Shown here one piece after another: positions 1-64,000 of a stretch of DNA of 64,000 bases. How positions within the stretch are numbered: position 1 is the stretch's first letter; each line of letters begins with the position of its first letter. The notes under the pieces were generated by a model. That model saw only the letters and a list, made by a program, of their open reading frames with translations. It did not search any database and had not been told where the DNA came from. The translations under genes were made by a program, and so were the position numbers. The DNA comes from Candidatus Kapaibacterium sp. (GTDB taxonomy: Bacteria; Bacteroidota; Ignavibacteria; Kapaibacteriales; UBA2268). The stretch spans positions 2,368,001-2,432,000 of the forward strand of contig OY762428.1 of NCBI GenBank assembly GCA_963665665.1, given 5' to 3'.

Positions 1-1761
1 ACTCATTATACAGCTTTCATAGCGCCGCTTCCTCTTTTACTGGCATCATTTATTATGGCTAAGGGATTCAGGAAATTCTTCCCGGTGATCCTGTCTGCTA
101 TCAGTATTGTGATGATGATAAATTCTCAAACTATTCTTACCCTGCCAGGCCGGGACAAAGCGCCGGTAGAGCACAGGCACTGGGATGCCATGGCAAAAAT
201 CAAGATTTATAAATATAATGAAGATTACAAAGGCCTGATAACTGACAATCATGCTTCTTCAACAGTTATCGGATTCAATGGCGATTTCAATGATCCTGAA
301 TTGAAGAATTATAATTTCTTCGGAGCGGATTTTGGCTATCTTGTCCGGAGATTTGATAATTGCAAATTTCTTGCCCTCGGGGCAGGTGGCGGAAAGGACG
401 TGATGCACGCACTTGTTGAAGGTGCTGCCGAAGTGCATGCAGTAGAAGTTAATCCATACATAAATTATCTTTTAACTTCCGGGCGGCTGGCATCATTTAC
501 AGGGAATATTTACAAAGATCCGCGAGTAAAGGTTATTACCGAGGACGCGCGTTCATATATCCGCGGCAGCGACCGCAAATATGATATAATATTTTCTTTC
601 AGTTCAAATACTTATGCAGCTCTTGCCTCGGGAGCCTTCGCCCTGGCCGAAAACTATATATATACAAAAGAAGCCTTTGTTGATTACTGGAATGCTTTGT
701 CGGATAACGGCTTTTTGGTAATTGAGCATCATTACTATGTGCCAAGGCTTCTGTCGGGAATGCTTGAAGCCCTCGGGGATTTAGAAATAGCGGATTACAA
801 AAGGCATTTTGCTGTTTATGGTATGCCGGAATGGAACAGGCAGCTGATACTTCTATCAAAAAAACCGCTTGATGCTGAAATACTGAAAAATGCACTTGGC
901 GGGCTTGGCAGTAAGAATTTCGGAATTTATCTTATATACCCCGGCCCTCCGAACCTTGATAACCATATTATTAACAGAATAATAAGGGACGGATGGGAAA
1001 AATCATCTGAATATGCCGGTTTTAAAATTTCTCCTTCCACCGACGACAGCCCTTTTATACCGCAGCTTGGATTGTGGGAAAACTTTTCTTTAGAACAACT
1101 TGCAAATATTGAGGAGTTTTCTGAATTTCTCGGATTTCCGCTTGCATATACCGTTATCATAACAATTTTGGGAATTTCCATAATAATTATGATGCCGCTG
1201 AACCTTATACCATATTTTCGGCCCGGACCAAAGCTCGGTATATTCCAATGGATTTATTTTTTCCTGATAGGTGCGGCTTTTATGGGAGTGGAAGTTGTTC
1301 TGATCCAGAGATATACCTTGCTGATAGGGGTTTCTGTTTACAGTACCGTTGCAGTTTTGATGGCGATGCTTGTAATATCAGGCCTGGGAAGCCGTTTTTG
1401 TGAAAAATTCAATTTAAAGTATGCTCTTTCGATAATAATATTGTTATTGTTGTTCGAAACAGCTATAGCTCCGGAGATAACTTTGCTTTTTGCCAGGTCG
1501 TCAGTATCCGTTAGAATTCTGGCATCAATATTATTAATATCGCCATTATCATTCTTCATGGGAATGCCTTTTCCGCTTTTTGGCAAAAATACAGGGGAAT
1601 TAATCGATTGGGGATTTGCCGTAAACGGAACAGCATCTGTTATCGGTTCGGCTCTTGCCGTTTTTATTTCTATCTCGTGGGGATTTTCAGTTGCATTGAT
1701 ATTTACTGCTCTTTTGTATACATTAGCATTCGTAATTATATTTACCAGAGTTGATAAATAA
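1..1761 (+). CDS. Spermidine-synthase-like SAM-dependent methyltransferase with C-terminal multi-TM domain (5' truncated by window edge)
   Basis: SAM-binding motif LALGAGGGKD, then VEVNP, EDAR and YDIIF; several hydrophobic helices at the C-terminus. The frame is open from base 1 (THYTAFIAPLPLLLASFI-MAK), so the real start lies upstream. Confidence 0.75.
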   Translation, partial: THYTAFIAPLPLLLASFIMAKGFRKFFPVILSAISIVMMINSQTILTLPGRDKAPVEHRHWDAMAKIKIYKYNEDYKGLITDNHASSTVIGFNGDFNDPELKNYNFFGADFGYLVRRFDNCKFLALGAGGGKDVMHALVEGAAEVHAVEVNPYINYLLTSGRLASFTGNIYKDPRVKVITEDARSYIRGSDRKYDIIFSFSSNTYAALASGAFALAENYIYTKEAFVDYWNALSDNGFLVIEHHYYVPRLLSGMLEALGDLEIADYKRHFAVYGMPEWNRQLILLSKKPLDAEILKNALGGLGSKNFGIYLIYPGPPNLDNHIINRIIRDGWEKSSEYAGFKISPSTDDSPFIPQLGLWENFSLEQLANIEEFSEFLGFPLAYTVIITILGISIIIMMPLNLIPYFRPGPKLGIFQWIYFFLIGAAFMGVEVVLIQRYTLLIGVSVYSTVAVLMAMLVISGLGSRFCEKFNLKYALSIIILLLLFETAIAPEITLLFARSSVSVRILASILLISPLSFFMGMPFPLFGKNTGELIDWGFAVNGTASVIGSALAVFISISWGFSVALIFTALLYTLAFVIIFTRVDK

Positions 1762-2089
1762 ATATAGAATAGATAATTATCAAATATTTCGGGGTATTAA
1801 TTGAGGATTATATGTGCATATATATGCAATAAGAAAATGTATTTCATGTCGTGATATTCGTGACATGAAAAAAAAATAAAAAAAATTTAAAAACAGAGTA
1901 ACTTTTATGTCTTTACCCTGTTAGAATATTTTTGAAGGAAAGTTTAAAAAAAAACGGGTGATTATATATATACATTTTTTTTTCAGGAAATATTTTCTTA
2001 TTATTATCTTCGGTATTTTGATAAAAACTATGAGGCTAATTAAATTGAACTTTATCACCAATAAATTATTCTATTTTGAAGGAGCTTAT

Positions 2090-5000
2090 ATGAAATCAAG
2101 AATTACAGGATTTCTGATGGCTTTCATGGCGTTAATATTGATGGCTCAGTCTGGTGCTCAGGCAAGCGACAATATTGACATGAAAGAGATCAAAAAAAAT
2201 CTACAGGAACTTTTAGGTGCGAATAATGTGGGGAAGGAATTCTGGATTTCCAATCCGCCATGTTACGAGGAGACTGCCGGTAACAACTTTGTTAAAATCT
2301 TTATAACATCACCTGTTAAAACACAGGTTATCGTTGAAGTGCCCGGCAAAGGTTTTTACAGAAACCAGATGACAATTCCAAATGATGTTATTCAGTTTGA
2401 TATTCCCCCGTCGATAGGCCAGGTAATATCAAAGGGTGTACGTGAAGTACCTGCACCTGAGGAAGTGTATATTGGCGCCGGCGTTCACATCTACGCTGAT
2501 GACCCTATTGTTGTTTATTGTGTTGTTCGTTTCCAGGCTACAAGTGACGGTTATCTTGCAATTCCTGTTTCAGCACTCGGTAAAGAATATATCGTGGCTG
2601 CATACGAGGAAGATCCGATGTTCAAAGCCGTATGGAGCGATCATTTTCCGTCAACTACATGTATTGTGGCTCCGCATGACAAAACAAGAGTTACTTTTAT
2701 CATGGGAGGTAACGGTTTTTCGAAAACAGCAGGCGGACTTAAACCGGGCGATGCTACTACAAAAACCCTTAACAAAGGTGATGTATGGATGTTTATGTCC
2801 TATGGTGACGGTGTAAATGCTGACCTTTCAGGCAGCCGTGTTTTTGCAGATAAACCTATCGGAATGGTTTCAGGTAACCAGTGTACAAACATTCCAATCG
2901 GAAACCAATGGTGTGATTATACAGTTGAAATGCAGCTCCCAACAAATGTTTGGGGCAAGCACTACCATGTTGCCAAGGTTCCGGGCCGTAAATTCCCCTC
3001 TATTATCAGGGTTTTCGGTAAGGAAGAAAATACTGACATTTTCCGTAACGGTAACAAAGTTAGTGAAGTAAAAACTGTTGGTGGGGTTATTGGTAAGGGC
3101 TATCAGGAAATGCGTATGGGGCCGTTTATCGAAAACCAGAACAAGTCCTGCGTTATATCCGGTGACAAACCAATTGGTGTTACACTTTATAACTGTGGTG
3201 TGCAGGAAGACGGCTATCCACTTCCAAACTCCGATCCGTTTGTTGAAGTGCAAACGCCTATTGAGCAGTATCAGGATGAAATAACCTTCTGTACTCCTGC
3301 TACATTTGGCGGCGACTTCTTTATGGAGAACTACCTGAATGTTGTTTATGAAACCGACGAATCAGGCGTTATTCCTCCCGATCTAATGTATGCTGAAGTA
3401 TCCGGCGGAAGGTATGAATGGATCAAAGTAAGGGACAAATTCCCCGGAACCGGCGAATTATTTACTTACGACGTTGACGGCAGGAAATTTGGTACTCACA
3501 CACTGACACTTCCAACCGTAGGTGTGTTCAAAATTAAAGCAGACAAACCATTTGCTGCTTATTCTTATGGTTATGACTGGTGTGATTCTTATGGTTATCC
3601 CACATCAGCCGCTCTTGCAGATCTTGAAAAACCCGATACTATACCGCCGGCTCCGGAATGGACTATGGAATGTGATGGAAATGTGAATGCTGACGGTAAA
3701 ACATTAGTTACAGATTATCCTGACGATGAAGAAGTAAGGTCTAACCTTGCAAAAATTATTTTCTTCAGGGATAGTTCTGATAATTATGACTTATGGTACA
3801 ACGAATTTATTCCGGGTGTTGATTGGGTAACTGAATGGGGATTGAATATTCTTAATCCTGAAGAAGATGCCAGAGCTTTGATCGGCTTTACTGACCGTCG
3901 CGGTAATGATACTATTCTTGATATCAGGTATTATGCCGTGAAGCTGGACATTATACCCGAAGAATATGACTTCGGCAAGCTTAAATTGAACGAAGAAAGA
4001 GTTCATGACTTTAAAGTTGTTAATAAAGGAGAGGGCGACGTTCATATAGTTGAACTTAAGCTTAAATCCAACGACCAGAATTTTGAATTGATGGATTATT
4101 CATTACCGACAGTACTTCCTGCCGGTGGAGAAATGCCATTTAAAGTTAAATTTACGGGCGTTGAACCCGGCTATTTCAAAGATTCTATCGGTGTTGGCGA
4201 TACCTGTTTCTTCTGGTATAAATCGTTTGTTGAAGGATCTGTTGGCGAACCTGAAATTAATGCTGACGACTGGGATTATGGTGATGTTCGCGTTGCTACA
4301 AGTGTAAATCACCAGTTCAATGTGTGGAATACCGGTTCTTCACAGCTTGTGATTACAGGCTATTCCGGCCCGACTAATTCGGTTTATCAGCTTACTGATA
4401 TGATCGAAATCAGCCCGGACAATCCATTGATCCTGGAACCTGGTGTGGAAAATGGTTATAAGTTTAATGTCCGATTCACACCGGATGCTGTTCAGGCTTA
4501 TCCTGACCAGATAATCTTCCACAGTGATGCAAAGGCTGTTGACAGTATAAATGTTATAATGGGACGCGGTATTGCACCGGGGCTCATAGCTAACAGCTAC
4601 GACTGGGGCAGGAAAAGAGTAGGCGCAGGGCCTTATGACTACGAAGGCGACGATTATAATCAGGTTATTACTCTTCGGAATGACGGTTCTGCACCTGTTA
4701 AGGTTTATGATATTGTAATCGAATCCGATTATGAAAATCGCGGTGGAGCCTTTGACTTCGACAGAAATGCTTTCAAAAATATAACCATTCCCAACGGTGA
4801 TTCAATTATAGTACCTGTAAAATTCGACCCGCAGGTAGTTGGACTTCATGAATTACAGATCAGCTATAATAATGATGCTGATTCTGAAACTAAAACAACT
4901 CTTAAAGGTGTTGGTATTCGTCCGAAAATTGCTACTAATGATGTTGATTTCGGTACAACACTTGTAGATGCACCGACTCCGAATATTGGCGACAGGAAAG

Positions 5001-6481
5001 TATTCTTTAAGAACACTCCCTGGACTGATCCTGTTGACGGGCTTGATGTTTCTGATGAATTAACTCTTACAGGTTTCAGAATTGATCCTGCAAATGGTAT
5101 TTCTGATGATGCTGCAAACCGTGGTTCACAGGGATTCCTGTTCGACAGGAACAATATCGATCATTCTGAGGATGGCGTTGTTTCATTGGATAATCCGATT
5201 GTTCTTCAGCCGGGTGATTCAATTGAAATAGTTGATCCTGATTTCGTTGCACAGTTCAACGGAGCACATCAGGCAACAATTGAGTCTATTACAGACTGTC
5301 TGGATGAAGCTTTATCCAAATGGACCGGTTATGGTATCTCTCAGGGTATTACTGCCCGCGGAGGATCCTCGAATATTTGTATCTGGGAAGAAGATATAAT
5401 CACATGCGAAATTGAAAATACAGGCGATGCTGATATCCAGGTTACTTCGCTTTCCTTCGAACCTGATACATATTCAGAATTCCAGTTTGTTAACCCGGGT
5501 ATTGCAGCAGGATTTAATATCACTCCGGGCGAAATAGTAGAAGTTCAGGTCAGGTACGTTCCTACAGTTCCGATGCCTGAAACAACAGTTGAGCTGGTTG
5601 TTGAAAATAATTCCTTAACAAATCCTGAAGTAAGAACTGACATTGTTGGTTCAAGTGTTCATTACGACAGAACTACTTCTTCGGGTGTGACATCAGGCAA
5701 GAGCGGTACAGCAGGAGTTTATGAGATCAATGAATTGTTCAAATATGCTATCATGCTTGATAACAATGGTGCTGACAATAATCATCAGCTTGCAAGTGTT
5801 TACGAGATGGACGTAGTTATTCAGTACAAAAATGATTTCTTTGATTTGCCGCCGAATGACGATGATGCCATAAGCCTTGGTTCTGATTACGAAAATGGTT
5901 TCAGGATTAAAGACGGAACACTTAATGTTGGAATGACCGGCCCTGATAATACTATTAAACAGATCAGCTTTACTATCGAATCAGTTGATGGCGATCAGAT
6001 TATGGTTCCCGGACAGCTTGTTTCGATTAATTTCTGGACATTCCTGCCATCATATAATGAAGAGAATGAAGGAATTGACATCAAGAGGAAAACAGTTGAA
6101 ATCACTCACATGGTGACTGCTCCGGATACAAGATGTGTTGATTATACGTCTGAACCTATTGATGCTACATTACTTCCCGTATGTGTTAATGATATGCGCC
6201 AGGTAGTATTCGGCGATGTTGATTTCACAATGAAAATTAATCCTAACCCGGTTGGCTCAAATGGCGCTGATGTTGATTACAGCGTTGGCCTTAGCGGATA
6301 CACTGAGATTAATATTGTTAATTCAGCTGGTAATATAGTTGATACGCCTGTAGCAAAAACACTTTCATCTGGCAACTACTCATTCAGGCTGCCAATTGAT
6401 AAACTTCCTTCAGGTGTTTATATTATCAGGATGAAATCAGGTCAGTTCGAGAAAAACCAAAAACTGGTTATTGATAAATAA
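2090..6481 (+). CDS. T9SS-secreted IgGFc-binding-domain protein with choice-of-anchor D/ASH-type Ig repeats
   Basis: GGAG RBS before ATG 2090, signal peptide, IgGFc_binding-like motifs (GKEFW, SDGYLAIPVSALGKEY, DLSGSRVFADKPIGMVSG, SYGYP), repeated DFG..V.N.G Ig domains, C-terminal NPNP...LPSGVYIIRM CTD. Confidence 0.8.
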   Translation: MKSRITGFLMAFMALILMAQSGAQASDNIDMKEIKKNLQELLGANNVGKEFWISNPPCYEETAGNNFVKIFITSPVKTQVIVEVPGKGFYRNQMTIPNDVIQFDIPPSIGQVISKGVREVPAPEEVYIGAGVHIYADDPIVVYCVVRFQATSDGYLAIPVSALGKEYIVAAYEEDPMFKAVWSDHFPSTTCIVAPHDKTRVTFIMGGNGFSKTAGGLKPGDATTKTLNKGDVWMFMSYGDGVNADLSGSRVFADKPIGMVSGNQCTNIPIGNQWCDYTVEMQLPTNVWGKHYHVAKVPGRKFPSIIRVFGKEENTDIFRNGNKVSEVKTVGGVIGKGYQEMRMGPFIENQNKSCVISGDKPIGVTLYNCGVQEDGYPLPNSDPFVEVQTPIEQYQDEITFCTPATFGGDFFMENYLNVVYETDESGVIPPDLMYAEVSGGRYEWIKVRDKFPGTGELFTYDVDGRKFGTHTLTLPTVGVFKIKADKPFAAYSYGYDWCDSYGYPTSAALADLEKPDTIPPAPEWTMECDGNVNADGKTLVTDYPDDEEVRSNLAKIIFFRDSSDNYDLWYNEFIPGVDWVTEWGLNILNPEEDARALIGFTDRRGNDTILDIRYYAVKLDIIPEEYDFGKLKLNEERVHDFKVVNKGEGDVHIVELKLKSNDQNFELMDYSLPTVLPAGGEMPFKVKFTGVEPGYFKDSIGVGDTCFFWYKSFVEGSVGEPEINADDWDYGDVRVATSVNHQFNVWNTGSSQLVITGYSGPTNSVYQLTDMIEISPDNPLILEPGVENGYKFNVRFTPDAVQAYPDQIIFHSDAKAVDSINVIMGRGIAPGLIANSYDWGRKRVGAGPYDYEGDDYNQVITLRNDGSAPVKVYDIVIESDYENRGGAFDFDRNAFKNITIPNGDSIIVPVKFDPQVVGLHELQISYNNDADSETKTTLKGVGIRPKIATNDVDFGTTLVDAPTPNIGDRKVFFKNTPWTDPVDGLDVSDELTLTGFRIDPANGISDDAANRGSQGFLFDRNNIDHSEDGVVSLDNPIVLQPGDSIEIVDPDFVAQFNGAHQATIESITDCLDEALSKWTGYGISQGITARGGSSNICIWEEDIITCEIENTGDADIQVTSLSFEPDTYSEFQFVNPGIAAGFNITPGEIVEVQVRYVPTVPMPETTVELVVENNSLTNPEVRTDIVGSSVHYDRTTSSGVTSGKSGTAGVYEINELFKYAIMLDNNGADNNHQLASVYEMDVVIQYKNDFFDLPPNDDDAISLGSDYENGFRIKDGTLNVGMTGPDNTIKQISFTIESVDGDQIMVPGQLVSINFWTFLPSYNEENEGIDIKRKTVEITHMVTAPDTRCVDYTSEPIDATLLPVCVNDMRQVVFGDVDFTMKINPNPVGSNGADVDYSVGLSGYTEINIVNSAGNIVDTPVAKTLSSGNYSFRLPIDKLPSGVYIIRMKSGQFEKNQKLVIDK

Positions 6482-6514
6482 GCCTGTATTTCACAGAATT
6501 AATTTCTGAATTTT

Positions 6515-6546
6515 GGGCCTCATTTGATTATGAGGCCCTTTTTTTT
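6515..6546 (+). terminator. Rho-independent terminator
   Basis: GGGCCTCAT-ttgatt-ATGAGGCCC stem followed by a T8 tract, just after the 6481 stop. Confidence 0.85.
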
Positions 6547-6651
6547 GCATAAAACCGAAACTTTTGTAAATTCTGCTTGTTAAGATTAATATATTATTAT
6601 AGATTTATAGCTATAATATTTTAGAATTTTGGGATTACTCCCGGAGAATAT

Positions 6652-9531
6652 ATGAAACAGATATTTACTACGGCTTTATTATTTACATTATTGACGATTT
6701 CATCCGGACTTTGTGCTTTTGCTCAGGATACTTTAGCCCCGGCTCCTCTTTGGAAGTTAAATTGCGACGGCAATGTATATGGCGCTACTGTTACAGATAA
6801 ACCTGACAGCCCCGGAGAAAGATCGAATCTGAATGAAATTATTTTTGACAGTGCGAATAGTTTCAATTATGATTTTCAGTATGCTGAATTTAATCCGGGT
6901 GACGTTATTACCACCACCTGGGAGTTAAGAATAATTGACAACATGAAGGATGCCAGGGCTGTTATAACATTTTCGGATGTTGCCGGTAATGATTCTACGC
7001 TGAAAATTGAATTTTCACCGCCAAAGATAGAAGTAACCCCGGGATATATTGATTTCGGAAAAACTGATCCCGGCGAGAGTGCTTATAGTGCTATTTTAGT
7101 TAAAAACCTTTCTTCAAATAGCGATTTTGTTGTTGATCATCTGAGTTTCAAATCCGGAAAAACTGATTTCAAATTTGTAACTCCGTCCCTGCCTTATCCC
7201 ATAGCTCCGGGAGACACGCACAGCTTCAATATTGAATTTCTTACAGATAAGGAAGGTATTTATGTTGATTCCGTTATTGTTGGTGATACCTGCATCCGGT
7301 TCAACACAACAGGACTAAAAGCAGAAGTAGGCAGCAGTGTGATAAATGTTTCGGATATTGATTTTGGCAATATTGCTCTTGGGGCGAGTGATACAATGAC
7401 ATTTACAATAGCAAATGAAGGCGACTCCCAGCTTAGTATAAGCGATATTAGCGGGCCTGTGCTATCGGTATATGAACTGATTGATTTCAGGCTTCCTACC
7501 CCCGGAGATCCGATCATCATTCCTGCAGGGTTGGATATTCAGGTAAAAGTACGATTTTCCCCTGATACCGAGGGGCAGTTCGATGATGAAATAGTTTTTA
7601 CTTCAAATGCTAAAGGAGCTGATAGTACAGCATACCTGAAAGGCAGGGGAATAAACCCTGAGTTGAATGTTGACGGGATTTATTTCGGAAGGATAAATAT
7701 TAATGATTTTCCCATAAATGAGCAATACATTAAGATATTTAATCCCGATGAAACCAAGGTGACAATTGAAAGTATTGAAATTGTTTCCAATATCAAATCC
7801 ACTGATGTTTTTCTTATCGACAAGACATCTGTTGTTGGGATATCCATTGGCCCTAAAAGTACGCTTGCAGTACCGGTTGAATTTGTTCCGGATGCAATCG
7901 GATATTATGAAATTAAATTTCAGATAAAAGACAGCAAAAATATTAATCCGGTTGGAATTGTTGCAGGTACAGCTATCGAATCAAAAATTGAATATTCCGA
8001 CCATTTGTTTGATCCCACAATTCTTAATGATTTTTCTAACCCTGCAAAATCCCAGGTGCCGGTCCGCTTCCTTAATACCCTTCATTATGATATTGACAGG
8101 CCGGATACATTGCTTTCCGATAATATTATATTTACGGATTATATTATCGGCCCTTCAAATGATGCCATTTCAGATGATGGCACAAATTGGGGATCGGAAG
8201 GATTTCGGTTTGATAAAAATGCTATTGAATTAACCGACGGTTCTACTACTAATTTGCCCAAACAGGTTCAGCCGGGTGAATATATTGAAATCGATGCTGA
8301 TTTTGTTTCCATAAAAAAAGGATGGCACAAGGCAAACTTTACAGTTGCTGACAGCAGGGGAAATGAATATAAATCCGAATGGTCGGGCTTTTGGCAGGCA
8401 AGTGGTTTCTATTCTATTCCGGAAACCGACAATGCATCATGCTGCGTGCATGAAACAGCATCTATTGCCTGCATAATGGGTAATAAAAACGGCAGTGGCG
8501 GAGTACTTGAAGTTAGTTCATTAGAATTTTCTCCGGCAATTCCACAGCTTTCTTTGTCTGATAATTCGCTTATGAACGGATTCAGTATTTCCGACGGAGA
8601 TTCTATTAATTTTGATATTGTTTTCCAGCCAGATGCCATTATTGCCGAAAATGTTACCCTGATTATCAATAACGACCCGGAAAATGAGCTTAATATAAAC
8701 TTCTCTGTTCGATCCTTCGACCATAAAGCAATGTCCTCGAATACATTACTTTCTTACCCGGACAATATGATAAAACCTGAAGAGCAGATAACATACATGA
8801 TTGACTTAAAAACGGAAGCCGAATTCGATCTTGCCGGTATAACTGAATTTGATATATACCTGCAATATGAAAATGATTTTATTGAAATTCCCGATACAAA
8901 CTGGGATAACATTAATATTTCAAATCCAATTATCCCGGGTGATCTGATTAAGGATAAATTCAACATGAAGGATGTTGAAACAATATCCGATACCGATGGG
9001 CTAAAGACTGTCAGATTCAATTTTGTAAGCAGGGACGGTAGTATTTTAAAGGGCAACGGAAATTTGTTTGGTGTTAAATTTTACGGGCTTCTGCCTTCAT
9101 GGCTTCCTGATGAAAATTCAACCCCGGCCGATAGTATTGCAAAAATAAAATCAATGGTAATTCCCCGAGTTCTTGTTGAATGTGCTGAAATTGCCCCTGA
9201 TTCTCTTGAAATAGGAATGGATGGGGTATGTGGCTATGGCATTAGGCAAATTGTAATCAGTGCTAATGATTATGATGCCGGCGAAATAACGCCTTCTGTA
9301 ACTTCAGGTGCTGAAATAAACTTTAACTATTCCCTCGGGTTATCATCCGATTCAAATATTGAAATTTATGACTTGCAGGGCCGGACTGTACGTTCAATTT
9401 ACATCAAAAAACAAAAATATGGATCTCATACTGAAATAATTAATATTGAGAATATTAATAATGGTATGTATTTCCTCAGATTTACTTCAGGGCCGTTTTC
9501 AGCCACAAAAAGTTTTATTATAAACAGGTAA
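6652..9531 (+). CDS. T9SS-secreted choice-of-anchor D/ASH Ig-repeat protein, paralog of the upstream gene without the IgGFc domain
   Basis: GGAG RBS, signal peptide, DTLAPAPLWKLNCDGNV...RSNL aligns to DTIPPAPEWTMECDGNV...RSNL of the upstream protein; DFG Ig repeats; CTD IYDLQGR...NGMYFLR. Confidence 0.8.
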   Translation: MKQIFTTALLFTLLTISSGLCAFAQDTLAPAPLWKLNCDGNVYGATVTDKPDSPGERSNLNEIIFDSANSFNYDFQYAEFNPGDVITTTWELRIIDNMKDARAVITFSDVAGNDSTLKIEFSPPKIEVTPGYIDFGKTDPGESAYSAILVKNLSSNSDFVVDHLSFKSGKTDFKFVTPSLPYPIAPGDTHSFNIEFLTDKEGIYVDSVIVGDTCIRFNTTGLKAEVGSSVINVSDIDFGNIALGASDTMTFTIANEGDSQLSISDISGPVLSVYELIDFRLPTPGDPIIIPAGLDIQVKVRFSPDTEGQFDDEIVFTSNAKGADSTAYLKGRGINPELNVDGIYFGRININDFPINEQYIKIFNPDETKVTIESIEIVSNIKSTDVFLIDKTSVVGISIGPKSTLAVPVEFVPDAIGYYEIKFQIKDSKNINPVGIVAGTAIESKIEYSDHLFDPTILNDFSNPAKSQVPVRFLNTLHYDIDRPDTLLSDNIIFTDYIIGPSNDAISDDGTNWGSEGFRFDKNAIELTDGSTTNLPKQVQPGEYIEIDADFVSIKKGWHKANFTVADSRGNEYKSEWSGFWQASGFYSIPETDNASCCVHETASIACIMGNKNGSGGVLEVSSLEFSPAIPQLSLSDNSLMNGFSISDGDSINFDIVFQPDAIIAENVTLIINNDPENELNINFSVRSFDHKAMSSNTLLSYPDNMIKPEEQITYMIDLKTEAEFDLAGITEFDIYLQYENDFIEIPDTNWDNINISNPIIPGDLIKDKFNMKDVETISDTDGLKTVRFNFVSRDGSILKGNGNLFGVKFYGLLPSWLPDENSTPADSIAKIKSMVIPRVLVECAEIAPDSLEIGMDGVCGYGIRQIVISANDYDAGEITPSVTSGAEINFNYSLGLSSDSNIEIYDLQGRTVRSIYIKKQKYGSHTEIINIENINNGMYFLRFTSGPFSATKSFIINR

Positions 9532-9612
9532 TATTCCTGATATAGTTTCAGGCCATTCCTAAACACATTTTATGACAGAGCCTGATCCGGAGAAGTTTAA
9601 AAGATTTGGCAG

Positions 9613-9747
9613 GGAGGCTGTCCAATTAAGCTGGCAGTGTTGTCAAACTGAGCGTAGCGAAGAGTCCATAGCCTGCATGAATACCGGATTCTTCTCAACG
9701 CTTCCGAATGACGAATCGTATGAAGTCAGAAAAAAGAGACATCCTCC
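9613..9747. repeat. MITE/REP-like palindromic intergenic element
   Basis: Terminal IR GGAGGCTGTC/GACATCCTCC (9 of 10 match) enclosing an imperfect hairpin GTCA..CTGAGCGTAGCGAAGAGTCC...GGATTCTTC..ACGCT..GAATGAC; lies between convergent genes. Confidence 0.55.
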
Positions 9748-9755
9748 TTATAATT

Positions 9756-10286
9756 CTATTCAGCGGCCTTTTTCAGTTCAGTCATTGTAAACAGCGGACT
9801 AAGGTTTATATTTATATCTTTCAATTTGGCGGGACCACCTGATTCACGATCGATCACGCAGATAGCATTTTCTATTATTGCGCCTCTTTCGCGAAGTTCG
9901 CCGGATGAAATAACCACCTGGCCCGCACTTGTTACAACGTCTTCGATAACCACAACTTTTTTGTCTTTTATATCTGCGCCTTCGGCAAGCCTCATAGTGC
10001 CGTATTCTTTGGCTTTTTTCCTGACCATTGCAAGCGGTTTACCGGTAAGGGATGATATAATTGTTGCCAGTGGAATGCCGCCCATTTCCAGTCCGGCTAT
10101 TACATCATATTCTTCAGGAAGAAGTTCCACCATAGCTTTGGCAATTTCCATAAGCAAAGCGGGATTGCTTTCGAACTGGTATTTATCAAAGTATTCGTTG
10201 CTGATAACACCCGAGCGAAGTTTGAATTCGCCTGTAATATGGGATGAGTCGTAAATTCCTTTTGCTAATTCTGTTCTGTTCATCAT
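9756..10286 (-). CDS. pyrE: Orotate phosphoribosyltransferase
   Basis: GEFKLRSG...YFD, GLEMGGIPLA, VRKKAKEYG and the PRPP-binding motif VVIEDVVTSAG. Confidence 0.93.
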   Translation of the reverse strand: MMNRTELAKGIYDSSHITGEFKLRSGVISNEYFDKYQFESNPALLMEIAKAMVELLPEEYDVIAGLEMGGIPLATIISSLTGKPLAMVRKKAKEYGTMRLAEGADIKDKKVVVIEDVVTSAGQVVISSGELRERGAIIENAICVIDRESGGPAKLKDININLSPLFTMTELKKAAE

Positions 10287-10293
10287 TTTTCCT

Positions 10294-11652
10294 TTAGTTT
10301 ACTATTAAATTAATATCTAATTCCGAGTAAAGATAAACCGCAACGGCAATTGCCGCAACGCATCTGTTGAAGTCGTTCCTGTCAACCTTGTCCGGAGTAT
10401 CCAGCGCTGAATGGTGGTACTCAAAGTATTCGCCCTGGTCGTCGGTATTCAGGCTCATTGCCGGTACGCCCTGTTTCATTAGCGGCCTGATATCCACACC
10501 ACCGCCACCGTCTTTTACTATTATCCTGTCGTCAATTGTTTTCAGAATATCTTCAAAAGTCCTGACGATGGTAAAGAGTGAATCCGGCCCCTTGTATTTA
10601 ATTTCCTGTGGAGGAAAAACCCCGCTGTCAAATTCAAACGCCAGGGCATGTTTTTCATCTTTATGGTTTTCAGCATATTTTCTACCGCCGCGCAGGCCGT
10701 TTTCCTCGTTAGCCCACATCACGCAGCGAAGTGTTCTTTTCGGTTTTATCCCGAGATCCTTCATGGCTTTTATTACCTGCCATGCTGATATACATCCGCT
10801 TGCGTCGTCGTGTGCGCCGCTTCCCACATCCCAGGAATCGATATGCCCGCCAAGAGCGATTATCTCGTCGGGTTTTTCGCTGCCGCGAATTTCCGCTATA
10901 ATATTGGATGATTCAAAATCAGGCATTGTTTCAGCTTCCATGTATATTTTCAGAACAGGTGTTATACCCCGCGTCTGCATTCTTGCCAGGAACTGTGAAT
11001 CTTCCTCAGGTATGGCGCAGTGCGGGATTTTTTTAACGGTATCCGAATAGAACATCACGCCAGTGTGCGGATGCCTGTGAGAATTTGGCGACGTCGAGCG
11101 GGTAAGGCTGGCCACAGCTCCGTGCTGCGCTGCGCGGAAAGCTCCGTAGAAACGATATTGAACAGCCTGCCCGTAATTTTTCCAGGGAATATTATAAAGA
11201 ACGATTTTTCCTTTTGCCTGTTCGGATTTTTCCTCAAGCTCGTCGAAACTGCTTACAACAAGTACGGGTGCAGTAATTCCTTCGGGAGGAGTGGCAATTG
11301 AACCGCCTAGAGACAGCATTGGGATATTCTCCGTCCGGGGTTTAATCATCCGGCAGTATTCATTCCCGCGCACCCAGTGGGGAACCATAACCGGCTCCTT
11401 GTAGGAGGAATCGAAATCATCTTTTTTCATTTCTTCAATTATCCAGTCAAGGGCATTTTCCAGATTTTGCGAACCGCTCAGGCGCGGCCCGAACATATCG
11501 CACATATAAACCATCCGGTTATAGGCAACAGTATCTTTTACCAAATAATCTATCAGCCTGTTCACGTTCCTTTGCGTTTCAGTGCTGATATGCTGCTGAG
11601 TAAATGCAGTTGAGGCGGTAAAAAATAATATTATAGTAATAAATTTTCTCAT
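10294..11652 (-). CDS. M28 family metallopeptidase (carboxypeptidase Q-like) with PA domain
   Basis: Signal peptide; FGPRLSGS, GGHIDSWD, GAHDD, ANEENG and YHHSALD zinc-ligand motifs. Confidence 0.9.
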   Translation of the reverse strand: MRKFITIILFFTASTAFTQQHISTETQRNVNRLIDYLVKDTVAYNRMVYMCDMFGPRLSGSQNLENALDWIIEEMKKDDFDSSYKEPVMVPHWVRGNEYCRMIKPRTENIPMLSLGGSIATPPEGITAPVLVVSSFDELEEKSEQAKGKIVLYNIPWKNYGQAVQYRFYGAFRAAQHGAVASLTRSTSPNSHRHPHTGVMFYSDTVKKIPHCAIPEEDSQFLARMQTRGITPVLKIYMEAETMPDFESSNIIAEIRGSEKPDEIIALGGHIDSWDVGSGAHDDASGCISAWQVIKAMKDLGIKPKRTLRCVMWANEENGLRGGRKYAENHKDEKHALAFEFDSGVFPPQEIKYKGPDSLFTIVRTFEDILKTIDDRIIVKDGGGGVDIRPLMKQGVPAMSLNTDDQGEYFEYHHSALDTPDKVDRNDFNRCVAAIAVAVYLYSELDINLIVN

Positions 11653-11718
11653 AAATCAACTCCCGTATAAACAATCAGTCAGGAGACAGGGGGTAAAAAT
11701 CGATATAAAAATACTGAA

Positions 11719-11851
11719 ATTCCCCTCCGGCGGAGGGGTGCCCGAAGGGCCCCGATAAATCGGGGCAAGCCGGAGTGGCGAAAAAATGTGATTGTAAATA
11801 AATCCAAAAATGAAGAAACCACCCCTTTAATCCCATCCAATGGAGGGGAAT
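11719..11851. repeat. REP/MITE-like multi-hairpin element
   Basis: Perfect 10-bp terminal IR ATTCCCCTCC/GGAGGGGAAT with internal hairpins CCCCTCC-ggc-GGAGGGG, GCCC-gaa-GGGC and GCCCCGAT-aa-ATCGGGGC; GC-rich patch in an AT-rich spacer. Confidence 0.6.
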
Positions 11852-11861
11852 ATCATTCAAT

Positions 11862-13331
11862 CTACTTCGCAATAATCAGGAAGGCCGTTCGGCGGTTCTT
11901 CGCCCTGCCCTCCTCGGTTTCATTATTTGCTACAGGTTGCGACATACCAAAGCCTCGGGATCTGAGCCTTACAGGTTCGATTCCCCTTTGTATTAACGCA
12001 GTGCGAACAGCATTGGCCCTGTCTTCCGAAAGTTTCTGGTTGTATTCCACTTTGTTTGCAAGCGGTCCGATATTATCAGTATGCCCCTGTATTTCTATCC
12101 TTAATTTGGGATAAGCCAGCATTATATCGGCAATTCCATCCAGGATATAATAGGATTCAGGCCTGATAGCAGCGCTGTCAAATTCAAACAGGATAGGTTT
12201 TTCGAATGCCTTGCCGATGCTGTCCCAGGGTACAAGGTCGCTTGTGTCATATTCGCCGATTCCTATCAATGAATCTGCTCTGCCCGGCGCCATGAGTTCG
12301 GAAAAGACTGTGTGAAAACCATAGTAAAGCGGAGCCTTGTAGGTTATATAATAATAATAACGAAGGCTCATGTATATATCCCGGAATATTGCTATCAGTT
12401 CTTTCTTTGAATATGCTTTATAAAATTTACCCCCGGTATATTTTGCCAGATACCTGAGATTCTCATCCTTTGAATATCCAAATGCAACGCAAAAAACATT
12501 GATCTTGTTTGCTTTTGCTTTTTCGATCAGGTCGCCTATCTTCGTTTTCGAGTAATTGTCGTCCCCGTCGGTAAATAATACAAGTACCCTCGGGTCTTCC
12601 TTAGGTGTTGTTATCAATGTATCAATACACTGGTTCATGGCATCCCAGCAAGCCGAGAAAAGCCCGAAGCCTTTAGTTCTTTTTTTTCTGTAAAGGTTCA
12701 ATATTTTTTTCTTTTCGTTCAGAAGGGGCACTTTTACGTCAAGTTCCTTATTAAAAGAAGTCAGGGCAATATTGTCGTAGGGGAATTTCATACCCACAAA
12801 AAGCTCAGTGCCCATGTAAATAGCGTCCATCACGGCGCTCATCGAGCCGCTGTAATCAACCGTCATTACAATATTATAAGGAATTGAATCATTAGCGCCG
12901 TATTCGCGTACATTGAACTGCTCAATATTTTCATCGCGCACGTTATAATGTTTGCCAAGCCTTTCGTCGATACGGGTGAAGTATGTATTGCTGTCTCCCT
13001 CTTTTTTATAGGGATCAGCCATATTGGTAACGAAGTTTCCGGATGAATCATACACCCTGGCATATACCTTCAGGTTTTCCGGGTACTCATCAGTTTCGAT
13101 ACGCCAGATGTCATAGATCAGTTTGTTTACATCGATAGAATCGATTGGTTTGGTGTCGGTAATATAGATTTTCTTTTCCGTGGAATCCAGAATATCATCA
13201 ATATCTTCGTCGTAAACCTCGCGCATCAGGGCGAAACCTGTTTTCCGCGACGATCCGCATGATTCCAGAAAAATAGATATAAATAAGGAACTTAGCAGAA
13301 ATACTGCTATAAAAATTGACTGCTTTTTCAT
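11862..13331 (-). CDS. VWA + OmpA-C domain protein (probable lipoprotein)
   Basis: Signal with LESC; MIDAS motif DYSGSM and FTDG; C-terminal OmpA motifs IQGHTD, NQKLSEDRANAV, GFG, NRRT. Confidence 0.85.
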   Translation of the reverse strand: MKKQSIFIAVFLLSSLFISIFLESCGSSRKTGFALMREVYDEDIDDILDSTEKKIYITDTKPIDSIDVNKLIYDIWRIETDEYPENLKVYARVYDSSGNFVTNMADPYKKEGDSNTYFTRIDERLGKHYNVRDENIEQFNVREYGANDSIPYNIVMTVDYSGSMSAVMDAIYMGTELFVGMKFPYDNIALTSFNKELDVKVPLLNEKKKILNLYRKKRTKGFGLFSACWDAMNQCIDTLITTPKEDPRVLVLFTDGDDNYSKTKIGDLIEKAKANKINVFCVAFGYSKDENLRYLAKYTGGKFYKAYSKKELIAIFRDIYMSLRYYYYITYKAPLYYGFHTVFSELMAPGRADSLIGIGEYDTSDLVPWDSIGKAFEKPILFEFDSAAIRPESYYILDGIADIMLAYPKLRIEIQGHTDNIGPLANKVEYNQKLSEDRANAVRTALIQRGIEPVRLRSRGFGMSQPVANNETEEGRAKNRRTAFLIIAK

Positions 13332-13533
13332 AATCTTACCGCTTATTTCTTCCTGTTCAACAAATAAGTAAAAAATGCCAATAAGCGATTTCCATAGTTA
13401 TACAAACAAGTCAGCAAGCTACAAACAATATTCCAAAAAAGCAATCATATTAATCATTTCGCAGGATTTTTTTCCTTTTCCCTCATTGGGACGAATAAAT
13501 TTACACTTGAGTTTGAATTTGTTTTTTTATCAA

Positions 13534-14916
13534 CTACTTTGCCAATACCACTTTGCCGAACTTATAAAAACGTCCTACTGCAAGGCTGTAAAGGTATTCT
13601 CCCGATGGCAGGAACGACAGGTCTTCGTTAATAATATACGTGCCGGCATTTAGAATTCCGGAATCTATTTCTTTAATTATCCGCCCTTCTAAGTCGTACA
13701 GGCTTATTACAACCCGGTCGGCAGATTCTATTGTTACTTCAAAGTTTACATTTCCGTGGCTCGGGTTGGGATAATTCTTAACGCTGAACGCCCTTCCTTC
13801 AAGTACGCTGCTTGGCTCGGGTATATATTTGTAAATATTTCCAAGGTCTCTTGATATTCCCAAAACACAGTTTTGAGAATGCATGGCAAAATCTTCGAAA
13901 TAGTCTTCAATTAGCTTACCAGTATATGCGGAATCTCTTTTCCAATTTTGGCCTCCGTCGCTTGTACGGAACATGTAATACCAGTATCCAAGGGCTATTC
14001 CGTTATTAATATCCGTGAAATGTACGTCAATAAGCCCGTCCTGCTGTGGCGTAATCGTATCGAGTTGAACCTCCCAGTTATACCCTCCGTCAGTGGTATG
14101 CATTATCTTTACAACTTCCACATCGTTTGAAACGCTTGGCCGGCCAACCGCCCACCCGTTCAGGCTGTCAATAAAGCAGATTGTGCACATTCTTTCACTG
14201 AATGTATATCTTCTTTCCCAGTTTTTTCCCTGGTCTGTTGTTGTTAGAATATAGTTCTCAAGGCTATTTGTAAGACCAATTGTAAATATAGCGTTTTCAT
14301 TTAGAATTTGCACATACTCATAAATTGCAAAATCTGAAGTGTCATTATTTATTAATTTTTGCCAGCTATCACAACCGTCCGTAGTTAAATATAAATCTCT
14401 CCAGGTTGATATTACGCCGGTTTTTTCATCAAAAAATTTAACCTGCATTAATTTGTCATTTATCCCGTTTAAATTTCGTCTTTCCCAATTCCGGCATTTG
14501 TCTTTTGATATCCAGTAGTAGCCTTCTTCGCAAACTACTACGCAAAGCCCCGGGCCGGGGTATGAAATACCCTTTGCCTGCGTTGGCCTGTACAATATAT
14601 TGACTCCGCCAGTGCCCCATTTCCAAACAAGAGAGTCATTCAGAGCAACTGACCATGTATTTCCGCCGTCGGTTGTTATCCTTACAAGGGGTTCCTTAAT
14701 ATTTACATTCATCAATGCCGCGTAATTCAGGCTGTCATAAGTATCAATTTGCACATACCTTTTTGCAAAGCTATCGATTTCATTTGAACCTAACCTGGTT
14801 CTTAAAGCATCGTAATGATCAATTTTTTCCCAAGTTTGGGAATAGGCCATTGTATGAAACAGGAATAGAATAAGTGAGATTAGTAAATAATTGGAAAACC
14901 GCAATATAATTCTCAT
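13534..14916 (-). CDS. YCF48/BNR-repeat beta-propeller protein with T9SS CTD
   Basis: Signal peptide; repeated TTDGG.TW Asp-boxes; NYPNPS...LYDLEGR...LPSGEYLY CTD; GGAG RBS. Confidence 0.82.
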   Translation of the reverse strand: MRIILRFSNYLLISLILFLFHTMAYSQTWEKIDHYDALRTRLGSNEIDSFAKRYVQIDTYDSLNYAALMNVNIKEPLVRITTDGGNTWSVALNDSLVWKWGTGGVNILYRPTQAKGISYPGPGLCVVVCEEGYYWISKDKCRNWERRNLNGINDKLMQVKFFDEKTGVISTWRDLYLTTDGCDSWQKLINNDTSDFAIYEYVQILNENAIFTIGLTNSLENYILTTTDQGKNWERRYTFSERMCTICFIDSLNGWAVGRPSVSNDVEVVKIMHTTDGGYNWEVQLDTITPQQDGLIDVHFTDINNGIALGYWYYMFRTSDGGQNWKRDSAYTGKLIEDYFEDFAMHSQNCVLGISRDLGNIYKYIPEPSSVLEGRAFSVKNYPNPSHGNVNFEVTIESADRVVISLYDLEGRIIKEIDSGILNAGTYIINEDLSFLPSGEYLYSLAVGRFYKFGKVVLAK

Positions 14917-15085
14917 AGTTCCTCCGGGGTGACTATTGATTCAAAGTAGTATCTGAATGAATAATTTAAGAAACATCATTAATTATTCCAAATATATTTT
15001 TTAGATATGTATATCTTTTAGCGCCTCAGGGTAATGTGCGGAAAATGCTTTGAAAATATCATTCCCCGGCTGTTTGGGGCAGGCT

Positions 15086-15165
15086 TCCTGAGCTTGCGAC
15101 TGAAGAATCCATCTTTCTTAGGAGACGATATTTAAGAATGGATCCTTCACTTCGTTCAGGATGAC
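15086..15165. repeat. REP-like hairpin related to the one at 9642-9712
   Basis: TCCTGAG..TGAAGAATCCAT / ATGGATCCTTCA..TCAGGATGAC imperfect inverted repeat. Confidence 0.55.
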
Positions 15166-15222
15166 ATTCATAAGTATTTTTAAAAATTATTCAACAGATT
15201 TGTTTTTTAAAGCCAAATAATA

Positions 15223-15357
15223 TATCAACTACTTTGCCAATACCACTTTGCCGAACTTATAAAAACGTCCTGTTGCAAGGCTGTAAAGGTATTCTCCCGA
15301 TGGCAGGAACGACAGGTCTTCGTTGATAATATACGTGCCGGCATTTAGAATTCCGGA
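15223..15357 (-). pseudogene. 135-bp orphan copy of the 3' end (T9SS CTD) of the 13534-14916 gene
   Basis: Identical to 13528-13662 apart from 3 transitions; includes the stop codon; no attached upstream ORF. Confidence 0.85.
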
Positions 15358-15399
15358 TAATACTTTTATCGGAATAAAATTCAATTGGCCCAAATAAAG

Positions 15400-15437
15400 A
15401 AACTCTCTCTCTGGTTGAAACCCAAGAGAGAGAGTTT
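15400..15437 (-). terminator. Probable terminator hairpin downstream of the 2156-aa gene
   Basis: AAACTCTCTCTCT ... AGAGAGAGAGTTT 13-bp stem. Confidence 0.65.
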
Positions 15438-15482
15438 ATTATAAAAAACGGACGCTATGATTTTATACATACAAATCAAAAT

Positions 15483-18400
15483 CTACCATTTAATTATCCT
15501 GTTGAAGGATTGTCCTTTGCCGGTTCTCAGAATAAGGATATAATTTCCGGAACTAACCGCTGCGCCATTAGGATATGTGCCATTCCAGACAAATTCATGT
15601 CTTCCTTCGGTCAGCCATTTATCAGCTATATGACTAACCAGATTACCCTTAATATCATATATTTCCATTTCCACTTTTATATCTTCGGGAACCGCAAGCT
15701 GAATCCTGACTGCTTCGTCCTTCTCGCTGGGATTCCTGACAATTGTAATTTCCGGCAGTATCTGCTCTTTATCAATAACTCCGACTTCGGCAAATTCCAT
15801 TTCGCTGTTGTATTTTTGCCCGATAATACCGACAATATAGCACAATGTATCACTCGAAGACCATTCCGCGAGAATGGGCTGGCCGGAATCGCCATGAACC
15901 CAACTTAGGAAATGTTCTTCAATTCCGCCTGCGGCGTTTTCTTTTGTATCGCTTACAATCCAAACCGAATTAACTCCGGCCGCGTTACTTATTCCTGATA
16001 CAGAAACAAACTGCCCGGCAAGAGCCTCGCCATTCGGGCTTATCCACTGAACTGCCAGCTCAACGCCCATGTTGCTATCCAGTGCGCTCTTCAGATAATC
16101 CCATGTCGGGTAGCCGCCGGCATTTCCGTCAACCTTCAGGCCATAATGCAGGTAGCGTCCATCCGGCGAGAAGATAGTATCGGGAGCAATTCCCGGAGTC
16201 TGATACTGAACCTCAAGCTTAATTTTGATACTATCAATATATTGCAGCTTGGCAGCAACAAGTTCTGACAGGCTTACCCCGCTATTCTCCGCCCTTCCGC
16301 TGAACCGGCTTGTCAGTTCAAGTGTCCTGCGCGGTTCTGTATCAAAGTTAAATTCTGTATGGGCTTCGTCGATAAACCTTACGGACGCCCCGACAGATGC
16401 AGGGCCTCCGGCGCCTTCGTCACCCGAGTATATTGCAGTATATTGAGGATCATCATCGGCACTGTTCAGGTCTGGCTGATACATCTGTATATCACGATAT
16501 ATAAAGTCGTAAGTATCAGGTTCCGAGAACTGTACAGCTATTGGGTTGGATACTTCTGCAAGCGCGGTTTCATCTAATCCGTCGGATATATAATAATCTG
16601 TTTCGCTAATAGGTATCGTTTCCCAGTCAACGCCGGTAATTTGCGATGTCCAGGGACTTTCAGTAACGAAGGTTGATATTTCAATTTCCTCGAGAGCCTG
16701 TATTTTTTCAATTTCCTTTTCCATCATTTCATAGTCGAACCAGTACAGGCATTCTTCATTATCAAAGTCCGGCATGATCAGTGCATTCTTCAATATCCAG
16801 AATTCGCTTGTGCCGTCGGGCTTCCTGGCAACAACATTTCCATACAGCGGGCTGCCACTTTCATTCGAAGAAGCTTCGAAAAGCACCGAACCCTTTCTGA
16901 CAGAAGCCAGTGTCATGGGTTTATCTACTTTATTTAAACTGACTTTTTTTATCTTCAGTTCTTTGGGTTTCGGCTTTTTATAGCTTTCGGAAACAATACT
17001 TTCAATTCTTCTGTTGCTGCTTCCCCAGCGTTTAAGAATAGGAATACCGGTGCTTGTTGTATCCCAATCAATAAATTCCTCGCCGGTTGTATCCCGTTCG
17101 GAATAAGCATAGCCGTAACCGGAAGAATCCTGCCGCAAATCGTCCTTTATCCACAGAGACCTTACTCCGCCAATGTCAATCATTCCGGTAACAGTTACCC
17201 AGTGGCCGCCTTTTCTTACCCCGGCAGTATCGTATTTGCCGTATTCCAGTTCAACGTCTTCGCCGTCTTTCATCTCCTGTTTCAGGAATTCCCATGTAGG
17301 CCAGGTGCTGTCGCCTGTATTTCTGTTGGAAGCTTTCAGTACATTGCCGCTGCTGTCGGTTACCTGAGGAATTTCTGATTTCTTCATCTTTTTAGTCTGG
17401 AACTTCACTTCAATGGGCAGATTGTATTTCTGGATAAATTTCAGCTTTCCTTTAATAAATTTACTTGTATAAACGCCTCTTTCATTTGCCCTGTCCATCA
17501 TTTCACTCAGCTCTGTAAGTTTTTTACGGTGAGTGATCTTAGAATCTATCTCGTCGTGAACTTTTTCAAGCCATTGCATACTGTTTGCAGCCGATGCAGG
17601 CCCACAGGCATTTTTGTCTCCGGCATAGCCTTCCGTATTAGCTGAATTATGAGAAGCAGAGTCAAGGTCGATATTTGGTACTTTACATCCACGGTAAAGG
17701 AAATCTTTCAAAGCAAGATCAACGTAATCAAGATCTGAAAGAGGTATCATTTTCACGGTATCTTTCTGTCCGTCCTGCAGGCTGCCTTCCTCGAAATTAA
17801 TTTTGAAAATATCTACGTGAGCTGTTTTCCAGATATCCTGTATTACAGGCTCGGTCCAATTTTCGTCGCCAACACTCATCTGGTATTCAATTTCTTCCAG
17901 CCTGTCTCCGGCTGCCAGCCCGAGTTTGCTAAGGTCAAATCCGTAAGAAACACGCCTGTAGTTATCAAAAGGAGGTGCCGGCATATTCCTGATTAGCCAG
18001 ACAGGTTCTTCATCTTCGTTTAGCCTTGCCACCACATTCACAAAGCCCATATCTTCGCTCGGATTGAATACCACTGAGAAATTGCCCGTATTCGTCAATC
18101 CGGCTCCGGGAAGCATACTATAATACTGCCCGAAGTCCTCCGTGCCTCTCTGCACCCTGTATTGTACAGTAGGATCGTAACTTTCTGATATAACAGAATG
18201 AACATACCTTACGCCACGGCCGTATCTCCTAATGTAAGGCCTGCCCCGGCTGTCGGTGCTCCATTCAAGAATTTCCTCTCCGCTTTCGTCAATATGCCTT
18301 CTCCTTGCCCTGCCAAGGCCCTCGCGTCTTTGTTTTGCATCGTCCTTAATCCATAATCTCTGCACTCCGCCCGTTGTGGCAACACCTGAAACAGTAACGG

Positions 18401-21400
18401 CATGCCCCCTGATTTTGCCATCGCTGCCACGCCATGCAAGCATCATTTCCACGTCCTCTCCGTGCTGCATCTCGCCAACAAGCCAGTCCCAGTCAGGGAA
18501 TTGCGAATCTTCATCGCGCTCGTTCCTGGCGCTGTGAGCGAAACCTCCGCCGTTTGTTGTATCGGGAGAGTTAATAACAGAATCAGGTGGAATTTCGAAG
18601 CTTTGGAATTTAACTTTTATCGGCAGCCTGTGTTTATCAATATAAGCCAGCTTGCCTTGTACGAAATTAACAATTGAAGATACTCCCTTGTTGGGCTCTC
18701 TTTTCATTAGTTTACTTAGTTCATATAACTTGCCGCGCAGCGAATCATCAATCGAAAATTCGTCATGGACTTCGTCTAACCAGTGCAGGCTGTTTGCTGC
18801 TGCTGCCGGAGCGCATGCATTTCTGTCGCCGGCATAGCCTTCCACATCATCGTCGCCGTATTCGCGGTCGTTAAGGTCGATATTATAAACATCACAGCCG
18901 CGATAAACAGTATCCCTTAGCGGATCGTCAGCGTCAAACACCAGTTCGGGAACATCCTCTGGCTCGGCGTTGAAATCGTCATTAAGGTTGATACCGCCGG
19001 GAATATCGAAATCAACGTCACCAACATCAACTTCTATCCATTTGTCAATTTGCTCAGGCTCCTCCCATGGATTAATAGTTATAGATGTTCCAATATGCAT
19101 TGACTCTACATCATCGCCTGCTGTAACCCCCAGCCTTGCAAGATCGACACCATAAGCCATTGAGTGCCTTCTCGGGAAGGGCATTATTGGCAGGTTGGGA
19201 ATCAGCCATACTGGTTCGTCAGATTCTTCAATTTTGGCAAACACCTGCAGGTATTTAAGCTCTTCCGACGGATTGAAAATTGCGCTGAAATAAGCTCCGG
19301 TCGTCAGATTTCCATCGTCGGGATCCAGCATATTCGTCTGGTTCATTTCTATACTTTCTTCATCCACAGAAAATTGAACGGTGGAATCATAACTTTCGGA
19401 AACAACATCCTCGACAACCCGAACATAAGTTTGCCCGGATGAATCAGCCCAGGGTTTGCCAAGTATTACCATTTGTCCGCGGCTGGTATTATAAGTATTC
19501 CATGCCATTTCCTCTTCTCGGGTATCGGTGTTTATGCTGTCATTAGCCCGTGACTGGTTGCGGTCGTGTTTGAATTTGATTTTATTTACTCCCCCGTCGT
19601 CGCCTGCGCCTGTAACGGCTACTTTATGGCCGCCGGTTCTTTCCAGGTCGAATCGGAATCCGTTTATTCCCCCGGCAGGTATGGTAAACTTATATGTACC
19701 AAAAGCAAGTTCGACGTCTTCATCGTCTTCCAGCTCTCCTTTTATCCAGTCCCATTCGGGATAAGCCCCGGCAGTATCGTTATGGCATTTAGCTTTCATA
19801 TTGAACGTACTGGATGGCGCTGTTATCTCAGTCGTATCGGTATAAAATATACCCTGGAACTTAACTTTTATCGGCAGCCGGTACTTTTCAATAAACTGCA
19901 TTTTCCCTTCAATGAAGTTTACCGGCAAAGTACCACTACTATCAGCCCTGCCCATCATACCACTGAGTTCGCGTAGTTTTTCCCTGGCCTCGTCCATTTC
20001 GTCCGTAAATTCGATCCCGTCATGATTTGCCTGGAGCCACTGCATACTGTTTGCAGCGGCGGCCGGGGCGCAGGCATTTTCATCCCCGGCGTAACCGTTC
20101 GTGTCCGGGCCGTTACGGGAATAATCAAGGTCGATATTTGTAAAAGTGCAGCCATGATTGATATCAACGGTTCTCGTGTATGAGCTGTCATATTCAGGAT
20201 TAAGTATTTCATCCCAGAGATCACGTATTTTCCTCGTTGTTGTATATGTACCGCTTGCATTTGTTAAAGTACCGCTGTTTATACTTCCGGTAATAAGATC
20301 TTCTGTTCCAAGTGGCCATGTAAACCACATATCATCAACCGGCATTGGTGTTACAAGGATATCATCAGTTACTGATATTTGAACTTCAATTTCTTCAAGA
20401 TCCCATGGCGCTGAAACATTAAGCGGCTCCAGGCTGAAATCAAAAGATTTGTAAACAGGAAAATCATAAGGATAGATTTTCATATTATCAACGATGAGCG
20501 AAACTGTTGTGCTGCCGGGTGCCCTGGCAAGTATGTTCACGAATTTTTCTTCATCAGTGGGAATTGCCACAGCGCTGAAGTTGGCATAAGTTGTTGTTAA
20601 TTCCTCCTCATTTTCATGTATCCTGACTTTATTGAATTTCATTGTTTTCTTGTTCATACTGAACTGAACATTGGAATTATAGCTTTCAGAGATCATGTCA
20701 GTTACAACACAAGCCCTGTTGCCTTTGGACCATTCATCAAGCAGAGGCAATTCACTGTCGCCAATAGTTCTCCATGTCAATCCATTTTGCTCTGTTCCCC
20801 CCTCGCCGTTCTGAACATCATCATCTTTTATCCATATCCGATTTACTCCGCTGATTTGCGAAACTCCGGTAACAGTAGCTACATGGGAGCCTTTATAAAC
20901 CCACCGGGTGCCGTCCCATTCATAATAATCCATTACCATTTCAACATCTTCCCCGTCTTTCATTTCATTGTAGAGCCATGACCAGCTAAGTGGATTCAAA
21001 TCCGTATCTGTTCTGCTTTGATTATCTGCGCTGTGGCCGTATTTATCATTCGGTGAATCAATATCGTTTGTCCTGCCGGTATATAGACTCTGGAATTTTA
21101 CACTAATCGGCAGTTTATGTTTATCAATAAAAGCCAGCTTTCCTTTTATAAAATCTTCTACAGAAACGCCGCTGTTGGGCTCGCGTCCCATCAAACCGCT
21201 TAATTCAACAAGTTTCCCCCTCAGATCCTTATCCGTAGCTATTTCCTCATGAACTTTTTCCAGCCAGTGCATGCTGTTTGCAGCGGCGGCGGGAGCACAG
21301 GCATTTTTATCGCCCGCGTAGCCTTCAGCTGAACCCGGAGGGTTGGCAGCCGAATCGAGGTCAATATTAGGTATGTTGCATCCACGGTAAATAATATAAT

Positions 21401-21953
21401 CCTTATAGCTGTCCAGTATAACGCTGTAATCAATATCTGTGAAAGTAATTTCGTAAGGTTCAAACCGGCTGAAAGTATATACCGGATCGTGCAGCGCCCC
21501 GGAACTTCCAATTGCAGCCGGAAATGGTGCTACTTCAATAGGCCTGAAATCAGATAATTGAAGATCAGGCATCTCAAGAATATAATCTCCGTCAGTATAG
21601 AAAATTTCCAGCATTTCCAGTGGCGTTCCCGGTTCGAATCCCATTTCTATCAAATCAAAATTATAGGACATAACCTGGGTATTCTCGAAAATTGGTATCG
21701 GAAAGTTTTTAATAACCCAGAAATATTCATCTGAAGTTGGCAATTTTGCACAGACATTCAGAAAGAATAGTCCGCCGACGGGAGCAACCTCACCCATAAG
21801 CCGGGCAGTTGTAGAGAACTGCTGGTCATAAGGTTCAATCCAGTCAACCTGCTTCACGAAGTATGGTGTAAACACCTGGCTGAGTGCAATATTCGCTGAA
21901 AAGAACGCGAATATCAATGCAATTATATAAGTGGAATGGAATTTTGGCTTCAT
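15483..21953 (-). CDS. Large T9SS-secreted protein with five tandem papain-like (C39-like) cysteine peptidase modules
   Basis: GGAG RBS and signal peptide; repeated GYAGD.NAC(A/G)PA.AANS..WL, GEDVE, (G/S)H.(V/A).V(T/S)G and W(I/F)K.D motifs; C-terminal FlgD-Ig/T9SS CTD (IYDIKGNLV..WNG..VSSGNY). Confidence 0.75.
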   Translation of the reverse strand: MKPKFHSTYIIALIFAFFSANIALSQVFTPYFVKQVDWIEPYDQQFSTTARLMGEVAPVGGLFFLNVCAKLPTSDEYFWVIKNFPIPIFENTQVMSYNFDLIEMGFEPGTPLEMLEIFYTDGDYILEMPDLQLSDFRPIEVAPFPAAIGSSGALHDPVYTFSRFEPYEITFTDIDYSVILDSYKDYIIYRGCNIPNIDLDSAANPPGSAEGYAGDKNACAPAAAANSMHWLEKVHEEIATDKDLRGKLVELSGLMGREPNSGVSVEDFIKGKLAFIDKHKLPISVKFQSLYTGRTNDIDSPNDKYGHSADNQSRTDTDLNPLSWSWLYNEMKDGEDVEMVMDYYEWDGTRWVYKGSHVATVTGVSQISGVNRIWIKDDDVQNGEGGTEQNGLTWRTIGDSELPLLDEWSKGNRACVVTDMISESYNSNVQFSMNKKTMKFNKVRIHENEEELTTTYANFSAVAIPTDEEKFVNILARAPGSTTVSLIVDNMKIYPYDFPVYKSFDFSLEPLNVSAPWDLEEIEVQISVTDDILVTPMPVDDMWFTWPLGTEDLITGSINSGTLTNASGTYTTTRKIRDLWDEILNPEYDSSYTRTVDINHGCTFTNIDLDYSRNGPDTNGYAGDENACAPAAAANSMQWLQANHDGIEFTDEMDEAREKLRELSGMMGRADSSGTLPVNFIEGKMQFIEKYRLPIKVKFQGIFYTDTTEITAPSSTFNMKAKCHNDTAGAYPEWDWIKGELEDDEDVELAFGTYKFTIPAGGINGFRFDLERTGGHKVAVTGAGDDGGVNKIKFKHDRNQSRANDSINTDTREEEMAWNTYNTSRGQMVILGKPWADSSGQTYVRVVEDVVSESYDSTVQFSVDEESIEMNQTNMLDPDDGNLTTGAYFSAIFNPSEELKYLQVFAKIEESDEPVWLIPNLPIMPFPRRHSMAYGVDLARLGVTAGDDVESMHIGTSITINPWEEPEQIDKWIEVDVGDVDFDIPGGINLNDDFNAEPEDVPELVFDADDPLRDTVYRGCDVYNIDLNDREYGDDDVEGYAGDRNACAPAAAANSLHWLDEVHDEFSIDDSLRGKLYELSKLMKREPNKGVSSIVNFVQGKLAYIDKHRLPIKVKFQSFEIPPDSVINSPDTTNGGGFAHSARNERDEDSQFPDWDWLVGEMQHGEDVEMMLAWRGSDGKIRGHAVTVSGVATTGGVQRLWIKDDAKQRREGLGRARRRHIDESGEEILEWSTDSRGRPYIRRYGRGVRYVHSVISESYDPTVQYRVQRGTEDFGQYYSMLPGAGLTNTGNFSVVFNPSEDMGFVNVVARLNEDEEPVWLIRNMPAPPFDNYRRVSYGFDLSKLGLAAGDRLEEIEYQMSVGDENWTEPVIQDIWKTAHVDIFKINFEEGSLQDGQKDTVKMIPLSDLDYVDLALKDFLYRGCKVPNIDLDSASHNSANTEGYAGDKNACGPASAANSMQWLEKVHDEIDSKITHRKKLTELSEMMDRANERGVYTSKFIKGKLKFIQKYNLPIEVKFQTKKMKKSEIPQVTDSSGNVLKASNRNTGDSTWPTWEFLKQEMKDGEDVELEYGKYDTAGVRKGGHWVTVTGMIDIGGVRSLWIKDDLRQDSSGYGYAYSERDTTGEEFIDWDTTSTGIPILKRWGSSNRRIESIVSESYKKPKPKELKIKKVSLNKVDKPMTLASVRKGSVLFEASSNESGSPLYGNVVARKPDGTSEFWILKNALIMPDFDNEECLYWFDYEMMEKEIEKIQALEEIEISTFVTESPWTSQITGVDWETIPISETDYYISDGLDETALAEVSNPIAVQFSEPDTYDFIYRDIQMYQPDLNSADDDPQYTAIYSGDEGAGGPASVGASVRFIDEAHTEFNFDTEPRRTLELTSRFSGRAENSGVSLSELVAAKLQYIDSIKIKLEVQYQTPGIAPDTIFSPDGRYLHYGLKVDGNAGGYPTWDYLKSALDSNMGVELAVQWISPNGEALAGQFVSVSGISNAAGVNSVWIVSDTKENAAGGIEEHFLSWVHGDSGQPILAEWSSSDTLCYIVGIIGQKYNSEMEFAEVGVIDKEQILPEITIVRNPSEKDEAVRIQLAVPEDIKVEMEIYDIKGNLVSHIADKWLTEGRHEFVWNGTYPNGAAVSSGNYILILRTGKGQSFNRIIKW

Positions 21954-22060
21954 AATGGACTCCGAATATCAACAATGAATATAATTAATTTCAAATATAT
22001 TGTTATTCAAGAGTGGCCGCGCTTTGGATCTGATCAAAGATATGCGTAGTATCAAATCAA

Positions 22061-22082
22061 TACTTTAGGTAAAACTAAAGTA
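22061..22082. promoter_or_regulatory. Palindromic operator-like site upstream of the multi-protease gene
   Basis: TACTTTAG-gtaaaa-CTAAAGTA, a perfect 8-bp inverted repeat about 110 bp upstream of the start. Confidence 0.4.
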
Positions 22083-22324
22083 CTGAGTAATTCCTGATAT
22101 GAAATATAATTAATTTACACTATAATACAAAATGAATTATCACTTCGCTAATTATAAATGAGATTAAGCTTTACTTTAAAAATAAATATTCTTAATTTAT
22201 ATAGTTTAATTCTACAAAGTTTCTGCCTGTGACTTAGTATAGGTTTGATTGGGTAGAATTGATTTAATTGTAAGTTGGAATTGTATGACAAAGTAAAAGA
22301 ATTTTTGACAGGGAGAAAATCTAA

Positions 22325-22837
22325 ATGAAAATTATAAAGAATATGAACAGGTTTGTTTTATTATTATTGATTCTTATTCCGATTCAGCTTCAGATAATAT
22401 TTCCGGATACATATTTCAAATATCAGCTGATTGAGTATTTATCAATTTCTTTTTCCACATTGTTTATTCCACTGTGGTATTTAACAGCTTTTAAATACTT
22501 TCATAAAAGCATATCAGAAAAGAAATTAGAAAAAAATAAAATCACATCTAAAGCAAATCGCTTATTTGTGATAAATACAATTTTCATATATATTTACTTC
22601 AATTTTTTAACTGCCGGGCCTTCTGTTTTTAATATTCAATTAAATGATTTCGTTGGATTTCTTATTCCATTTCAATTATACCTCGCTATTGCCAATATTC
22701 ATGCTAACTATCATATTTCAAAAATCATTTCCCTTTACGATCATAAGAACAGGTTTATATATTTTTTCCTGTTAATGATACCGCCAATTGGCATATTTTT
22801 TATTCAACCGAAGTTAAATGAAATCAAAGAAGCCTGA
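22325..22837 (+). CDS. Hypothetical multi-pass membrane protein
   Basis: GGGAG RBS; about 5 hydrophobic helices; C-terminal PIGIFFIQPKLN; AT-rich. Confidence 0.65.
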   Translation: MKIIKNMNRFVLLLLILIPIQLQIIFPDTYFKYQLIEYLSISFSTLFIPLWYLTAFKYFHKSISEKKLEKNKITSKANRLFVINTIFIYIYFNFLTAGPSVFNIQLNDFVGFLIPFQLYLAIANIHANYHISKIISLYDHKNRFIYFFLLMIPPIGIFFIQPKLNEIKEA

Positions 22838-23069
22838 GGATGGATTATTAGTTTCATCGGTCAGAAATCCAGGTAATGGAATTTCATCTGTGCACAGAAT
22901 GACCGCTCTCTAACTTATTTAGAAAGGCCCGGATACAAAAAATATGGTTTAAACATATCATTTACAATGGACTAAATTACTAATGACAATTTTCCAATTG
23001 CTAACCACGAGCTAAAGCACGTGGCTATATTGTTTCGTGAACCTTCTAAATAGTTGATATTTTTCTGCA

Positions 23070-24185
23070 TTAAGCTCCTGTTTTTTTATACCTGTTCACG
23101 GCAAATGCCAGCATTCCGATTCCATAAACTGAAAGAACGGTAAACTGTTCAAGAATATCCGCAAAACCGGCTCCTTTTAGTATTACACGCCTCATAATTT
23201 TCATAAAATGAGTAACCGGATTTAGAAACGCTATTTTCTGTGCCCAATCCGGCATGCTTTCAACAGGTGTGAACAGGCCGCTCATCAGTATGAATATTAT
23301 CATAAAAAAGAAAGCGATGAACATCGATTGCTGCTGTGTTTCGGTAATTGTTGAAACCAGCATCCCGAATGACAATATTACCAGCAGGTAAATACCTGCC
23401 ATTGCAAAAAGAAGCAGAAGGTTGCCTTCTATCGGTATTTCAAAAAGGAGTTTTGCTACTACAAGCCCGAATGCCAGCTCGAAAAGCCCTATTATCCAGA
23501 ATGGTATCAACTTACCGAGTATAAACTCATGCTTCTTGATTGGTGTTACATTCAACTGCTCGATAGTTCCTATTTCCTTTTCCCGCACAATATTCATTGC
23601 TGTAAGAAACATACCAATGATTGTTACTAATATTGACAGGATGCCCGGAACCATATAATACTTATAATTCAGGTCGGGATTGTACCAGAATCTGTCAATA
23701 ATATTTATTCCGGATCTATATGATTTACTTCCGGATAATGACATTAGTATGTTTTTGTTGAAATTCATAATTATCTTTGCTGCATAGGATTGTATAACGC
23801 CTGCTGCCGAGCCGTCAACAGCATCGAGTATTATCTGTAGTTCCGGATTTTGTCCTGCAATCATATCTTTTTCAAATCCACGGGGAATTACAAGAGCCAT
23901 TCTGGCATCGTTATTCCGAATAAAATCAACAGCTTTTGCGTCGGATTCCTGTTCACTTAGAACATTGAACCTGCCCGTTGCTGAAAATTTACTTTTTAAC
24001 TGCCCCGAATAAGTGCTTTTATCGTGGTCGACAATAACAGTATCAACAATTTTTATTTCGAATGTTGCTGCATAAACAAGCACCAAAAGCTGAAAAATCG
24101 GGATTCCAAAAATTATTGGAAGCATTTGCCTGTTTCTTCTTATCTGTAAAAACTCCTTGCGGACAATATGTTTTACCCGTTTCAT
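23070..24185 (-). CDS. ABC-2 transporter permease (YbhR-like)
   Basis: KEFLQIRR, WYNPDL, IVREKEIGTIEQL.VTP, LSGLFTPVESMP. Confidence 0.9.
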   Translation of the reverse strand: MKRVKHIVRKEFLQIRRNRQMLPIIFGIPIFQLLVLVYAATFEIKIVDTVIVDHDKSTYSGQLKSKFSATGRFNVLSEQESDAKAVDFIRNNDARMALVIPRGFEKDMIAGQNPELQIILDAVDGSAAGVIQSYAAKIIMNFNKNILMSLSGSKSYRSGINIIDRFWYNPDLNYKYYMVPGILSILVTIIGMFLTAMNIVREKEIGTIEQLNVTPIKKHEFILGKLIPFWIIGLFELAFGLVVAKLLFEIPIEGNLLLLFAMAGIYLLVILSFGMLVSTITETQQQSMFIAFFFMIIFILMSGLFTPVESMPDWAQKIAFLNPVTHFMKIMRRVILKGAGFADILEQFTVLSVYGIGMLAFAVNRYKKTGA

Positions 24186-24190
24186 TTTAT

Positions 24191-25300
24191 TTAATCCAAT
24201 CTGATTTTAAATTTCTTAACTGAAACTAATGTAAGAAAGACTATCATCCCGAGTATGACCAATGTTTCCTTAACCAGGCTTTCAATACCAAGCCCCTTCA
24301 GCATTATTGATTTTACAATAACAAGGAACCACCTGGCAGGTATAATATTACTGAAAACCTGTAACGCTACCGGCATGTTTTCTATAGGATAAATAAATCC
24401 CGAAAGCAGGATCGTCGGCATTAGTAACCCTACCATTGATATCATCAGTGCTATTTGCTGGGTTTTTGCTATCGTTGAAATAAGAATCCCCAGCAATAAT
24501 ACTGTAATAATAAAAACAAATGATAATAAAAGGAATAAAGGTATACTTCCAGCAAAGGGAACTTTGAAAATTGTAATTGATAATAGCAGAATGGTTGCAA
24601 GGTTTACAAGTGCAATAGCTATGTAGGGGATTACTTTGCCAATAATTATCAATTGTGGTTTCAAAGGAGACACAAGAAGAATTTCCATCGAGCCCATTTC
24701 TTTTTCGCGGGTTATTGCAATGGACGTCATCATTGCTGATACAAGAGTTAATATCAATACAATTAATCCGGGCACGAACATGAAAACAGATTTCATTTCA
24801 GGATTAAACAGCATTTTAATTTCCTGATTTATTGTTCTGTTGTTTCCTTCGGGCATGTTCATTGCTTCCCGATTATATGAATATACAACAGCCTGCATAT
24901 AAGAACTAAGAAGTGTTGCTTCGTTCGGGCTGCTGGCATCGTTTAAAAGCTGCATATCGGCATAGCCTTCTTTCCTGAGTTTCCTTCCAAATCCCGGCTC
25001 AAAAACCACAACCTGTTTTACTTTTCCTGATTTGAATGCCGGTTCGATATCATCCGGGCTTTGTATATCTGCTCTTATGTTGAAGTATCCGCTACCTTTT
25101 ATCTTATCTATAATTTTTTGTGTTTCAGTATCTCTTGATTTATCATAGATTCCAATATCAGCGTCTCTGATCTCAGTTCTTATTGCAAAACCGAATATGA
25201 TCAGTTGAGCTATAGGCATTCCGATCAATACAAGTAAAGTCCGGTAATCTCTGGCTATATGAATAAATTCCTTGCGGACTATTTCGAAAAATATTTTCAT
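24191..25300 (-). CDS. ABC-2 transporter permease (YbhS-like)
   Basis: KEFIHIARD, FNPEM, ITREKEMGSMEILLVSP, LLSGFIYPIENMP. Confidence 0.9.
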   Translation of the reverse strand: MKIFFEIVRKEFIHIARDYRTLLVLIGMPIAQLIIFGFAIRTEIRDADIGIYDKSRDTETQKIIDKIKGSGYFNIRADIQSPDDIEPAFKSGKVKQVVVFEPGFGRKLRKEGYADMQLLNDASSPNEATLLSSYMQAVVYSYNREAMNMPEGNNRTINQEIKMLFNPEMKSVFMFVPGLIVLILTLVSAMMTSIAITREKEMGSMEILLVSPLKPQLIIIGKVIPYIAIALVNLATILLLSITIFKVPFAGSIPLFLLLSFVFIITVLLLGILISTIAKTQQIALMISMVGLLMPTILLSGFIYPIENMPVALQVFSNIIPARWFLVIVKSIMLKGLGIESLVKETLVILGMIVFLTLVSVKKFKIRLD

Positions 25301-25324
25301 GATAAAAGACTTTAAATGTACATA

Positions 25325-26077
25325 TTAATTAATATTCTTCCGGAAACTTTCCATCCGGGCTATCCTGATAAAAACGTTATTAATGCTGTCCGAGTCATAC
25401 TTTTCTTTAAGTTCTGCCGGAGTCCCCAGGGCCTCTACCCTTCCTGCAACCATTATAGAAACACGGTCGCAGTATTCAGCTTCATCCATGTAATGGGTAG
25501 TAACAAAAACAGTTACCCCGGAATCAGAGGCTTCATATATCATATCCCAGAACTGACGGCGAGTAACAGGGTCAACACCTCCGGTAGGTTCATCCAGGAA
25601 AATTATCTTCGGGTGGTGTATCATTGCAGTGGAAAAAGCAAGTTTTTGCTTCCAGCCAAGTGGCAGGCTGCCTATCAGTTTTTTTCCGGAATCAGAAAGT
25701 CCGAGTTTATCAAGAAGTTCATTGGCCCTTGATTTTACGGTTTTCTTTTCCAATCCGTATATACCCCCGTAAAATTCGATATTTTCCATAACAGTAAGAT
25801 CTTCGTATAGAGAAAAACGCTGGCTCATGTACCCGATATTCTTTTTTATTTTTTCGGATTCCTTATACACATCAAAGCCGGCTACAAGCGCGGAACCGGA
25901 TGTAGGGCACGAAAGTCCGTTCAGCATTTTTATTGCTGTGGTTTTTCCCGCGCCGTTAGCACCGAGAAAACCAAATATTTCTCCCGATTTTACATCAAAG
26001 TTTATTTTGTCCACAGCTGTGAATTTTCCGAATTTTTTAGTCAGGTTCCTGACTCTGATAGCAATACTATTTTCCAT
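25325..26077 (-). CDS. ABC transporter ATP-binding protein (YbhF C-half-like)
   Basis: Walker A GANGAGKTT, signature variant LPLGWKQK, Walker B LDEPT, THYMDEAE; GGGAG RBS before ATG 26077. Confidence 0.9.
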   Translation of the reverse strand: MENSIAIRVRNLTKKFGKFTAVDKINFDVKSGEIFGFLGANGAGKTTAIKMLNGLSCPTSGSALVAGFDVYKESEKIKKNIGYMSQRFSLYEDLTVMENIEFYGGIYGLEKKTVKSRANELLDKLGLSDSGKKLIGSLPLGWKQKLAFSTAMIHHPKIIFLDEPTGGVDPVTRRQFWDMIYEASDSGVTVFVTTHYMDEAEYCDRVSIMVAGRVEALGTPAELKEKYDSDSINNVFIRIARMESFRKNIN

Positions 26078-27005
26078 TTTTTCTCCCGTTTTCAGCATCC
26101 TGTTTCATTGCACGGTCAATAAACACATCTTCAATTCCCGGTTGAATTTCCTCTAATCTGAAATTCTTTAAATTATTTTCTATAAGGAAGTTTTCAATAT
26201 CTTCTTTTGCATCATTATCCCGGGTTGAGAAATGTATTGAATCTCCGAAGGGAAAAACCGATGGTTTCCCCGGATAATTCCTCAACAATTTTATCATTTT
26301 ATATTTATCATGGTGATAAACAGCAAATAGTCTCTTTGCAAACAAAGACGGTATTTCCGCAGGTTTACGGCAGGCAAGCACAGAGCCGTCCTTTATTAGA
26401 GCAATGCGGTCGCAAAGTTCGGCTTCATCCATGTAGGGGGTTGATACAATTATTGTTATACCTGACTCTTTCAGCTTTTTCAGCATATCCCAAAGTTCCC
26501 GTCGCGAAACAGCATCAACACCCGTTGTGGGTTCATCCAGAATCAGTAATTCGGGTTTGTGTATCAAAGCGCAGGACAAGGCAAGTTTTTGTTTCATTCC
26601 ACCGGAAAGCCGCCCTGCCCGGCGCTTTTTGAATGGTTCTATCTGCCTGTAGATGTCTTTTATCAGGTGGTAGTTCTCATCAATGCTTGTATTAAATATT
26701 GATGCGAAAAATCTCAGGTTCTCTTCGATTGTAAGATCCGGATAAAGAGAAAACGTTCCCGGCATATAGCCGGTAATATTCCTGATTTGCCGATAGTCCT
26801 TTACAACATCGAAATCACCAACCCTTACACGTCCGCCGGAAGGCAGAAGCAAGGTGGCAATTATTCGGAAAAGGGATGTTTTGCCGGCACCATCAGGACC
26901 AATAAATCCAAACAGTTCGCCCTTTTCAATATCCAGGCATATTTCTTTAATAGCTTCTATGCCGTCGTAGTCTTTTCTTATATCTTTTATTTCAATAAAA
27001 CTCAT
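26067..27005 (-). CDS. ABC transporter ATP-binding protein (YbhF N-half-like)
   Basis: GPDGAGKT, LSGGMKQK, LDEPT. Confidence 0.9.
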   Translation of the reverse strand: MSFIEIKDIRKDYDGIEAIKEICLDIEKGELFGFIGPDGAGKTSLFRIIATLLLPSGGRVRVGDFDVVKDYRQIRNITGYMPGTFSLYPDLTIEENLRFFASIFNTSIDENYHLIKDIYRQIEPFKKRRAGRLSGGMKQKLALSCALIHKPELLILDEPTTGVDAVSRRELWDMLKKLKESGITIIVSTPYMDEAELCDRIALIKDGSVLACRKPAEIPSLFAKRLFAVYHHDKYKMIKLLRNYPGKPSVFPFGDSIHFSTRDNDAKEDIENFLIENNLKNFRLEEIQPGIEDVFIDRAMKQDAENGRKNGK

Positions 27006-27041
27006 AGCATTCAGTGATAATTACTATATCAACCATATTAT

Positions 27042-27067
27042 TTAACCATACGGTTAATACAAAGATA
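27042..27067 (-). promoter_or_regulatory. TAnnTTTG-type promoter element with adjacent palindromic operator
   Basis: Minus strand TATCTTTG (27060-27067) followed by the palindrome TTAACC-N4-GGTTAA (27042-27057), upstream of the ABC operon. Confidence 0.5.
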
Positions 27068-27299
27068 AAGAAATTTTATTTAAATGCAAGAAATTATTTG
27101 GCAGAACAGTTTCTATCAAACATTCTCAAAGGCTGTCTACTGTAATCACCCTCCATTATTGCTGTTTCCGGCAATACATTTTTTCAGCAAACAGAATCTC
27201 CCGGTAAAGGTATATTCTCATCATAGCCATAGCTTAAGGGTTAGCTTCGGACAGGCTGAATGAAAAAAAAGTTTCTGCAATAATTTTGAATTAACACTA

Positions 27300-28070
27300 C
27301 TATTTAAAAGCAGGCAGAAATGTTTTCTCGGGTGGATAATAAATCTTTTCGAGTATAAGGCCGTTAGGCGGGGCCAGCGGAGCCAGGTTGTTTCTCTTCC
27401 TTTCCACCAGGGTTCGGTTTATATCATCCAATGTAATTTTTCCCCGGGCATACTGAGTCATTGTGCCAACAAGCGTCCTTACCATTCCGTACAGGAAACG
27501 GTTCGCTTTAATCCTGAGCTGCCAGTAATTTGTGGATTTCTTTTCCCATTCACAGGCCTGTACGTCGCATATATGCGATTTAGTTTCGGGATTATTCTTA
27601 GAGAAAGCTGTAAAATCATGCCTGCCAAGAAAAATTTCTGCTGCCTGCTGCATTTTCTGCGGTTTATACGGATATTTGAAATAGGCAGCAAAATGACTCA
27701 GGAAAACTGATGGTTTGTCAATCAGGTGGTAGGAATATTCTCTGGCACAGGCATCGAATCGGGAATGGAACTCATCCATAACAATAGCAACGCCGTTTAT
27801 TCTTATATCTCCCGGCAGGTTAGCATTTATTGATTTCATGGTTTTCTCTCCCCGGGCGGGAAAAGGCTTCTTCAGCACGGCATGAGCTACCTGGCCCCGG
27901 GCATGAACTCCGGTGTCTGTTCTTCCTGCCCCCATTATCCCCACCTGATAGCCGCAAATTCCGCTCAATGTTTTTTCAATAACACCCTGAACCGTCCTTT
28001 TATCCGGCTGGTACTGCCACCCGCAGAATCCGGCTCCGTCATATTCTACTCTTAATATCAATGTTTGCAA
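27300..28070 (-). CDS. truA: tRNA pseudouridine(38-40) synthase
   Basis: YDG..F.GWQ, AGRTDTGVHARGQ, HDFTAF, FLYGMVR, APPNGL. Confidence 0.95.
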   Translation of the reverse strand: MQTLILRVEYDGAGFCGWQYQPDKRTVQGVIEKTLSGICGYQVGIMGAGRTDTGVHARGQVAHAVLKKPFPARGEKTMKSINANLPGDIRINGVAIVMDEFHSRFDACAREYSYHLIDKPSVFLSHFAAYFKYPYKPQKMQQAAEIFLGRHDFTAFSKNNPETKSHICDVQACEWEKKSTNYWQLRIKANRFLYGMVRTLVGTMTQYARGKITLDDINRTLVERKRNNLAPLAPPNGLILEKIYYPPEKTFLPAFK

Positions 28071-28384
28071 AATATCCCATCCTTTTCATCTGAATCAATT
28101 ACACAAAAATAGTTTTTTTTGGCAAACAATACCAAATTGATCTCTCAAATATATGTACAGAAAATGCTATGTATTTTTTTATTGGCGATATGATGCCGCC
28201 TGTTTTTGAAAATTCCGAATATACGGTGATTCCGGCTATCAGAATAAAATTACCTGCGTATAGCCGGCTCATATTATATTTTCAGACAGTACTTTTGGGC
28301 AAATAATATTAGCCCTTGAATTTTCCGATGGAAAGATATACTTTTGTAATTGCAGCGTATGATAAAAATTTACGGAAAAATAAA

Positions 28385-29647
28385 ATGGATAAATTAGTAA
28401 TTGAAGGCGGCCGAAGGCTCAGGGGCAGGATTAGCATTTCCGGTGCCAAGAACGGCTCCCTGGCTATGATGCCGGCCAGTATACTTGCGCCGGGTACATA
28501 TCATTTCAGCAATACTCCCAACCTGAGGGATATCTGGACTATGTCCCGTCTGCTTGGTTCAATGGGGATTTTCTGCGAACTAAACGGGAACGACCTTTTT
28601 ATAGATTCACATAATATAACAAGCTATGAAGCTCCATACGAGCATGTTAAGAAAATGAGAGCTTCTTTCTATGTTCTGGGGCCTTTGCTGGCACGGTTTG
28701 GCGAGGCAAAGGTATCGCTTCCGGGAGGATGTGCCTGGGGGCCTCGTCCTGTTGACCTTCATCTGAAAGGGATGGAAAAGCTTGGCGCTGAAATTTCTCT
28801 TGAAAAAGGTTATGTTGTGGCCAGGGCTAAAAAGCTGATTGGAAACAAATTTCACATGGATATTTCCAGTGTGGGCGCCACAGGTAATATACTTATGGCA
28901 GCTACTCTTGCTAAGGGTAGCACAAGGATTAGCAATGCAGCGCTTGAACCGGAAATTACTTCACTGGCAAGAATGCTTCAGAAAATGGGCGCAAAGATTG
29001 ACGGAATCGGAACAAGCGAACTTGAAATTGAAGGCGTTGACGAACTTCACCCGGTGGATTTCGATACTATCCCGGACAGGATTGAAGCAGCTACCTACCT
29101 GATTGCCACTGCAATGACAAAAGGAAGAATCGAACTGGATAACTGCAATCCCTACCACATGTCCGTGATTATCGACAAACTTGAGGAAACAGGCTGCAAA
29201 ATGGATATCAACGGCGACAGGATTTTTCTGGAAATGGATGATTCGCCTAAACCACTTGATATTAAAACAGCTGTTTATCCCGGTATCCCTACCGATATTC
29301 AGGCACAATGGACTTCATACATGATGATGGCCGAAGGAACTTCAAAAATTACGGACAATATATATATTGACAGGTTCAAGCATGTTCCGGAACTTCAGCG
29401 CCTCGGGGCAAACATTGAAGTTGTAGACAATACTGCCATCGTTACCGGCGGAACAAATCTGGAAGGGGCCACTGTAATGAGCTCAGACCTCCGCGCCAGC
29501 GCATCATTGATCCTTGCCGCACTCGTGGCCGAGGGCAGTACGGAAGTTCTCAGGGTTTACCATCTGGACAGAGGCTACGAGGACGTGGTGAATAAATTCA
29601 ATACTCTCGGCGCTTCTATTAAAAGAGTAAAAACCGATTTAATATAA
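28385..29647 (+). CDS. murA: UDP-N-acetylglucosamine 1-carboxyvinyltransferase
   Basis: MDKLVIEGG, GAKN, LPGGCAWGPRPVDLH, PDRIEA, DLRASA, LDRGY. Confidence 0.96.
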   Translation: MDKLVIEGGRRLRGRISISGAKNGSLAMMPASILAPGTYHFSNTPNLRDIWTMSRLLGSMGIFCELNGNDLFIDSHNITSYEAPYEHVKKMRASFYVLGPLLARFGEAKVSLPGGCAWGPRPVDLHLKGMEKLGAEISLEKGYVVARAKKLIGNKFHMDISSVGATGNILMAATLAKGSTRISNAALEPEITSLARMLQKMGAKIDGIGTSELEIEGVDELHPVDFDTIPDRIEAATYLIATAMTKGRIELDNCNPYHMSVIIDKLEETGCKMDINGDRIFLEMDDSPKPLDIKTAVYPGIPTDIQAQWTSYMMMAEGTSKITDNIYIDRFKHVPELQRLGANIEVVDNTAIVTGGTNLEGATVMSSDLRASASLILAALVAEGSTEVLRVYHLDRGYEDVVNKFNTLGASIKRVKTDLI

Positions 29648-29676
29648 TTGGATAATATAAATTATTATCAACACGG

Positions 29677-30864
29677 GTGTCTCCTTCGGAAATGGTTCGA
29701 AAAGGATTAATATATCTAAAGAAATTTTCCACGCTACTGATATTATTGGTAGTATCCTGCAATATTCTCCATTCAGAACCCGATAACCTGAAGGGCAGGA
29801 AGAATGAGCTGAACAAACTCAACCGCTCGATAAACGAAACCCGGAATAAAATTAAAAATATATCCAAAAGGGAAAAGAATACCCTGAAGACCCTTGATAC
29901 ATACCAGAAGCATATCAGTAATGTGAAAAGATATATCAACCTGCTTGATTCTGAATTAAATGCTCTACAGGATTCTATCTCTTATCTTGTGGGTTTGATG
30001 AGGATAGCCGGGGAAAACCGGGAAGGTATCAGGGAGGATTTCACAAAACTGGCTTCCATGATTTATCTTAACGGGGAATCCTCGCCGGAGGAACTGATTT
30101 ACCTGAAAAGATCGCCGGAAAAGGAAATCCGGAATAAATATTTTATTAAGCTGCTGGCAGAAAACAGTACAAGGAAAATTTCGGATATCTCCATGTTCAT
30201 GGATACAACCCAAAGCTTAGTGAAGGAACTTTATGATAAATCGATGAGAAGCGAGGAACTTCGCAAAACAAAACAGGGCGAGCAGAATAAGCTGAACAGG
30301 ACACTTGGAGCAAAGAAGAAATTACTAAACAGGTTAAAACAGGACAAAACCTACCTGACAAAAAAATTGAGGCAGAAGGAAGCAAGCGCTAAAAAACTGA
30401 CGAATATTATTGCCGAACTTGCCCGAAAAAGCAGCAGTGGGAGTACAGCAAAAAAATATCCCCCCCCGAAGAAACTTTCCATTGGTTATCTTTCATGGCC
30501 GGTGAAAGGCAGAAAAGTATTGAGGAATTTTGGTAAAATTAAAAATAAGAATACTAACACGATATTCGATAACCCCGGGATTGATATTTCCGCAAAAAAC
30601 GGCTCGGCGGTAACTGCCGCGGCCGACGGGAAAGTTTCGCTTATCCACTGGCTTCCGGGCTACGGCTCGCTTGTTATTGTTGATCACGGAAAGGATATAC
30701 GGACCGTTTATGCAAATCTTTCATCTATCAATGTAAAGAAGGGGCAGAAAGTAAGCCGCGGTACTGTAATTGGTAAATCAGGAGAGTCGGTGGATGGCGC
30801 CTTTGTTCATTTTGAAGTATGGAAGGGCGGCACAAAGCTGAACCCGAGGAAATATATGAAATAA
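29677..30864 (+). CDS. envC: Murein hydrolase activator EnvC (coiled coil + degenerate M23)
   Basis: N-terminal signal, long coiled coil, WPV.G, GIDI, GYG.LVIVDH and HFEV; the M23 zinc His residues are degenerate as in EnvC. Start may be ATG 29692. Confidence 0.8.
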   Translation: MSPSEMVRKGLIYLKKFSTLLILLVVSCNILHSEPDNLKGRKNELNKLNRSINETRNKIKNISKREKNTLKTLDTYQKHISNVKRYINLLDSELNALQDSISYLVGLMRIAGENREGIREDFTKLASMIYLNGESSPEELIYLKRSPEKEIRNKYFIKLLAENSTRKISDISMFMDTTQSLVKELYDKSMRSEELRKTKQGEQNKLNRTLGAKKKLLNRLKQDKTYLTKKLRQKEASAKKLTNIIAELARKSSSGSTAKKYPPPKKLSIGYLSWPVKGRKVLRNFGKIKNKNTNTIFDNPGIDISAKNGSAVTAAADGKVSLIHWLPGYGSLVIVDHGKDIRTVYANLSSINVKKGQKVSRGTVIGKSGESVDGAFVHFEVWKGGTKLNPRKYMK

Positions 30865-30883
30865 GCTAATTACATTTCTGATC

Positions 30884-31153
30884 TTATGCTGCCCCGATAC
30901 CAGAATAGCAGGATGGGCCCTCCGGGCCTGGAGCGGGATTTCCCACATTTCCCCCGGCAAGGCAATCAGGATAGTAAGGATTACTGTCTCCTGATCCATG
31001 AAAACAATTCGGATCATCTGCATCCCACACACCTGAAGTTCCGATTATACAACTTACTGCACCTGCTATACCGCCGGATGCTGCTGAACCATTTCCACAT
31101 AATAAACTGTTATCTGTGCTAATCATGATTGTTTTTAATTTTTGATACTTCAT
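30884..31153 (-). CDS. Small Gly-rich CxxG-repeat peptide, candidate radical-SAM RiPP precursor
   Basis: 89 aa; basic leader MKYQKLKTI, then five Cys each in CxxG context; GC-richer than its AT-rich flank. Confidence 0.6.
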   Translation of the reverse strand: MKYQKLKTIMISTDNSLLCGNGSAASGGIAGAVSCIIGTSGVWDADDPNCFHGSGDSNPYYPDCLAGGNVGNPAPGPEGPSCYSGIGAA

Positions 31154-32104
31154 ACTGTTTATTTCTGAATTAATAAAGAAGTGAAACACATCACAATTTC
31201 CTTATAAATATAAGGAATAATTAAATAGTTGATAAGTTTGGCAATAATTACTCCGTTTATTTTAATATTGAATTTTCTGGTTCAAAACAACATATTTCAG
31301 ATCACTTCCAACAGACACAAATTGAAGCTTTTCCGAAAGCAGATGGCTTTTCAATAAATTTCCGGCCCGGAAAAGCAATATCATGCTGTGTATCATGTTT
31401 CCTCCGCTGCTGCACTGGCTTATTGCTCTCCGTTAAATAGAATAACAGCGCTGAAATTACTTTGGCGTATCCGATAGGAACGAAAATTAGTCAAAAACAA
31501 TGGTATATATTAATCAAAAAATAATATTAATAATACAAATTATAATATTTTATTTCTATCCTTATATATTTTAGATATTTATAATAAAATATATAATTTA
31601 TTCAACCATTGATATAGTATAACTAACAAAACTTTTTACATATATTATAAAATAATTAATGTATATAATTATTTTAATATTATATCAAATAATATTATTG
31701 AAATATCCTATTAAATAAATGATTTATATAATAATTTATATAGTATATCTTTTTTATTAGGCGGATTAAATATTTCATAATTTATATCATTAATATTATT
31801 AGCCAGGCATTGAATTTAATAATTCATGTAATTTATTTTATAAAATGATAAGAATAAATAATTTGATGGATCAATAATAGTTTAAATCATAATATTAATA
31901 TGCTTATCCGGTCCAATATTTTTATAAAATATCTTGATTATTTAATAATAATAACTTAAAAATTTATAGGGTATTATAATGTTTTAATCAGATTAATCGG
32001 GTAATTAGAATTCTACCGGATTGATAAGGTTTTGGGTGGTTGGTCATAATGATTTTGACTGCGGAGAATTGATGCCAGGAATAATAATTAATCGGATTAT
32101 TAAT

Positions 32105-32142
32105 AAAAAAAACCAATCCATAATAATACTATGGATTGGTTT
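32105..32142 (-). terminator. Rho-independent terminator
   Basis: AAACCAATCCATA/TATGGATTGGTTT stem with an A-run on the + strand (U tract on -), downstream of the PLP enzyme gene. Confidence 0.75.
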
Positions 32143-32208
32143 GATCAATAAACATATCTGCCTGATTTTATTTGGCAATATCTAAATCGACAAATAAAAT
32201 TGAAGATC

Positions 32209-33408
32209 TTATAAAACGCCGGTTTTCTTGGCTGATTCCATAATTCTTTCGAAAGTACGTTCAATATCCTGATCCAGGCCCATTGAAAAGCGCATCAGGC
32301 CGGGAGTCATTCCCATTCTGTCCTGTTCTTCCTGCGGAATTTCAGAACTTGTACTGCTGCCCGGCGATGAGAACAATGTTTTGTAGAAACCAAGGCTAAC
32401 AGCAAAATATCCGATCTTACGCTCCTGCATATCAACCATGAAGTTGATTGCTGTTTCTTTTTCTTTTGCATCTACTGTTACCATTCCGCTAAAGCCGTAC
32501 TGAGGATTGATCATTGTTTTTATCAGTTCATGCTGTGGATGGGAGGGAAGCCCCGGATAGAAAATTTTAACGCCGTTTTTCTCAAGATTTTCAGCAACGT
32601 ACATTGCATTGTCGCTGTGTTTTTTCATCCTGAGATGAAGTGTGCGCATATTTTTAAGAATACTTGCAGACCTTAGCGGGTCAAGTACCGGCCCAAGAAG
32701 CATTCCGGCGCCGTCGTTAACGGATTTCAGGCTTGAACAGAATTCATGGTCTGCACAGATAGCTCCGCCAAGAGTATCGTTTGTGCCGTTGATAAATTTA
32801 GTCATGCTGTAAATAACCACGTGAGCGCCAAGTTTATACGGAGAAACAACCAGCGGGCTGAAAGTATTGTCAACAACCAGTTTGCAGCCATGTTTGTCTG
32901 CCATTTCACGAAGTTTCGGAAGGTCGGCAATTTCGAGCAAAGGATTACTGATAGTTTCGCAATAGATAACTTTTGTTTTATCTGTAATAGCTGCTTCAAT
33001 AGCATCAAGGTCAGTAATATTCACAAATTTTGTATTGATACCGAATTTAGGGAAGAAGTTTTTCATAATAGCATAACTGCCGCCATAAATAGTACGGCTG
33101 GATACTATTTCATCGCCCTGGTTGCAAAGTTGCATCAAAGCCACGCTGATAGCGCCCATACCTGAACCAAACACCTGTGCGTCTTCGGTGCCTTCCATTT
33201 TTGCCAATGCTTTTGAAAGGTATTCACTTGATGCATTCAAATGCCTTGAGTATAGAAAACATCCGGGAATTTCTTCGTTGAAGAGCCTTTCCATTGCGTC
33301 GCCCTGAAGAAATGTAAAAGTTGCGGAATCGCATATAGATGGATTAACTCCTCCGAATTCCCCGAAAGCCTGAAAATCCTGTAACTCGTTTGCCGGTTCG
33401 TAAGCCAT
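32209..33408 (-). CDS. Cys/Met metabolism PLP-dependent lyase (methionine gamma-lyase-like)
   Basis: YSR, SGMGAI, YGG, VVDNTF, SMTKFING (PLP lysine), AVSLG, RFSMG. Confidence 0.88.
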   Translation of the reverse strand: MAYEPANELQDFQAFGEFGGVNPSICDSATFTFLQGDAMERLFNEEIPGCFLYSRHLNASSEYLSKALAKMEGTEDAQVFGSGMGAISVALMQLCNQGDEIVSSRTIYGGSYAIMKNFFPKFGINTKFVNITDLDAIEAAITDKTKVIYCETISNPLLEIADLPKLREMADKHGCKLVVDNTFSPLVVSPYKLGAHVVIYSMTKFINGTNDTLGGAICADHEFCSSLKSVNDGAGMLLGPVLDPLRSASILKNMRTLHLRMKKHSDNAMYVAENLEKNGVKIFYPGLPSHPQHELIKTMINPQYGFSGMVTVDAKEKETAINFMVDMQERKIGYFAVSLGFYKTLFSSPGSSTSSEIPQEEQDRMGMTPGLMRFSMGLDQDIERTFERIMESAKKTGVL

Positions 33409-33585
33409 TTTATTCTCCTGTTAAGTTTAATATAAAATATATTTTTTCAATTTTTCCCATTATTCTTCCTAATTGAAGAAATCAATCCATAACCTTACAA
33501 GATTATTAACATCAAAATTGCATAATATTTTTTACATTAACAATATGAATTGTAATAATTTTAAAATTTCGATCAGAATTATTTA

Positions 33586-34116
33586 TCAATTATATTCCAG
33601 CCACTTCCTTGAAAAATCCTCGAACGAACGATTCTTGGCTTTGGCAGTTTCCACCGAGAATGCCTTCATCAGTTCGTGCATGAAATCAATTCGGGAGCGG
33701 AATTTCCTGTGGTAAAGGCTGTTGAACTCTTCCTTTGTTACATTTTCAGTATTTTCATACTGGTTAATATCGAAATCCAGGGATTTTTGATGGTTCAGCC
33801 CGGCAAGATACCAGCTTTCAATTTCCATTATTACTATCGATATTTTCTTCTTATCAAGGTTGCTGAATTTATGGCGTAATATGCCTTTCTTTTCCCCCAC
33901 GCTATAATCCTCATCCTTATCAGCAGTAAAGATATAATCAAAATCAAGAGTTTGAATGCTAAGCAGGAAAAGGTTCACTTTTTCTTTTTTCATCTGGGCA
34001 TATTTAATAATTTCAACGTCGGCATAATGCTCAAGCAGTATGGGTACTATCAGCTTTTGGAAGAAACGGTGGTCATCGTTTCCTTCAACGAATACATAAA
34101 CTTTATTTAATTTCAT
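33586..34116 (-). CDS. TOPRIM-fold protein (DUF4435/DUF4276-like)
   Basis: VFVEG.DD, D.D and EIESWYLAG motifs; GGGAG RBS before ATG 34116. Confidence 0.65.
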   Translation of the reverse strand: MKLNKVYVFVEGNDDHRFFQKLIVPILLEHYADVEIIKYAQMKKEKVNLFLLSIQTLDFDYIFTADKDEDYSVGEKKGILRHKFSNLDKKKISIVIMEIESWYLAGLNHQKSLDFDINQYENTENVTKEEFNSLYHRKFRSRIDFMHELMKAFSVETAKAKNRSFEDFSRKWLEYN

Positions 34117-34521
34117 TTTATTCTCCCAACAATATACTTTTAGCCGGACGAGCAATAGGCCATTATCGTTTATTTGCCGCAACCTGACCTTTTAAAATAA
34201 AATATTCCTCCGTGCAAATTATCCCGGCAGAAGCCGAGTGTTAACTCAGATAGTTGATTCTTCCCTCTTCATTATTTCAGATATCAATTAATCTGTTTAC
34301 CATGATAGTATAATTACAGGATCGTGATATAATTTATATCAAAATTGCAACATATTATAACTTTTATTGAAAACTGCTGATTCGGAAATGAGTTTGGGGG
34401 CGGGTTAAATTATATCAATACCTTCTATATGAAAATATGCTGATCATATTATATTCCGGGATTGATTTTTTGATGTCTCAACTTATGATTTAATAATTAT
34501 GAATAAAATTAAATATTATAT

Positions 34522-34549
34522 TAAAATTAATTGCATTATTAGCCGATAT
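34522..34549 (+). promoter_or_regulatory. Sigma28 (FliA/SigD)-like promoter
   Basis: TAAA-N16-GCCGATAT about 35 bp upstream of the 34583 ATG; the -10 element matches the SigD-type consensus. Confidence 0.55.
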
Positions 34550-34582
34550 TAATTATATAAAGCTAATACTATGGAGTGATAT

Positions 34583-34780
34583 ATGAAGAAGTTAATAAAC
34601 GGAAAGCAGATAATAGACCTTAGAGGCCGGGAATCATCGGCTCCGAAAATCGATGAAAACATCAGGAAAAACCTTGATGTTGCAATACAGAAGAATCACA
34701 AATCTGCAATTAAGGTGCTTGTTGACTGGATAAAAAGTGATAAGCAGGAAGACCCTTTCGAAGAATACCGCCGATTCTAA
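34583..34780 (+). CDS. Small hypothetical protein resembling the FliF C-terminal FliG-binding helix
   Basis: GGAG RBS 6 nt before ATG; amphipathic segment LDVAIQKNHKSAIKVLVDWIKSD. Confidence 0.6.
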   Translation: MKKLINGKQIIDLRGRESSAPKIDENIRKNLDVAIQKNHKSAIKVLVDWIKSDKQEDPFEEYRRF

Positions 34781-34934
34781 GAAAATCCGGCCCTGTACGA
34801 ACAGAACCAATTATTATTAAATGGTTTATAAATAATTGCCCATAGAGCATTTTATTGCTAATTGTATTAATCCCCAAAGCAAACTGTGGGATGGTTCTAT
34901 GATTTTTTTAATGGGGAATTCGGCAAGCCTGATT

Positions 34935-37181
34935 TTATTTAAAGGCATACTCCAAAGACATTATTATTCTTCTGCCCGGCTGCGGGAGAAGAGAACTGAG
35001 CCAGCCGCTGCTTCCATGCCAAACACCGTTTTCGCTGTAATAACCGGGTTCGTTACCGGCATCGGCAGTGCGAATACCAGGATGGAAATAGTGAGTGTCA
35101 AAAATATTTTTCAGCTTGAGTGAAAGGCTGAGCCCGTGTGCCGGAAAATCTGTTATCCGCATATTCATATCTATAATCGAGTATGCATCAACAATGCCAA
35201 CAGGATTAGTAGATACTGTTTCCCGATCAGATACGAAACGCCCGAGTATTGTAAAGAACAGTTTTTCTTTCCAGGCAGCAGTAAGCCCGAAATAAAGTTT
35301 ATGAGGAGCAATATCCCCGATCGGCCCTTCCTGGTATTCGTCTTCTTTTTCAATATAAACTTCATCCCCGTTTGTATGGGTATAAGAATAATAAGCATGA
35401 AGATCAATATCAAAATTGCTAAACAAATTCAGGAAGTAATTTAATTGATAGTCTATACCGAAGATGTTTCTTTCTCCGATATTAGCGCCCCCGATATTGA
35501 AATTCAATATAGTGTTGGTATAAATTGCATGATATGCATTTATTGATTGCCGTAATTTACCGCTACTGTAGGTGATTCCTGTTTCGAAAGTGCTGCCTTC
35601 CTCAGGCTTTAATTCCGGTTCGCTGCCAAGCCCGGACCAGGAACCATAAAGAACTCTCGGGCTTGGTGCCTGGTATGCTTCGCCGTACAGCAATTTAAAA
35701 ACAAAATCAAGCCGGTTATAAATATACCCTGCCCTTAATGTTGTAGAACCGCCATATTCGGATTGATGATCATATCTTACCCCTGCATGGAAAATATGAT
35801 TTTCTGTCAGTGAATACTTCCCATTTACGAAAATTCCTTTTTCCTCGGTTACAACTCTGTTGTCGTATTTATATGCAGGATCGGGAGGATGCGGGAAGTA
35901 ATATTCATCGGCAAATACCGAATCAGGATACATATAGGGCCCGGCATATATTTCGTAAGCTTTCTGAAGGTTTTTCTGCTGATATTCAAAACCACCGGAG
36001 AAAAACAAATCAGCAATAGGGTTATAATTAAAGTTTTGGAAAAATGCCCAGCTTGAATTCACAGATTGCCATAGTTCAAAGTTTATTAGCCGGACAGTAT
36101 CGCCTGTAATTTCATCGATAGCATTGAAGCCCTGTGCCAATGCAGAGTTATTTGGTACATCGCTGCCAAAGTATCTCAGCATACTCAAACTTCTCAATGA
36201 TTCATCAATATTGATATCATAACGGGCATATATGCTGTAATCCTGTTTTGTCCAAACAACATTTGGCAGCACTTTATCGGCAGCGTACTCATTGGCATAA
36301 CCAGATGTCAGTTCATAAAACTGGCCTCCAATTTCAGCATTGCCAAGGTATGTTCTCAGGTCTATAGCCCTGTGTCTGTTCAAAGATTGCAAACCGCCAG
36401 TTGCCTTGCTGTCAACAAAACCACCCCAAAGGTCACGGTTGTTGATATATTTTGATTTAGACCATTCATAAGTTTCATTGGTTTCCGGGAAGTCATCACC
36501 GTTTTCAAAACGGGCAGATAAAGCAACCTTTATATCATCTTTCTTGTAGAAATAGCTTATATCGCCGATATATTTATCATAATTTCCAATCGATGCTTTT
36601 CCGGAAATCTCAGAGCCGTCGCTGATCGCATCTTTTTTTGTAATAATATTGATAACACCTGTAAAAGCATTCGCACCGTATATAACCGAAACCGGGCCGT
36701 AAACAACTTCAATACGTTCAATATTTGAAATCGGACAGGCACGCATTGATTCGGAATCATTATAATAGAGATCAGACCAGACCATTCCGTCTAACATCAT
36801 CAGATACGGGCTGCCGAATGAATTCCTGTAGCCGCGCATATAATTTTTAAATGAAATATCGTTATTCACACGAATAACATCCATACCCGGAAGGTCGTCA
36901 AGAATTTCAGAAAGGTCTGAATAGCCCCGGTTATTTATATCCTCACGCGAAATAACCATAACCGTAGCAGGGGCCTCGGTGGCTGATTCATAAATATTTG
37001 ATGCCGTAATAACTTTCAGGTTCAGCAATTCATCGATTGATAATTCTGATAAAGTCTTTCCGGATACTATTTCATTATCATCAGCAAACAAATTTAAAGC
37101 TGTAAACAAGATAAGGGGTATAAAAATATTTTTAATTCTTCTTATCACTACATTATCCTTTTTAATGAAGCTTAAATTCAT
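34935..37181 (-). CDS. TonB-dependent receptor
   Basis: LSIDELLNLKVITAS...EAPATV.VI; plug motif IERIEVVYGP.SVIYGANAF.GVINIIT; C-terminal NIFD...PGR...YAF. Confidence 0.9.
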   Translation of the reverse strand: MNLSFIKKDNVVIRRIKNIFIPLILFTALNLFADDNEIVSGKTLSELSIDELLNLKVITASNIYESATEAPATVMVISREDINNRGYSDLSEILDDLPGMDVIRVNNDISFKNYMRGYRNSFGSPYLMMLDGMVWSDLYYNDSESMRACPISNIERIEVVYGPVSVIYGANAFTGVINIITKKDAISDGSEISGKASIGNYDKYIGDISYFYKKDDIKVALSARFENGDDFPETNETYEWSKSKYINNRDLWGGFVDSKATGGLQSLNRHRAIDLRTYLGNAEIGGQFYELTSGYANEYAADKVLPNVVWTKQDYSIYARYDINIDESLRSLSMLRYFGSDVPNNSALAQGFNAIDEITGDTVRLINFELWQSVNSSWAFFQNFNYNPIADLFFSGGFEYQQKNLQKAYEIYAGPYMYPDSVFADEYYFPHPPDPAYKYDNRVVTEEKGIFVNGKYSLTENHIFHAGVRYDHQSEYGGSTTLRAGYIYNRLDFVFKLLYGEAYQAPSPRVLYGSWSGLGSEPELKPEEGSTFETGITYSSGKLRQSINAYHAIYTNTILNFNIGGANIGERNIFGIDYQLNYFLNLFSNFDIDLHAYYSYTHTNGDEVYIEKEDEYQEGPIGDIAPHKLYFGLTAAWKEKLFFTILGRFVSDRETVSTNPVGIVDAYSIIDMNMRITDFPAHGLSLSLKLKNIFDTHYFHPGIRTADAGNEPGYYSENGVWHGSSGWLSSLLPQPGRRIIMSLEYAFK

Positions 37182-37398
37182 TTTGTAATATATATAATAG
37201 CTAAATTTATTTTAAATAAAAAGAAATATTTAATTTAATTCTGATTATTTTTAATATATATACGATACTCACTGCTGCTTTTCCTCTGTGTACGGAAGAA
37301 AGAATAAAAAAATTATCACCAAAAAAGACATGCTATATATTAATAAATCGATCATATTTAGTATTTTTACGGCATTGAAAAATTTATAAGGATTAGAT

Positions 37399-39156
37399 AT
37401 GAAAATATTTATTACAATTTTTACAATAGTATTTACCCTTGGCACTAACGCCTATTCTAATGATTGGCAGACATTTTTTGAGAAATCCGGGGGAATGGAA
37501 ACACCCAGGCTGAAAGAAACCCTGGAATACTGCTACAGAATGGCTTCTGTTTCGGATATGATTAATATGGTTGAATTTGGCCGGACACCACAGGGCAGGC
37601 CGCTTGTAATGATGATAGTGGACAAAGAAGGGCTGGTTTCACCGGAAGAAATAAGAAAACGAGGCAGGGTTGTTTTACTTGTGGAATCAGCTATTCATCC
37701 CGGCGAGCCGGATGGAAAGGATGCTATGCTGATGCTGGTAAGGGATATTGCTTTAACCCAAAAACACCCCGGCCTTGAGGATAATGTCAGCATACTTTTT
37801 ATACCGGTTTTCAATGCCGACGGCCACGAGAGATTTGGCAAATACAACAGGATAAACCAGAACGGGCCGGTGGAAATGGGCTGGCGCGTAACAGCACAGA
37901 ATTACAACCTTAACCGTGACTTCCTGAAGGCTGATTCCCCGGAAATGCAGGCATGGCTGAAATTATATAATAAATGGCAGCCCGAATTCTTTATCGACTG
38001 CCATACAACCGATGGCGCTGATTACCAATATGTACTGACTTATAAACTTGAAACTTACGGCAATATGCTGCCGGATTTGTCTGATTGGCAGACTGAAAGC
38101 TATCTTCCATATATAATAGAAAAAATGCAATCAGTCAATTATCCGGTTTTTCCTTATGTATATTTTCGTCGCTGGCACGATCCCCGAAGCGGCCTGCATA
38201 CGGGAGCTGCGCCTCCGATGCTTTCGCAGGGATATACAGCGCTCAGGAACAGGCCCGGGCTGCTGATAGAAACCCACATGCTGAAACCTTATAAGCAAAG
38301 GGTGGAAGCTACCTACGAAATGATAAGGTTTACCATGGAATTGCTTGCAAAAGATCATGAAAAACTGATGAGTATTATTGAAAAAGCAGATTTTATCTGT
38401 GCATTCGCTGACTTCAGGAAGAATAAATTTCCGGTAAAATTCAGGACTTCCTATGAAGATTCCGTTATGGTGGATTTTCTCGGGATAGATTATACAATCG
38501 AAGAAAGTGACCTGAGCGGCGGGCTGTGGTTTAAATATAACGGTAAGCCAAAGACTTTCCGCCTTCCGTTTTTTGACCATGTAATTTCTGAAAAGGAAGT
38601 TGAACTGCCCGATGTTTACATAATACCGGCAGAATGGACGGAGGTTATAAAACGCCTTGATTATCACGGGATTGAATATGAAATAACAAAAGACGAGCAG
38701 ACAATTATGGTAGATTCATACAAACTGACCAATCCCGATTGGGCCGGCTCTCCTTACGAAGGGCGTTTCAGGGTGTCGTTTAATACCGAAAAGATAAAAG
38801 AAGAAAGGACCTATCCTCCGGGCTCTGTTATGGTTCCTATGAACCAGCCTTTATCTATGGTGATAGCATACCTTCTTGAACCCGAAGCCAACGGATCGCT
38901 TGCAAGCTGGGGATTTTTCAACTCCATTTTCACTCAAAAGGAATATTCGGAATCCTACGTGATGGAGGAGATGGCTCGCGAGATGCTGGCAAAAGATCCG
39001 GAACTAAAAAAAGAATTTATGAAAAAGATAAAAAGTGATAGCAGCTTTGCCGGGAATACATGGGGCATACTGAACTGGTTCTATAGTAAAACTCCGTATT
39101 GGGACGAAAAGAAAGACAAGTATCCGGTGGGTAAAATATTTATAATTAATAAGTAG
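37399..39156 (+). CDS. M14 family zinc carboxypeptidase
   Basis: Signal peptide; IHPGE (HxxE), NADGHE, NLNRD, DCHTTDG. Confidence 0.88.
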   Translation: MKIFITIFTIVFTLGTNAYSNDWQTFFEKSGGMETPRLKETLEYCYRMASVSDMINMVEFGRTPQGRPLVMMIVDKEGLVSPEEIRKRGRVVLLVESAIHPGEPDGKDAMLMLVRDIALTQKHPGLEDNVSILFIPVFNADGHERFGKYNRINQNGPVEMGWRVTAQNYNLNRDFLKADSPEMQAWLKLYNKWQPEFFIDCHTTDGADYQYVLTYKLETYGNMLPDLSDWQTESYLPYIIEKMQSVNYPVFPYVYFRRWHDPRSGLHTGAAPPMLSQGYTALRNRPGLLIETHMLKPYKQRVEATYEMIRFTMELLAKDHEKLMSIIEKADFICAFADFRKNKFPVKFRTSYEDSVMVDFLGIDYTIEESDLSGGLWFKYNGKPKTFRLPFFDHVISEKEVELPDVYIIPAEWTEVIKRLDYHGIEYEITKDEQTIMVDSYKLTNPDWAGSPYEGRFRVSFNTEKIKEERTYPPGSVMVPMNQPLSMVIAYLLEPEANGSLASWGFFNSIFTQKEYSESYVMEEMAREMLAKDPELKKEFMKKIKSDSSFAGNTWGILNWFYSKTPYWDEKKDKYPVGKIFIINK

Positions 39157-39361
39157 ATAGCAATAAGTAAATACAAAATTCAGCCCGGTTTGATGTTGTT
39201 TGTCAGGAGATGGATCCGGGAATATCAAAAATAATGAAATTTTTATTCCGGAAAATATTGGTTCCGGAATATCATTATATGGAATCTTAATGTTAAAATA
39301 AGAGTTAATATAATTCGTTAACCCAAATAATAAAATTTTTGCAAACTAAAAATATAATTAG

Positions 39362-39928
39362 ATGAAAATAATAACTACTTTAATAACTTTAAGTATAGTA
39401 TTAATGATGATATCTGCAGCTAATTCCGAAAAAATTGAAACCAATGTTGATTCCGTTTATGAATTTGAAGCAAAAACAATTGACGGAGAAAACAAATCAC
39501 TTTCCGAATACAAAGGCAAAGTAATTTTGATTGTAAATGTTGCAAGCAAATGCGGATTTACAAAGCATTATTCCGGGTTGCAGGAATTATATGAAAAATA
39601 TAAAGATGATGGATTTGTGGTTCTTGGCTTTCCATGCAACCAATTCGGCAGACAGGAACCGGGAACAGAAGCAGAAATAAAAGAGTTCTGCTCTACAAAT
39701 TACGGGGTTGATTTTCCCATGTTCTCAAAAATTGATGTGAATGGCAGCAATGCTCATCCCCTGTACAAATATCTTAAAAGCGAAAAAGGCGGCCTGATTA
39801 CGGACGATATTAAGTGGAATTTTACAAAATTCCTTATAGGCAAAGACGGCAAACCAATTAAGAGATATGCTACAACTACCTCTCCGAAAAGTATCGGCAG
39901 CGATATTGAAACAGCCCTGAATATTTAA
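39362..39928 (+). CDS. gpx: Glutathione peroxidase (Cys-type) with signal peptide
   Basis: GKVILIVNVASKCG, LGFPCNQF..QEPG, IKWNFTKFLI. Confidence 0.93.
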   Translation: MKIITTLITLSIVLMMISAANSEKIETNVDSVYEFEAKTIDGENKSLSEYKGKVILIVNVASKCGFTKHYSGLQELYEKYKDDGFVVLGFPCNQFGRQEPGTEAEIKEFCSTNYGVDFPMFSKIDVNGSNAHPLYKYLKSEKGGLITDDIKWNFTKFLIGKDGKPIKRYATTTSPKSIGSDIETALNI

Positions 39929-39962
39929 AATTTTCATACTTTTAACACCATATCTACTTATG

Positions 39963-39988
39963 CCCCGCACAATGTGCGGGGTATTTTT
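39963..39988 (+). terminator. Rho-independent terminator
   Basis: CCCCGCAC-aat-GTGCGGGG followed by TATTTTT. Confidence 0.7.
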
Positions 39989-40052
39989 AAATATTTCTGA
40001 ATGTTTCACGTTTTATTAAATGATTAAGAAGTATTAATTATATACTTGATTT

Positions 40053-40068
40053 TGGCAGGAAAATTGTT
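40053..40068 (+). promoter_or_regulatory. Sigma54-like -24/-12 element
   Basis: TGGCAGGAAAATTGTT (GG-N10-GT, imperfect) about 45 bp upstream of the start. Confidence 0.35.
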
Positions 40069-40113
40069 TATTATTGATTATGGAACATATTTTATTCCTG
40101 AAATAAAGGTAAA

Positions 40114-41760
40114 GTGATGGAAAGCAAAAATGTAAAGGCAGTGCTAAAAGATACAAAGAAGTTAAACCTGATGGTTGTTGACGATGACACTTTCTACCTT
40201 AAAGTGCTAAAAAAAATGTTTTCCCGCCTTTACAACGTAGAAGCCTGCTCTTCAGGAATTGATGCTCTTGAGATACTTAAAAATGGTTTTAAACCCGGTG
40301 TAATAATTTCAGACCAGATGATGCCCCAGATGAACGGAGCGGAGTTCCTTGAAAAAAGTATGCTTTATTCACCGGATTCAACAAGGATCATTCTTACGGG
40401 AGCAGATGATTCAAAAACAATTATTTCCTGTATAAATCAGGGGCACGCTTTTATGTTCCTGACAAAACCATCGGATAACCTGGAGTTGTTCCAGGCAGCT
40501 CATATTGGTTTTGACCATTACAAAAACACACTCGACAGGAAAAAAATGCTTACGGGCTCTCGCGGCCAGGTTGATAATATTAAAAATGAGCTTGAAAAGG
40601 CGATAAAAGCTAATGATGACATGTCGCATAAACTTTCTTCTCTTGATGAAGAAAATCAGTCCCACAGAGAAAATATCCAAAAGCTGACCCGTGAGGTCGG
40701 GGAACTAAGTGAAAAAATTGTTGAGCTTGAAGATTTAACGGAATCTCAGAAAGAATTTCCTAACCAGGCAATGGTTACTCTTACTGATTTAATTAAGCAA
40801 AGAGAATGGTTCTACTTTACCGATCATACAAATTCGGTAGTTGAAATTACAAAAGCTATATGTGATGATTTGAATTTCATGCCGGAATTCAGAAACAGCG
40901 TCATGGTTACATCGCTTTTGCACAATATTGCAATACTGGGCATGCCGGATGATATAATGCTTATTGACCCTGCTGTTGCCGAGCTAAATGAAATTTCCCA
41001 ATATATGGATTATTTCCAAAAGGCTGCAAAAACAGTTATTAAGATCAGGCTGTTACGCAGGAATGCTTCTGCAATTTCACAAATATGGGAACGGTGGGAT
41101 GGTTCAGGATTTCCCAATGGCCTGAAAGGCGAGCAAATTTCCAGGGAAGCACAGATTGTAGCCATTGCGAATATCTATCACAACCTTGTTTACAGAATGT
41201 CGCCTGAAGAAATTAAAACTTATATTTCAACGGGAAAGGTTGTACAAACGCCTGCAAGGTCTTTGCATCGCCATAAAGAAGCTATTCGTTTCCTTTATAA
41301 GAAAGGGCGCTGGTTCGATCTTGACATATTCAGGAGTTTTCAGGACCTGCTTAAGCATAAGGAATCGGAAATCCTTATACCGCCAAGAGATGAGCTTGTT
41401 GTTCAAATTGGCATTCACGGACATGAAACAGAACAGAGTGATGATGATATTATCAGGAAGGCACTGGAAGATGAAAAGAAAAGTGATAATGATGATCTGA
41501 TTGAAAGTGAGGATTATAAGGAACAGGAACTAAGTATTAGCGAAGAACCCGAATATATTGAAAAAGAAATCCTTACCGAAGAAGTGCGTCCCGGAATGAT
41601 AAGCCTGCACAGTATTGTTACTGTCAGCGGTATTTTAGTAGTAAGGGGAGATACTTATATTGATGAAAATCTGGTTAGAAAAATCAAGCAATTACACAGC
41701 CGCGAACTGATTTCAGAAAAACTGATGGTAAGGTTTCCTGCTTCGCTTAGCGCGGGATAA
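40114..41760 (+). CDS. Response regulator: REC + coiled coil + degenerate HD-GYP domain
   Basis: VVDDD, ISDQMMP, LTG and KP in the receiver; ERWDGSGFP.GL.GE.I...A.I HD-GYP signature with HD replaced by HN. Confidence 0.82.
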   Translation: MMESKNVKAVLKDTKKLNLMVVDDDTFYLKVLKKMFSRLYNVEACSSGIDALEILKNGFKPGVIISDQMMPQMNGAEFLEKSMLYSPDSTRIILTGADDSKTIISCINQGHAFMFLTKPSDNLELFQAAHIGFDHYKNTLDRKKMLTGSRGQVDNIKNELEKAIKANDDMSHKLSSLDEENQSHRENIQKLTREVGELSEKIVELEDLTESQKEFPNQAMVTLTDLIKQREWFYFTDHTNSVVEITKAICDDLNFMPEFRNSVMVTSLLHNIAILGMPDDIMLIDPAVAELNEISQYMDYFQKAAKTVIKIRLLRRNASAISQIWERWDGSGFPNGLKGEQISREAQIVAIANIYHNLVYRMSPEEIKTYISTGKVVQTPARSLHRHKEAIRFLYKKGRWFDLDIFRSFQDLLKHKESEILIPPRDELVVQIGIHGHETEQSDDDIIRKALEDEKKSDNDDLIESEDYKEQELSISEEPEYIEKEILTEEVRPGMISLHSIVTVSGILVVRGDTYIDENLVRKIKQLHSRELISEKLMVRFPASLSAG

Positions 41761-41791
41761 GGCATTATCAGACGGAAAACTATCAACAATA

Positions 41792-42196
41792 TTAATTATA
41801 ACGCTTGAAGCTTGTTTTCAGAAATTCCTTGAAAGACAGGGATTTGTTTTCTATTTCCGGCTTAACTGATTTGTCTGTGTTCTGAATGACAGGCGTTTCG
41901 TGCTGCGCACCGAACAATTGCTCATCAACCTTAATGTTTTTATCAGAATCAGTAAGGTCTGCAATTGCATTAACGTTTCTGTCTGTAGCTCCTATAAGTA
42001 TTTTTTTTCCGGAAACTTCAACAATAAAAAGGCTGGTTTTGTTCTGAAGAGGAAGTCTGGAAACAACTTTCATAGCATTGCTTCCGGCAGGGTTTTTCAC
42101 TTTATCGGCAACTTTTTTCAACAGGAAGAATAATCCGGCTATAGCCCCTACTGATGCTATTAGCACTCCAAATGCTTTTACTATCGTATCATCCAT
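41792..42196 (-). CDS. fliO: Flagellar biosynthesis protein FliO
   Basis: Single TM, then MKVVSRLPL..K.SLFIVEV.GKKILIG.T; lies directly after fliN. Confidence 0.8.
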   Translation of the reverse strand: MDDTIVKAFGVLIASVGAIAGLFFLLKKVADKVKNPAGSNAMKVVSRLPLQNKTSLFIVEVSGKKILIGATDRNVNAIADLTDSDKNIKVDEQLFGAQHETPVIQNTDKSVKPEIENKSLSFKEFLKTSFKRYN

Positions 42197-42226
42197 GATA
42201 TTCTACTTTTTTTATTCACAGAACAA

Positions 42227-42667
42227 TTATATAAGGTTCCCTCCGCGCCTTGCAGATCTCAGCCTGTCAGCGGGGTCAACCAGGGTTGTAATACGGATAC
42301 CAAAGTGCTTATCGATAACAACCACTTCGCCTTCGGCAACTTTCTTGCCGTTGATCAATACATCAACAGGCTCGCTTACCAGCTTATCAAATTCGATAAC
42401 AGAACCGCGGCCAAGTCGAAGAATATCACGTATAAGCATATTCGTGCGGCCAAGTTCTATCGATACCGGAAGCTGCAGATCATACAATAATTCCAGTTTC
42501 GGATCAAGAGGGGAGTATATTTTATCTTCGGATCCCCCGTCCATTTCCGGGAAATCCGGGGTATCCACCGAAGTAGCTTCAGTTTCAGCTGTCGGCTCTT
42601 CGGTAGCAGCATCCTCGGCGCCTCCACTCGAGATCAAAGCATCAATTTCTTCCTGTGTCATTGACAT
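42227..42667 (-). CDS. fliN: Flagellar motor switch protein FliN
   Basis: [41 protein letters not shown]. Confidence 0.93.
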
Positions 42668-42694
42668 AATTCAAATCCTCTTCATTATGAGAAA

Positions 42695-43729
42695 TTAAAA
42701 TTCCTCGTCTTTATGTGTTATATCTTCATCTACAAGGTCTTCTTCATTTAGTTGCCTTGTAATCCTGATAGCTTTTTTACCTTCAACACTGCCGGGCCTT
42801 CCGGCAAGTTTTCTTTTACCTGCAATAGAAATTTCAATCTCCTGATTAACCCTCTTTCTGGTTTTTATAACATCACCTTCCTTCAGGTCCATTAATTCAC
42901 CTACCGTAACAGATGTTTTGGCAAGCTCTGCAATAATTGGCAGATAAGTAACAGACATTTGCTGGTTGAGTATGGACATGTTCTCTTTCATTCTCTTGGA
43001 AGACTGGGTTACAACTGATGTTGTTACCTGCTGCCTGTTTAGCCTGGCAAGAATTTCCTCGAGAGCAAAAGTCGGGAAACAAAGGTTCATCAGGAAAGTA
43101 TGGACACCAATATTTACATCGAACGAAACAACAACTACAATTTCCGAAGACGGTGCTACCTGAACAAAATCAGCTTCCATTTCAAGGCGTTGGAATGAAA
43201 ATTTCAATTCTGCTATCGAACGCCAGGCATTTCTCATGTCCGATAAAGCATGTTCAACTATACTTCTTATAACAGACTGCTCTATAGGAGTAATCGAACG
43301 GGGCTTTGTCTGGACTTCGGCGCTGCCTCCGAGAAGCCTTTCAACAATTGTCAGGGCAAGTTGCGGACTGATTTCAAGAATTCCGCTTCCGTCAGTGCCT
43401 TCAATATCAAAAACGTAAAGGCAGCTTGGGTTTGAAACAGAAAGGATAAACTCTGAGTAGAATAACTGGTCAACAGAAGTAACAGATATGGAAACCACAG
43501 TCTGCAATTTCGATACAAGGTAATATCCGAACACCTCGGCAAAACTTTCATGAACTGTTTGGAGTGTACGAACCTGGTTTTTTGATATTCTGTTTGGCCT
43601 GCGGAAATCGTAATTTGATATATCGCCCTTGGCAAGCTTCCCGTCAAGGACATCATCAACATCAACCCTTCCGCTCGTCATTTCCGAGAGTAGGCTGTCT
43701 ATCTCATTTTGTGATAAAACATCTGCCAT
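42695..43729 (-). CDS. fliM: Flagellar motor switch protein FliM
   Basis: N-terminal VLSQNEIDSLL CheY-binding motif, YDFRRPNRISK, LLGG, C-terminal SpoA domain. Confidence 0.95.
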   Translation of the reverse strand: MADVLSQNEIDSLLSEMTSGRVDVDDVLDGKLAKGDISNYDFRRPNRISKNQVRTLQTVHESFAEVFGYYLVSKLQTVVSISVTSVDQLFYSEFILSVSNPSCLYVFDIEGTDGSGILEISPQLALTIVERLLGGSAEVQTKPRSITPIEQSVIRSIVEHALSDMRNAWRSIAELKFSFQRLEMEADFVQVAPSSEIVVVVSFDVNIGVHTFLMNLCFPTFALEEILARLNRQQVTTSVVTQSSKRMKENMSILNQQMSVTYLPIIAELAKTSVTVGELMDLKEGDVIKTRKRVNQEIEISIAGKRKLAGRPGSVEGKKAIRITRQLNEEDLVDEDITHKDEEF

Positions 43730-43767
43730 TGTTCACTTTCAGGTTATCGTCCTACAAGCCTTGAAAA

Positions 43768-44418
43768 TTATTGAATAATAAACTGGTTGATCAATACATT
43801 CCTGAGATACATCCTGTTTTTAAGGAATATTGGTTTCAGATCATGCTTGAATATAACTGAGAGAGAATCCCTGTTCTCATGCAGCTGACTCTCTGACATA
43901 CCGCCAATAATATTATTGATCTTAGATCTCATCTTTGCTTCTACGATCTCTTCAAGTTTAAATTCGCCACCGTGTCCCTCTCCTTCAGCGGCTTCTTCTC
44001 CATCTTCAGCGTGAGGTTTTACCCTGACTTCAAGCCCCAGGTCTATCACAACAATCTTTGTTGACCCCTTGGGGTTTGTCATGATTTTCCCGGTTTTCAG
44101 GAAGTGCACGCCTTCTTTTTCGAACATTAGTTCTTCTTCGGTCTCATCCTCAAACTCGTCTTCGTCGTGAGCTTTTTTTTCTTTTTCGCCGTGGCCTTCT
44201 TCAGCTTCTACCTGTTCGGTTTTATTTCCTGCATTCGGGTTGCCGAGCCCATCGATGAGAAGAGGAATAAAAAGGAAATAAGTAGCTGCGATAAAGATAA
44301 TTACAATACCGAATATTACCCCGAGTACAACAGGTAATTTCATACCATCTCCGGAGGTATTCCTTTTGGGTTTCTTCGGTTTTTGTTTTTCTGTGCCTTC
44401 GTTTTTTTCTTCTGCCAT
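43768..44418 (-). CDS. fliL: Flagellar basal body-associated protein FliL
   Basis: N-terminal TM, acidic linker, TNP, C-terminal NVLINQFIIQ; lies directly upstream of fliM. Confidence 0.8.
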   Translation of the reverse strand: MAEEKNEGTEKQKPKKPKRNTSGDGMKLPVVLGVIFGIVIIFIAATYFLFIPLLIDGLGNPNAGNKTEQVEAEEGHGEKEKKAHDEDEFEDETEEELMFEKEGVHFLKTGKIMTNPKGSTKIVVIDLGLEVRVKPHAEDGEEAAEGEGHGGEFKLEEIVEAKMRSKINNIIGGMSESQLHENRDSLSVIFKHDLKPIFLKNRMYLRNVLINQFIIQ

Positions 44419-44469
44419 ATTTATCTACTAATAAAATAAAACAAAAATGATAAGATAAATATAATGTAT

Positions 44470-44496
44470 AAATCGGCATTAATCCAATAAAATTAA
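44470..44496 (-). promoter_or_regulatory. Sigma28-like promoter upstream of fliL
   Basis: Minus strand TTAA-N15-GCCGATTT. Confidence 0.55.
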
Positions 44497-44536
44497 GCCG
44501 CAGTCAATAAAATTGACGAAATAATTATATTTTTAA

Positions 44537-44552
44537 TGAAATTTTCATGCCA
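44537..44552 (-). promoter_or_regulatory. Sigma54-like element upstream of fliL
   Basis: Minus strand TGGCATGAAAATTTCA (imperfect -12). Confidence 0.35.
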
Positions 44553-44811
44553 AACGGGGCCTTATTCAATAAATACAGGCTTAATCTGTAATTACAGGGA
44601 AATCATTTTTTTCGGTAAAAATTATTTTGGCTAAATATATACAACAAGTAAACAATAGTCCGCAAAATGGATATAAATCAAAGAAAGTACAGGATATTTT
44701 GGGTTCCCGGATAACAATATTGCTTTTTTCATTTAACCGGAGAAGTTGATTTTTCCTTCCAAATTATATATGTGGCATTGTGACATACCCGGAACTATAA
44801 AAATTTATCCA

Positions 44812-44844
44812 TCATTCCCATTGGGTTTTAACCGATGGGAATGA
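44812..44844. repeat. REP-like hairpin (may also act as a terminator)
   Basis: TCATTCCCAT-tgggttttaaccg-ATGGGAATGA inverted repeat. Confidence 0.45.
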
Positions 44845-44912
44845 ATTAAGTAAATATTTTGGAAGGATTCTTCCATAACTGCTATGAAGCAGTTCCGGAA
44901 TATATTTCAAAA

Positions 44913-46022
44913 TTACAGCAGGGAGCTTATCTTTTTTCTTCTCAGGAAATCAACTACCTCAAGAACGTCGTCTGATTGTCCACGTTTACAAATCAGCATG
45001 GCATCGTCTGTATCAATAACAATCAGATCCTTAACACCCACCAGCCCAATAAGTTTACCTTTTGCACTTACCAGGCAGTTATGGGAATTTACAGGAATCA
45101 CATCCCCTTCAATAACATTGTTTCGAGCGTCCTTCATCGAAAGCCTGTATAGTTCATCCCAGTTTCCCATATCACTCCAGCGGAAGAAAGACTGAACAAC
45201 GAAAACATTGTCGGCCTTTTCAAGCAATGCATAATCGATGGAAAGAGAAGTCACCTGCTTATAAGTCTGTTCCACATTAGCATTGAAGCTGTCCTTGCCG
45301 ACGTGATCATGAAGAATTTTGAATATTGCAGTATCTTCCGGCCAGTGCTTATCCATCGAATCCCAAAATGTCTGGAAAGTCCAGACAAAAATACCGCTGT
45401 TCCACAGGAAATCTCCTGAATCAATAAATCTCTTCGCCGTGGCGGTATCCGGTTTTTCTGCAAAAGTTGTTGAGTATCGAACTCCCTGGCTATATAACTC
45501 GCCAAGGTCTTCCCTTTTATTTCGCTTGAACTGAATATAGCCAAAGCTTTTTTCCGGCCTTGTAGGCTGAATGCCTATAGTTACAATGCCATTGGTTTGT
45601 CCCGCAGCATCGCAGGCAATATTCACGGCCTGGTAAAATTCACCCTTATTGAATATTATATGGTCTGACGGAAAAACAGCCATTACTGTATCCGGTCCGT
45701 ACTTCCGGCTTAATATAACAGCAGAAAGAGCAAGGCATGGCGCTGTATTCCTTATAAACGGCTCAACGATAATATTTTCTTCGGGTAAATCCGGAAGCTG
45801 TTTCTTTATATGATTGACCATTTTTTTGATGGTAACAATATAAATATCTTCCATATCAAATATTTTTGAAACACGATTAATAGTATTTTGTATCATTGTG
45901 CCCTCGCCAAGCAGGTGAATAAACTGCTTGGACATTTTCTCTGTGCTGCGGGGCCAGAGCCTGGCTCCGTATCCGCCTGCCATTACTACTGCTACTCTTT
46001 TTGGTTCTGTATTATTTTCCAT
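44913..46022 (-). CDS. manC: Mannose-1-phosphate guanylyltransferase
   Basis: MAGG.G.RLWPRS...KQF, EP..RNTAP, PSDH, FAEKP, WNSGIF, SIDYALLEK, WSD.G.W. Confidence 0.92.
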   Translation of the reverse strand: MENNTEPKRVAVVMAGGYGARLWPRSTEKMSKQFIHLLGEGTMIQNTINRVSKIFDMEDIYIVTIKKMVNHIKKQLPDLPEENIIVEPFIRNTAPCLALSAVILSRKYGPDTVMAVFPSDHIIFNKGEFYQAVNIACDAAGQTNGIVTIGIQPTRPEKSFGYIQFKRNKREDLGELYSQGVRYSTTFAEKPDTATAKRFIDSGDFLWNSGIFVWTFQTFWDSMDKHWPEDTAIFKILHDHVGKDSFNANVEQTYKQVTSLSIDYALLEKADNVFVVQSFFRWSDMGNWDELYRLSMKDARNNVIEGDVIPVNSHNCLVSAKGKLIGLVGVKDLIVIDTDDAMLICKRGQSDDVLEVVDFLRRKKISSLL

Positions 46023-46144
46023 TTTAAAAAATCATTTGTTTAAATTTTGTAGTTTCAGATTATATAAACGAATATATAAGAATTTAGTTAAAATTAATAA
46101 TATTATTCCTTCGTTTTTAATATTATTTGAAATATGAGGCAGGA

Positions 46145-46507
46145 ATGTTCCTGAAACAGAACAGGATAAAAAGAGAAAAGAACACGATTGGCCGGATGAT
46201 AAAAATATATTGCCGGGCTAAGCACGGTAGTAAAAATAATCTTTGTGATGATTGCAAAGAGATGAATAGCTATGCAATGAAAAAGCTGGAAAAATGCCCT
46301 TATAAAAATGAGAAACCTGCCTGTAATAATTGTCCCGTGCATTGCTATAATAATAATATGAGAGACAAAATCCGCGGGGTTATGCAGTATTCAGGCCCCC
46401 GCATGATATTACACCATCCCCTTCTTGCTGTGCTGCACATTATCGATAAGAAATTATACGGCAATCCTGTCCTGGATAATTTTACCGGGAAAAAGAATAT
46501 TCCATAG
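46145..46507 (+). CDS. YgbA family (nitrous oxide-stimulated promoter family) protein
   Basis: REKNTI..MI.IYC..HG...LC..C, CP...KP.C..C.VHCY, VM.YSGPRM..HP. Confidence 0.85.
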   Translation: MFLKQNRIKREKNTIGRMIKIYCRAKHGSKNNLCDDCKEMNSYAMKKLEKCPYKNEKPACNNCPVHCYNNNMRDKIRGVMQYSGPRMILHHPLLAVLHIIDKKLYGNPVLDNFTGKKNIP

Positions 46508-46578
46508 TAAGCAGGAAGGGGCTGCACCTGAGATTTTGCAATGTAAAGTATGAACTAAATAAGTTGTTAAAAAAAAAT

Positions 46579-48270
46579 TTACTTGCCGTAGTCAATTATA
46601 TAGCCCTTTACATCAAACCTGGCGCGCAAAGATATTTTGTCCTTAATGATCATAAATGGTTCGGAAAACTCAACTGGTTGGGGATAACCTGAATCATAAC
46701 GGCCGTTTTCATTTAAGTCTTCATAGATCATAAGGCTGTATTCACCCGGAGACATTGGCGGGAAGCTCCAGTTGCCCTCCTTGTCGGGGTGGGTTGTGTT
46801 GCTAAGCTGGTCGGATTGCAGAACAATTATTATCTTTTCTATAGATGTTTCGGTGTGATTGTTCAATACTCCCGAAAAAGCGGCATATTTGCGAGTGTCT
46901 GAAGTAGAGAACCTGGCGGAATACAAAGTATCGGCGCCGGGATAGAAATTGGAAGAGCCAATCGTTCCATTATCGAATTCAATTTTATAGTTGGCAAAAT
47001 TCTTCATCTCATTTTCTGTATGAAGTATGTGCCAAACCGGACTTTTCGTTTCGATTGTAAATCCAACAGAACTGCTGTCTGCCATATCAATAAGGGCAAT
47101 GGAGTTTCTTAGTAATTCCGGATCTACAGGCAGGTTGAAGCGGAATTCGAATACATGGTTTCTATCAATTTTTGCACTACTGTCCTTAAGAAATTTGCTA
47201 TTCAATACAATTTTTCCGGTATCAATAGCGCTGACGGCATAAAAGAAAGCTGAATTGATTGAATCTGCAATATAATTATTACTTGTGTCCCGAATACTAT
47301 TATCTGTTCCCGGAACGGCCCTGATCATCCATTTCTTTGTTGTATCGGAAATGTTATCATGAATAATCTCGATTTTTTTACCGGATCCGTCAAGAAGATA
47401 AGCATATTTGATGTCTATTCTCTCTGTTTCTGCAGAATCAGAAAGTACGAAGGAGGCAGGGTTAATATTTGCAAAATCCAGGTCTTCGCTGAAATTAACT
47501 ACAAGCCTGTTATTGAATAACGCCTCGGCACCATAAACAGCCGGAGCTGAGCGATCCAGCGCAGGCCCGATTCTGATAGCTGCCGGCGTAATTGAATCAT
47601 TTGAAGCAACAACATCGGCAAAAGGAAGCCCGAATCTGTCACCATCGTCAATCAGCTGGTTTTTGAATTTGTCATCGACGGCAATCAATCTGTATAAACC
47701 GGCCTTCAGGGCTTTCAGCTCGAAAATACCATTTGTTCCAACCTGTGTCATATATTTTGGTTTGCTAAGATAAGGATCAAGAGTATCGGGATTGATACCA
47801 TCAAGCGGATAAGCAAAAATATAAACACCATCAAAATCTTCTCCGAATAAATGCCCGGAAATTTTAGCACTGTCCAGTTTGCTTCCTGTCGACATAATAA
47901 AAGTATATGCCTCGCTTGGTTTGTTTTTGTCGTAATAGTCCTGATAATCTGTGCCGATAGTCAGGGCATAAGTGGTATTGCTGTCCAATCCCCCGGGGAA
48001 CTCAATTTCAAGTTCCTTTCCGCTCCAGTTATAATCCATACGGGCCGTAGGCGAAATAAAAACATTTTCGGTTACTTTATTTTTTTCAACCCATTTGTTG
48101 AACTCAAGGCTGATAGATTCTCCCTGGAAATTAATTGAACCCGAGGCCGGTTCCGAATGAATAACAGCTGGTGGAGTCGGATCCGGGGGGCCTCCGGAAG
48201 GAGCTTTCTGCACGGCACATGAATAAGCAATGATAGTGCTGACAATAATTAGCAGGTTTATAGTTTTCAT
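46579..48270 (-). CDS. Ig-like (Big_5) domain lipoprotein
   Basis: Lipobox AYSC then AVQKAPSGGP.D..PP; C-terminal D.N.NG.YD.G. Confidence 0.8.
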   Translation of the reverse strand: MKTINLLIIVSTIIAYSCAVQKAPSGGPPDPTPPAVIHSEPASGSINFQGESISLEFNKWVEKNKVTENVFISPTARMDYNWSGKELEIEFPGGLDSNTTYALTIGTDYQDYYDKNKPSEAYTFIMSTGSKLDSAKISGHLFGEDFDGVYIFAYPLDGINPDTLDPYLSKPKYMTQVGTNGIFELKALKAGLYRLIAVDDKFKNQLIDDGDRFGLPFADVVASNDSITPAAIRIGPALDRSAPAVYGAEALFNNRLVVNFSEDLDFANINPASFVLSDSAETERIDIKYAYLLDGSGKKIEIIHDNISDTTKKWMIRAVPGTDNSIRDTSNNYIADSINSAFFYAVSAIDTGKIVLNSKFLKDSSAKIDRNHVFEFRFNLPVDPELLRNSIALIDMADSSSVGFTIETKSPVWHILHTENEMKNFANYKIEFDNGTIGSSNFYPGADTLYSARFSTSDTRKYAAFSGVLNNHTETSIEKIIIVLQSDQLSNTTHPDKEGNWSFPPMSPGEYSLMIYEDLNENGRYDSGYPQPVEFSEPFMIIKDKISLRARFDVKGYIIDYGK

Positions 48271-48501
48271 ATTTCTTATTCTAATATAATTCATTTACAA
48301 AAAATAGAAGTTCTATTTTAAATAATTAATTCAGCTAAAATAATATAAATTTTATTTAAAAGCGCCTTCAATTTGGATAATTATTGTAAACTCTGTTTCA
48401 AGTGTGGTAGTAAATTATTAATATTTCTTGGGATAACTGGTGTGCTGTTAGAGATAATTGATATATAAATATTATTTATTTCAGCAAGTTGAGCTGTTAT
48501 T

Positions 48502-48528
48502 AAAAAACCCGGCTTGTGGCCGGGTTTT
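48502..48528 (-). terminator. Rho-independent terminator (possibly bidirectional)
   Basis: AAAAAACCCGGC-ttgtg-GCCGGGTTTT. Confidence 0.75.
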
Positions 48529-48552
48529 CAAAATAAAATATGATCTGTAGTA

Positions 48553-51500
48553 TTATTTTACAACAACCATCTTGCGGGTTATAGTCTGTCCCTGAACAGT
48601 CATAGTATAATAATATACTCCCGAGCTGAGATTATATTCATCAGCATTCAGGCTTACTTTGTTTTCGCCCAGGGAAGCCATACCGTTGAACAGAACAGCT
48701 ACTTCTTTACCATAGTTGTCTGTTACAACAATCTTAACTTCTGATGCAAAAGGTGCAACAAAGCTGATCTCTGTTTCGCCTGCAACCGGGTTCGGTGTAT
48801 TTGCAAGAAGAGAGAATCCGCCTGCAACCGGGTCATTAACGCCAAGAATACCGCCCATGTTGATTGTAACGTTGATCTCGGGTGATGTCATCTCGCCACA
48901 GTCATTTGTTACTTTACATGTGTATGCGCCTCCATCTGTTACGGTTGCAGATGCTACTGTGTATTCTGCTGCTGTGGCACCGGCAATGTCAGCACCGTTG
49001 AGCATCCACTGGTAAGTCATTGGTTCATAGCCCTGTGCTTCCACTTCGATTGTGAAGGAACGGCTTGATTCTACTGTCAGGTCATCTGATACGCCTGTTA
49101 CAACCGGAAGGGCTTTAACTGTCAGCATTGCGTCGTCTGTTGTTGCCATCAGATCGCCCGGCTGAGCTGTTGCTGTCATTGTATAGATACCGTCGTCGGA
49201 TGGCATCGTGCCTGTTATTGTAAGTGTTTTTGAAGCAGAGCCGGAAATCCTTGCGTCGTCGGCAAGGTCAGTTCCGTCTTTTTTCCACTGGTAAGCTATG
49301 CTTGTTGTATTGTCTGACTGTACGTCTGCTGTAAATACTGCAGTTCCGTTTTCACAGTCTTCAAAGTCAACAGGCTGCTGAGAGATGTTGATCATCGGGC
49401 CTGCACTGATCGAGAAATTGTCTGACTGTACTTCACCGCAGCGGCCTTCTACCATTACGTAATAATCGTCAGCATAATCTGCTGCTGTTATTTCAGAAAT
49501 GGAAAGGATTGATGACTGAGCGCCTGCAATGCGTCCGTCGTCAACAAGAGGGGTTGTTCCGCGATACCACTGGTAGCCGTAACGTTCAACAGGTTCGCCT
49601 TCGTGGTAAACGTGTGCGCGTACTTCAAAGAAGAGGCTTGTACCTTCTGCAGCGGATTTTGAATCAGGATGCCTGAGAATTTCAGGAGTATCAAGAACGT
49701 AAACAAGAATTTCATCTGAATAGATAAAGTGGTCGCTGCCGTCAGCCATTACTTTACATCTGTAAGTAGCTGACATATCGAAATCAAGATCGTCAAAGAA
49801 TATGATGGCGCTGTTTTCACCTTCAATAGCTTCGCCATCGCGTTCCCACTGATATAGAGGAACACTGCCAAAGCTGGCTTCTGCAACTGCTGTAACCATG
49901 TGGTCGGGCACTCCCTGGCAATCAACGATTGGTTCCGGCTGATCAACCATGAATACTTCAGGATAAACATTATCTACGCCAAAGTAGTAATAAGGGCCTC
50001 TTGCTTCGCCCTGCCAGTCATACATTTCAAACATATTGTTATCAACATAGTTTGGCATTTCATTCATTGGTGAAAGCACATACAGTGCCGGATCATACTG
50101 TTCAAGAAGTAGTTCTGCCATATCTTTGAATACCGGCATAACAGAAACTGAGTTTTCATTGCCTGCAAATGCTGCTTTGAGAGTTTCAATATTTGCAATC
50201 TCAGTTCTGTCGAATATTCCAAGAACCGCTCCGTTTGTATAGTAGTTGTTTTCGTCGATATTGAGGCCTTCAATATTCATAATGTCAAAGGTATAGCCCA
50301 TACCTGTATTGATAAACATATTACGCCTGATATCGCAGTCGCCTCCATCAATCATAAGGGTTGGCAATACTCCGTCACAATAAATAGCAAATGAATTATA
50401 ATAAGCGCCGAATGATGAGTTGATCAATTCAAGCCCTGTTGATCCAAGGCCTGCAACCATATTATTTGCAAGGTAACCTGTTGCATTTTCAGCGCCAAAG
50501 GCTGCATAAGCTGATTCAGGAAGATTATCAACGCCAATATAGTTGTTTGTAACTTTGGCCCTTGCATCTTCAATTACGATTCCGTCGCCGTTTTCAACGA
50601 ATACATCATTGTTAAGGATTGTAAAGGGTACGAAACCCTGTCCGTCGCCTTCAACAACGATACCGGCCATATCGGAATTTTCAGGATTGCTGATATCAAT
50701 TTGGTTATCAATAACATCAGAACGTCCCTCACCCGCAGCGATACCAATAACGTTATAACAATTATTGATAGCATTACCGCTGATCACATTTTCATTGCCT
50801 GTCAGGTTTGCGATACCAAATCCTCCCCAGCGAGCGGGGCAATTGATTCCGGAAACACTGTTGTTAATTAATTCGGAAGCTCCGCCGAAGAAACCGTAAG
50901 GAGCTTCAAGATCCTGAGTTGTACGAATAATATTGTTCACAACAGATAAATTTCTGGATCCACCCATATTGATACCGGCGCCGCCAAAATATCTGAATGA
51001 ACAGTCTGTTATATCAAAATCAGAGCAGATAGACATAACTATTGAAGCAAAATCTTCGCCTTCGTTAGGTTCAATTACAAAATTGCCTGTTCCGCCAAGC
51101 TGCGATGAGCCATAGAAAAAGCCGCAATTATCAAATACAAAATCAGTACAAAAATCTAAGCCAAATAGATTATAGTCAGGGTTTTCACCAACGATATTCT
51201 GTACACCGATGAAGGAACATCCTTCAAACACAAAATTATCACAGTTCATACCGCGAATGATTCCGCCGGCCATATTTGCCATTGGTGCGGTTGATTCGAA
51301 AGTCAAATTCAGGAAAGTGATATTTTCGTTACCATCGAATGACCATACGTAGCTTTTTGCAATAGTTGATGCAAATGAAATTGTTACGTCGGATTTGTTA
51401 CCTGTTGATGAACGGAAGATAATATTATTCTCGCCCATTGGGAATTCTTCCATTGTAACCTGTCCGTCATATTCGCCCGGACGGATTTCAAATACCACAT

Positions 51501-52860
51501 CACCGTCACCGATGATACCACTACCACCGAGATATGAAGTTGCTATAACAACGTTATCGAAGTGAGGATTATTACCACCGATATAATATGTACCCGGCAC
51601 AAGAGACGGGCCCATAGCGCCTGTATATTCATCATTTGTTTCGTCTTCGTCCATTACACCGTTAGGTGTGGATGTTGAAGCAACTATCATGTATGCTTCG
51701 AGTGGAGTTTTAAGCTGGAAGTTATAATCACCAACCACCAGGTCAACGGTTTCGCCTGAAGCTACATTAAGGCCTGATATTGAGAATGGAGTTTGATCTA
51801 CACCGTCAACACTCCAGTTTACAGAAACTGATTCCAATGGTTTCGGAGCATAGTTCTGCACCCTTACTCTAACGGGTGTTAAACCGGGAGTAAAGCCTTC
51901 GGGCGGGCCGAAAATTCCAACTACACCGGCATCATTCAGGATCGGTGATACTTCTGTCGACAATCTGTCGTTCGATGCATCGCCGTCAGTACCGCCGTTC
52001 GGCCTTTCAGTCCAGAATTCAACACGGAAAGGATCATAAGGGCCATCTGCCGGGTAAGTAAATGAATAAGTTCCAAGAATTACGTCTTCGCTTTCATCTT
52101 CAGCAAGATCGCCTGACCAGGAAACAGGCTCCTGCATCACGCCGTTTACCATCCACTGGATAGTACATGATGTAAGGTCCAATTCGCTGAAATTATTCAG
52201 GCTTACTATTACAGACTGTGTACCAACACTGAAAGGAGACTGAGGAGATACTACTGAAGTAATACCTGCATCGGGAAGAGGAGGCTGGCCGGTAATCATA
52301 ATATCATCCAGGCAAACACCGTATCCGTAATCACATACTGCTTCAAAGCATATCTGATATGTGCTGTTTACGTTCGGAAGATCGATTGTACGCTGAGTCC
52401 AAGTATCAATACTTGCTGTATATGTTTCAAGTTCTACCCAGCTTCCGGTTTCTGAAGTTCTGTATTTCACAATTAAATTATCCTGGTCACTACCCCAGTC
52501 TTCCTGGGTATGCCAGAAAATAAGTTTTGCATTTTTATCATTAACACCAAAATCCAAAACAGGGGTGATTAATTCAGTTGTTGCACTGCTGCTATAGCAA
52601 CGGGCATTATATGAGCCGGTATGTGCAGCATCCGGGTTGCCGTATTGGCCACCGGAAACATTGAAGACCCAGTCAATGGTATTAGAAACATAGTTCTGAG
52701 ACCATCCTGTTGGTTGAGCACCACCTTCGAATCCTTCGGAAAGAATTGTTACATCCTGGGATGACGCAAAATTGAGTGAGAGGAAAAAAGTAAGGAAAGA
52801 CATTGCAAAAAGCTTTGTAAAAGCTTCGGCAAATGAATTTCGATTATGTTGAGTAGTCAT
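48553..52860 (-). CDS. Large T9SS-secreted adhesin-like protein (cleaved-adhesin/MAM-like, CARDB-like, beta-helix and Ig domains)
   Basis: Signal peptide; EGFE..P.GW; DAG(I/V) repeats; NN-rich beta-helix; YQW...Y.C Ig repeats; NTPNP...SSGVYYY CTD. Confidence 0.8.
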   Translation of the reverse strand: MTTQHNRNSFAEAFTKLFAMSFLTFFLSLNFASSQDVTILSEGFEGGAQPTGWSQNYVSNTIDWVFNVSGGQYGNPDAAHTGSYNARCYSSSATTELITPVLDFGVNDKNAKLIFWHTQEDWGSDQDNLIVKYRTSETGSWVELETYTASIDTWTQRTIDLPNVNSTYQICFEAVCDYGYGVCLDDIMITGQPPLPDAGITSVVSPQSPFSVGTQSVIVSLNNFSELDLTSCTIQWMVNGVMQEPVSWSGDLAEDESEDVILGTYSFTYPADGPYDPFRVEFWTERPNGGTDGDASNDRLSTEVSPILNDAGVVGIFGPPEGFTPGLTPVRVRVQNYAPKPLESVSVNWSVDGVDQTPFSISGLNVASGETVDLVVGDYNFQLKTPLEAYMIVASTSTPNGVMDEDETNDEYTGAMGPSLVPGTYYIGGNNPHFDNVVIATSYLGGSGIIGDGDVVFEIRPGEYDGQVTMEEFPMGENNIIFRSSTGNKSDVTISFASTIAKSYVWSFDGNENITFLNLTFESTAPMANMAGGIIRGMNCDNFVFEGCSFIGVQNIVGENPDYNLFGLDFCTDFVFDNCGFFYGSSQLGGTGNFVIEPNEGEDFASIVMSICSDFDITDCSFRYFGGAGINMGGSRNLSVVNNIIRTTQDLEAPYGFFGGASELINNSVSGINCPARWGGFGIANLTGNENVISGNAINNCYNVIGIAAGEGRSDVIDNQIDISNPENSDMAGIVVEGDGQGFVPFTILNNDVFVENGDGIVIEDARAKVTNNYIGVDNLPESAYAAFGAENATGYLANNMVAGLGSTGLELINSSFGAYYNSFAIYCDGVLPTLMIDGGDCDIRRNMFINTGMGYTFDIMNIEGLNIDENNYYTNGAVLGIFDRTEIANIETLKAAFAGNENSVSVMPVFKDMAELLLEQYDPALYVLSPMNEMPNYVDNNMFEMYDWQGEARGPYYYFGVDNVYPEVFMVDQPEPIVDCQGVPDHMVTAVAEASFGSVPLYQWERDGEAIEGENSAIIFFDDLDFDMSATYRCKVMADGSDHFIYSDEILVYVLDTPEILRHPDSKSAAEGTSLFFEVRAHVYHEGEPVERYGYQWYRGTTPLVDDGRIAGAQSSILSISEITAADYADDYYVMVEGRCGEVQSDNFSISAGPMINISQQPVDFEDCENGTAVFTADVQSDNTTSIAYQWKKDGTDLADDARISGSASKTLTITGTMPSDDGIYTMTATAQPGDLMATTDDAMLTVKALPVVTGVSDDLTVESSRSFTIEVEAQGYEPMTYQWMLNGADIAGATAAEYTVASATVTDGGAYTCKVTNDCGEMTSPEINVTINMGGILGVNDPVAGGFSLLANTPNPVAGETEISFVAPFASEVKIVVTDNYGKEVAVLFNGMASLGENKVSLNADEYNLSSGVYYYTMTVQGQTITRKMVVVK

Positions 52861-53321
52861 AAAAAACCTCTGTACAAGAATTTAAAAAATAGAGCAAATT
52901 AATTTCAAATATTAAATAAAAGGATTTATTTGCATACTTAAATCATCAAATTTTAAAATGTAAACGAGAGTTCGGGTAATATGCTTAGGAAAATAAAGTT
53001 GTTTCAGCATGTATTCCATTAATTAATAATCACACAATAAATCCCAACAACAAGTAATTTATAGAAAAATGATTAGATATACAAGAGAAAGTAAAGCAAT
53101 AATGTTTAATTTTGTCGATTATTAATATTTTAATTATTCCGCTAAGTCTTTATTTAATAATTATGTAATACTTTGAACTACATTCCTTGTGTTTTTATTT
53201 GCACATTTAAAGTTTGATGAATAAATGGTTATTGAATATGGCGGATAAACAATAAAGGAAAGGGGCCCCGAAAATCAAATACACAGAATTTTATAGCGGA
53301 ATTTATTAGGTAGTTATATTC

Positions 53322-53369
53322 CAAATATTGATAAAACTAAATCATCAAATATTGATAAAACTAAATCAT
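53322..53369. repeat. Perfect 24-bp tandem duplication
   Basis: CAAATATTGATAAAACTAAATCAT occurs twice in tandem. Confidence 0.9.
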
Positions 53370-53530
53370 CTGGAAATGTATGCGGGCAGAAATTCAGCCC
53401 GGGAAGTTCACCTGCCTGTTAATGCAATTGATTTATGATCGTGTTGCCTCAAAAAAATATTTTTACTTATTACTTATATTGATTATCTTTAACTAAAATA
53501 TTTTCAATAATATACTACTCCGGGTTTATT

Positions 53531-54529
53531 ATGGAGAATAACATATTAGAACTTCCAGAATTGATAATTCAGAAATCAGTGCATAAGATAATAGCCGATC
53601 CTTCCAGGGTATGGCAAACTGTTTCAGGCAAAAGGCTTCAGATATTGTCTCCGGGCAGGATCAACCCCAATGAAGGCCCTGATTTTGGAGAAACAGCTAT
53701 ATTGCTGAACGGAATGATAATTGTAGGGGATTGCGAATATCATAAAAATGCATCAGATTGGTTTGCTCACGGCCACCATACCGACCCCGAGTACGAAACC
53801 GTGATAATCCATATCGTTAGCCGCCTGACATCTCCGGAAAGATTTGACCATGAATTACTGCTGATCTCTGATGAGGATATTGCCGAAGCTATCAAACGGA
53901 AATCTGCTGATGTCGGGAAGCAGGACTTACGTTCGCTGGAAGAGCTGCAGCAATTTGCTCTGATCAGGTTGCTCAGGAAAAGCATGGATGCCCAGAAGCT
54001 TATTAATCTTTACGGTTTTGAAAGTGCATATAACCGTTTTGCCTGCGATTTCATTAGCAGATACAACAGTAAACGCCGCAGGCCTGTATATTCAACTATT
54101 CAGCTTGCCGACCTGATGAAAAATATTGACAGGATACCCGCTTTTTATTTTTTAAGGGAAATTAGCAACGGAGTTAATATTGAGATTAATGAAAGAATGA
54201 CCTTCCTGCTAAAGCAAAAAGGATATAACGAAGGCAGCCACCTGAGACGTGAGCTGCTGATAAATTGTATATTACCAATGGCTTTGTGCCTTGCCGACGA
54301 AGAAGCACGAATTAATTTGCTCCTTTGGTTCTGGTCGGTTCCGGCATTAAATAAATATGGTATCTTAAACCGAAGGTTCGAGGATATATCCCAGGATTAC
54401 TTATGGCAACAGCAGGGGATGCTGGAATATATAAAGGAAAAAGGACGCACAGGCAACCTGGTAGCCGAAGCATTCAGGAAATATGGTTTTTCGGAAGTGC
54501 TGTCGTTTTACAGGTTCGGATTCCATTAA
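53531..54529 (+). CDS. DUF2851 family protein
   Basis: PG..N..EGPDF, GD.E.H..ASDW..HGH..DP.Y..VI.H, LLINCILP. Confidence 0.75.
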   Translation: MENNILELPELIIQKSVHKIIADPSRVWQTVSGKRLQILSPGRINPNEGPDFGETAILLNGMIIVGDCEYHKNASDWFAHGHHTDPEYETVIIHIVSRLTSPERFDHELLLISDEDIAEAIKRKSADVGKQDLRSLEELQQFALIRLLRKSMDAQKLINLYGFESAYNRFACDFISRYNSKRRRPVYSTIQLADLMKNIDRIPAFYFLREISNGVNIEINERMTFLLKQKGYNEGSHLRRELLINCILPMALCLADEEARINLLLWFWSVPALNKYGILNRRFEDISQDYLWQQQGMLEYIKEKGRTGNLVAEAFRKYGFSEVLSFYRFGFH

Positions 54530-54536
54530 AGCTCTA

Positions 54537-55163
54537 CTATATCAATCTGTTACTAAGTGTATATTCAGTTAGTTCATGATTGCTTTTCATGTTCATTTTT
54601 TCAAGAATTCTCTTCCTGTAAGTGCTTACAGTTTTGATACTTAAAAATATTTCCTCGGCAATTTCTTTTTGAGTTTTACCTTTTGCCAGCATTGTCATTA
54701 CCTGGAATTCCCTGTCAGAAAGAATTTCATGCGGAAGTTTCCTGCTGTCCATGGCCAGGATTTTTTCTGTAACTTCAGGTGAGAAGTAACGCCTGCCATT
54801 GGTAACTGTTTGTATTGCAGTAACAAGTTCGTCTATCTGATTGTTTTTTCGTACATAGCCCATGGCTCCGGCTTTCAGCACACGAATCGCATATTGCTCT
54901 TCGCTGTGAGTACTAAGAATAAGCACAGGTATCATTGGATGTTCGTTTCTTAAGTCTTTCAATGTTTCAAGGCCGTCTTTCCCGGGCATGGAAATATCCA
55001 ATATAATCAGGTCGTATTTGTCCCTACGTAATTTTTCAAGAAGTTCCAGTCCGGAATCAGCTTCATCAATCCTGCTTAATTCCAGGTTTTCCTCAATTTC
55101 GAGTATCTGCACCAGGCCTTTTCTTACTATTGCATGGTCATCGGCTATTATCATTCTAAGCAT
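54537..55163 (-). CDS. NarL/UvrY-family DNA-binding response regulator
   Basis: IADDHAIVR, LDISMPG, GAMGY, LSDREFQV, LSIKTVSTYR LuxR HTH. Confidence 0.92.
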   Translation of the reverse strand: MLRMIIADDHAIVRKGLVQILEIEENLELSRIDEADSGLELLEKLRRDKYDLIILDISMPGKDGLETLKDLRNEHPMIPVLILSTHSEEQYAIRVLKAGAMGYVRKNNQIDELVTAIQTVTNGRRYFSPEVTEKILAMDSRKLPHEILSDREFQVMTMLAKGKTQKEIAEEIFLSIKTVSTYRKRILEKMNMKSNHELTEYTLSNRLI

Positions 55164-56629
55164 TATGTATAGTCTCCCGAAGGAATTAATAATTCAACTT
55201 TCGTGCCTCTTCCTGAAACACCGTTAATTCTGATTGATCCGCCAATAGTAGAAGCTCTTTCGCTGATTCCGATAAGGCCGAACGATCCGGGTGCATTGAT
55301 TTCCTTTTCGGAAATTCCAATACCATTATCCTCGACAACAAGTTTCAGCAGATTATTTTCTTCCTTTAGCGTAAAAACTGCTTTGTCAGCTTTAGAATGC
55401 CTGATAATGTTGGTCAGCAATTCCTGAAATATTCTGAAAACTACAACCGAAACCTGCTCTCCCGGGGATATCTCCTTTGGGTCAACATTCAGCTCGTGCC
55501 GTATTCCCGAACGTTTGCTAAAATCATCGGCCTGCCATTCCAGGGCAGATACAAGCCCGAAATGATCGAGTATTGAAGGCCTGAGCCTTGAGGTAATATT
55601 GCAAACGGCATCAGATGTATGGTCTATCAATTCATGCATCTGCCTGATTTTTTGGGAAACATCTTCATCACTGGGTTTTATCTTTTTTTTAAGCCAGGAT
55701 AGATCGAGCGAAAGTGCCGTTAGTGCCTGCCCGAGTTGATCGTGAATTTCCACGGCTATTCTTTTTCTTTCCTCTTCGCGTACTTTTTGAATATGCTTTG
55801 TAAGGCTTCTCAATTTTTCCCGCGATTCTCTTAGTTTGTCCTCGGCAACTTTCCTGTCGCTGATGTTTCTTGCGATTATCGAAACACCGTGGATTTTCGA
55901 ATTTGAATCGCTGATCCTGGAAATTGTAAGCGAAACATATACTAACCTGCCAAGAATATTCTTGCATTCCTTATCAAAACGTTCGATATTTTCGCCACAG
56001 ATTATATCCTCGACTATTGTCTGAAATTTTGCCGGTGCTTCCGGAGATAGTATTATAGATATAGGTTTGGATATTGCCTCGGAAGAAAGATAGCCAAATA
56101 TTTTCTCTGCACCTTTGTTCCATGTTTGAACAATACCAAGGGAATTTGTGCTGATTATAGCAGCATCAGAAGTATTTACCAGGTTAACCATTCTCAGCAT
56201 ATTTTCCCGGGACAATTCATCCTCGGGTACAATACGTGCTTCGGTAACCACGAAATCCCCACCACCGGCTTTAACGTTCAGAGATTCAAATTCAACATTG
56301 AGCCTTTTGCCAGTTTTAGTGATAAGAATTATGTCCCCAGAAAAACGGCCTTTTTCTCTGATAGCGGCATTCATTTCATTAATTTCCAAAATTGATTCCG
56401 GAGCGGCAATTTCCGCCGGACTCAGCCTTAGCAATTCATCTTTTTCATATTCCAGTTTTTCTATTGCCACTTTGTTCAGGTCGATAAACCTGGCAGTTTT
56501 GATATTAGCTTCGTTATGTTGCAGAAAAACAAAGTCAGGAGAGTTTTCGAGTATAGCCCCATAAAGCGAAGCCCTGTCGAAATCAATGTTATATTTCCCG
56601 GCAAATTGATATTTTTTTTCCTTTTCCAT
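55163..56629 (-). CDS. PAS-domain sensor histidine kinase (HisKA_3), cytoplasmic
   Basis: Two PAS domains; EEERKRIAVEIHDQLGQ H-box; QELLTNIIRH, DNGIG, GLIG..ER; stop overlaps the regulator start. Confidence 0.92.
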   Translation of the reverse strand: MEKEKKYQFAGKYNIDFDRASLYGAILENSPDFVFLQHNEANIKTARFIDLNKVAIEKLEYEKDELLRLSPAEIAAPESILEINEMNAAIREKGRFSGDIILITKTGKRLNVEFESLNVKAGGGDFVVTEARIVPEDELSRENMLRMVNLVNTSDAAIISTNSLGIVQTWNKGAEKIFGYLSSEAISKPISIILSPEAPAKFQTIVEDIICGENIERFDKECKNILGRLVYVSLTISRISDSNSKIHGVSIIARNISDRKVAEDKLRESREKLRSLTKHIQKVREEERKRIAVEIHDQLGQALTALSLDLSWLKKKIKPSDEDVSQKIRQMHELIDHTSDAVCNITSRLRPSILDHFGLVSALEWQADDFSKRSGIRHELNVDPKEISPGEQVSVVVFRIFQELLTNIIRHSKADKAVFTLKEENNLLKLVVEDNGIGISEKEINAPGSFGLIGISERASTIGGSIRINGVSGRGTKVELLIPSGDYT

Positions 56630-56800
56630 CCGTCAAATTCCGATAAATCTTTCCATTTCAAAAAAATAATTTAAAAAATTACAACAATACCACCAAAATC
56701 TAAATAATATTATTGGTAAAGCGCGCGTTACCCGGCATGATTAGCGAATAAATACAGTTCAACCTGCTGCCTTATCTGTTAGCGAAATTTACTTTGGTTT

Positions 56801-57991
56801 TTATGCCCGTGGCTTATAAATATTATTATAACTTATTGAACCCAAAACAACTTCGCTGTAAGCTCCCGTAACGGCAGGCACATTCCCCGGAAGGCCGCCA
56901 AGTGTTCTGTATGCCAGATAAGCAAAGCACAGAGCTTCCTTTGCATCAGCTGATATAGATTTTTTTCTTGTTGATTCCAGGCCGGCATGAAAAATTTCAA
57001 TATCCAAATGCTCCATGATAAATTTGTTTTTAGCGCCGCCACCGGAAGCATATATGAAATTCGGCTCGGCAGGCAATTTTTTGATCCCCAGGGCAATCGA
57101 TTCAGCTGTTAACATTGTAAGGGTGTTTATCATGTCTTCCGGTCTCTCTGATTTCCAACGGGGCCAGATATCAAAAATCAGTTTGGGATTAAAATATTCA
57201 CGACCCGTAGATTTTGGGTATGGCCTGGCAAAATATTCCAGTTTTAATAACTTCTCAAGTAATTCAGGTATTATTTTTCCGGATAAGGCAATCTTCCCGT
57301 TTCGATCAAATTTTTTACCATAATATAAATTCATGAAATAATCAATAAGCGTATTGCCCGGCCCCGTATCGAAAGCAATAATATCGTCAATATCGCCACC
57401 ATCCTGAAGCCAGGTAATATTAGCTATACCGCCAATATTCAGCATACAAACATCCGCATATTTTTCTGAAAAATACTCATAATCAAAAATTGGTACAAGG
57501 GGCGCTCCCTGTCCGCCAAGAGCAATATCAGCGCTCCTGAAATCACTAACAACGGGCTTTTGTAAATATGCAGAAAGCATTGAAGCCGATGCAATTTGCA
57601 AGGTTGACGGAAAAGGATAATAGCAGGCATCAGGATCATGCCAGACGGTTTGCCCGTGGATACCGATAGCATCTATATCAATATTTTTTCGTTTATCGAG
57701 AAAATTCTCTATCGCATCGCGGTATAAATTTGCCAGCCTGCTGTTCAATCCTGAAATATAATCAGCCCCGGCATCCAGGGAAACAACTCTGCTTATATCC
57801 TGCCGGAGTTCCTCATCAACAGGGTACTCGCCGGATGCAAGAACTCTCATTGATATTTTGCCTGATTTATTCCTTCTAAACCTTGCTACAGCAAGGTCTA
57901 CGGAATCAACAGATGTACCGGTCATAATACCAAGAACAATTCTCGGTTCATTTAGCCACTCCTGATTTGCCGAAGCAAATATATCTTTCAT
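56801..57991 (-). CDS. anmK: Anhydro-N-acetylmuramic acid kinase
   Basis: GIMTGTS.D..D, HGQTV.H, DFR..D.A.GGQGAPLVP, NIGGIAN, FDTGPGN, PKSTGRE.F, AKEA. Confidence 0.95.
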   Translation of the reverse strand: MKDIFASANQEWLNEPRIVLGIMTGTSVDSVDLAVARFRRNKSGKISMRVLASGEYPVDEELRQDISRVVSLDAGADYISGLNSRLANLYRDAIENFLDKRKNIDIDAIGIHGQTVWHDPDACYYPFPSTLQIASASMLSAYLQKPVVSDFRSADIALGGQGAPLVPIFDYEYFSEKYADVCMLNIGGIANITWLQDGGDIDDIIAFDTGPGNTLIDYFMNLYYGKKFDRNGKIALSGKIIPELLEKLLKLEYFARPYPKSTGREYFNPKLIFDIWPRWKSERPEDMINTLTMLTAESIALGIKKLPAEPNFIYASGGGAKNKFIMEHLDIEIFHAGLESTRKKSISADAKEALCFAYLAYRTLGGLPGNVPAVTGAYSEVVLGSISYNNIYKPRA

Positions 57992-58048
57992 ATCCTTTTT
58001 CCGATAATGTCAATTTCACTATCGGAAGTTACAAAATTACTTTCCATT

Positions 58049-58720
58049 TCAAAACATCAGAAGTGAAACCGCAAGGCGAAAATGCTCATCATTTTTAAAA
58101 CTGTTGAAACTATAAGAATAACCAATCTCTACGCCGAACCATTTGGCAAGATAAAACTCCATTGATATTTCCAGGGGCAGTACAAAGGCAGATATCTCTT
58201 TTTCCATGATATCACAGGTGCATTTTGTCACTTCCCTATAAACCAGAAGGGGAATTCCTTCGGAATATTTTTTACTTTGTTCGTTCACCGCGTATCTTGA
58301 TATACCCCAGCCATGGCCTAATCCTGCGGATAACTTAAGCCTTAACCAGCTTCCAATTGCATATTTTTTTATAGCGGTTGCACATAATTGATTGTATTCT
58401 GTCGGGTTTGCACATCCTGACTTTTGTTCGTGATAAGACGGAATTAATGTTACCATCCCGATTGTTACAATTCTTTCCCTTGCCAGGCCGTCATCAGCGC
58501 CAGTTATTCTTGTATAGTTCACTCCAATTTCAAACATATTAATTCCCAGGTTTATATCATACCTGTTGCCACTTCCCTCCCATGTGGAACTGACAAACGA
58601 CATTCCTGTCCGAAGGTAGTAATCCTTTTTATTGGCATTTACCGAATTTAGAGTCTTTCCGTTAGCAATTAGCAGGGTTGCGTTTAGAAGTGCAATTATT
58701 ATTATTGTAAACTTTTTCAT
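58049..58720 (-). CDS. Hypothetical secreted protein, probable outer-membrane beta-barrel
   Basis: GGAG RBS, signal peptide, alternating-hydrophobic strands, C-terminal Phe. Confidence 0.55.
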   Translation of the reverse strand: MKKFTIIIIALLNATLLIANGKTLNSVNANKKDYYLRTGMSFVSSTWEGSGNRYDINLGINMFEIGVNYTRITGADDGLARERIVTIGMVTLIPSYHEQKSGCANPTEYNQLCATAIKKYAIGSWLRLKLSAGLGHGWGISRYAVNEQSKKYSEGIPLLVYREVTKCTCDIMEKEISAFVLPLEISMEFYLAKWFGVEIGYSYSFNSFKNDEHFRLAVSLLMF

Positions 58721-58925
58721 TTTTATTCTCCCGAATATTGTTTAACATTCAGCAGAAATGTATGGATTTCCTTATTGCCGGTTGTCATACCATAATAATA
58801 ATGATGTCAAAAAAATGTAATATAATTTTGCCGGTATATGGTTTTTCGATTGCATTCTTTCTGTTGGAAATAATATTAAACTTAGTAATACAGCTGCTTT
58901 GCTTTGGAATTTCAGTTCTTCAAAT

Positions 58926-58952
58926 AAAAAAAACCCGGACATTATGCCCGGG
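58926..58952 (-). terminator. Probable terminator
   Basis: A8 run followed by CCCGG-acattatgc-CCGGG stem. Confidence 0.55.
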
Positions 58953-59093
58953 CTTCGCTTTATTTTAAGCTGCCGTTTTCCCAATTTTCTATTGCCCTAT
59001 GAAAAGAACCGACACTATTTTTTGAAGGATTGGAGCTTATGAACGTGTTTTATTTATCGATTCATGGTACTCCGGCAGCCTGCACTATGGATA

Positions 59094-59723
59094 TTAGTAA
59101 ATAGGTCCGAGGAAAATACTGTTATTCCTTGCTATATATCTGTTCCATACTTCCGTTTGCTCTTCGTTGAGCATATCTTTCACTTTGCCGTTAAATTCAA
59201 ACCTTGAGTGGTAAACATCCCTTTCGAAATCCGCGTATATTCCTGTTTCGTCCATATCATTTCTTACTTCAGCATTCAATGCTGTTATCTTCACTGTCGC
59301 GGTTTCGTCATCGATCATTTCATTCTTCAGTTCATTAAGAATGTTTTGCCTTTCAATGTTTGCGTCAATTATCCTGGCATTTTCCTCGTTCGCTAAATCT
59401 GAAGTTTTTGTTACAATAAATTCTTTATGTTCGTTAAGGTACAACCTTATCTGTTCTTTCTGAGTATCTGTAAGACCGAGTGTTTCGATAATCTGGTTAA
59501 AATTGTAATTTCCGTTTGTTACAGCTGAATTAACAATCGACATCTCGTTTTCGATTGTTGCATCTTTGATGTCGGCTTTCTGAATGTCGATAACCGGCAT
59601 TTCAAAGTTGAAATCGTTCTCATTGTTTACCGGGTTTGTAATTCCAGATTCTGAACATGCTGAAAAAATCAGAGCAGCCATCATCATTATCATGCTTGCT
59701 AATTTAAAGTTTGCTTTTTTCAT
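59094..59723 (-). CDS. Helical lipoprotein with Spy/CpxP-like LTxxQ motifs
   Basis: GGGAGG RBS; lipobox FSAC; LGLTDTQKEQI and LNEEQ motifs. Confidence 0.6.
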   Translation of the reverse strand: MKKANFKLASMIMMMAALIFSACSESGITNPVNNENDFNFEMPVIDIQKADIKDATIENEMSIVNSAVTNGNYNFNQIIETLGLTDTQKEQIRLYLNEHKEFIVTKTSDLANEENARIIDANIERQNILNELKNEMIDDETATVKITALNAEVRNDMDETGIYADFERDVYHSRFEFNGKVKDMLNEEQTEVWNRYIARNNSIFLGPIY

Positions 59724-60214
59724 TTTGGCCTCCCGGCTTTATTAATAATCGTTTCAATCACTGTGTGCAATATAGAGCATAGCATACAAGAAAAAAATAG
59801 CTGAAATCGTGATTAATCTGTAGTTTTTGAAAAACGGCATGTAGTAATTTTCCTACAATTGTGTAAAAACGATTTTATGAATTCATATTAATATTTATCA
59901 GAAAGCATGTATCCATGAATATTTATAACTACTACCACTTGTAGTAGTTTTTGTGAAATATCCCCATTTTTCTTAATTTATTTGAGTAAAAGACGCAAAT
60001 TATTTTATATTTTTTTTTGAATATTTTCTTTTTCTTTTAAAATTTCCTTCATTTCATTGTTCATGAAGGAAACGTTATTTCTCAGAAGATTGTATGGGAG
60101 TGATAGGTTTTAATGCCCCCCTTTATCCGATGCATCAAATCCGGCTTGCAAGTGCGGGGAATCTTTGTTATTTTTATTTTTTACGTGAAAACCATTGGCA
60201 GAAAGAGTTTTAAT

Positions 60215-61231
60215 ATGATTAACGAGATCAAAGAACTGAAAGATACAATGGCCGCAAGGCTGGAAAATGTGAAGAATACCGCAGGGCTTGAGGATTTCAG
60301 GCTGGAATTCCTTGTTAAAAAAGGAAAGGTGCAGGCCCTTTTCGACAGGATGAAAGAAGTTCCAAAGGAAGAAAAGCCGCTCGTGGGTAAAGAACTGAAC
60401 ATTATGAAGAAATTCGCCGAAGCAGCTTTCAAAGATCTGAAAGAAAAACTGGAAAGTGCCGGCGAAACTGAACCGGATATCGACCTGTCGCTGCCTGGAA
60501 AGAAATCTTTCCACGGTACTTATCACCCCATCTACCAGGTTGTGGATGAGATGATAGATATTTTCACCCGTATGGGCTTTACCGTGGCAGAAGGCCCCGA
60601 GCTTGAGGACGAAACCCATAACTTCGACAAAGTGAATTTTGCTCCCGACCATCCGGCAAGGGATATGCAGGATACTTTCTTTATCAAATCCGAGGATAAA
60701 GACCTGCTGCTAAGGACGCATACAACTCCTATGCAGATCAGGGTGATGAACGCCATGAAGCCGCCTATCCGCTGCCTGATGCCCGGCAGGGTTTACCGCA
60801 ACGAGGCAATAAATGCCCGCTCACTGGCGGAATTCCACCAGATAGAAGGCCTTTATATCGACAAGAATGTTACTTTTGCCCAGCTGAAGGGAACGATCAT
60901 GGCATTTGCAAAGCAGATGTACGGCGAAAACTCCAAGTTCAGGTTCAGGCCGTCCTACTTCCCATTCACCGAGCCGAGCGCCGAGGTGGATATAAGCTGC
61001 TACCTTTGCGGAGGCGAAGGCTGCCGTATTTGTAAATATACCGGCTGGCTGGAAATTGCAGGCTGCGGAATGGTTCACCCCAACGTGCTTCGCGCAGGCG
61101 GAATCGATCCCGAGGAATACACCGGCTTTGCATTCGGGTTCGGCATAGAGCGCGTGGCAATGCTGCGCTCAGGAATAACCGATATACGGCTCTTCTACGA
61201 GAACGACGCCCGCTTCCTTGAGCAGTTCTAA
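60215..61231 (+). CDS. pheS: Phenylalanine--tRNA ligase alpha subunit
   Basis: HPARDMQDTF, LRTHT, FHQIEGL, RFRPSYFPFTEPSAE, GFAFGFGIER. Confidence 0.97.
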   Translation: MINEIKELKDTMAARLENVKNTAGLEDFRLEFLVKKGKVQALFDRMKEVPKEEKPLVGKELNIMKKFAEAAFKDLKEKLESAGETEPDIDLSLPGKKSFHGTYHPIYQVVDEMIDIFTRMGFTVAEGPELEDETHNFDKVNFAPDHPARDMQDTFFIKSEDKDLLLRTHTTPMQIRVMNAMKPPIRCLMPGRVYRNEAINARSLAEFHQIEGLYIDKNVTFAQLKGTIMAFAKQMYGENSKFRFRPSYFPFTEPSAEVDISCYLCGGEGCRICKYTGWLEIAGCGMVHPNVLRAGGIDPEEYTGFAFGFGIERVAMLRSGITDIRLFYENDARFLEQF

Positions 61232-61244
61232 AAGATTTACCAGG

Positions 61245-61270
61245 CCCCGCTTTTGCGGGGTTTTTTTATT
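61245..61270 (+). terminator. Rho-independent terminator after pheS
   Basis: CCCCGC-tttt-GCGGGG followed by a T7 tract. Confidence 0.88.
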
Positions 61271-61612
61271 GAACGATATCGTCTGATAAGCTATTTATAG
61301 CCGGATAAACCCAATAGGGAAAAATCATCCTTAATTTTTAAAAATCAATTGGATAAAGAAAATATTTTATTTATATTTTCGATATATTTTTTATATTTAA
61401 AAGTTGGCGGTCATGCAAGGAAAGACTGCACAAAAAGTTAAGTAGAGTATTGAAATTGCAACAGCACAATTTGTATTTTTCACGAGCAAATGTTTACCTA
61501 AAAAAAGAAAAAGAAATAATCAAAAAAATATTATATTATTGTAAATTGCGGTTTTAGACAAATTGATTTGTAAAATTTGTATTAGATTGAGGTTTTTGTA
61601 AAAAAAGTATAA

Positions 61613-62113
61613 ATGACAGAAGAGCATATAAAAGAAGCCATATCATTGAGATATTTAGAGCTAATAGCTGCTTATAGAGGTTATGATGTCTCAAATTCTA
61701 AGAAAGATTATGGGCGTGATTTACAGATTGATGAAGTTGATCAATTTAATGGTAGGTTGTTAAGCACAAATCGCTCTCTTTATTTTCAAGTAAAATCTAC
61801 AACACAAAAAACAATTATTGAAAATGACAATTCAATTAAATATGATTTAAAAACAAAAAACTATAACGATTTAATAACTCTTAGAGATACTGCAAATCCT
61901 TTAATATTAATTGTTTTTGTTTTACCGGAAAACAAAAATGAATGGATAGAATTATCAAAAGACGAATTAATTGCACGAAAGTGCGCATACTGGTATATGC
62001 CTTCTGATAAAGCAAGTCAGTCTGATAATAGTATTTCAACAAGAATTGAGATTGATAAAAATCATTTAGTTGATTTAAAGACATTTGATTTATTATTTAA
62101 TAAGTATTTATAA
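61613..62113 (+). CDS. DUF4365 family PD-(D/E)XK-like nuclease
   Basis: KE..S..Y, KDYGRD, FQVKST, Y.L..KNYNDL, P.ILIV.VLP, CAYW; low GC. Confidence 0.78.
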   Translation: MTEEHIKEAISLRYLELIAAYRGYDVSNSKKDYGRDLQIDEVDQFNGRLLSTNRSLYFQVKSTTQKTIIENDNSIKYDLKTKNYNDLITLRDTANPLILIVFVLPENKNEWIELSKDELIARKCAYWYMPSDKASQSDNSISTRIEIDKNHLVDLKTFDLLFNKYL

Positions 62114-63210
62114 TGAAAAATCAAATAATATATAAAAATATAACCGACCTTTTGCTTAATAGAAACTGGGTGAAATCAGAAAGCAAATCTAAATTTGATG
62201 TTTTTCTACCTCCTGCTGACTTGGGTATTGAGAAAAGTTATTGTTTTTATTTATATAACAAAATAAATAATACAGATTTTGAAAAAACAATATTGAAAAG
62301 CATTGATGTATTAACTCAAATTTATTCCAATGATGACATTGATGATTTAGGGTCAATAATTATTGATGATAGACAAGTGTTGTCATTGCATATTCATAAT
62401 GACGAAATTAAAAATGGAAAACCGAGTATTCGATTTTTTGAACTTTTGCTTCATAATTCAAAAAGTTTATTAGAGCAAATAGCTAATTTTAGTGTGATAA
62501 ATAAACCTCATTTTTTTGACAATAGAGAAGAGGCAGAAAGATATTTGAATTATTGTAATTTTTTAAAGAATGATGTTGGTAGTCTAATTACTAAAATTCA
62601 ATTGCCTAATAACGAAGATATAATAGAAAAGACATTGTTTGATAGTGCTTTAAAAGCTAATCAAATTAATAAAAACTTAATAAATATTACAGATTTTGTA
62701 AATAATGAAATATTGGCTCAGGAGAATTTTGAGCCTGACGATGACTTTATTATAAACAATAAAAAATATATAAGTGTCAATGTTTCTGATAAACTGAAAA
62801 GTTTATATAAAGATATAGAATACTCAGATATTGAATTTTCGTTAAAAGGTGTTGACACTTTTGAAACAACAAAAGCGATTGATTTAAGTCGTGAGAAGGT
62901 AAATAATTTAGGTTCATTTTCTCGCAAAATACGAGAAAAGATGAAAGAGATTTCCGAAGATTTTGTTGACTTGACTGGAAAAATAGTAAAATTACAATCA
63001 AAAGATGTTGATAGTGATAAGAATACAATCACAATAGAAAGTATCATTAATAATGTTAAGAAAGATGTGTCGGTAAAATTAAGTTCTGACCAAATAAAAT
63101 TAGCAGCAGAAGCATTTAAGGATAGTAAAACAATCACATTAAATTGTAAATTAGAAAAAGAAAAAACTAAATATAAAGTAACAGAGTTAAACGATTTTAG
63201 AATTAAATAG
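62113..63210 (+). CDS. Hypothetical protein translationally coupled to the DUF4365 gene
   Basis: TAATG stop/start overlap; 365-aa low-GC ORF with an OB-fold-like C-terminus. Confidence 0.7.
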   Translation: MKNQIIYKNITDLLLNRNWVKSESKSKFDVFLPPADLGIEKSYCFYLYNKINNTDFEKTILKSIDVLTQIYSNDDIDDLGSIIIDDRQVLSLHIHNDEIKNGKPSIRFFELLLHNSKSLLEQIANFSVINKPHFFDNREEAERYLNYCNFLKNDVGSLITKIQLPNNEDIIEKTLFDSALKANQINKNLINITDFVNNEILAQENFEPDDDFIINNKKYISVNVSDKLKSLYKDIEYSDIEFSLKGVDTFETTKAIDLSREKVNNLGSFSRKIREKMKEISEDFVDLTGKIVKLQSKDVDSDKNTITIESIINNVKKDVSVKLSSDQIKLAAEAFKDSKTITLNCKLEKEKTKYKVTELNDFRIK

Positions 63211-63258
63211 CCAGCTCCAGTTCCAAATCCAATAGGATAGTAAGGACTAAGCACGAAA

Positions 63259-63388
63259 ACCTAACAAAAGCTATACGTAATTTGGGTAAGGTGCTAAAAT
63301 TGAAGTTTATAGCATTAAATGAAATTAGTGGTAGATTGGAAATTAATCGTTTCGAAATCCCGCACTACGCATATTCGAGCCGTTGTGA
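63259..63388 (+). mobile_element. attC-like cassette recombination site
   Basis: ACCTAAC (RYYYAAC) shortly after a stop codon; TATACGTA..GGG pairs imperfectly with CCC..TACGCATA; ends CCGTTGTG about 15 bp before the next ATG; about 130 bp. Confidence 0.55.
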
Positions 63389-63401
63389 GTAATTAGGAAA
63401 A

Positions 63402-64000
63402 ATGAGCATCAGGACTATAAATATCATTCTTTTAGTTATTTGTTTTAATTCGGTTTTCGGACAAACAAATTTGATTATTCCAAATAAAGGCATTGAAGGG
63501 ATTTCTATTGTAATTGACTCATCAAAAATTTCGGATGTAATAGCAATATTTGGAACAGATTATACTTTAACCGAAAAGACTTTAATTACAAATTATCAAT
63601 ACGACAAGCTCGGACTGACTTTTCAAATAGACCCTTATGACAAAAACCAAATTGTTAGGTCCATTTCAGTTGAATCACCTTTTAAAGCAAAAACAGAAAA
63701 TGGAATTGTACTTAATGAAAGTACAATGAATGATGTTTGGAACACATTCAACGACAAAGGGTGTTTCACATCAAAATCTTATGCTTGGAATACTCAAAAA
63801 GGAATTTCTTTTTACATCAAAAAAGACCCTAATGAAAAAGGATATGACACAGACGAAAAAATCTATAAAATCGAAATAAATAATGATAGCGATTTTGGAA
63901 TTTCTTCAAGAGTAAATTTCGAGTTTAACGATATACCTGTAAACAAAAAAGTAAACAGTTTAATCGCTATTCTTCAAACAGACAATTTTGACTTTAAAAG
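63402..64000 (+). CDS. Hypothetical secreted protein (3' truncated by window edge)
   Basis: AGGA RBS and ATG 63402; signal peptide MSIRTINIILLVICFNSVFG-Q; no stop before the window end; missing from the ORF track. Confidence 0.75.
   Translation, partial: MSIRTINIILLVICFNSVFGQTNLIIPNKGIEGISIVIDSSKISDVIAIFGTDYTLTEKTLITNYQYDKLGLTFQIDPYDKNQIVRSISVESPFKAKTENGIVLNESTMNDVWNTFNDKGCFTSKSYAWNTQKGISFYIKKDPNEKGYDTDEKIYKIEINNDSDFGISSRVNFEFNDIPVNKKVNSLIAILQTDNFDFK

Follow-up and report, generated by a model that had tools for sequence, protein, structure and literature searches.

Introduction

In the bacterial flagellum, FliF, the MS-ring protein, has a C-terminal tail (FliF-C) that normally co-folds with a hydrophobic groove in the N-terminal domain of the rotor protein FliG (FliG-N). 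C-ring assembly begins with this joining, and the joint sets a one-to-one match of membrane ring to rotor. FliG is also bound by brakes and clutches such as EpsE, YcgR or MotI, whose action is on motors already assembled and goes through other regions of FliG or through the stator. Another small flagellar regulator, FlgM, is a sigma-28-dependent anti-sigma-28 factor; from work in E. coli and B. subtilis, the promoters used by sigma-28 (FliA) are of the type TAAA-N15(+/-1)-GCCGATAA.

A search of the literature, made mostly at the level of abstracts, found neither a soluble FliF-tail protein nor a regulator of the joint between FliF and FliG-N. The FliF-tail module itself is known; what is new in the reading put forward here is that it would serve as a protein in its own right, free and under separate regulation. 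Two reports were set aside as not relevant: a preprint on C. jejuni small proteins, which concerns an outer-membrane lipoprotein (10.1101/2025.04.02.646747), and one on FlgV (PMC11607428).

The protein is a 65 aa microprotein encoded in a 64,000 nt stretch of DNA from Candidatus Kapaibacterium sp., referred to here as the window, which spans positions 2368001-2432000 of a genome consisting of a single contig of 5.46 Mb (G000:C1). Coordinates within the window are counted from its first nucleotide, and those of loci elsewhere refer to the contig.

An isolated gene with a sigma-28-type promoter

An earlier note on this DNA had described an isolated 65 aa ORF with a GGAG ribosome binding site, and this is present exactly as claimed: the ORF listing and translation place the CDS at 34583..34780 on the forward strand, stop codon included, with the Shine-Dalgarno sequence GGAG at 34573..34576, 6 nt ahead of the ATG. 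The flanking genes, encoding a 198 aa product belonging to no Pfam family (33586-34182) and a TonB-dependent receptor (34935-37181), are both on the minus strand, hence the gene is isolated and appears monocistronic within its AT-rich spacer. No Rfam match was found between positions 34100 and 35000 (E up to 1), and a weak hairpin lies 3' of the stop codon (z -1.75), with no clear intrinsic terminator after the gene. The encoded protein has a basic N terminus and a net positive charge, and inspection of its sequence found no hydrophobic span. Residues 21-54 (34643..34744, forward strand) make up a predicted helical core, which is conserved in the paralog described below, is similar to the FliF tail and is where contact with FliG-N is predicted.

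Upstream lies a sigma-28 (FliA)-type promoter element, at 34522..34549 on the same strand, comprising TAAA (34522-34525), a 16 nt spacer and GCCGATAT (34542-34549). This is the TAAA-N16-GCCGATAT to which the earlier note had drawn attention, and it ends 33 nt ahead of the ATG. The pattern TAAA-N14-17-GCCGATAT has this single match in the window, against an expectation of 0.08, with at least one match occurring in eight of 100 shuffled sequences. The similar element said to precede fliL was also found: TTAA-N15-GCCGATTT is located at 44470..44496 on the minus strand, about 9.9 kb from the microprotein ORF and 51 nt upstream of the start codon of fliL (43768-44418, minus strand), which is the first gene of a fliL-fliM-fliN-fliO operon (41792-44418, minus strand) identified through the Pfam families FliL, FliM, FliN and FliO. 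Elsewhere in the genome, a flagellin gene is preceded by TAAA-N15-GCCGAAAA, and the candidate flgM gene also has a sigma-28-like element ahead of it. The presence of fliA itself was confirmed (TIGR02479, 208 bits, above the cut-off); it lies downstream of a ParA/MinD-like gene.

Such elements require cautious reading on a genomic scale. The strict pattern TAAA-N14-16-GCCGATA has 22 sites across both strands of the genome, compared with 14-22 in five Markov simulations; as the count is no higher than in the simulations, most of these sites are attributable to chance, and several fall within ordinary genes, such as those for IDH and YidC. For any one given start codon, the probability that a site ends 20-60 nt ahead of it is around 8e-5, and the microprotein gene and its paralog each have such a site. 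The gene therefore combines the promoter type and spacing of the sigma-28 regulon with the presence of fliA in the genome. Since the paralog has a sigma-28-type element as well, transcription of the microprotein gene is, as judged from these motifs, most likely driven by FliA.

The timing of this expression is a separate matter. Sigma-54-like elements are found ahead of another flagellin gene, and possibly ahead of fliL too, which makes the flagellar hierarchy a mixed one, and hence it is not safe here to equate sigma-28 control with late expression. The fliL-fliM-fliN-fliO operon also bears a sigma-28-like element. Hence, of the earlier proposal of a late-expressed protein, the sigma-28 element stands, whereas the late timing is less certain than was claimed. 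At least two further small ORFs without a family, of 75 aa and 115 aa, carry sigma-28 elements, implying that the regulon contains several unknown small proteins.

A second copy under purifying selection

A six-frame search of the genome revealed a second copy of the gene, encoding 61 aa, at 1940713-1940898 on the minus strand. The two proteins are 43% identical overall and share an invariant core, ID-x2-I-x-KNL-x2-AI-x-KNH-x-SA-x2-VL-x2-WIK-x-D-x4-PF. Codons 23-59, which make up the core, have a pN of 0.24 and a pS of 0.74, the latter being saturated; 21 of the 37 residues are identical, 11 of them encoded by different codons, and the other two reading frames are interrupted by stops. The excess of synonymous over non-synonymous change, the codon changes at conserved residues and the stops in the alternative frames together indicate purifying selection on the microprotein, which is a real, selected gene.

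The paralog has AAGGAGG preceding its ATG and a perfect TAAA-N15-GCCGATAA 43-44 nt before it, and on the 3' side a GC-rich hairpin followed by a T-rich stretch can be read by eye. Apart from the sigma-28-type and Shine-Dalgarno elements, the upstream DNA of the two genes aligns poorly.

Beyond this pair, the family appears confined to one genome. A word-indexed homolog search with the microprotein returned only itself, one of two candidates, the best match among 40 relatives had an E value of 0.02, with none credible, and a profile of the two paralogs run against 1.84 billion representatives matched solely the two themselves. Searches of Pfam and NCBIfam at E values up to 10 returned nothing for either paralog other than a chance-level match to Mre11 (E 0.061). 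Profile matches in the PDB to RecA, aspartate dehydrogenase and Pho23, with E values of 0.03-0.16, were judged to be chance. Identity with FlgM was considered and rejected, neither protein matching PF04316 or TIGR03824 at E values up to 10; the likely FlgM of this genome is a 91 aa protein encoded after fliC-fliS-fliD-flaG (TIGR03824, E 0.0013).

Likeness to FliF's C-terminal tail

The core of the microprotein is amphipathic, following the pattern I-x3-I-x3-L-x2-AI-x2-NH-x-SA-x2-VL-x2-WI-x2-D. The C terminus of FliF in E. coli K-12, ...NDPRVVALVIRQWINNDHE, contains the motif DP-x9-W-I, and the microprotein segment NHKSAIKVLVDWIKSD reads NH-x9-W-I-x2-D, as does that of the paralog. The FliF-type spacing with His in place of Pro that had been noticed at first reading is thus borne out, as NH-x9-WI-x2-D against the DP-x9-WI-x2-D of E. 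coli FliF. The genome also encodes a FliF of 599 aa with a tail of its own, as the earlier note had thought worth confirming; this tail, ...TEEALMKLEIKEKVQKYMDSDTEEAVKLVKMLLSQD..., is conserved across 62 distinct FliF C termini from the lineage, and in an ungapped alignment the hydrophobic positions of the microprotein coincide with those of these tails. The source names of the closest FliF proteins point to a lineage like Ignavibacteria, Kapabacteria or Bacteroidota. Hence the amphipathic helix, the hydrophobic register and the Trp-hydrophobic pair of FliF-C are all found in the microprotein. It is not classed as a FliF, because it stands alone, has no hydrophobic span and occurs in a genome whose FliF retains its tail.

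Profile comparisons with hhalign, using the two paralogs as a profile, aligned residues from about 25 to 58 without gaps and in the same register for every comparator, giving P values of 0.034 against the 62 own-lineage FliF tails, 0.011 against the E. coli tail and 0.003-0.005 against a stand-alone FliF-tail family described in the next section. The accompanying probabilities are low (1.5-9.6%), and the P values are modest and were no better with a comparison family of 44 sequences than with one of 13. Independence of the tests from one another cannot be assumed, since the comparators are homologous to each other, as are the two paralogs.

The scores were set against null sets. None of 516 random 63 aa segments from the long ORFs of the genome reached the score of either paralog, the maximum among them being 15.2 compared with 15.5 and 18.5 for the paralogs. 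Among 230 composition-matched shuffles, three reached the score of the microprotein and none that of the second copy. An unrelated 75 aa ORF preceded by a sigma-28 element, used as a negative control, gave hhalign P values of 0.31 and 0.65. On these sequence comparisons, the likeness in pattern to the FliF tail is of a kind that chance would give in about 1 in 100 to 1 in 500 cases, a similarity short of what would establish homology to the tail.

Single-sequence and HMM searches gave nothing comparable. When a FliF-tail HMM was run against 54,699 six-frame ORFs of the genome, neither paralog was among the 921 matches with E values up to 1000, and BLASTP of the microprotein against the FliF of the same genome aligned an unrelated region (E 0.20). 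In the comparison with FliF C termini suggested in the earlier note, the predicted segment and register were thus recovered, weakly, by profile alignment, whereas HMMER found nothing. Searches of this kind have little power for FliF tails, given that the genuine tail from this genome, searched against the PDB at E values up to 10, has four matches and no FliF chain among them; the profile of the stand-alone family likewise finds no FliF chain in the PDB. FliF tails evolve fast.

The ESM Atlas, which compares language-model features without alignment, places clusters named 'FliF family' close to both proteins. For the microprotein, the first and third ranks are held by such clusters of 68 aa and 72 aa (scores of 0.89 and 0.88), and for the paralog the second and third ranks are held by clusters of 69 aa and 68 aa (again 0.89 and 0.88). 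As these scores fall below the tool's line of 0.9, the clusters are treated as leads only.

A stand-alone FliF-tail family in the same lineage

A clearer example of a free FliF tail is encoded elsewhere in the genome. The FliF-tail HMM ranks FliF itself first and, second, a stand-alone minus-strand ORF of 61 aa (G000:C1:4736818-4737000; E 0.011), which sits directly after a 427 aa ORF that reads by eye as dihydroorotase-like. Small ORFs of 62-88 aa matching this protein, all of the same family, are present in 12 of 40 relatives; FliG was found in 11 of these 12 genomes, the twelfth being 82% complete. A further search identified 37 database proteins in the family, of 58-88 aa (E up to 0.01), the named ones being mostly 'hypothetical protein', and the family as a whole is found, unannotated, in Ignavibacteria, Kapabacteria and Bacteroidota genomes. 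Several members directly follow a dihydroorotase-like gene. No sigma-28 element was found within 200 nt upstream of any of the 13 members checked.

Used as a query, the 61 aa protein also matches the C terminus of FliF, with an E value of 0.0024 in its own genome and more weakly in three relatives, and hhalign of the family profile against FliF tails gives P values of 1e-5 to 2e-5 and probabilities of 77-82%. This match between a conserved stand-alone family and FliF tails indicates that free FliF-tail proteins exist in the lineage. Neither the microprotein nor its paralog is among the 37 matches to the family profile with E values up to 0.01; the two are either very diverged offshoots of this family or convergent look-alikes.

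Predicted structure and complex with FliG-N

The AlphaFold2 (AF2) monomer model of the microprotein, made from a two-row alignment, has a mean pLDDT of 70.5, with residues 1-20 disordered, a helix over residues 25-52, a short helix over residues 60-63 and no strand. The model thus has one long main helix and not two, which counts against the likeness to the FliF tail.

Folding with the N-terminal domain of this genome's own FliG, one of the checks that the earlier note had put forward, passed the mark set by the tool, as a prediction only. The complex was predicted from FliG(1-115), with a 29-row alignment drawn from relatives, and residues 18-65 of the microprotein. The ipSAE values were 0.65, 0.66 and 0.69 (median 0.66), compared with 0.01 for the best of three controls, neither of the two partner controls being a matched amphipathic helix. 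Among solved complexes 116 of 157 attain the pass mark, as do two of 215 mismatched pairs. At least 79% of contacts were common to the runs, and the partner pLDDT was at least 66.

The predicted interface comprises residues 21-24, 27-28, 31-32, 34-36, 38-50 and 52-54 of the microprotein. Residues 38-50 all touch FliG-N in the model, and those between 21 and 36 do so with helical periodicity. The contacts whose expected error is lowest include those of A42, V45, L46, W49 and I50, residues invariant between the paralogs, which in the model meet FliG residues 13-21, 32-36 and 63-70.

Complexes of FliF-C with FliG-N have been solved, as 5TDY from T. maritima and 5WUJ from H. pylori, according to two articles (PMC8956890, PMC7355467). 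Because of this, the pass shows likeness to the solved complexes, not binding, and it may come from that likeness alone. Binding of the microprotein to FliG-N is therefore a prediction of the modelling.

A candidate decoy for FliG

The explanation that we favour, tentatively and at slightly less than an even chance, is that the microprotein is a sigma-28-controlled decoy, an unattached mimic of the FliF tail by which FliG-N is capped. It would be a soluble protein of 65 residues, with a disordered basic N terminus and an amphipathic helical core, and would be switched on by FliA activity. The core, whether copied from the FliF tail or only resembling it, would occupy the hydrophobic FliG-N groove, and FliG so capped would be unable to dock on the MS ring. 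Hence, whilst FliA was active, the pool of FliG available for new rotors would be smaller, which would feed back on flagellar number or turnover. We infer that the microprotein competes with FliF, that its effect is inhibitory and that it depends on sigma-28 in vivo; that it should inhibit, as opposed to help, rotor assembly is likewise something that we infer.

The alternative that survives best, unlikely in our estimation and yet to be taken seriously, is that this is a small protein of the sigma-28 regulon with another target, its resemblance to the FliF tail being a chance one between amphipathic helices. It could act on FliA or FlgM, or on an export chaperone, or could be a late export substrate by way of its disordered N terminus. 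Consistent with this are the weak sequence similarity to FliF tails, with hhalign probabilities of at most 9.6% and no similarity found by HMMER, the capacity of predictors to fit helices into the exposed groove of FliG-N, for which a like complex has been solved, and the family-less ORFs of 75 aa and 115 aa that share sigma-28 elements. However, the complex score with FliG-N is far above the controls, and for both paralogs the names of the Atlas neighbours point to FliF and to no other flagellar family. The role of FlgM itself appears to be taken by the separate 91 aa protein (TIGR03824, E 0.0013), and neither paralog matches the FlgM models (PF04316, TIGR03824) or, one chance-level exception apart, any Pfam or NCBIfam family at E values up to 10.

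An improbable alternative accepts that the microprotein binds FliG-N and has it help, as a holdase that would keep free FliG folded until hand-over to an MS ring, or during subunit exchange. The same predicted binding would serve this role as well as that of a decoy, and FliG-N needs FliF-C to fold. The fliL-fliM-fliN-fliO operon has a sigma-28-like element, hence the microprotein may be made together with parts of the C ring and not after them. Against this, docking of FliG would first require removal of the tail that fills its groove, and no sign of a hand-over mechanism was seen here; furthermore, the Trp of the microprotein, compared with the Leu or Met of FliF tails in the lineage, would suggest tighter and not transient binding.

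It is very improbable that the protein is a DNA-binding repressor of the ribbon-helix-helix type. Such a pattern can be made out by eye in both paralogs, as a strand-like SVSVI, a first helix, the H-x-SA motif and a second helix, but the AF2 model has no strand and one continuous helix over residues 25-52, so the fold is not that of a ribbon-helix-helix protein and the idea was abandoned; in addition, no RHH, CopG or Arc family was matched at E values up to 10, and the PDB profile search returned no RHH protein. That the gene is a chance, non-functional ORF in an AT-rich spacer, as the lack of a homolog outside its own genome and of a clear intrinsic terminator downstream might suggest, is scarcely credible when the paralog shows frame-specific conservation alongside saturated synonymous change, when both copies have Shine-Dalgarno and sigma-28 elements and when the second copy has, by eye, a GC-rich hairpin and T-rich stretch downstream.

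Returning to the decoy, it may be one instance of something broader. It is conceivable, although we regard it as doubtful, that soluble copies of the FliF tail constitute an undescribed class of regulator acting at the joint of the MS ring and C ring, with three of them in this genome. This doubtful reading is a joint one: the copy after the pyrimidine gene, conserved in Ignavibacteria and Kapabacteria, would be old and constitutively placed; the microprotein and its paralog would be young copies, rewired to sigma-28 and having gained the Trp; and the Thermodesulfobacteriota proteins of 68-72 aa named 'FliF family' would be further members. The gained Trp, which is absent from the lineage's own FliF, might allow the young copies to win FliG-N from FliF after FliA has been released. 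On this reading, decoys of the FliF tail would be a recurrent means of setting flagellar number or recycling rotors.

If the decoy reading is correct, a free tail under sigma-28 control would provide feedback at the level of protein, by which the signal that a flagellum is finished stops or slows the making of new rotors. It would then bear on how cells set the number of their flagella beyond FlhF and FlhG, and would represent a structural peptide that has been copied and turned into a regulator. The idea is readily testable, as the genes are small and number two, the partner is known and a point mutant suggests itself.

Comparison with known systems

The nearest described module is FliF-C. 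The microprotein shares with it a helical segment of around 35 residues with the same hydrophobic register and, as in the E. coli tail, the spacing (N/D)(P/H)-x9-W-I-x2-D; the prediction has it occupy the groove of FliG-N likewise, whilst the sequence similarity between them is too weak to establish homology. The two differ in that FliF-C follows the second membrane helix of FliF, whereas the microprotein is not attached to an MS-ring protein, has no membrane helix and is preceded by its own sigma-28-type promoter; it also has His where the tail has Pro, and is net basic where FliF tails are acidic.

Members of the stand-alone family are, like the microprotein, small and soluble, and the cores align in the same register (P 0.003-0.005). 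This family is conserved across genera, whereas the microprotein and its paralog occur in one genome only; its members have Leu, Met or Ile at the position of the Trp, and the 13 checked have no sigma-28 element, unlike the two genes described here. Among named proteins, the nearest to both paralogs are the Thermodesulfobacteriota FliF-family clusters of 68-72 aa (0.88-0.89), which are of similar length; these belong to a different phylum, score below 0.9, carry automatic names and are likened to the paralogs by language-model features alone.

FlgM resembles the microprotein in being small, partly disordered and preceded by a sigma-28-type promoter, but the microprotein has no match to the FlgM models and the 91 aa FlgM candidate is separate, in the fliC-fliS-fliD-flaG cluster. 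Finally, EpsE and YcgR/MotI are not copies of the tail of a structural partner, unlike what is proposed for the microprotein; what they would have in common with it is the concept of regulation through binding to FliG, the rotor protein.

FliF-tail-like and other small ORFs

A stand-alone gene resembling the FliF tail, the C-terminal segment of FliF that binds FliG, lies outside the window at G000:C1:4736818-4737000 on the - strand of the single-contig genome (L044:2818-3000, in the stretch handled as L044). The core of its 61-aa product matches FliF C-terminal tails when the family profile is compared with theirs (hhalign P 1e-5, probability 82%), and the gene is directly preceded by a 427-aa ORF that, judged by eye from its sequence, would encode a dihydroorotase. 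Among 40 relatives, 12 conserve the protein as ORFs of 62-88 aa, and FliG is present in 11 of these 12. Its database relatives number 37, mostly named 'hypothetical protein' where the source gives a name. A sigma-28 element was found upstream of none of the 13 members of this stand-alone family that were checked.

Such an element, TAAA-N16-GCCGAAAT, is present 36 nt upstream of a 115-aa ORF, also outside the window (G000:C1:3099599-3099946, + strand), in which a stretch of 19 residues, KVFNKVEQFMDLGTSSKVD, matches the first helix of the FliF tail (hhalign P 4e-4). The FliF-tail HMM, a profile of FliF tails, ranks this ORF third, with an E value of 0.1. A perfect TAAA-N15-GCCGATAA lies 40 nt upstream of the start of a third ORF outside the window (G000:C1:2224687-2224926, - strand; L039:1187-1426, in the stretch L039), which has a Shine-Dalgarno site and encodes 75-79 aa rich in Gln, Glu and Pro; no family could be assigned to it, and it does not resemble the tails of FliF (P 0.31 and 0.65).

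Within the window, the divergent neighbour of the microprotein gene is a 198-aa ORF (33586-34182, - strand), for which Pfam gave no family at E values up to 0.01.

Flagellar regulation

The cluster fliC-fliS-fliD-flaG-(FliT-like), outside the window, is closed by a 91-aa ORF that is probably FlgM (G000:C1:2066798-2067073, + strand; L038:6798-7073, in the stretch L038). TIGR03824 detects it weakly, under the cut-off (E 0.0013, 19.5 bits), and Pfam PF04316 did not match it either in a six-frame search or directly; 144 nt upstream, within the preceding ORF, is TAAA-N15-GCCGATA.

Approximately 120 nt upstream of fliL lies a sigma-54-like element, TGGCAT-N5-TTTCA (window 44537-44552, - strand), in a region that also carries a sigma-28-like element. 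With TGGCAC-N5-TTGT found at one flagellin near G000:C1:1460112, outside the window, flagellar control in this genome therefore seems to be mixed, combining sigma-54 and sigma-28.
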